Source: Acaryochloris marina S15
GTDB lineage: Bacteria > Cyanobacteriota > Cyanobacteriia > Thermosynechococcales > Thermosynechococcaceae
Reading direction: 5' to 3'
DNA: 32,000 bases
Assembly (NCBI RefSeq): GCF_018336915.1
Contig: NZ_CP064923.1
Span: 4,260,001 to 4,292,000, forward strand
Shown here: piece after piece, positions 1 to 32,000 of the stretch
Numbering within the stretch: position 1 is the stretch's first letter
Layout: the number at the start of each line of letters is the position of its first letter
Made by a program: the position numbers and the translations under genes
The notes under the pieces: generated by a model
Told to the model about the DNA's origin: nothing
Database searches by the model: none
The model's input: only the letters and a program-made list of their open reading frames with translations

Positions 1-490
1 ATTGAAACTCATCAAACATATAGAGATCGCCATCGCGATAATAGCTAACCGCTATCTGAGGTGCAGGTTGGACTTTGAGTTCCTCGGCATGATCATGGAG
101 AAAGGAATTGTAAGTCTGATAGGCTTCCTGTTCGACTAACTCCATAAAATGGTAGGCCGAACGGGGTGACACCAAATAAAGCACCACAACAATCCAGTAG
201 TACAGTAGCGCCACATGGCGAGCAAGAAACCGATCCATCCATTTTTTATCTCCACCCAACGCTTCCATAATCAGCAGATGATGGAGTTCATTCCAGGACT
301 CAGCAAAGTGTACTTTCAGCCAATCGGCCCGTCGCCAAACCCCCAAGGTCTCATAAAAGTGGAGCACAGAGAGATAGGAAAAATAGGGAATTCGAGCCAC
401 CGTTTCTAGGACATAAAAACGCGGAATGGAGCGATCTCGATAGACCGTTTTTAAGACAAAGACCAGAACACCAACCAGTAGTCGAATCAT
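1..490 (-). CDS. Plastid terminal oxidase / alternative oxidase family di-iron quinol oxidase (PTOX); N-terminal 163 codons only, C-terminus lies beyond the window edge
   Basis: Absent from the ORF track because it runs off the window. The reverse complement from the ATG at 490-488 reads MIRLLVGVLVFVLKTVYRDRSIPRFYVLETVARIPYFSYLSVLHFYETLGVWRRADWLKVHFAESWNELHHLLIMEALGGDKKWMDRF...MELVEQEAYQTYNSFL. This contains the AOX/PTOX iron-ligand blocks (LET, NE-HH, E-EA--Y). Confidence 0.8.
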   Translation of the reverse strand, partial: MIRLLVGVLVFVLKTVYRDRSIPRFYVLETVARIPYFSYLSVLHFYETLGVWRRADWLKVHFAESWNELHHLLIMEALGGDKKWMDRFLARHVALLYYWIVVVLYLVSPRSAYHFMELVEQEAYQTYNSFLHDHAEELKVQPAPQIAVSYYRDGDLYMFDEFQ

Positions 491-714
491 GGACAAACGT
501 TCCCTCTAGCTACTGATTGCATCCTGCCTGATCCCTCTGAAAGCGGCAAGATAGTTACCACAAGGCCCCCTTAGTTACCAAAAGTAAAAAGCTAGGGCCA
601 GATCTACCCTTGATGTACTTCTGAACAAATTCTTAAATTTTGGATAATCAGCTCCCTATTCCTTGACGTACCCTCTAGAAACGTCAGGATGGAAGTGTAC
701 CCATCCTGGGGTGA

Positions 715-1080
715 ATGATGGACGACACACAAAACTGTCTCAGCTCCTCCTGTCCGATTGAATATACCCTGGATAGAATTGGCGGCAAGTGGTCTATCCC
801 CATTCTGCGAGAACTCTTTAGCAGTCCCCAACGCACCCATCAGCTCCAGTCAGCCCTACCTGGCATCAGTACCAAAACTCTGATGGTGCGGCTGCGAGAT
901 TTAGAGGATCATGGCCTCGTCGAACGGCAGGTATTTGCAGAGGTCCCGTTGCATGTGGAATATTCCATCACCGAAAAGGGGCAACAAATTCAGCCCGTCT
1001 TGGCAGCCCTCTACCAAGTCGGACAACAATGGCTGGAGCAAGAAGACTGCCATTGCCCTCTAAACGAAAAAGTCGGTTAG
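715..1080 (+). CDS. HxlR-family winged-helix transcriptional regulator
   Basis: 121-aa ORF. The segment CPIEYTLDRIGGKWSIPILRELF...RTHQLQSALPGISTKTLMVRLRDLEDHGLVERQVFAEVPLHVEYSITEKG is the canonical HxlR/MarR-like wHTH pattern. It is divergent from the PTOX gene. Confidence 0.85.
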   Translation: MMDDTQNCLSSSCPIEYTLDRIGGKWSIPILRELFSSPQRTHQLQSALPGISTKTLMVRLRDLEDHGLVERQVFAEVPLHVEYSITEKGQQIQPVLAALYQVGQQWLEQEDCHCPLNEKVG

Positions 1081-1107
1081 TTCACCTCTTCTCTCTAATG
1101 GCAAGCG

Positions 1108-2016
1108 TTACAGATCGCTTTCGGGAATCTCTTCCTTAAAATCAACCACGAGCTGCATCGCTTCGAGGACTAAGCCCCGTAAATCCTGGGTCAGAGGGAC
1201 CTTTGCTTGGTCTCCAAACCAACGATCGAAGATCGACACATAGAACTCTTTACCTTGCAGATACCCTTGCATAAAGCGTACTAAGGAATAGTTGACCTGA
1301 TCCGCAAACTGAGAGTTATTTTCAGGCACCATGCAGGCAATTCCTTCTTTAGAAAAATACCCAATAACATCGAACTTGTTGGGATCTTTAGCCGTTTGCA
1401 GCCAGGCATCCAGTAGAATTCCATCGGCGGCGAACGCATCTACCTGCCCTTGCTGAAGGGCCTTATATCCTTCTGCATGAGTTTTAACGATCACGACTTG
1501 GGCTTGGGGCTGAGCCCGACGGATGGCTGTTTCATTGGTGGTCGCGGCCAGAGCCGCAATTTTCTTGTTTGCCAGGTCAGCCGTTTCCCACGCCGCATTT
1601 TGCTGCTTCACTAGCAAGCGAGTGCCTGTCAGACTGTAACTCACAGAGAAATCAATTTGCTTATCTCGTTCCCAGGTATAACTACTCGCATCACAAACAA
1701 TATCCACTTCACCTTGAACCAGTTTGGGAATCCGGTCTTCAGGGTTAATGGGCATCAGCTGGAGCTGAACCTCTCGTCCTAACTCCTTGGCTAACTGAGT
1801 TTGGATTAGCTTCAGCATATCAATCGAGTAGCCTTGCAATTGCCCTTGATCATCCGCAAATGCAAAGGGCTGTGCTTCTTGGCTAGTACCGGCAGTTAAC
1901 GTACCTGTACGTTGCACTTTTTCTAAGACTGATTCGGCGGCAGCAAACTGTACTCCCAAGACGGTGAATAGAGCTGTTAGGGTAGCAATGGTTGCCGACT
2001 GACCGAGTATTTGCAT
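1108..2016 (-). CDS. Periplasmic amino-acid-binding protein, ABC transporter solute-binding family 3 (orphan; no permease or ATPase adjacent)
   Basis: The ORF track gives 1108..2175. I place the start at the internal ATG at 2016-2014 (MQILGQSATIATLTALFTVLGVQFAAA), which yields a signal peptide. The body (GTLTAGTSQEAQPFAF..GQLQGYSIDMLK...DIVCDASSYTWERDK..DFS.SY...VDAFAADGILL) fits the PBP type 2 / family 3 amino-acid-binding fold. Confidence 0.8.
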   Translation of the reverse strand: MQILGQSATIATLTALFTVLGVQFAAAESVLEKVQRTGTLTAGTSQEAQPFAFADDQGQLQGYSIDMLKLIQTQLAKELGREVQLQLMPINPEDRIPKLVQGEVDIVCDASSYTWERDKQIDFSVSYSLTGTRLLVKQQNAAWETADLANKKIAALAATTNETAIRRAQPQAQVVIVKTHAEGYKALQQGQVDAFAADGILLDAWLQTAKDPNKFDVIGYFSKEGIACMVPENNSQFADQVNYSLVRFMQGYLQGKEFYVSIFDRWFGDQAKVPLTQDLRGLVLEAMQLVVDFKEEIPESDL

Positions 2017-2326
2017 TCTCCTAGAGGGACGTGGAGTGGAATCTTGATGAAGAGAATGGGGGTTTGGGGAGGGGCTGGGGGTGCCTAGTTTCATAACGAT
2101 AAATAATGTCAATCCGTATTTTGAAGCTGAATACAACACTTCAGGAAGTGCAGGTGAATAACAAACTGTATACACAAAAGGAATACCTACCTTCAGGGCA
2201 TTCCAAAGACATAAAGAACCTTGAACGCCAAACTACCAGCAATCCCTGAGCTTGAGAAGTCGAATGTCATGTTCTGTTACGAGGATGACAAGCATTGTTG
2301 AGCTAGCCCTTGCCTAGACAGAAAAC

Positions 2327-2352
2327 AGCGCACTTATTTATATAAGTGCGCT
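2327..2352 (-). terminator. Strong hairpin, possible intrinsic terminator on the minus strand
   Basis: AGCGCACTTAT-ttat-ATAAGTGCGCT is a perfect 11-bp stem. Read on the minus strand it is followed by GTTTTCTGTCT. It sits between the mnt/pentapeptide transcription unit and the promoter region of the binding-protein gene. Confidence 0.35.
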
Positions 2353-2813
2353 TCACGTAAGAGATGTGTTTTGGTTGGTGCAAGTAATTTCATTATAAAT
2401 AGATTTATCTATATCTCCAATAAAGTAATGATTGATTTTTATCTATATATCTACTAAAGTCCAGACACAGTTCTCAAGACATACTATATTGCCTCTCTAA
2501 AGAGATCGAATGTATCCAAGCCCTGATGACTTTGATGCTTTAGCCAGGATTTTATCAACACTCCATGTTTGGCCCAGGGTGAGAGTCGGTGTCAAACAAC
2601 CTCAGGTCGGGGTAAGGTCTTTTTTGTAGTTGTTTTGCAAACTGTCTAGCCCCTAACTTATGCCAGGCTACAAGATCTCACTGTTCATCTAGGAGAATTA
2701 GTGTAGTTGAGTTGAGTGCGATCGCAACTGCAATACCATCCGCCAGATGAGCACCATCCATCGAGGCATCCAGCCTAAAACCTTACTATTAAAAGTTTAT
2801 AGGCGTTGGCGGC

Positions 2814-3236
2814 CTAAGTAACTAAATGCATCTTCGCTGTTTCGGGATGAAAGCCGGTGGGAAAATGGGTATTGCGATCATAATCGGCGGCGGCTAATCG
2901 GGCATCGCCTAAATCAGCTTCTCTCAGATCCGTCCCCATCAGATTAGCCCCCCGCAGATCAGCTCCTTTAAGATTGGCACTTTGCAAAAAGGCTCCTCCC
3001 AGATCAGCGCCTCTAAGAGTGGAGCCTTGCAAATTGGCATCGCCCAGATCCACAGACTCTAAGTCAGCGCCCGCTAGATAAGCATCTTGAAGGTTGACCT
3101 CACTCAAATCCACTTCACTCAGGGAAATACCTCTTAAGTTAGCCCCTGCGAAATTCCGTTTCCCAGACAAATATTGGGCTAAAAAATCATCTCGGCCTAT
3201 CACTACTTCCATAGTTAAACCTTTATCTATGAGCAC
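2814..3236 (-). CDS. Pentapeptide-repeat protein with no signal peptide
   Basis: Contiguous A(D/N)LxG pentapeptides (ANLRGISLSEVDLSEVNLQDAYLAGADLESVDLGDANLQGSTLRGADLGGAFLQSANLKGADLRGANLMGTDLREADLGDARL). The longest ORF begins with GTG at 3236; an ATG at 3212 (MEVVIGRDD) is an equally plausible start. Same strand as mntB and 76 bp downstream of it. Confidence 0.85.
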   Translation of the reverse strand: MLIDKGLTMEVVIGRDDFLAQYLSGKRNFAGANLRGISLSEVDLSEVNLQDAYLAGADLESVDLGDANLQGSTLRGADLGGAFLQSANLKGADLRGANLMGTDLREADLGDARLAAADYDRNTHFPTGFHPETAKMHLVT

Positions 3237-3312
3237 TATCTTTGCAGACAGGGCAATGAGCAGGGTGAGATTTCACTGACCGATTTCACCCTAGAAATTT
3301 AAGTGTACCGAA

Positions 3313-4215
3313 TCAATCCCGAGTCGGCGAGGGCAATGTAACGTTGGAAGTCTGATATTTTCGCTGCAATCGCTGGGCGATAATGCCATATTTAGGAGAG
3401 AAAAACATCGTCACAATAAATACCAGGGTTAAAAGAGTGACAATACTACCCCCCGTGGAAATATCCAAGTGATAACTAAGATAAGTGCCCATTACACAAG
3501 AGAACACACTACTGATCACTGAAATGATCAGCATATGGTCAAAGCGATCGCTCAATAAATAGGCAATTGAACCCGGCGTCACCAACATTGAAATCACTAA
3601 GATAATACCTGCGGTTTGCAGTGCCGTGACAATGGTCAGAGCTAGCACACACAGCAGGGTATAGTACATAGCTTGGGTATTCAGACCAATGGCTTTTGCA
3701 TGGTTTGGATCGAAGCAGAATAGCATCAGATCTTTGCGCCGTAGCAGAATGACAACGAGGGTAATCGTCCCTGCAATCAAGGTTTGGATAATATCCTGTT
3801 GAGAAATTCCGAGGACATTACCAAAAAGGATATGGAATAGATCAATATTGCTGGGGATTTTGGTGATTAACACTAAACCAAAGGCAAAAAACCCGGTGAA
3901 GATCACCCCAATCACGGCATCTTCTTTCAGGCGAGTGTTGGACTTCACATAGCCGATGGCAACTGTAGCCCCAAACCCAAAGACAAACGCACCAATGGAA
4001 AAGGGGATATTCAGGGCATAGGCCACCACTACACCGGGTACCACTGCATGGGAAATGGCGTCTCCCATCAGGGACCAACCCTTAAGGGTGATGTAGCAGG
4101 AGAGTACGGCACACACTAAGCCCACAAAGGCACTCACCCAGATTGCTTGGACTAAAAATGCATACTGTAAGGGTTCGACAATCCAATTCCACAGCGGTAT
4201 GGATGCCATGGTCAT
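3313..4215 (-). CDS. mntB: Manganese ABC transporter permease (MntB / ABC-3 family)
   Basis: 300-aa polytopic membrane protein of the ABC-3 (ZnuB/MntB) type (GDAISHAVVPGVV...GVIFTGFFAFGLVL...). Its ATG overlaps the upstream ATPase stop as ATGA. The C-A-B gene order matches Synechocystis mntCAB. Confidence 0.8.
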   Translation of the reverse strand: MTMASIPLWNWIVEPLQYAFLVQAIWVSAFVGLVCAVLSCYITLKGWSLMGDAISHAVVPGVVVAYALNIPFSIGAFVFGFGATVAIGYVKSNTRLKEDAVIGVIFTGFFAFGLVLITKIPSNIDLFHILFGNVLGISQQDIIQTLIAGTITLVVILLRRKDLMLFCFDPNHAKAIGLNTQAMYYTLLCVLALTIVTALQTAGIILVISMLVTPGSIAYLLSDRFDHMLIISVISSVFSCVMGTYLSYHLDISTGGSIVTLLTLVFIVTMFFSPKYGIIAQRLQRKYQTSNVTLPSPTRD

Positions 4216-4997
4216 GCTTCTACCTCTGACTGCAGAGGGATTTGCTTTAGGCTCCGGATGGGCAAACCGCCAAAGGTCAGTGCAAGATTTTCTTCAGTAA
4301 AGGTTTCGGCGGTCGTCCCCGAGGCAAGAATCGTTTGATTGAGCAGGATGGTGCGATCGCAAAAAGTCGACACAGATGCCAGATCGTGGGTAGAAATCAA
4401 AATAGTGTGGTGTTCTTGACGCAATTGCAGCATCAGGTCAATGATGCTTTTTTCTGTCTTGACATCTACTCCTGTAAATGGCTCATCCAATAACATGACC
4501 TTGCTTTCTTGGGCCAAGGCTCGGGCTAGAAATGCGCGCTTTTTCTGGCCCCCTGATAGTTCTCCAATTTGACGATGGCGAAAATCAACCATACCGACTC
4601 GCTCAAGACTGGACATCACCAGCCGTCGATCCTTCGCAGAGGGCATCCGCAGCACATTCATATAGCCATAGCGTCCCATCATCACCACGTCGAAAACACT
4701 CACGGGAAAATTCCAGTCCACCTCATCGGCTTGCGGGACATAGGACATCAATTGTCGTTTTTGGGCCTTATGAACGGGCAAGCCCTGCACCCGGATGTGG
4801 CCTTGGGTGGGACGTAAAAACCCCATGATGGATTTGAATAGGGTTGATTTACCGCAGCCGTTGGGTCCTACCAAAGCGGTGATGGTTCCGGGTTCTACGG
4901 TGCAAGTCGCGTTGTAAAGAGCTAACCGGGCATTATTGTAGGTGACGCTCAGGTTATCCACGGTAATGCCGAAGGCTTGAGTTGTAGAATTCATCAT
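4212..4997 (-). CDS. mntA: Manganese ABC transporter ATP-binding protein
   Basis: Walker A GPNGCGKST, signature LSGGQKKR, Walker B MLLDEPFTGVD, H-loop STHDL. Sits between the SBP and permease genes. Confidence 0.85.
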   Translation of the reverse strand: MMNSTTQAFGITVDNLSVTYNNARLALYNATCTVEPGTITALVGPNGCGKSTLFKSIMGFLRPTQGHIRVQGLPVHKAQKRQLMSYVPQADEVDWNFPVSVFDVVMMGRYGYMNVLRMPSAKDRRLVMSSLERVGMVDFRHRQIGELSGGQKKRAFLARALAQESKVMLLDEPFTGVDVKTEKSIIDLMLQLRQEHHTILISTHDLASVSTFCDRTILLNQTILASGTTAETFTEENLALTFGGLPIRSLKQIPLQSEVEA

Positions 4998-5034
4998 CTT
5001 GACTAGTAATCGTTACCAAATATCTTGCGAACGT

Positions 5035-6015
5035 TCAGTTTTTGCGGCCAGCGAGTAAGCCGTTGGTTATCGTGCGAGCGTCATATTCCAGCAAATCTAA
5101 AAACGTGGGTACTGGCCCCTCTGCCGTTGAGAGGGAATCGACATAGAGATTGCCGCCAAACCGCACGCCTGTAGTTTTGGCCACCTGCTTTTGTCCTTCA
5201 TCACTCACGGTACTTTCACAGAAAATCGTCGGTACATCATTCGACTTGACCTTTTTAATCACGCGTTGGACTTGCTTAGGAGTAAACTGCTGTTCTGCAT
5301 TGATCGGCCACATATAAATTTCTTTCATGTCATAGTCCCGAGCCAGGTAAGAAAATGCGCCTTCACAGCTCACTAAATACCGTTGGCTGGCAGGAACTTT
5401 CTCTAGGTCTGCTTGTAGCTCATCATCAATAGCTTTGAGTTTCTTGCTGTAGGCTTCAGCATTGGCGTTGTAGGTTTCTTCATTTTCTGGATCGAGTTTC
5501 ACAAATGCTTTGCGAATGTTTTCGACATACACCAGGGCATTGCGGGGTGACATCCAAGCGTGGGGATTGGGCTTATCGGAATAGGGGCCTTCCACAATCG
5601 GCATCGGTTCAATTCCCTCTGTCAGTAGCACCGAAGGGACATCTTTGACACTGCCCAGGAACTTCTCAAACCAGCGTTCCAGGTTCATGCCGTTGTAGAG
5701 AATCAAGTCGGCATCCTGGGCTTTAACCAAATCGCTAGGAGTGGGTTCATAGCCGTGAATCTCTGCACCAATACGAGTGACGGATTCTACGTTCAGCTTG
5801 TCACCGGCAACGTTGCGGGCCATATCAGCCAGAATCGTGAATGTTGTCAGTACCGTCTTTTTCCCATTCGCTTTTGCGGGTCGATTTTCATTTTCTGCAG
5901 TCTGCTCTTCAGGGTTCGTCGAAGGCCCGTCAGGGGCTGTGCAGCCGGTAAAAGCTAACCCAAATGCCAGGAGAGTGGCGAACACAACACTTCTTCGGAG
6001 AGGGATATTGGTCAT
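5035..6015 (-). CDS. mntC: Manganese-binding lipoprotein, cluster A-I (TroA/PsaA/MntC) solute-binding protein
   Basis: Lipobox LAFTGC in the signal peptide. Metal-SBP blocks are present (VLTTFTILADMARNVAGD, EIHGYEPTPSD, NPHAWMSP, YLVSCEGAFSYLARDY, IFCESTVSD). First gene of the three-gene operon. Confidence 0.85.
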   Translation of the reverse strand: MTNIPLRRSVVFATLLAFGLAFTGCTAPDGPSTNPEEQTAENENRPAKANGKKTVLTTFTILADMARNVAGDKLNVESVTRIGAEIHGYEPTPSDLVKAQDADLILYNGMNLERWFEKFLGSVKDVPSVLLTEGIEPMPIVEGPYSDKPNPHAWMSPRNALVYVENIRKAFVKLDPENEETYNANAEAYSKKLKAIDDELQADLEKVPASQRYLVSCEGAFSYLARDYDMKEIYMWPINAEQQFTPKQVQRVIKKVKSNDVPTIFCESTVSDEGQKQVAKTTGVRFGGNLYVDSLSTAEGPVPTFLDLLEYDARTITNGLLAGRKN

Positions 6016-6164
6016 GCAGTGAAAACTGTTTCATAATCATTTCATATTCTACTTCTATCCCAGCTAGAAGACAATTCTAGATTGCTTCACATATCTATAT
6101 ATTCTGGAGGTAGCATCTAGAATTAGCGCGCTATTTTAGCATCCAACAACAATGGAATACATTT

Positions 6165-6267
6165 GGCTCTAACAAGGTTCAGTCGTTAGATAAATCGGTG
6201 CAAATCCGTTGCTGCGCTGTCCCACAGATGTGATGAGGTCTGAGCATCAGAGTCAGAATGCCCGCCC
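6165..6267 (+). promoter_or_regulatory. Cobalamin (B12) riboswitch-like element, compact form
   Basis: The + strand reads ...TAGATAAATCGGTGCAAATCCGTTGCTGCGCTGTCCCACAGATGTGATGAGGTCTGAGCATCAGAGTCAGAATGCCCGCC. The GGTGCAAATCC / GCTG..CCC.C.A.TGTGA core and the 3' AGTCAGAATGCCCGCC block resemble the conserved cobalamin-riboswitch core and B12 box. Boundaries are approximate, and it was recognised by eye only. Confidence 0.6.
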
Positions 6268-6271
6268 AGCA

Positions 6272-6529
6272 ATGATTCACTTTCACAACATCTACGAGAT
6301 CTGGGGAATCAGTGTAAAAGTTGGGTTTTCCGTAGTTGGGAAACTCATATTTGTTTTTGGGCTCAGTACCGTTGCCAAGTTTGTCTACATTACAAGAGCT
6401 AGCCTGACGTTAACCCATCCTCCTTCAAGCGAAGAGATCCTTCCCCCTTCAAGCATGGAGGACAAAGAGGTAGACATTGCCATCACGGGAGAAATATTTA
6501 ATCAACCCGTTTATGGGCCATTTCGATGA
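6272..6529 (+). CDS. Hypothetical 85-aa ORF immediately after the riboswitch-like element; may be a small membrane protein or a gene remnant
   Basis: The ATG at 6272 lies 5 nt after the B12-box-like sequence, with no Shine-Dalgarno. MIHFHNIYEIWGISVKVGFSVVGKLIFVFGLSTVAKFVYITRA...KEVDIAITGEIFNQPVYGPFR. The track's 6209 TTG start would lie inside the RNA element. Coding status is uncertain. Confidence 0.3.
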   Translation: MIHFHNIYEIWGISVKVGFSVVGKLIFVFGLSTVAKFVYITRASLTLTHPPSSEEILPPSSMEDKEVDIAITGEIFNQPVYGPFR

Positions 6530-6902
6530 AAGGGGACTAGGCATCATTCTTCGCAAGTCTTAAAACACTTGGCAGTCACACTACTTTTACCTACTACTGA
6601 TCCCATAAAGCACCAGAAATATGGCTTATTAATTAAAAGCAATATCAATAAGAGGGTTTTGCAGATCTACCCTTTTCAGACTGTTTCAATAAATTCCTCA
6701 CTCACCGAGGCTTTGAAATCCTGTCACCACAATTAACTCATCTACTGCTCTATGCGTAAGAGTTTCGATGACCATAAATAATTTTTTGATTTAAATAAAA
6801 AAAAGAAGTTGTGGCTTCTACATATAGTTGCAATAAGCGGCCTTAATGACTGATGATTGATCTCAATAGCCGTTCTTAAATAAAAGCAGCCCTAGTAGGT
6901 TC

Positions 6903-7820
6903 ATGACTATCGATAATCGCCAAGATGTGCGCAATGTGCTCGTCACTGTCTTGTTTTTAAATGTCACAGTGATGCTAATTAAGGCTGGCCTGGGATGGTG
7001 GACAGGGTCTTTGAGTTTATTCGCAGATGCACTGCATAGCATTACCGATAGTGCGAATAACGTGCTGGGATTAACCATGAATCGATTGGCATCCCCAGAA
7101 CCCGATCGCGAGCATCCCTATGGACACCAAAAATTTGATGCCATTGGGGCGTTGGGTATCGCTGCTTTTTTAGGGATTGCTTGCTTTGAAATTTTAGAAG
7201 GGGCAGTGGGGAATCTCTTCAGCCAACAGTCTGATGTGGCAATGTCGCCTCAAGTCTTAGAACTATTGCTCGTGGTATTGGGCCTCAATATTATTGTGGC
7301 CGTTTACGAGCGTAGCGTTGGCGAGCGGGTGAACAGCAGCATTCTGTTATCGGATGCGCAACATACGATGAGCGATATTTGGGTCACCGGAATGGTGATG
7401 CTGGGCCTTGTCGGTGTGGGATTAGGATATCAATGGGTCGACGTGGTGTTGGCCTTCCCTGTCTGCGTTTTAGTATTTGCTAGCGGCTGGTCTGTATTGC
7501 AGCACAACTTGCCTTGGTTGGTGGATGAGATGGCCATTGCCCCAGAAGCGATTCATGACGCGGTGATTAATGTGCCTGGGGTGCTCAACTGTCACGATAT
7601 AGCTTCTCGTGGGTTGTTGGGACGTCAGACCTTTATCGAGATGCACCTGGTGGTGGACTCAGATAGTGTCGAAGTGGCCCATGACATCACAGAAGAAGTG
7701 GAAGCCATTCTGGAGCAAAAGTATGCTCCTATACGGGCCACTATCCACATTGAACCCCGGTCTTATTCCTCCGAGCAGATTAGTTTTGGTGAAGTGCCGG
7801 CAACGGAGCAAGGCGTCTAA
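6903..7820 (+). CDS. Cation diffusion facilitator (CDF) family divalent-metal transporter
   Basis: 305 aa with six predicted TM segments plus a C-terminal cytoplasmic domain. The TM2 motif is HSITD and the TM5 motif is HTMSD (HxxxD/HxxxD, the Zn/Co/Cd-type site A). The C-terminal segment ...HDI...FIEMHLVVD...AH.I...VE is typical of CDF proteins. Confidence 0.85.
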   Translation: MTIDNRQDVRNVLVTVLFLNVTVMLIKAGLGWWTGSLSLFADALHSITDSANNVLGLTMNRLASPEPDREHPYGHQKFDAIGALGIAAFLGIACFEILEGAVGNLFSQQSDVAMSPQVLELLLVVLGLNIIVAVYERSVGERVNSSILLSDAQHTMSDIWVTGMVMLGLVGVGLGYQWVDVVLAFPVCVLVFASGWSVLQHNLPWLVDEMAIAPEAIHDAVINVPGVLNCHDIASRGLLGRQTFIEMHLVVDSDSVEVAHDITEEVEAILEQKYAPIRATIHIEPRSYSSEQISFGEVPATEQGV

Positions 7821-7884
7821 TTGGAGGATTCTGGGGATTGACTCAAGGTGATGAGGCGATCGCGATCCTAAACAGCCCATCATC

Positions 7885-10614
7885 TTAAGTCTTCGTTTTG
7901 AGAGACAGAGCGTTATCAACCAGATTAGTAATTTGATCGAATTGAAACCCTCTAAATAGCTTCATCAGTTTCGTGGTCAACTTGGGATAGTCAGTCGTGA
8001 TTTCTGCTAATTGTTGACTAACCCACTCCTCATCCAGTTCAATCGCCGCTTGTTGCAACTGAGTGAGCCATTCCACAGAATGCTGAGATAGCTGTAATTC
8101 CGCATCATGATCGCTTATTAGCGGAGTATCCTGGTCTTCGGGGAAAGTGATAGCTTGCCCCTGATCCTCCGACAAGAACTTCAGGTTGAGATGTTGAGCG
8201 AGTAGCTCAAATAACCTGCTGGGTTGATAGGGTTTGCACAGAAAATCATCACAGCCAGCTTCTTCGCATTCAGCTTGGGTATCTTCGAATACACTCGCTG
8301 TTACCGCAATAATAATGGTACGTGAAGCAGACATTTCTGTCCTGGAGACCGCACTCGGAGAAATAACATCAGCTTTCTGAGTACCCTGAGACTCTAGGGA
8401 ACGAATGGCCCTGGTCGCCTCATAGCCATTCATGACAGGGAGTTGCCAATCCATCCAAATTATCTGAGGATGCCAGGCTTGCCAACAGTCGACGGCTGCT
8501 TGGCCATTTTCGACCGTCTGCACCTCAAATCCCACATCCGTCATCAGCTGCTTTAGAATTTGCCGATTCTCTAAATTATCTTCAACAATGAGCATGCGGA
8601 TGGGAGCTTGGTCAGGAGCAAGGCCTGTCACATTCGTATAGCGATGTTCTTCAACCTCATCCGTATCTGGAATCACCACAGGAATCTGCACCAATACGGT
8701 CGTCCCCTGTCCTGGCTGACTCTGGACCTGAATATCACCCTTCATCAGGTGGATGAAGTGACGACAAATCGCCAGGCCTAACCCTGTGCCGTCTTGTGAG
8801 CGTTGCCCCGATGGCGTTTGGATAAAGGCTTCAAAAATACCAGCGAGTTGGTTGTTCGCTATTCCTATTCCCGTATCTTCAACTTCAAAGCATAGAGAAA
8901 GGTTAGGTTGAGGGTTCTCTTGATGGGAAGTCAACGACTCGGGTGAGGGCTGGGTAAAAGCCCTCAAGGTAACGGAGCCAACATCTGTAAAGTTCAAGGC
9001 GTTGGTCAGCAGATTAATTAACACTTGCCTGAGCCTGCTTTCATCAATACGGATATAGGGTGGTAATTGGCTTGATTTTTGGATGTTTAGAACTAATCCC
9101 TTCGATTTGGCTTTCAAGGCAAACATTTCTTGCAGGGAATCTAGCAGGTGGAGGAGGTCACAGTTCTGAAGATTGAGAGATATTTTTCCCGCTTCAATCT
9201 TGGACATATCCAAAACATCATTGATTAAATTCAGCAGATGAGAGCCGCTCCGATTAATGGTGTTAAGAGTTTGTTTCTGTTCAATGGTCAGGTTTTCATC
9301 CCGAGCTAGGAGTTGGCTAAACCCCAAAATGGCATTGAGGGGGGTTCTTAACTCATGGCTCATATTGGCTAAAAAAGCACTTTTTGCCTGATTCGCAGCT
9401 TCTGCTTTATTCTTTGACTCTCGCAGTTGGTTGAGTAGTTCTGACTGTTGCAAAGCCACCCCCAACTGGGCACCCGCTTGTTTCAGGAGGTACAGCTCTA
9501 CCTGGTGCCATGAACGAGGCTGGTGGAGTTGGTATGCCGCTAATAACCCCCAGAGGGTTTCACCGATAAAAACGGGGACAACCATATAGGCTCTAATCTG
9601 AAACCATTCCAGGATCTCTATGTGGCAGTCTGTATAGGATTGTTGGTAAATATCAGTAACCACTGTCGTGGCATTATCTCGGTATTTCCCACCCTGATTT
9701 TCCTGTAAATAAGTATCCTGCCAGGTGGTCGGCACATCTATTTCTGATAGGGGCGATAGGTTGGGCGCGGTGGCCTCAACCAGAAATTTCCCGGACCAAT
9801 CTGGAAAGAATTGGTAGACGACGACGCGATCGCATCCCAAAGACTCACGTACATCATGGGTCGTTGCCCGAAAAATATCCTCAATATCTAAACTTTGGCG
9901 AATCCGCAGAACAATTTCAGCAATATTGCGCTCATACCTGGCTTTCCAAGCCTCTTGTTCTTTCTGCACCTCAACTTGCTGGAGGGCAATTTGTAATTGT
10001 TGGGATTTACCCAATGCCTGCTCATACAATTCTGCTTGATTTAGAGCGATACCGAGCTGAATCGCAATTTGCTCCATAAATTCTATTTCTGAGAATAGCC
10101 ATACCCGAGGTCCTGAGCACTGATGCAGACATAGCAATCCCCAGAGCTGATCGCCTTGAAGTAGGGGAAGAACTAAGGTGGCCCGAACTTGAAACCGCTC
10201 ATAAATCTGAATATGGCAATCACTTAGACCCGCCGTATAAATATCAGAAACTGCAAATACTCGACCCAATTGATATTTATCAGCGTAATTCTCGCTAAAG
10301 CGATCATCTGTTACTCGCGCAGCCACTACGGAGTAATAGACTGGAACAACTTTTTCTGCTACAAAAACACCTTGTCTATAATCGGTGGCAGGATCGAACT
10401 GAAAAATAGCAACTCGATCTGTTTTTAGTACATCTTGAATTTTGTCAACAGCAATCTGAAAGATGGTATTGGTATCGAGCTTTTTCTGAATCTCATTAGT
10501 CACCTCTCTCAATAAAGTAGATTGCTGCAGCAACGTTTCTAACTGGATGTCACAGCTTAGAGTCTCTTCTTCATCTTGGGGTAGATGGAAAGGGTCAGGT
10601 GCAGATCCAGTCAT
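7885..10614 (-). CDS. Soluble hybrid sensor histidine kinase: GAF-GAF-HisKA-HATPase-REC plus a C-terminal helical extension
   Basis: 909 aa with no TM segment. Two GAF-like blocks (…DRVAIFQF…LWGLLCLHQC…; …DRVVVYQF…LWGLLAAYQLH…). H-box FLANMSHELRTPLNAILG, N/G boxes NLLTNALNFT and DTGIGI..GTGLGLAI, and a receiver domain MLIVEDN...IIWMDWQLPVMNG...AVTA. Confidence 0.9.
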   Translation of the reverse strand: MTGSAPDPFHLPQDEEETLSCDIQLETLLQQSTLLREVTNEIQKKLDTNTIFQIAVDKIQDVLKTDRVAIFQFDPATDYRQGVFVAEKVVPVYYSVVAARVTDDRFSENYADKYQLGRVFAVSDIYTAGLSDCHIQIYERFQVRATLVLPLLQGDQLWGLLCLHQCSGPRVWLFSEIEFMEQIAIQLGIALNQAELYEQALGKSQQLQIALQQVEVQKEQEAWKARYERNIAEIVLRIRQSLDIEDIFRATTHDVRESLGCDRVVVYQFFPDWSGKFLVEATAPNLSPLSEIDVPTTWQDTYLQENQGGKYRDNATTVVTDIYQQSYTDCHIEILEWFQIRAYMVVPVFIGETLWGLLAAYQLHQPRSWHQVELYLLKQAGAQLGVALQQSELLNQLRESKNKAEAANQAKSAFLANMSHELRTPLNAILGFSQLLARDENLTIEQKQTLNTINRSGSHLLNLINDVLDMSKIEAGKISLNLQNCDLLHLLDSLQEMFALKAKSKGLVLNIQKSSQLPPYIRIDESRLRQVLINLLTNALNFTDVGSVTLRAFTQPSPESLTSHQENPQPNLSLCFEVEDTGIGIANNQLAGIFEAFIQTPSGQRSQDGTGLGLAICRHFIHLMKGDIQVQSQPGQGTTVLVQIPVVIPDTDEVEEHRYTNVTGLAPDQAPIRMLIVEDNLENRQILKQLMTDVGFEVQTVENGQAAVDCWQAWHPQIIWMDWQLPVMNGYEATRAIRSLESQGTQKADVISPSAVSRTEMSASRTIIIAVTASVFEDTQAECEEAGCDDFLCKPYQPSRLFELLAQHLNLKFLSEDQGQAITFPEDQDTPLISDHDAELQLSQHSVEWLTQLQQAAIELDEEWVSQQLAEITTDYPKLTTKLMKLFRGFQFDQITNLVDNALSLKTKT

Positions 10615-10978
10615 ATTTAAGATCTCTCCATCACAGGTAGTTGAGGATCGAGAACACTTCAGGTTTAACTGTGATCATGACCACCCTAATATTGCTTAAA
10701 CGACTTAACGCATCTCTATCAGGAGCATCTAATTTATAAGCTATATATAAGAACTTCACTCGGCAATCAGAAAAGCCATTAAAAAAAAGTTAGCTATATC
10801 GCCAACCTGACAATCAGCATTTTAAAACTAAAATTCTCCACAAAAAGAGATCATATATATAGTTTTGCCACTGAAAAATTAATCAATTCATAACAACTTA
10901 ATAAGATCCTTACCTTGCATTAAGCAGTGCACATTCTAGCTTGTTTTATTGAATTTGAGTAGAGACAATCTACTAGAT

Positions 10979-11023
10979 AGACAAAGATTTCACTAAAAAT
11001 TTTTATGCCAGAAATCTTTGTCT
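10979..11023. repeat. Nested perfect palindrome in an AT-rich intergenic region
   Basis: AGACAAAGATTTC (10979-10991) and GAAATCTTTGTCT (11011-11023) are perfect 13-bp inverted repeats, extendable to about 18 bp with one bulge. The 19-nt spacer itself contains the palindrome TAAAAATTTTTA. Confidence 0.7.
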
Positions 11024-11404
11024 TCTAGCCTTAACATCAACCACCTATCTGTCCTATCTAAATACTCCTCACCAAGCTAAGATTTTTACTTTAAATCTGG
11101 CTTAAAATCTCCAACATCAAGCATTATCAATTAGCATCTAAATCAACTGAAGAGTTGAAAGTCAGTCCATGCACAATTGATAGGTGTGATAAAAATACGC
11201 TTTACCAAATCTCAGTCGATCAACCTGTGCCTAATCAACGAGGCTGATAGGGTACACATCAAGTCGAAACAGCATTGTAGGGAATGAGAAGCAATACACC
11301 TCTATCCAGGAAAACGCAGTACTGATATTCCACCAAGACTGGAACAACACACTTTCCCCAACGGATTACTATAAAGGTAGTCCTGACGTTGCCATTAAAA
11401 AGGG

Positions 11405-12067
11405 ATGCCTCAATCTGATCCCAATCGAATACTACGTTTACTACCCTTTGTTGTCGGAGGACTGGGGGGTACTTTACTCATGGTTAATCGCCTCCTTACC
11501 CCCAGTTTGACGACATCCCAGGCCCGCTCTGATGCCGTCGGCGTCATTATCAGTGCCGTATTGATTCTGACTGGATTGCTCTGGCAGCGAGTTCAACCGC
11601 GATCACCCGAGGCCGTCGAGCTGATCGGAGAGCAGGGCATTGAGTTTGCACCTAATTTATCAGAAACGGCTAAAACCGAGTTGGCATGGGCTTCTCATAT
11701 CCTGCTCACCAATACCGTTACCAAATCTGTGGTGATTTGGTATCGCGATCAGGTATTGCTCCGACGAGGGGTATTAGGACCCATCTCAACGGTGAAACCT
11801 GGTGCCATTGTTGAGCGGGTTTTGAGCACCGAAAAAGCGGTCTATTTAGTCGCCCTAAAGCTTTACCCAGGCAGGGTTGAGTTCGATTATCTTCCTGAAA
11901 ATACTCAGGGCGTGATCTGCCAGCCCATTGGTAACGAAGGCGTCCTTATTTTAGGCGCCAATGTCCCCCGCAGCTACACCAATCAGGACGAAGCATGGGT
12001 AAGTGCGATCGCAGATAAATTAGACAATACTCTTAGCCAACAAGAATCAACCCCCATCTCTGGATAA
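11405..12067 (+). CDS. Two-TM membrane protein, probably CCB2/CCB4-like (cofactor assembly of complex C subunit B family); family call is tentative
   Basis: 220 aa. The N-terminus RILRLLPFVVGGLGGTLLMVNRLL and a second TM AVGVIISAVLILTGLLW are followed by a soluble domain. The architecture resembles the cyanobacterial/plastid CCB family as I recall it; not verifiable here. Confidence 0.55.
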   Translation: MPQSDPNRILRLLPFVVGGLGGTLLMVNRLLTPSLTTSQARSDAVGVIISAVLILTGLLWQRVQPRSPEAVELIGEQGIEFAPNLSETAKTELAWASHILLTNTVTKSVVIWYRDQVLLRRGVLGPISTVKPGAIVERVLSTEKAVYLVALKLYPGRVEFDYLPENTQGVICQPIGNEGVLILGANVPRSYTNQDEAWVSAIADKLDNTLSQQESTPISG

Positions 12068-12618
12068 TGTCTGTGGACTTTTTAAGCGCGCTCCAAGACC
12101 AGCAAATCATTCTGTACTGGATCCTAATCGCCGTCATGATCGTCGGCGTTATCGGCTCCGTTGTACCTGCTTTGCCGGGATCTAGTCTGGTGTTAGTCGC
12201 CATTTTGCTGTGGGGCTTAGTGGTAGGCTTTGGCAAAATTGGCGTGGCATTGGGGGTAGCCATCGCTGTCCTCGTTGTCAGTACAGCCGTAGATTTTCTA
12301 GCAACCTTTTGGGGAGCGAAAAAAGCCGGGGTTAGCCGGTGGGGGCAAATTGGCGCAATGGTAGGTTTAGTAGCGGTTTTATTCGGTCTTTTACCCCCTG
12401 CTCTAGTGGTAGGTGGTCCCATTATCGGTCTACTGATTGGGCCGTTTATTGGTGCGTTTATTGGCGAGTTTTTATATCGGCGCAACTTCAAACAAGCCCT
12501 AAAAGCCTCAGTAGCAGTCGTTGCTAGCTCTTTGATTGGTAATTTAATTCAGGGAGTATTGGCTCTAGGAGCAGTCATTGTCTTCCTTCTCACAACATGG
12601 TCAAGTGTTATGGGTTGA
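12067..12618 (+). CDS. DUF456-like small integral membrane protein
   Basis: 183 aa, Gly/Val/Ile-rich with four or more TM segments, and a VVPALPGSSLV motif near the N-terminus. The start overlaps the upstream stop (TAATG), indicating translational coupling. Confidence 0.7.
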   Translation: MSVDFLSALQDQQIILYWILIAVMIVGVIGSVVPALPGSSLVLVAILLWGLVVGFGKIGVALGVAIAVLVVSTAVDFLATFWGAKKAGVSRWGQIGAMVGLVAVLFGLLPPALVVGGPIIGLLIGPFIGAFIGEFLYRRNFKQALKASVAVVASSLIGNLIQGVLALGAVIVFLLTTWSSVMG

Positions 12619-12821
12619 GATACGACCCAGACAAGCACAACTGTTCAAGCATCTTGCACAACAGGCTGATGACACGACCCATATTGAGCAGAACAAGCAG
12701 GGAAGCCTGATCACCACTTACGAGAATTAGTAGATGCTGGTTGATGTAGATTAATACATCTGCAAGAAGCTAGATAGTTCTGAAAGCTTCACCCATAAAA
12801 CACACACTCTTTTAGATAGAA

Positions 12822-14585
12822 CCGACATTCAGCAGGTACTAACCATCAAGGGATAATTTTGAGGTTGTCTCTCAACGCAAGTCCATGTATTCACCTCAAG
12901 AGATAGACGTTCAGGATATTGACCATCTCGGTATTATTGCCGGTATCGTCGATGAGATCGGCATTGTCGAAATAGTGGATCGATTATTAGGTACTCACGA
13001 GCAAGAGAATGTTAGTTGTGGTCAAGTTGTCAAAGCCCTGATTCTAAATGGTATGGGCTTTTTGAGTGCTCCATTGTACTTATTTAGTGAGTTTTTCGAA
13101 AGCAAAGCAACCGAGCACTTACTCGGTCAAGGTGTACTGCCAGAGCACCTCAACGATACCCGTATCGGTCGAGTCCTCGACAAGCTCTATGCCTATGGTG
13201 TGACCCAGATATTTATCCATGTGGCAATGGCAGTCGTTCAGAAATTCGATGTAGCTCTAAGGTGTGCGCATCTAGATGCGACAAGCCTTAGTGTTGAGGG
13301 GCAATACTTAGATAAACCACAGGTTGAGGCGTCAGACGAATCCCCCTCTGCACCTGAGTCCCCCTCCCCTGCACTGGCTGAATCAGAGGAGCCGATACCC
13401 GTGAAAATCACCTACGGCTACTCACGGGACAATCGTCGTGATCTCAAGCAGTTTGTATTGAACCTACTGGTGAGTGGGGACGGGGGTATTCCTTTATTTT
13501 TACAAGTGGGCAACGGTAATGATGCGGACAAAAGTACGTTTGTGCCTATCATCCATGAATTTAAGCAACAGTGGAGTCAGCAACAGCCAGAGGTGATTGT
13601 TGCTGATAGTGCCCTCTACAGTGCCGACAATCTGCAAGCATTAGGAAGTACATCTTGGATTAGCCGAGTTCCAGCAAGTTCAACGGCAGCCCAAGACTTA
13701 TTACAAGGGCTGCCGGGTTCACAGTTTCACCCCAGTGCTCTCAACGGCTATAGCTTTGTCGAAGTATGTAGTACCTATGGAGAGATTCAACAACGGTGGC
13801 TGGTGGTTGAAAGTAAAGCTCGCAGAGACTCTGGACTCAAACAAGTGCAAAAGCGGATTGATCAGGCGTTTAGCCAAAAAACTACTGCACTTAAAACCCT
13901 CTGCAAACAGACCTTCTTGTGCCCTGCAGATGCTTTAGCTGCAGCCCAAGATTTTGGCAAAATCCTCAGGTATCACACCCTTGACGATCTCAAAATCCAC
14001 AAAAAACCTCATTATTCAAAGGCTGGACGACCGACAAAAGCAACGGTTGTGACTCACTACACCTATTCTATTGAGGCTACCTTAACCCTCAATGAGCCAG
14101 TCATCGAACGCTATCGGCGGCAAGCAGGTCGTTTCATCTTAGCCACCAATCTCTTGGAACAAGAGCAATGGAGCAATGATGATATTCTGCGCGAGTATAA
14201 GAACCAGCAGGCGTGTGAAGGAGGCTTTCGCTTTATCAAAGATCCACTCTTCTTTGCCTCTAGTGTTTTCCTGAAGACACCTCGGCGTATCGCTGCCTTA
14301 GCCATGATCATGGCCTTGTGTTTGATGGTCTACAGCTTAGGACAACGACAGTTAAGAAATGCACTAGAACAAGTACAAACAACTCTCCCTAATCAGAAGG
14401 GGAAACAAACTATGAAACCTACGTTACGTTGGATTCTCCAATGCTTTCAGGCCGTCCATTTAGTTTGGCTTGATGGTGCCAAGCATCTCATCAAGCTCAA
14501 CAGCAGGCAGCAACTTATCTTGCCGTTCCTTGGGAAGGGCTGTAAAAAATATTATCTGCTCTGCTAGCTAGCCTGCTGAATGTAG
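12822..14585 (+). mobile_element. IS1634-group (IS4 superfamily) insertion sequence, apparently intact, about 1.76 kb
   Basis: Terminal inverted repeats are CCGACATTCAGCAGG (12822-12836) and CCTGCTGAATGTAG (14572-14585), with a 12-bp perfect core. It is flanked by the direct repeat GATAGAA at 12815-12821 and 14586-14592, and carries a single 560-aa transposase ORF. Confidence 0.75.
12885..14567 (+). CDS. IS1634-family DDE transposase
   Basis: The N-terminus VQDIDHLGIIAGIVDEIGIVEIVDRLLG is typical of the DUF4277/IS1634 N-terminal region. Candidate DDE residues lie in HLDATSLSVEG and VADSALYSADN, and there is a C-terminal Y-x2-Q-x3-E-x6-K block (YKNQQACEGGFRFIK). The full-length ORF has no internal stops. 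Confidence 0.9.
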   Translation: MYSPQEIDVQDIDHLGIIAGIVDEIGIVEIVDRLLGTHEQENVSCGQVVKALILNGMGFLSAPLYLFSEFFESKATEHLLGQGVLPEHLNDTRIGRVLDKLYAYGVTQIFIHVAMAVVQKFDVALRCAHLDATSLSVEGQYLDKPQVEASDESPSAPESPSPALAESEEPIPVKITYGYSRDNRRDLKQFVLNLLVSGDGGIPLFLQVGNGNDADKSTFVPIIHEFKQQWSQQQPEVIVADSALYSADNLQALGSTSWISRVPASSTAAQDLLQGLPGSQFHPSALNGYSFVEVCSTYGEIQQRWLVVESKARRDSGLKQVQKRIDQAFSQKTTALKTLCKQTFLCPADALAAAQDFGKILRYHTLDDLKIHKKPHYSKAGRPTKATVVTHYTYSIEATLTLNEPVIERYRRQAGRFILATNLLEQEQWSNDDILREYKNQQACEGGFRFIKDPLFFASSVFLKTPRRIAALAMIMALCLMVYSLGQRQLRNALEQVQTTLPNQKGKQTMKPTLRWILQCFQAVHLVWLDGAKHLIKLNSRQQLILPFLGKGCKKYYLLC

Positions 14586-14683
14586 GATAGAAGAATTCCA
14601 AGTTCTACGGAGACCTTAAAATTCTTCTACTATTTTCAGATCATGAATCTGAGCTAATCACGATTATTCGTCACTTCTAACTC

Positions 14684-17600
14684 TCAAGCTTGTCGAGGAT
14701 TCTCAATCACCATAAATACATTTGCATTGAGTAAGTCTGCACCGACCCCTGTAAAGAAGGCCAGCTGATCGCCCGTACTTGCAACGCTTACCAAGGAACT
14801 GTGCCCTACAGATGTAATCTTGAGGTCATCAAATGAGAGCTGTTCGGCCATCAAGCTCACCTTGTCAACTGCCCCATCAAAATCGGCAATGACATCTCTC
14901 CCTTTCCCAGGTTCAAGGACAAAAGTATCTGACCCAGCTCCACCAACCAGCAGATCTTTACCGTTTCCACCTCGTAATAAATCATGACCATCGCCACCAA
15001 GGAGATAGTCACGACCATGGCCTCCTAGCAACTCATCATCACCTGATCCTCCCTTGAGAGTATCCTCGCCCCCATTGCCCTGAATATGATCATCACCACC
15101 ACGCCCAAGCAGAAGATCGTCACCTCGAAGCCCTCTTATGGTGTCATCTCCATCCATACCGACAAGCCTGTCATGGCCATGAGTCCCATGCAGAACTTTG
15201 CCAGAGCTAGTATTTTCTTCGCCATCCCCAGAGTTATTCTCATTACTCTCATCTGCGTCATCATCCGAATCATTGTCTTCATTCAAGAAGTCATCATTCA
15301 AAATAGTTGTGGTAGCAGAATCAGTACTGATGGTTGCGGTGCCAGGAGCAGTGGCATTCGCAAGGGACACCACAATAGTTTCATCAGGTTCTACATGCGT
15401 GTCGCCTAATACATCAAGGGTGATAGTTTTGCTAGTTTCATCGACACCAAAATTGATCGTGCCAGTTAAACCAGCAGCGCCACTCGTGCCCCCAATATTA
15501 TTGAAATCTTCGGAATTGGTCGCTGTGCCACCAAAAGTAAAGTCAACACTGCTAGCGTTTTGAGTAGAGCCAGTGCGGGTGACCGTGAAGGTGACTTGCT
15601 GGGCACCATTATCTCCTTCAGTAAGACTGACTGCACTTGTTGCGATGGAATAGTCAATATCAGCAAGTGGGGGCGGCGGAGCATCATCGTTCAAGATAGT
15701 TGTAATAGCAGAGTCAGTACTAATGGTTGCTGTGCCAGAAGCAGTCCCATTGGCAAGGGACACAATGATGGTTTCATCGGACTCAATAGTAGTGTCGCCC
15801 AAGACATCTAAGGTGATCGTTTTGCTGGTTTCATCTGCACCAAAATTAATAGTCCCAGTTAGTCCTGAAGCACCACTGCTTCCACCAATGTTGTTGAAAT
15901 CTTCAGCGTTAGTTGCTGTGCCACCCAGTGTAAAGTCGATGCTGCTGGCATCTTGAGTCGCACCTGTTCGGGTCACTGTGAAGGTAACTTGTTGTGCCCC
16001 ACTATCTCCTTCTGTGACCGTGACTGCACTCGTCGCTATAGCGTAATCAATATCAGCGGGTGGAGGGGGTGCAGTGTCATCATTCAAGATGGTTGTGGTA
16101 GCAGAGTCAGTACTGATGGTTGCGGTACCAAGGGCAGTCCCATTGGTAAGGGACACAATGATAGTTTCATCTGGCTCAATAGTAGTGTCGCCCAAAACAT
16201 CTAGGGTGATCGTTTTACTAGTTTCATCAGCTCCAAAATTGATCGTTCCAGTTAATCCAGAAGCACCACTGCTTCCACCAATATTATTGAAATCTTCGGA
16301 ATTGATCGCTGTGCCACCAAAACTGAAATCAATGCTGCTGGCATCTTGCGTGGCACCTGTTCGAGTCACTGTGAAGGCAACTTGTTGTGCTCCACTATCT
16401 CTTTCTGTGACCGTGACTGCACTCGTTGCTATAGCGTAATCAATATCAGCAGGCGGGGGAGGTGGTGCATCGTCATTCAAGATGGTTGTGGTAGCAGAGT
16501 CAGTACTGATGGTTGCAGTACCAGGAGCAGTGGCGTTTGAAAGGGACACCACAACAGTCTCATCGGGCTCAATATCCGTATCACCTAGAACATCAAGAGT
16601 GATGGTTTTGCTGGTTTCATCTGCACCAAAATTAATCGTTCCAGTTAATCCAGAAGCACCACTGCTTCCACCAATATTATTGAAATCTTCGGAATTTATT
16701 GCTGTGCCACCAAGTGTAAAGTCGATACTGCTAGCATCTTGAGTCGCACCTGTTCGGGTCACTGTAAAGGTAACTTGCTGTGCCCCACTATCTCCTTCTG
16801 TGACTGTGACTGCACTTGTCGCTATGGCGTAATCAATATCAGTCGGTGGAGGGGGTGCAACGTCATCGTTCAAGATAGTTGTGGTGGCAGTATCAGTACT
16901 AATGGTTGCGATGCCAGAAGCAGTTGCGTTTAAAAGGGACACCACAACAGTCTCATCAGACTCAATATCCGTATCACCCAAAACATCTAAGGTGATCGTT
17001 TGACTAGTTTCATCTGCACCAAAATTGATAGTCCCAGTTAAACCAGAAGCACCACTAGTTCCACTAATATTGTTGAAATCTTCAGTGTTAGTTGCTGTGC
17101 CACCAAGTGTAAAGTCGATGCTGCTGGCATCTTGAGTGGCACCTGTTCGGGTGACAGTAAACGTGACTTGTTGAGAGCCACTATCCCCTTCCGTGACAGT
17201 AACTGCACTTGTCGCTATGGCGTAATCAATATCAGCTGGTGGAGGGGGCGCAGTATCATCATTCAAGATAGTTGTGATGGCAGAGTCAGCGCTGATGGTT
17301 GCGGTGCCAGGAGCAGTGGCATTGGCAAGTGAAACCACAACAGTCTCATCTGGCTCAATATCCGTATCACCCAAAACATCTAGGGTGATAGTTTGACTAG
17401 TTTCATCTGCACCAAAATTGATAGTCCCAGTTAAACCAGAAGCACCACTGCTTCCACCAATGTTGTTGAAATCTTCAGTGTTAGTTGCTGTGCCACCAAG
17501 TGTAAAGTCGATACTGCTGGCATCTTGAGTCGCACCTGTCCGAGTCACTGTGAAGGTAACTTGTTGTGCTCCACTATCTCCTTCTGTGACAGTAGCTGCA

Positions 17601-20600
17601 CTCGTTGCTATAGCGTAATCAATATCAGCAGGGGGAGGTGGTGCAACGTCATCGTTCAAGATGGTTGTGGTGGCAGTATCAGTACTAATGGTTGCTGTGC
17701 CAGAAGCAGTCCCATTCGCAAGGGACACAATGATGGTTTCATCGGACTCAATATCCGTATCACCTAGAACATCTAGGGTGATAGTTTTGCTGGTTTCATC
17801 CGCACCAAAATTGATAGTTCCAGTTAAACCAGAAGCACCACTAGTTCCACTAATATTGTTGAAATCTTCAGTGTTAGTTGCGGTGCCACCAATCGTAAAG
17901 TCAATGCTGCTGGCATCTTGAGTCGCACCTGTCCGAGTCACTGTGAAGGTAACTTGCTGTGCTCCACTATCTCCTTCTGTGACCGTAACTGCACTCGTCT
18001 CGATGGCGTAATCAATATCAGCTGGTGGAGGGGGAGCAACATCATCGTTCAAGATGGTTGTGGTAGCAGTAGCAGTACTGATGGTTGCTGTACTAGGAGC
18101 AGTAGCATTAGCAAGTGACACAACAATAGTTTCGTCAGGCTCAACAGTAGTGTCACCTAGAACATCAAGGGTAATCGTTTTACTGGTTTCACCCACACCA
18201 AAATTAATCGTGCCAGTTAAGCCTGAAGCACCACTGGTGCCACCAATATTGTTGAAATCTTCCGTATTGGTTGCTGTGCCGCCAATCGTAAAGTCGATAC
18301 TACTAGCAGCTTGAGCAGCAGCTACCTGAGCGAATGCACTGCTAGTAGATTGAATAGCACCTGTTCCTGTTTGAGTGACTGTAGCGTTAGCAACCTGAGT
18401 GATCTCTGTTCGAGTGATGGTGAAGGTGACTTGTTGGGCACCACTATCTCCCTCAGTGAGCGTTACGGCACTCGTCGCTATAGCGTAATCAATATCAGCA
18501 GTTGGAGGGGGCGCAATGTCATCATCAGTAATAATCAAGGTGCTACTGGTATTGGAAAATCCGATGGCCGATGCACTAATCATGACGAGTTGATTCCCAT
18601 CAACTACAACATCATCCACTCCATTGATAGCGAATTGGACTGAATTTTGGCCATCGAGAATAGTGACTTGAGCTGGTACTGATGCTTCAGTAACATCATT
18701 GCTAGCTAGATCAACCGTTAAATCACCAATCGTTGAATTCCGAGTCAATGTTGCGGTAGCTATACCACCATTTTCTGAAATGCTATTGGGGCTAATACTT
18801 AAACTCAGAGAAGGCGAAGAGGCCCCACCAAAATTCAAGATATAGTTCCCAGTTGTATCACCCACACCATCAACAAGCAGCGTGTAGGTTCCGGCATTCT
18901 GAATCTGAAAGTTCTCTATTGAAACGTCTCTAGCGTTCAGTGGTGAGCTTTGCTCGTCTAAAACAGTCGTACCATTCGCATCCAACAATCGAATTCGGAC
19001 TCGGCCTCCCGTTAAATTATCGACAAAGGCTTCTATCAGGTCGCCAGATTGAGCGGTAAAGGTATAAGCTTCTCCATCACCGGCAAAGTCGAGAGATGAT
19101 GCGACGACTTGGTTGTCCGCTATAGTTTGAGCGTTCTCTGTAAAGTTGGTCAGACCTACGGTGTAGTTACCGGTGGCATCTCCCACCCCATCGACTAACA
19201 GGGTGTACTGACCTGTTGATGCAATGGCAAATGGGAGTGATGTTAATTCTCCAACACCAACGTCTCTAGCGTTCAGTGGTGAGCTTTGCTCGTCTAAAAC
19301 AGTCACGCCATTCGCATCCAACAATCGAATTCGGACTCGGCCTCCTGTCAAATTATCAACAAAGGCTTCAATTAAGTCACCGGATTGAGCGGTAAAGGTA
19401 TAAGCTTCGCCATCACCGGCGAAGTCGAGAGATGATGTGACAACTTGGTTGTCCGCTATGATCTGGGAGTTCTCTGTAAAGTTGGTCAGACCTACGGTGT
19501 AGTTACCGGTGGCATCTCCCACCCCATCGACTAACAGGGTGTACTGACCTGTTGATGCAATGGCAAATGGGAGTGATGTTAATTCTCCAACACCAACGTC
19601 TCTAGCGTTCAGTGGTGAGCTTTGCTCGTCTAAAACAGTCACGCCATTCGCATCTAACAATCGGATGCGAACTCGGCCTCCTGTCAAATTATCGACAAAG
19701 GCTTCTATCAGGTCGCCTGCCTGAGCGGTAAAGGTATAAGCTTCGCCATCACCGGCAAAGTCAAGAGATGATGTGACAACTTGGTTGTCCGCTATGATCT
19801 GGGAGTTCTCTGTAAAGTTGGTCAGACCTACGGTGTAGTTACCGGTGGCATCTCCCACCCCATCGACTAACAGGGTGTACTGACCTGTCGATGCAATGGC
19901 AAATGGGAGTGATGTTAATTCTCCAACACCAACGTCTCTAGCGTTCAGTGGTGAGCTTTGCTCGTCTAAAACAGTCACGCCATTGGCATCTAACAATCGG
20001 ATGCGAACTCGGCCTCCTGTCAAATTATCGACAAAGGCTTCTATCAGGTCGCCTGTCTGAGCTGTGAAGGTATAGGCTTCTCCATCACCAGCAAAGTCGA
20101 GAGATGATGTGACAACTTGGTTGTCCGCTATAGTTTGAGCGTTCTCTGTAAAGTTGGTCAGACCTACGGTGTAGTTACCGGTGGCATCTCCCACCCCATC
20201 GACTAACAGGGTGTACTGACCTGTTGATGCAATGGCAAATGGGAGTGATGTTAATTCTCCAACACCAACGTCTCTAGCGTTCAGTGGTGAGCTTTGCTCG
20301 TCTAAAACAGTCACGCCATTCGCATCCAACAATCGAATTCGGACTCGGCCTCCTGTCAAATTATCAACAAAGGCTTCAATTAAGTCACCGGATTGAGCGG
20401 TAAAGGTATAAGCTTCGCCATCACCGGCAAAGTCGAGAGATGATGCGACGACTTGGTTGTCCGCTATAGTTTGAGCGTTCTCTGTAAAGTTGGTCAGACC
20501 TACGGTGTAGTTACCGGTGGTGTTTCCTACGCCAGCCACCACAAGCGTATACTGACCTGTTGCTGCAATGGCAAATGGTAGCGAGGTCAATCCAATACCA

Positions 20601-20809
20601 GCATCTCGAGCGTTCAAGGGTGAGCTTTGCTCTTCTAGAACAGTCACACCATCTGAATCTAGTAGCTGAATTTGGACTCGGCCTCCCGTCAAATTATCGA
20701 CAAAGGCTTTAATCAAGTCTCCTGCTTGGGCGGTGAAGGTATAACTTTGAGTGTCTCCTATCGAGGCAATACTTGCAGCAAGGCTTTGGTCATCATTTAT
20801 AGGAGGCAT
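14684..20809 (-). CDS. Giant (2041 aa) secreted-type repeat protein: 6 PPC-like domains, about 9 Calx-beta domains, an acidic linker, RTX nonapeptide repeats and a C-terminal secretion-type tail; likely a T1SS substrate / adhesin
   Basis: No N-terminal signal peptide. Units of 112 aa ([37 protein letters not shown]...[22 protein letters not shown]) follow the PPC pattern. Units of 131 aa ([28 protein letters not shown]...[11 protein letters not shown].EDF...[27 protein letters not shown]..VSL) follow the Calx-beta pattern. The C-terminus has GGxGxD nonapeptides ([71 protein letters not shown]). Confidence 0.9.
   Translation of the reverse strand: [2041 protein letters not shown]
14918..15187 (-). 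repeat. RTX (hemolysin-type Ca-binding) nonapeptide repeat block
   Basis: About 10 consecutive GGxGxDxLx-type nonapeptides in the translation of this segment, preceded by the Asp/Glu/Asn-rich linker [24 protein letters not shown]. Confidence 0.85.
15296..18524 (-). repeat. Tandem 393-bp coding repeats (8 units; the 5'-most unit is 477 bp) encoding Calx-beta domains
   Basis: The marker G(C/G)GTAATCAATATCAG recurs at about 15648, 16041, 16434, 16827, 17220, 17613 and 18006 (393-bp period), and then at 18483 (477 bp). Confidence 0.9.
18800..20809 (-). repeat. Tandem 336-bp coding repeats (6 units) encoding the PPC-like domains
   Basis: The marker CCGCTAT(A/G) recurs at 19117, 19453, 19789, 20125 and 20461, an exact 336-bp period. 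The four central units are near-identical at DNA level; the first and last units are more diverged. Confidence 0.9.
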
Positions 20810-21883
20810 TTTTCTACCTAAGATAAGTTTTTATTTTTTTGCAAAACCTCAGATGCAAATGAACTTAGCTTCATCTACATCCAGTATTCAAAATTCACAT
20901 GCCATCAGATTCCCAAGGTCTAAAATCAGCATATGATTATCGCTACTCAATGACTTCCTGAGATAATCAACAGAGCATCAAAGCTAAGGTGGGAAGATTC
21001 CTAAATAGTTATAAATTGAGACATTCATGGATAAAAAGCCAAGTCCTGATAGCTGGGCACAAAAACCACCTAAGCTAGACTAGCAATTGGTTACACTTAT
21101 CAATTTCAGCACTAAGAACAACATCTTAGGCTTATCTATTGACACAGATAGCTAAGCTAGAGACGTGCGAGATCTATTGATAACAATAGCTTCTACGAAA
21201 TACTTTCCTTAAAAAATTAAATATAGAAAATTTCAAAAATAGATTTTTGCATAATACTATCCAAAAAAGAATTTAATGACAACTTCATTCCAATAAGAAA
21301 TTTACAATTTAATCCAATCAAACACCCAAAACTTTAACGAAACTTTTTTATATTAACCAATAAAAAATAGAGGAAATAATAAAGAGATCTAAAGCCAGCA
21401 AAAGACTTATAAATATCTAATTTTGTCTAAATCATTGAAGGCATTCACGTTATATATGCAGAGAAACAAAGGCTTCAGATTGCTTTAAAGGAATTTGCTA
21501 CTTATCAAAATCTACTGATAACCCTGTTGATTAGATAGGAAAGAGCTGTCTTGAAGTTTGCGATCGCAACTCATCCACCCGACAAACATCACGCAGAATG
21601 GCCAATGCTAACTGGCCAAGAATGGCAATCGCTAATCCAACAGTTCACCGGAGACGATGCAGCCATTTCCCACTCCTTACAGTGGATATATCAGCAAGAG
21701 GGGGCAGAGGTATAGTTGATTCTGAAGCTAATGGAGTTTATGGGGAGCGCTATGACAGCCACCAAAAGCTTGAATAATACTGGCACGCCAGAGTGAACAG
21801 AATTGCCATCACCCAAATTGGCATATTTGTCTATTACTGCCAGAAGAATATTAGATCTGTAATCGTACATGGATAAAGACAGG

Positions 21884-22393
21884 TCACTTAAATCCACTTT
21901 CCTGACTTAAACTCATGCGAGAGCCTATCGCTTCAAAGCCCTGCGCTTGATAGAATTTCAATGCTGATGAATCGGAACTATACATGTCAAACCAAATCCA
22001 TTTCAGGTTGTCTATCTCTTGAGCAAACCGTTTCATTGTTGAAATCAGCTGACTTCCCACTCCTGTTCTACGAAATTCCTGCACTACATAGATTTGGTGC
22101 AAGTAGAGAATTTTTCTGGCATGAGAAAAGATAGTTTCTTCTCGTTCGCAAACCTCAAAATGGATATATCCAACCCGTTGGTCATCAACCACTGCAACAT
22201 AGATGAATTCTTGCTCTACACCTATTTTTTCTTCTAAATAGTCCCTAGCGTTTTCCAACAGTAGGAGACGATGGATATCTGGGTGTGATTGCACTGCCAT
22301 TTGGCTGAGACGAGTCATCAAATGGGCTACAGCACTAATATCAGCCTTCTCTATGCTTCGGATAATGGGGCCACATACCTCTGTACTTTCCAT
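21884..22393 (-). CDS. GNAT-family N-acetyltransferase
   Basis: 169 aa. The acetyl-CoA-binding motif VVQEFRRTGVGSQLISTMKRFA (Q/R-x-x-G-x-G/A) and the C-terminal KFYQAQGFE are typical of GNAT proteins. Confidence 0.8.
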   Translation of the reverse strand: MESTEVCGPIIRSIEKADISAVAHLMTRLSQMAVQSHPDIHRLLLLENARDYLEEKIGVEQEFIYVAVVDDQRVGYIHFEVCEREETIFSHARKILYLHQIYVVQEFRRTGVGSQLISTMKRFAQEIDNLKWIWFDMYSSDSSALKFYQAQGFEAIGSRMSLSQESGFK

Positions 22394-22472
22394 GGTCCAC
22401 TCACCTATTTATTTTCTATAATATTTTCGACTTGAGGGACTGCAACCCCTCTCCATTTCAAACCCTTAAAAT

Positions 22473-23147
22473 CTAAGCTTCGCTCGCAGCTGTTGGGTCT
22501 GCTGGTAATCGTTGAGACACAAGCGCAAAAAATGGATCTCCGCCCCCTAAACCCATCCAAGATAACAAGGTTGATTGAGGCGTTTGATTGGAGATTACTT
22601 GGGGCTTACTCAGACCTGTGACAGAGCCCATATAGGACTGCACTAGCTGTACCCGCTGCTCATCACTCCCATCTCGCCAAACCTGAATTGCTTTTTGATA
22701 AAACATGCGGTTGGAGAAGCTCACAATGACTACGCCACCAGGCTTAAGTACTCGGTGGATTTCGCTAAAAATTGCTTCAGGGTATTGCAAATACTGCACG
22801 GAAACGGCAATCAGCACCGCATCAAAAGTTTGATCTGCTTGAGGAAGCTGCAGCTCTTTGTTGAGATTTTGGACAAAACACTCATCAAAGCGAGGATTCT
22901 TGGCTAGCTCTTCAGCATTTAGGCCATGACCAATCACCTGCTCAAACTTGATATCCTCTGGCAGGTGAGACACCCAACTACTCATCAAATCTAAGAGGGT
23001 AAATCCAGGTTGGAGATGCTGTCGGTACAGATCAGTGAGTTGTTGAATAAACCCATCATCAACATGGGTGACAAAGCGCGGATAATCGTAGAAAGACTGA
23101 TCATCACCGTTGTCTAGCTTGGTTCGTTGATGGGGTTGCAGCGACAT
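22473..23147 (-). CDS. Class I SAM-dependent methyltransferase (type 11-like)
   Basis: Contains LLDLMSSWVSHLP (motif I-like), FDAVLIAVSVQYL and VLKPGGVVIVSFSN (post-I/II/III blocks). The track ORF starts with GTG at 23165; I prefer the ATG at 23147 (MSLQPHQ). Confidence 0.75.
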   Translation of the reverse strand: MSLQPHQRTKLDNGDDQSFYDYPRFVTHVDDGFIQQLTDLYRQHLQPGFTLLDLMSSWVSHLPEDIKFEQVIGHGLNAEELAKNPRFDECFVQNLNKELQLPQADQTFDAVLIAVSVQYLQYPEAIFSEIHRVLKPGGVVIVSFSNRMFYQKAIQVWRDGSDEQRVQLVQSYMGSVTGLSKPQVISNQTPQSTLLSWMGLGGGDPFFALVSQRLPADPTAASEA

Positions 23148-23313
23148 AGTCAGGGCAAAATACACTCCAGAGATTTCCCTTAGCCTTCATCACAAAGACT
23201 GAGGTTAAGCCTAAGGCTTACCTCAAAGTGTAAAAGAATATGATTCACAGGTGTGTTGCCTCCTATTCGTTAGGCTAGAGCACCCTGGATATTATGTAAG
23301 AACCATGCCTAAC

Positions 23314-23925
23314 CTAGAGACGCTTACACAGCAGGAGTCGTTTAGGAGACGCAAAAAAGATATTTGGCCAAGCAGGTGGGCTGTCTACGAGCTGATAACC
23401 CGCTTTGGCATACAGTCGACGGGCAGGGGTATTGTCATCCATGACATGAAGATATAGACGAGGATGTCCCCACTGGCGAACCAGTTCTTCACAGGCAAAC
23501 AAGAGCTGTTTACCCACTCCCTGACAACGACATTGAGAGGCCACCGCTAGGTTGGAGATATAAGGCACAGACGGCGCAAAGGGCAACCAAGGCGACAAGG
23601 ATTTCAGGGCTACCTCAACGGTGCCAACGAGTTCTGACTCTACGGACACATCCTGGGCAACCTGAGCGCCAATCAAACTCGTAAACGGCATTAGGCGAAC
23701 GCTGTAACGGGATTGGAGATCGTGAAAGATACCCATTTGCATGATGGGATTAAACCACGATTGCCACCCATCCTGGGGATAAAAACACCGACAAAGAAGG
23801 GCTGCCACCTCAGACAAATCTTGCTGTTTTAAAGTACGCAGTCGAAAAGAGGCATCTACTCGACTGATATATCGAGCGCCGTCAATGGCGGAGTCTTTGG
23901 ACCGAAAAATACCTAAATCTGCCAC
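23314..23925 (-). CDS. GNAT-family N-acetyltransferase
   Basis: 203 aa with a GTG start. Contains ISNLAVASQCRCQGVGKQLLFACEELV (Q-x-x-G-x-G) and ARRLYAKAGYQL. Confidence 0.8.
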   Translation of the reverse strand: MADLGIFRSKDSAIDGARYISRVDASFRLRTLKQQDLSEVAALLCRCFYPQDGWQSWFNPIMQMGIFHDLQSRYSVRLMPFTSLIGAQVAQDVSVESELVGTVEVALKSLSPWLPFAPSVPYISNLAVASQCRCQGVGKQLLFACEELVRQWGHPRLYLHVMDDNTPARRLYAKAGYQLVDSPPAWPNIFFASPKRLLLCKRL

Positions 23926-24021
23926 GATTTTCTATAGAATCTGCACGAAACAATCTAAGTCTTAAAGCAGGAATGCCAGCCATTATAAGGCGATCCACCT
24001 AGGGAAAGCCTTACAATTTCT

Positions 24022-24930
24022 TTACGGAGTATCCGAGTCTTTAGGGGCGGTACTTGCAGACGTTCCATCGTCCGTTTCCACGTCCAGTTCACTCAAGGCA
24101 GCCTGGATTTCAGGGGTCGCAAATACGACTTTCGTATCGGCAATCAATTTTTCGCCCCAGAGATTTTCCTCTAGGAAAGCCACCTTGCCATAGCGTCCAT
24201 CCAGTTTCAGGGCAGACATGGCTAGGGATACCCCTTCTTCTTTATCTCCTTCAACATAGGTGGCGACCGCCAGAGCTAGCTTCGGTTCACCGGATTTTTC
24301 ATCAATCTCGATGGCCGATTTCCACTGTTTAATCGCCCGACTGACATTTCCTTTTTCGTATTGAACTAAGCCAATATTGTTGATGGCAGGCCAGAATTTT
24401 TCGTTTTGATCCAAGGATTTTTCATACTGCTTGATGGCATCTTTCAATTTGCCCATCTTGTAAAAGGTATTGCCCAAGTCAAATAGAGCTTCTGGAACGT
24501 CTGGCTTAATTTTGAGCCCCGACGATAATAGTTGGGCCGCTTGCTCATATTTCTCTTGACCAAAGTAGGCGGCACCTAGGCTGAAATGAACCCCTGCATT
24601 TTTGGCATTCAAGGTTCTGGATTTTTCTAGGGCAGAAATCCCTTTGTCGACTTTCTTTTGGCTGAGGTATAACCCTCCCAGCAAGGCCCAGGCATCTGCA
24701 GACTTGGGAGCGAGTTGAGTCGCTAACTTCACGCGGGCTAGGGCAGGTTCAACTTGCTGAAATTGGCTCAGGTAAACGGCTTCTTTGAATAAGATTAGCC
24801 CGGTCTTCTCTAGTTCTTTGGAGTCAATTTTAAGCGTCCGAGGCGCAACTGCCTGTCCTAAAGCAGGTTGGGCAATAGCACCAAGACCTACGGCTAGGAA
24901 AAGCGAAATTAGAGTTGAACGTTGAAGCAC
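24022..24930 (-). CDS. Secreted/periplasmic tetratricopeptide-repeat protein
   Basis: GTG start, signal peptide LISLFLAVGLGAIAQPALGQA, then about 5 TPR units (A.AWALLGGLYL...A...LEKS..LN, ALFDLGNTFYKMGKLKDAIKQYEKSLDQN, and others). Confidence 0.8.
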   Translation of the reverse strand: MLQRSTLISLFLAVGLGAIAQPALGQAVAPRTLKIDSKELEKTGLILFKEAVYLSQFQQVEPALARVKLATQLAPKSADAWALLGGLYLSQKKVDKGISALEKSRTLNAKNAGVHFSLGAAYFGQEKYEQAAQLLSSGLKIKPDVPEALFDLGNTFYKMGKLKDAIKQYEKSLDQNEKFWPAINNIGLVQYEKGNVSRAIKQWKSAIEIDEKSGEPKLALAVATYVEGDKEEGVSLAMSALKLDGRYGKVAFLEENLWGEKLIADTKVVFATPEIQAALSELDVETDDGTSASTAPKDSDTP

Positions 24931-25167
24931 AGTAGATGCCCAAATATAACGTATTCATAAGTTAGCTTAGCTCAGTTTTTCAGCTCTTGACTGAAACCGT
25001 TACAGACTATTGATTGTGAAAATGGAATCAGCAATTGATAGGTGCCCTCCTATTCCAGATTCTCCCCCCCAACAAATGACTTTTGCCGTTATGATTCGGT
25101 TGTTAGAATTATTAAGTCTTGTACACATTCAATTGGCAACGAGGGTACCTTGGTGGATAGTCAAACG

Positions 25168-25329
25168 ATGCGCGATCGCATTGCCTTAGTGGAATCAAAA
25201 CGTGGGTTATTGGTGCAGTTGCTCGATCAGCCAGATTTAGGCACGCTCCGCATTGACGTCAACCAGGCCCTAGAGGAAATGGATGACCTGATTGATGAAT
25301 TCAGAAAAACCTTTCCTGCCGATGCATAG
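25168..25329 (+). CDS. Hypothetical small (53 aa) helical protein upstream of selU
   Basis: ATG at 25168: MRDRIALVESKRGLLVQLLDQPDLGTLRIDVNQALEEMDDLIDEFRKTFPADA. It ends 16 nt before the selU ATG. The track's GTG start at 25042 adds an implausible N-terminus. No family recognised. Confidence 0.35.
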   Translation: MRDRIALVESKRGLLVQLLDQPDLGTLRIDVNQALEEMDDLIDEFRKTFPADA

Positions 25330-25345
25330 AGACTGCTAGACCTGG

Positions 25346-26407
25346 ATGCCTCTCACCCCCAACGTCACGACCGATATTTGTCCGCAACTGTATAGCGAAG
25401 TGATTGATGTGAGATCCCCCGCCGAATACGCGGAAGATCACCTCCCCGGTTCCATCAATTTGCCAGTTCTCAACGACCAGGAACGGGCTGAGGTGGGGAC
25501 GATATACAAGCAAGTATCGGCGTTTGTTGCCCGCAAGAAAGGGGCGGCTCTTGTATCCCAAAATCTCTCGTATCACCTCAGTCACCACTTTGCGGAGCAG
25601 CCCAAGGGGTATCACCCGTTAATTTACTGCTGGCGTGGGGGGCAGCGATCCCACAGTATGGCCCTGGTACTCACTCAGGTGGGATGGCGTACAACCCTTT
25701 TGAACGGGGGGTATAAGACCTATCGCACCTATGTAAGGGAACAGCTCGAGCAGGTGCCGTATCACTTTTCGTATCGCGTATTGTGCGGACTAACAGGCAC
25801 CGCCAAAACTGAGATTTTGCAGCGCTTAGCCCAAGCTCAGGTGCAGGTCTTGGATTTAGAAGGATTGGCTAACCATCGAGGCTCTCTGTTAGGGGCAGCA
25901 GAAACCTCTGCTCAGCCCTCCCAAAAGCAATTTGAATCGGATTTACTGTCGGCTCTACAAACCTTCGATACCGCTCAACCGGTTTGGATCGAGGCGGAAA
26001 GCAATAAAATCGGTGAACGCTTTGTCCCCAAGGCTCTTTGGGACCAAATGCAGGCCGCTCCTTGTGTCGAAGTCCAAGTCCCCATGAGCAGTCGAGTGGA
26101 CTGGTTGGTCACCCATTACGAACATTTCACCCATAATTCCGCTTTATTGAAAAACAAGCTGAATTTACTCCAACGTAGTTATAGCAAAGCCCAGCTCCAA
26201 CACTGGCATGACCTCATCGATCAGCAACAGTGGCCCGCGTTCGTCCAGTCTCTGTTGGAAGAGCATTATGACCCTGCCTATCGTCGATCCATGAAGCGCC
26301 AATATACCAACGTTCAGATGCAATACGAGCTGCCTGATTTAGCGGCGACTAGCTTGCAACAGTTGGTTCATCAACTCGCCGCAACACCACAGTTGGCCTG
26401 TCATTAG
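25346..26407 (+). CDS. selU: tRNA 2-selenouridine synthase (SelU/MnmH/YbbB): rhodanese domain plus P-loop domain
   Basis: The rhodanese part reads VIDVRSPAEYAEDHLPGSINLPVLNDQERAEVGTIYKQ, with the active-site loop IYCWRGGQRS. P-loop GLTGTAKT, LDLEGLANHRGS, and C-terminal LLEEHYDPAYRRS. This is collinear with E. coli SelU as I remember it. Confidence 0.85.
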   Translation: MPLTPNVTTDICPQLYSEVIDVRSPAEYAEDHLPGSINLPVLNDQERAEVGTIYKQVSAFVARKKGAALVSQNLSYHLSHHFAEQPKGYHPLIYCWRGGQRSHSMALVLTQVGWRTTLLNGGYKTYRTYVREQLEQVPYHFSYRVLCGLTGTAKTEILQRLAQAQVQVLDLEGLANHRGSLLGAAETSAQPSQKQFESDLLSALQTFDTAQPVWIEAESNKIGERFVPKALWDQMQAAPCVEVQVPMSSRVDWLVTHYEHFTHNSALLKNKLNLLQRSYSKAQLQHWHDLIDQQQWPAFVQSLLEEHYDPAYRRSMKRQYTNVQMQYELPDLAATSLQQLVHQLAATPQLACH

Positions 26408-26718
26408 TCAGTCCGCCTACGACGAACGTGTGAGCAAGATCATCTTCTATCGATGATTGAGATCATCCATTCGCTGTAATACACATCCTAGGATTGAACC
26501 AACTGCACAATTTATACCTCAACCCACAGTGACTCAGGGAAAGAGGTTGAGAGTCTGGGGGGTACAGTACGAGACTCTTGGGTTCTCCCATGATTGGCGC
26601 TGCGCTTAATGACTCAAGATATTAGGGATTAAATCCAACCTTTCTATCCAAACGGTGAACACCTCCGTTGCGAGGCTCGCCGAGTCCCTGATTTTTATCC
26701 AGATTATTTAAATCCATT

Positions 26719-27405
26719 ATGAATTATTCTGCGACCTTTCTCAGTTTGCTGAAAGACCGTCAATCCTTCCTGCAAGAAATTCACGATCGCAAACGGCTTA
26801 CAAGCAAGATTTCAGCTTTATTGCTCTGTAGCTTTTGTTGTTTTGCTATTTATGGGGGCATCGTAGGCTCTTTTCATAGCCCCATGCAGGCCGTGTCCTC
26901 TGCAGTGAAATTACCTGCCCTGTATCTGATTACCTTAGTAGTTTGTTTGCCTGCCCTCTACATTTTTAATGCTCTATTTGGCTCCCAGAAGACTTTGGCA
27001 CAGCACTTTACCTATGTCCTCAGTGCCGCCTCCGTCATCTCGATTCTGCTCTGTGGCTTTGCCCCTGTCACACTCTTTTTTGTGATTACCATTTCCCCCA
27101 TCAAAGACTATGCCTTTTATCAACTGCTCAACGTGGTCGTATTTGCCCTGACGGGGGTATTTGGGGTGACCTTTCTCTATCAGGCCATGCGGCCTGCAGA
27201 TGAAGATAGTGCCAACTACAAACTCCGACTCACAATCTTGAGATTATGGTTGGGGCTGTATGGGGTGGTGGGTAGCCAGTTGGGATGGATTCTGAGACCC
27301 TTCTTCGGTTCTCCTGGGCAGTTCGAATGGTTTCGGGCCCGGGAAGGCAATTTTCTAACCGGGGTTTGGAATGCTCTGGCGAATCTTCTGGGCAGTGCTG
27401 GATAG
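26719..27405 (+). CDS. Uncharacterised polytopic membrane protein (about 6 TM)
   Basis: 228 aa. A cytoplasmic N-terminus (LKDRQSFLQEIHDRKRL) is followed by hydrophobic helices (ISALLLCSFCCFAIYGGIVG; LPALYLITLVVCLPALYIF; VLSAASVISILLCGFAPVTLFFVI; YQLLNVVVFALTGVFGVTFLY; LWLGLYGVVGSQLGWIL). No family recognised with confidence. Confidence 0.7.
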   Translation: MNYSATFLSLLKDRQSFLQEIHDRKRLTSKISALLLCSFCCFAIYGGIVGSFHSPMQAVSSAVKLPALYLITLVVCLPALYIFNALFGSQKTLAQHFTYVLSAASVISILLCGFAPVTLFFVITISPIKDYAFYQLLNVVVFALTGVFGVTFLYQAMRPADEDSANYKLRLTILRLWLGLYGVVGSQLGWILRPFFGSPGQFEWFRAREGNFLTGVWNALANLLGSAG

Positions 27406-27407
27406 GG

Positions 27408-28097
27408 ATGATGACTCCAGCATTGGAAGATCTACGCATCTCTACCCTTGAAATTGAACGCCTCAGTGGTTTGGAGATTAGTGACCATATCCTTGATGGA
27501 TTTCTTTTGGGGACCTATCGGCTACCGTTACACGCTCCTGGCCGTCTACTAGTCGTCATCACAACGGAACCTTTAGTTCTGGGCCTCTTACTGATTTTTG
27601 CAACTCCTTTCGCTCTGGGGCTGGCCCGAGGCTCGGCTTCGGATCTGACAGTCTTGGTATGGATAGGTGCGATCGCACTTGGTCTCTGGATCATCCGCCA
27701 GGTCAGAATGTGGCTCAAAGCCCAGCATCTGCGTAGCTTGATGCGATTGCTCGATGAGGTAGATCATTACCATCAAGTTTTGCAGGCCGTCGATTTGTTT
27801 GAGCAGTTAGGGGGTGCCGAGCAAACCCAATCTACAATCGTGGAAGCTCTCAATAAAGCCCGAGAAAGTTTAATTGCGGGCCTGATGACCGAGAAAATCC
27901 TGCGGCAGAATCGGGGACTGCTCTCTCGTCGCCAAGCACTATTAGATAATATCGAGCAAAATCTGATGACCTTGCAGTCGATAGAACTCCAGCATCAGGC
28001 CCAAAACTACAGCGATATTTTGAATCAAGCCGTCGATATCAGTATCCGGGTGCAAGATGAGGTGACCCAACTTTCTCATCAAAACTCTAACGGCTGA
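27408..28097 (+). CDS. Uncharacterised protein: hairpin of two TM helices plus a long C-terminal helical / coiled-coil region
   Basis: I place the start at the ATG at 27408, 2 nt after the upstream stop; the track's 27285 start overlaps the upstream gene. TM segments are LLVVITTEPLVLGLLLIFATPFALGL and LTVLVWIGAIALGLWII, followed by the heptad-like RSLMRLLDEVDHYHQVLQAVDLFEQL...LLDNIEQNLMTLQSIELQHQ. Confidence 0.65.
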   Translation: MMTPALEDLRISTLEIERLSGLEISDHILDGFLLGTYRLPLHAPGRLLVVITTEPLVLGLLLIFATPFALGLARGSASDLTVLVWIGAIALGLWIIRQVRMWLKAQHLRSLMRLLDEVDHYHQVLQAVDLFEQLGGAEQTQSTIVEALNKARESLIAGLMTEKILRQNRGLLSRRQALLDNIEQNLMTLQSIELQHQAQNYSDILNQAVDISIRVQDEVTQLSHQNSNG

Positions 28098-28159
28098 TCT
28101 CCAAACTAAATCTGATAGCTTCGAAAGTGACTACGCTGTGTTCATTCACTGATCATTCC

Positions 28160-28609
28160 TTAGTTGCGGTCTGCATAAGGTGTACCACCGACATAAGTGG
28201 CAGGTTTATATCCTTTGACACCGGCTAGATTCGCATTTTGGATAGAGATACCCTGCATCTCAACACTATAAAGATGAGCCTCAGATAGATTCACTTGGTC
28301 AAGATTAGCGCCATTGAGACTGGCATTGGTCAAAAAGGCTTGGCTTAAATTAGCGCCTTGCAAATTAGCGTCCGTTAAGTCGGCTCCTTCCAGATTTGCT
28401 TCTACTAATTTGGCCCCTTGCAGATTTGCATTTCTGAGATCTGCGCCAATTAAATGAGCTTGGCTCAGATCTGCACCCGATAAATCACATCCTGAACATT
28501 TTTGGGTCACAAGAAGTTGTTGGACATGACCCGGTTGTTCTGCCAGGACTGGCCCAGAGACAGCCAACGTAGCAATGATGCTTAAAGCGGTGATGAAAGG
28601 CTGATTCAT
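28160..28609 (-). CDS. Signal-peptide-bearing pentapeptide-repeat protein (periplasm / thylakoid-lumen type)
   Basis: The ATG at 28609 is preceded by AAGGAG at -12..-7; the track's 28633 start lacks an SD. Signal peptide MNQPFITALSIIATLAVSGPVLA, a CSGC pair, then A(D/N)LxG repeats (ADLSQAHLIGADLRNANLQGAKLVEANLEGADLTDANLQGANLSQAFLTNASLNGANL). Confidence 0.85.
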   Translation of the reverse strand: MNQPFITALSIIATLAVSGPVLAEQPGHVQQLLVTQKCSGCDLSGADLSQAHLIGADLRNANLQGAKLVEANLEGADLTDANLQGANLSQAFLTNASLNGANLDQVNLSEAHLYSVEMQGISIQNANLAGVKGYKPATYVGGTPYADRN

Positions 28610-29150
28610 GGTGCTCTCCTTGCCACAATTCAATTGAACTAATCTTCAATAACTTCACCCTATGGGGAAGAAGTGAGGCTGTGATGATCCAATCCTTGAC
28701 GAGCACTACACATCTACTGAGAAAGTCCTGGGTATTTTCTGAGCAAACTGAGAAGTAGTAGCCCCTGTGCTAATCATTCCGGGGCAAAGTAATAACCACA
28801 TTGATCATGGCAATAAACGTTTATGGGCTAGTCACTTTAAGGTCGAGGCAAGGAAAGGGAACACAGAAACAAGTGACTCAATGAGAGCTGAATCCAAAGG
28901 CTTTGTGCCCAAATAAGCTAAAGTTTGCTTTAGCTTGTAAACTTTAGCTATAAGTAAGGTTTCTCTGATGAGTCACTGCACAAGCAGATGTTTAAGACTC
29001 ACACTTTAAGACCGCAAACCTATAGGCACAAATTTACTAAGGCTCTCAGTTGCTGCCCATTTGAAGTGTTCGATAGCGACGACAATAATCAAGGCCTGTT
29101 TCGTCTTTCTAGCAGACATGGGGGCTGACTCCCGCTATAACTGAGAGGAT

Positions 29151-31163
29151 TTACTGTAATTTCTTCAGCAGCTCACGGGTGATTCGATATCGTTTCGTAT
29201 CTCCTTGTTGCTGAAATAAGTCCTCTGCAATTTTCAGATCTTCAACCGCACCGGAAATATCATTCAGCTTACTTTTCGCACTGCCCCGGTTGTAGTAGCT
29301 ATCGGCAGGACTATCGCTATTTCCCCAACCCGAATTGATGGTTAGAGCTTGGGTATAGTCTTCAATAGCAGCTTTATATCGTTTGAGAGCATGTTTGGCC
29401 TTGCCACGGGCACTGTAGGCAAACGAACTTTGGGGATCTAGACGAATCGTTTCCGTGCAGTCTTTGATCGCCCCTTCCGGATCTTTTAACTTCAGTTTAG
29501 ATTCTCCTCGATTGCAATAGGCAAAAATATTCTGAGGATTAAGGCGAATGGCTTCAGTGAAGTCTTTAATGGCTAGACGGCTCTCGCCTAACTTATACCG
29601 TGCCACTCCCCGATTGTTATAGGCATCACCATTCTCAGGGTTGAGGCGAATGGTTTCTGAATAGTCTTCGATGGCTCCAGAATAATTGGTCAAAGCGGCT
29701 CTAGAAACACCTCGTTGTAGATAAGCTGGCTCATATTGGGGATTGAGACGAATGGCTTGGCTAAAGTCTTCCATAGCCGCCCGATGTTCCTTCAGAGCAG
29801 ATTTGACGTTGCCGCGATTATAAAAGGCTAAGACAAACTGGGGATTGGCTTGAATCGCTTGGTTGTAGTCTCGGATGGCTCCCTCAAAGTCTTTGCGGGC
29901 AAATTTGACATTACCACGGCCATTCAAAGCATAGACATAGCCTGGGTTATGCTTGAGGGCTTCCTCATAGTCTGCCAGGGCTTCTGTATATTGCTCTAAG
30001 GCGTACTTAGCATTCCCTCGGCCCATATAGGCTTGAGCATTGTCTGGGCTCAGACGAATGGCTTCGGCATAATCTGAGATCGCATCTTCGTAATCCCGCC
30101 GACTATACTTGGCATCTCCCCGACGAATAAAGGCTGTGGCGCTTTCTCCTGATGTTTTAGAGGAAGACATGCGGGTGGCAATCATGTAGGTGATACCAGA
30201 CAAACTGCCTAGGGTTAGGAATGCGATCGCAGTTCCAATCCAAATCTTCCGAGATGTACCCAGCTGACTAAATAAATTGGAAGAACTCGGGGAATGGCGA
30301 GAGATATCTGCTAGCGCCTCCTGAGCAGATTGATACCGCTGAAGGGGATCTGGCATCAGCAATTTTGTCAGGGTAGCCTGCAACTCAGGACTGGTCCCAG
30401 CCACCTGAGATGGCCACTGTTGAATCCAGTCCTGCCCTTGGGTCTGAGCAAGCTCCGAGGGAGAGATACCGCTAAGGAGATGAAAGCAGGTCGCTCCCAA
30501 TCCAAACAAATCACTGACGGGGCTGGCCTGGCCTTGGAGCTGCTCGGGAGGCCGATAGCCAATGGAACGACTGCTAGTTGGCTGCTGTAGGGCCTGATTT
30601 TCGTTGAGGAACTGGGCAATACCAAAATCAATCAGGATGTAGTGCCCCTGGGTATCTTGGAGAATGTTTTCTGGCTTTAGATCCCTGTGCACGACACCCT
30701 GGTCATGCACCACCTGCAACACCGGCAGCAAATCTAAGAGGAAATTGCGTACTTGGGCTTCGCTAAACGTTCCTTGCTTCAGCTGTTCGAGTAAGGTTTT
30801 TCCTTCAATTAACTGATGAACCAGATAGAGATACTCTCCTTCTTGAAAATAGGCTAGTAAATCCGGGAGTTGAGAATGATGGCCTAGAGTTTGGAGCTGT
30901 TTGGCTTCCGTTCGAAACAGTTGAACTGCATTTGGACTGGCACCTAATGCCTTCAAGGTTAATTGCTTAACAATGCATGGAGTATTGAGCTGGTCGACAT
31001 CCTCAGCCAGGTAGGTCTTCCCCCATCGTCCAGATCCGAGGGGTTTGACGATCTTGTAGTGTTTGTGAAGAAACGGGACTAGGGCCGTGCCACATTGCTG
31101 ACAATACTTGTGGGTGTCAGGGTTAAGGGGTTTGGTGCACTCAGGATTCAGACAACATGTCAT
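29151..31163 (-). CDS. Membrane-anchored Ser/Thr protein kinase: N-terminal 4-Cys zinc ribbon, Hanks kinase domain, TM, and about 8 TPR repeats
   Basis: CLNPEC...CQQCG zinc ribbon, G-loop LGSGRWGKTY, VKQL lysine, catalytic loop HRDLKPENIL, DFG, and GYRPPE. The TM is IWIGTAIAFLTLGSLSGITYMIA. Repeated AxxDYxEAIRLNPxxAxAYxxRGxxK TPR units follow. Confidence 0.9.
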   Translation of the reverse strand: MTCCLNPECTKPLNPDTHKYCQQCGTALVPFLHKHYKIVKPLGSGRWGKTYLAEDVDQLNTPCIVKQLTLKALGASPNAVQLFRTEAKQLQTLGHHSQLPDLLAYFQEGEYLYLVHQLIEGKTLLEQLKQGTFSEAQVRNFLLDLLPVLQVVHDQGVVHRDLKPENILQDTQGHYILIDFGIAQFLNENQALQQPTSSRSIGYRPPEQLQGQASPVSDLFGLGATCFHLLSGISPSELAQTQGQDWIQQWPSQVAGTSPELQATLTKLLMPDPLQRYQSAQEALADISRHSPSSSNLFSQLGTSRKIWIGTAIAFLTLGSLSGITYMIATRMSSSKTSGESATAFIRRGDAKYSRRDYEDAISDYAEAIRLSPDNAQAYMGRGNAKYALEQYTEALADYEEALKHNPGYVYALNGRGNVKFARKDFEGAIRDYNQAIQANPQFVLAFYNRGNVKSALKEHRAAMEDFSQAIRLNPQYEPAYLQRGVSRAALTNYSGAIEDYSETIRLNPENGDAYNNRGVARYKLGESRLAIKDFTEAIRLNPQNIFAYCNRGESKLKLKDPEGAIKDCTETIRLDPQSSFAYSARGKAKHALKRYKAAIEDYTQALTINSGWGNSDSPADSYYNRGSAKSKLNDISGAVEDLKIAEDLFQQQGDTKRYRITRELLKKLQ

Positions 31164-31390
31164 AAAGCTGCAATCTTTCGGGCTTCACGGGCCACAAGCT
31201 GTTGTCAAAGCATTTTTAGTATCGGCTAAAGACCTGACTGAGAGCAAACTCAATTCTCTGAAAAGTGAAAAATCCCAGCCCTTTCATCGGGTTTGCTGTA
31301 ATAGCTCAGTGCAAAAAGCAGTCAAACTCGGGACATGGAGATGTATCGCCAAAGACAATACATTGAGCATTGCGATAGCATCAAAAGTAA

Positions 31391-32000
31391 GGCACCTTCT
31401 CCAAGCACCATCCACAGGGAGACAAACCATTCACACTATCCATCATTACCGCCACCCATAACCGAGCGAGTCTCCTCCGGCATAACGCTTTAGCCAGCTT
31501 GCTGAAGCAATCTAGACTAGATTTTGAATGGGTCATCATCAACGACGGTAAAGATGAAACTACCCGTCATCTCATCCAATCCACTTCATTACCTTTTTCT
31601 CACCAATACTTAGAGATCGATCATCCTGTAGAAGATTTTGGTCTCTGTATTGCTCGCAATCTGGGGATTGAAATCGCCTCTAGTAAATATGTTTGCTACC
31701 TCGACGATGACAATAGCTTTCGTCCTACTTTTGTTGCCACAGTCCTCAACTGGATAGAACAGTATCCCCATAGTCGATTTATTTTGCCCCAGCAGTGGCG
31801 TCGCAGAGATGTAATCAAGAATGGGCAAATTATCAAGCAAGGCAAACCCTTTATTTCTCCCAGTGCTGACGCAACCCTAAATGCTCTGGTGAGTCAGAAA
31901 TCACTATTTGATAGCAACGGCTTTGTCCATCGTCAAATCAATTCACTGTGCTGGAATCCCCATTACAGAGTCTTCTGTGATTATGAGTTTTTTCTTCAGT
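31391..32000 (+). CDS. Family-2 glycosyltransferase (GT-A fold), truncated by the window end; no canonical in-frame start, possibly frameshifted
   Basis: The open frame from 31391 to the window end reads ...KPFTLSIITATHNRASLLRHNALASLLKQSRLDFEWVIINDGKDETTRHLI...GLCIARNLGIEIASSKYVCYLDDDNSF. This carries the GT2 N-terminal and DxD (DDD) motifs. The frame opens after a TAA at 31388-31390 and has no ATG/GTG/TTG before the conserved SIITATHN block. Confidence 0.6.

Follow-up and report, generated by a model that had tools for sequence, protein, structure and literature searches.

Organization of the locus

We analyzed a 32,000-nt stretch of Acaryochloris marina S15 DNA (hereafter the window), in which the spacer at 6016-6902 lies between three minus-strand genes for a Mn/Zn-type ABC importer and a plus-strand gene for a CDF transporter. 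The features at this locus, in window coordinates, are as follows.

3313-4215, minus strand: permease of the Mn/Zn-type ABC importer (Pfam/NCBIfam)
4212-4997, minus strand: ATPase of the Mn/Zn-type ABC importer (Pfam/NCBIfam)
5035-6015, minus strand: substrate-binding protein of the Mn/Zn-type ABC importer, mntC-like (Pfam/NCBIfam)
6147-6283, plus strand, 137 nt: putative relic of a cobalamin-riboswitch aptamer, aligned with positions 5000-5142 of the pREB2 locus (L083)
6197-6207, plus strand: motif GGTGCAAATCC, present in the sequence
6216-6233, plus strand: motif GCTGTCCCACAGATGTGA, present in the sequence
6251-6266, plus strand: B12 box AGTCAGAATGCCCGCC, the best-kept piece of the relic
6272-6529, plus strand: 85-codon ORF from the ORF list, with ATG at 6272 and TGA at 6527-6529
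6296-6307, plus strand: sites corresponding to the Shine-Dalgarno sequence and start codon of the ancestor, each changed by mutation (pREB2 alignment and codon comparison)
6305-6556, plus strand: putative stub of a BtuB-like TonB-dependent receptor gene, codons 1-84 of 688 (tblastn with the pREB2 receptor)
6604-6898, no strand assigned, ~295 nt: conserved intergenic module, separate from the relic (cross-replicon alignment)
6903-7820, plus strand: intact CDF transporter gene of the Cdf31 zinc-efflux family (Pfam Cation_efflux and ZT_dimer)

The original prediction had drawn attention to cobalamin-riboswitch-like blocks and a B12-box-like motif in this spacer. These are present, and they are not a product of chance, being homologous to a riboswitch on plasmid pREB2 that scores 58.3 bits against RF00174 (see below). 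The element is short, as had been described, but the proposed extent of about 100 nt (6165-6267) was slightly too small, since homology assigns it 137 nt (6147-6283). An ATG at 6272 that lacks a Shine-Dalgarno sequence and opens an 85-codon ORF ending at 6529 was likewise found in the sequence, as was the subsequent ORF-free stretch of about 370 nt ahead of the CDF transporter gene, here identified as Cdf31 (6903-7820).

Upstream of the mntC-like gene, we observed a perfect 10-nt inverted repeat (6073-6082 and 6115-6124, AATTCTAGAT and ATCTAGAATT, with 32 nt between the arms) and an additional CTAGAA half-site at ~6066. A metal regulator might use the repeat at 6073-6124 as its operator.

Homology to a riboswitch-receptor unit on plasmid pREB2

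A sensitive BLASTN search with the whole spacer against 7.3 Gb of plasmid sequences detected 72.4% identity (E 2e-52) between window positions 6148-6525 and the A. marina plasmid pREB2, in a region where a TonB-dependent receptor is annotated. Relaxing the search parameters extended the match to 6148-6552 (L083 5001-5409; 71.5% identity over 411 nt, E 2e-68), and homology to pREB2 stops at ~6556. The relationship to the receptor surfaced only through this DNA-level search of plasmids and not through protein searches. The pREB2 unit and a second, weaker BLASTN match in another cyanobacterium provided intact counterparts for comparison.

pREB2, L083 5000-5142, 143 nt: cobalamin riboswitch (RF00174, 58.3 bits)
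pREB2, start at L083 5162, 20 nt after the aptamer: receptor AM1_RS30895 of A. marina MBIC11017, 688 aa
Trichormus variabilis ATCC 29413 plasmid A, L084 3941-4083: cobalamin riboswitch (RF00174, 55.3 bits)

In pREB2, the receptor start is preceded by a Shine-Dalgarno sequence (GAGG-N5-ATG), and the receptor is the first gene of a transport cluster, followed on its 3' side by genes for an Fe-S protein, an ABC substrate-binding protein (a weak BtuF match), a metallophosphoesterase and an iron-type ABC permease. Its top NCBIfam match was TonB-B12 (TIGR01779) with 210.7 bits, against an equivalog cut-off of 599.7; as the protein falls below the BtuB equivalog cut-offs, the term BtuB-like should be taken as resemblance and not as proven specificity. 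The pREB2 aptamer is a short form, in which ~58 consensus positions of the RF00174 peripheral region are replaced by 4 nt, and it folds into the expected architecture (-44.4 kcal/mol, z -1.95). It shares 82% core identity with the T. variabilis aptamer, although the two organisms belong to different cyanobacterial orders. The T. variabilis aptamer, whose core is near-identical to that of pREB2 and whose P2 hairpin shows compensatory changes, is located upstream of a DUF1636 gene, a TonB-dependent receptor and a ferredoxin, with an ISAva6 transposase alongside.

When the frames of the spacer were compared with receptors, as the original prediction had proposed, tblastn placed residues 3-84 of the pREB2 receptor on window positions 6311-6556 with 61% identity over 82 residues (E 8e-26), the alignment running across an in-frame stop. 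The other 604 receptor residues and the rest of the pREB2 cluster were absent from the window by tblastn; 12% of the receptor gene is left and 88% is missing. We consider it very likely that the region 6147-6556 represents what is left, without function, of the 5' end of a gene for a BtuB-like TonB-dependent receptor that was once controlled by a cobalamin riboswitch. One of the readings originally offered, a decayed btuB-like gene that had left its riboswitch behind, was thus correct with respect to decay of the gene, but the riboswitch was not spared, having decayed as well.

Decay of the aptamer

The whole window yielded no match to Rfam 15 at the gathering threshold (31.5 bits for RF00174), and at E<=10 no match to the cobalamin clan was detected in 5900-7000 or in the 201-nt segment 6120-6320. 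Across these three scales and on both strands, no cobalamin, NiCo/czcD or Mn riboswitch was found, only snoRNA and sRNA noise with E>5. Speed filters in Rfam could mask a very weak match; the 201-nt search was run with the laxest filters of the tool, and the pREB2 and T. variabilis aptamers obtained their 58.3 and 55.3 bits in the same tool. Hence the covariance-model check of the plus-strand element, by which the original prediction was to be judged, came out negative even at E<=10. We also considered the element as a minus-strand 5'-UTR element of mntC and rejected this, as the homology is to a plus-strand riboswitch and no minus-strand Rfam match was found.

For comparison of the aptamers, the window sequence was threaded on the Rfam-derived structure of the pREB2 aptamer, with which it is identical at 100 of 143 positions. 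The core (GGGAA/P4) has suffered a net 6-nt deletion that leaves a single GG-rich module; whether this is the GGGAA box or the GGUG-AAAUCC hairpin depends on the alignment. In addition, CCCGCAACUGU has become CCCACAGAUGU, and the invariant CCCGCA-CUGU segment carries three substitutions. Altogether, 26 of the 103 positions common to the two working aptamers are altered. Two thirds of the canonical pairs (20/30) are kept, including all six of the P2 hairpin; the P1 outer helix retains 6 of 12 pairs, compared with 10 of 12 in pREB2, and both the GGG/CCC long-range helix and P4 are damaged. The minimum free energy fold of the relic (-30.6 kcal/mol, z +0.58) lacks the aptamer architecture, and the region folds no better than dinucleotide shuffles (z +1.04 and +0.58). 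Still well kept are the P2 hairpin, the GCUGUCCC segment and the B12 box, AGTCAGAATGCCCGCC, which matches the box of T. variabilis plasmid A exactly and differs by 1 nt from that of pREB2.

The relic aptamer is 71% identical to its pREB2 counterpart from the same genus, a value that matches the divergence of the coding stub (70.6% identity) and of the neutral-looking intergenic module (70-73%), suggesting that the aptamer evolves like unconstrained DNA. With regard to membership in the family, the relic shows descent from RF00174 and a B12 box, whereas the covariance score, the complete core and the helices are wanting. The element is a descendant of RF00174 that no longer qualifies as a member by the features that define the family.

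The receptor stub and the 85-codon ORF

The stub comprises the signal peptide, followed by a Pro/Ser/Glu linker and the beginning of the TonB-box/plug region, and its motif DIAITGEIFNQP corresponds to EITVTGEILDQP in the pREB2 receptor. Of the properties of a TonB-dependent receptor, it displays the N-terminal homology, and it lacks the plug, the 22-strand beta-barrel and an intact ORF. Each translation signal of the intact gene is altered: the Shine-Dalgarno sequence GAGG of pREB2 reads GAGA at 6296-6299, and the native ATG start reads GGA at 6305-6307. Further downstream, an in-frame CGA (Arg75 in pREB2) has changed to TGA at 6527-6529, and no stop interrupts the frame over the preceding 111 codons (6194-6526). 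An imperfect 16-nt direct repeat (6415-6430 and 6439-6454, CCATCCTCCTTCAAGC and CCTTCCCCCTTCAAGC) encodes the PPSSEE / LPPSS linker of the stub; it is probably low-complexity sequence of no significance.

By comparison with the pREB2 gene, the 85-codon ORF appears to be a fortuitous frame over the signal-peptide, linker and TonB-box region, opened by a chance ATG just past the aptamer relic. Its tail, KEVDIAITGEIFNQPVYGPFR, had been noted in the original prediction as loosely recalling the start of a TonB-dependent-receptor plug, and this observation proved apt: the tail aligns with residues 54-74 of the pREB2 BtuB-like receptor. Only self-matches were obtained for the 85-aa product, both in a word-indexed search of 5.8 billion proteins and in a full phmmer search against 1.84 billion representatives; they came from two Logan assemblies that contain the identical locus and in which a gene caller had called the ORF. 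Searches of Pfam (E<=10, any frame of 6016-6902), NCBIfam (open pieces in six frames) and PDB sequences gave no match, including none to a Plug or barrel domain. The derivation of the ORF from a receptor signal-peptide region, read from a chance ATG, explains why protein homologs and family or structure matches are missing.

The dN/dS ratio of the stub relative to pREB2 is 0.36, compared with 0.037 for the neighboring CDF gene, and the corresponding dS values are 0.71 and 0.98. The similarity of the dS values suggests that the divergence of the stub from the pREB2 gene is about as old as that of the strains. A dN/dS of 0.36, although below 1, would be expected if most of the divergence predates the decay, and should not be taken as proof of neutrality.

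The CDF gene, its upstream module and the variable slot

The CDF gene scored 499.3 bits against the NCBIfam equivalog NF052602 (Cdf31), above its cut-off of 460, and its product is 93% identical to orthologs in A. marina MBIC11017 and Acaryochloris sp. IP29b. Comparison by synteny through this gene (one genome per species) provided two Acaryochloris loci that were close enough, neither of which contained the relic. The spacer at 6016-6600, whose conservation had been raised as a check in the original prediction, turned out not to be shared: it has no counterpart upstream of the CDF gene in MBIC11017 or IP29b, where only ~6604-6902 aligns.

This aligning part contains the conserved module (6604-6898), which is 70-73% identical to sequences in three other replicons (L001 3723-3996, L002 3709-3996 and, on plasmid pREB1, L085 2985-3285), none of which has the relic. 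In IP29b, the module is situated between divergent feoAB genes and the CDF gene; on the MBIC11017 chromosome, it adjoins feoA remnants; and on pREB1, it adjoins feoAB and a frameshifted CDF pseudogene. These contexts suggest that the module belongs to the CDF gene and ancestrally also to a divergent feoAB operon, and it probably holds the promoters of both. The CDF gene is most likely expressed from this conserved upstream module of its own. As the module occurs in replicons that lack the relic, the relic is best regarded as a remnant of an insertion or rearrangement in a variable slot and not as part of the CDF regulatory region. Strongly conserved blocks were seen within the module, for example ATGACTGATGATTGATCTCAATAGC, which looks similar to a Fur/Zur box. 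The pREB1 copy of the CDF gene (L085 3290-4135) was recovered as three tblastn pieces of 82-97% identity and has no listed PLSDB feature.

The content of the slot between the gene for a GrrP-like binding protein and the CDF gene varies among the loci compared (window 1108-6556, L001 613-3530 and L002 1855-3700). In the window, it holds a pentapeptide-repeat gene, mntCAB and the btuB relic; in IP29b, feoAB; and in MBIC11017, only feoA remnants (70% over 83 aa). The slot seems to be a site where metal-uptake cassettes, which have counterparts on plasmids, are frequently gained and lost.

Further sequence collections yielded no additional relatives. A protein-pattern scan of metagenomes found no relative, and an exact 17-mer scan of metagenomes returned 103 loci, none of which was homologous by BLAST. 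The literature on Acaryochloris together with cobalamin riboswitches, Cdf31 and riboswitch pseudogenes provided nothing usable.

Alternative explanations

The element could instead be a working compact cobalamin riboswitch that controls read-through into a long leader and the Cdf31-type CDF exporter. It is positioned upstream of the CDF gene on the same strand, its B12 box is intact, a terminator-like hairpin with a T run occurs at 6322-6347, and a metal exporter could conceivably be linked to a cobalt-containing ligand. However, an aptamer that has no covariance-model match at E<=10, is short of one core element, the GGGAA box or the GGUG-AAAUCC P4 hairpin, under either possible alignment, carries three substitutions in the invariant CCCGCA-CUGU segment and is no more stable than shuffled sequence would hardly be a functional one. 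The gene to be regulated offers little encouragement either: it belongs to a zinc-efflux family, Cdf31, and its module at 6604-6898 is conserved in three riboswitch-less replicons. Nor did the hairpin at 6322-6347 qualify as an expression platform; it was rejected because it falls within codons for the signal peptide that are conserved in the intact gene, where it can form too (in pREB2), and because such sites are not enriched. Two terminator-like sites were found when 0.7 +/- 0.8 were expected, and promoter-like as well as terminator-like matches in the spacer are no more frequent than chance predicts. We regard this explanation as very improbable, and the original suggestion that a riboswitch gates the CDF exporter or a long leader is not supported, given the broken aptamer and the separate, riboswitch-less module.

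We hold it to be just as improbable that the 85-aa ORF has taken on a role as a new small protein, either of the membrane or secreted, which in the original prediction took the form of a new B12-regulated small membrane protein. The frame is open (85 codons from the ATG, 111 overall), it encodes a hydrophobic, signal-peptide-like segment, it was called by a gene caller in two Logan assemblies, and its dN/dS of 0.36 is below 1. Yet mutation has destroyed both ancestral translation signals, the Shine-Dalgarno sequence and the start codon, and the substitute ATG at 6272 lacks a Shine-Dalgarno sequence; the product has no homolog except itself and no family or structure match; the end of the ORF is a nonsense mutation of a receptor codon, past which the homology continues; and at the nucleotide level the ORF has diverged as much as the non-coding relic next to it. 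What this proposal took for a protein would be a signal-peptide fragment. The idea that the likeness to a cobalamin riboswitch reflects chance occurrence of short motifs in an ordinary spacer agrees with the lack of an Rfam match and with a fold no better than shuffles, but it deserves practically no credence in the face of 411 nt of collinear homology to a verified riboswitch and receptor locus (E 2e-68 for DNA and 8e-26 for protein). Finally, we leave a slight chance to some residual role of the decayed region, either as a degenerate aptamer or old-promoter transcript that acts as a ligand-independent or weakly B12-responsive leader and modulates read-through into the gene for the Cdf31 zinc exporter, or as an 85-aa fragment that serves as a small envelope protein. 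Decay of a riboswitch-receptor unit remains the explanation that we favor, and the relic most likely does nothing today.

Proposed history and comparison with known systems

The ancestral unit would have resembled the one that is intact on pREB2, with a short cobalamin aptamer abutting the Shine-Dalgarno sequence and start of an outer-membrane receptor gene. In cobalamin riboswitches that precede btuB-type genes, the B12-bound state represses synthesis. Based on this behavior of the family and on the position of the aptamer against the Shine-Dalgarno sequence, we infer that B12 binding shut off receptor synthesis in the ancestral unit. A deletion may then have taken everything past codon ~84, after which the remaining ~410 bp would have drifted at an approximately neutral rate. 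During this drift, some of the ligand-binding core of the aptamer would have disappeared along with several helices, mutations would have changed the Shine-Dalgarno sequence and the start codon, and a nonsense codon would have arisen, leaving a remnant that is presumably inert. The placement of the deletion before the point mutations is likewise an inferred order, no closer intact ortholog having been found. The case is one of ordinary pseudogene decay, of an already known kind, and involves no new regulatory element.

The relic serves as a caution that a riboswitch leader can outlive its gene and be mistaken for a regulatory RNA that is orphan or novel and whose regulon looks odd, as with the metal exporter in this case. 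Such an apparent orphan riboswitch is resolved at once when it is compared with an intact paralog. It also illustrates the variability of the slot to the left of the Cdf31 gene in Acaryochloris, where feoAB, mntCAB and B12 receptor cassettes are swapped and decay, and where the metal- and cofactor-uptake cassettes have counterparts on pREB plasmids. Beyond this caution and the slot variability, the relic has no bearing on riboswitch mechanism or B12 biology.

Among known systems, the closest is the pREB2 cobalamin riboswitch (RF00174, clan CL00101), with which the window copy shares collinearity over the whole aptamer, the B12 box, P2, the short form and a position directly 5' of receptor gene sequence. 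The window copy differs from that of pREB2 in its failure against the covariance model, its 6-nt core deletion, its substitutions at invariant positions and its weaker P1, and it no longer precedes a translatable gene. Compared with BtuB-type receptors (TIGR01779 / NF007926), the stub shows 61% identity to the first 84 residues of a receptor that has a cobalamin riboswitch and TonB-B12 as its best family match, whereas it has no Plug, barrel or start codon and contains an internal stop. The remnant can also be compared with bacterial pseudogene remnants that deletions have left at variable loci, which it resembles in being a truncated 5' fragment with its leader, in its lost translation signals and nonsense mutation, in its near-neutral divergence and in its location in a strain-variable slot. 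Its sole notable feature among them is the riboswitch leader, hence its appearance as an orphan RNA.
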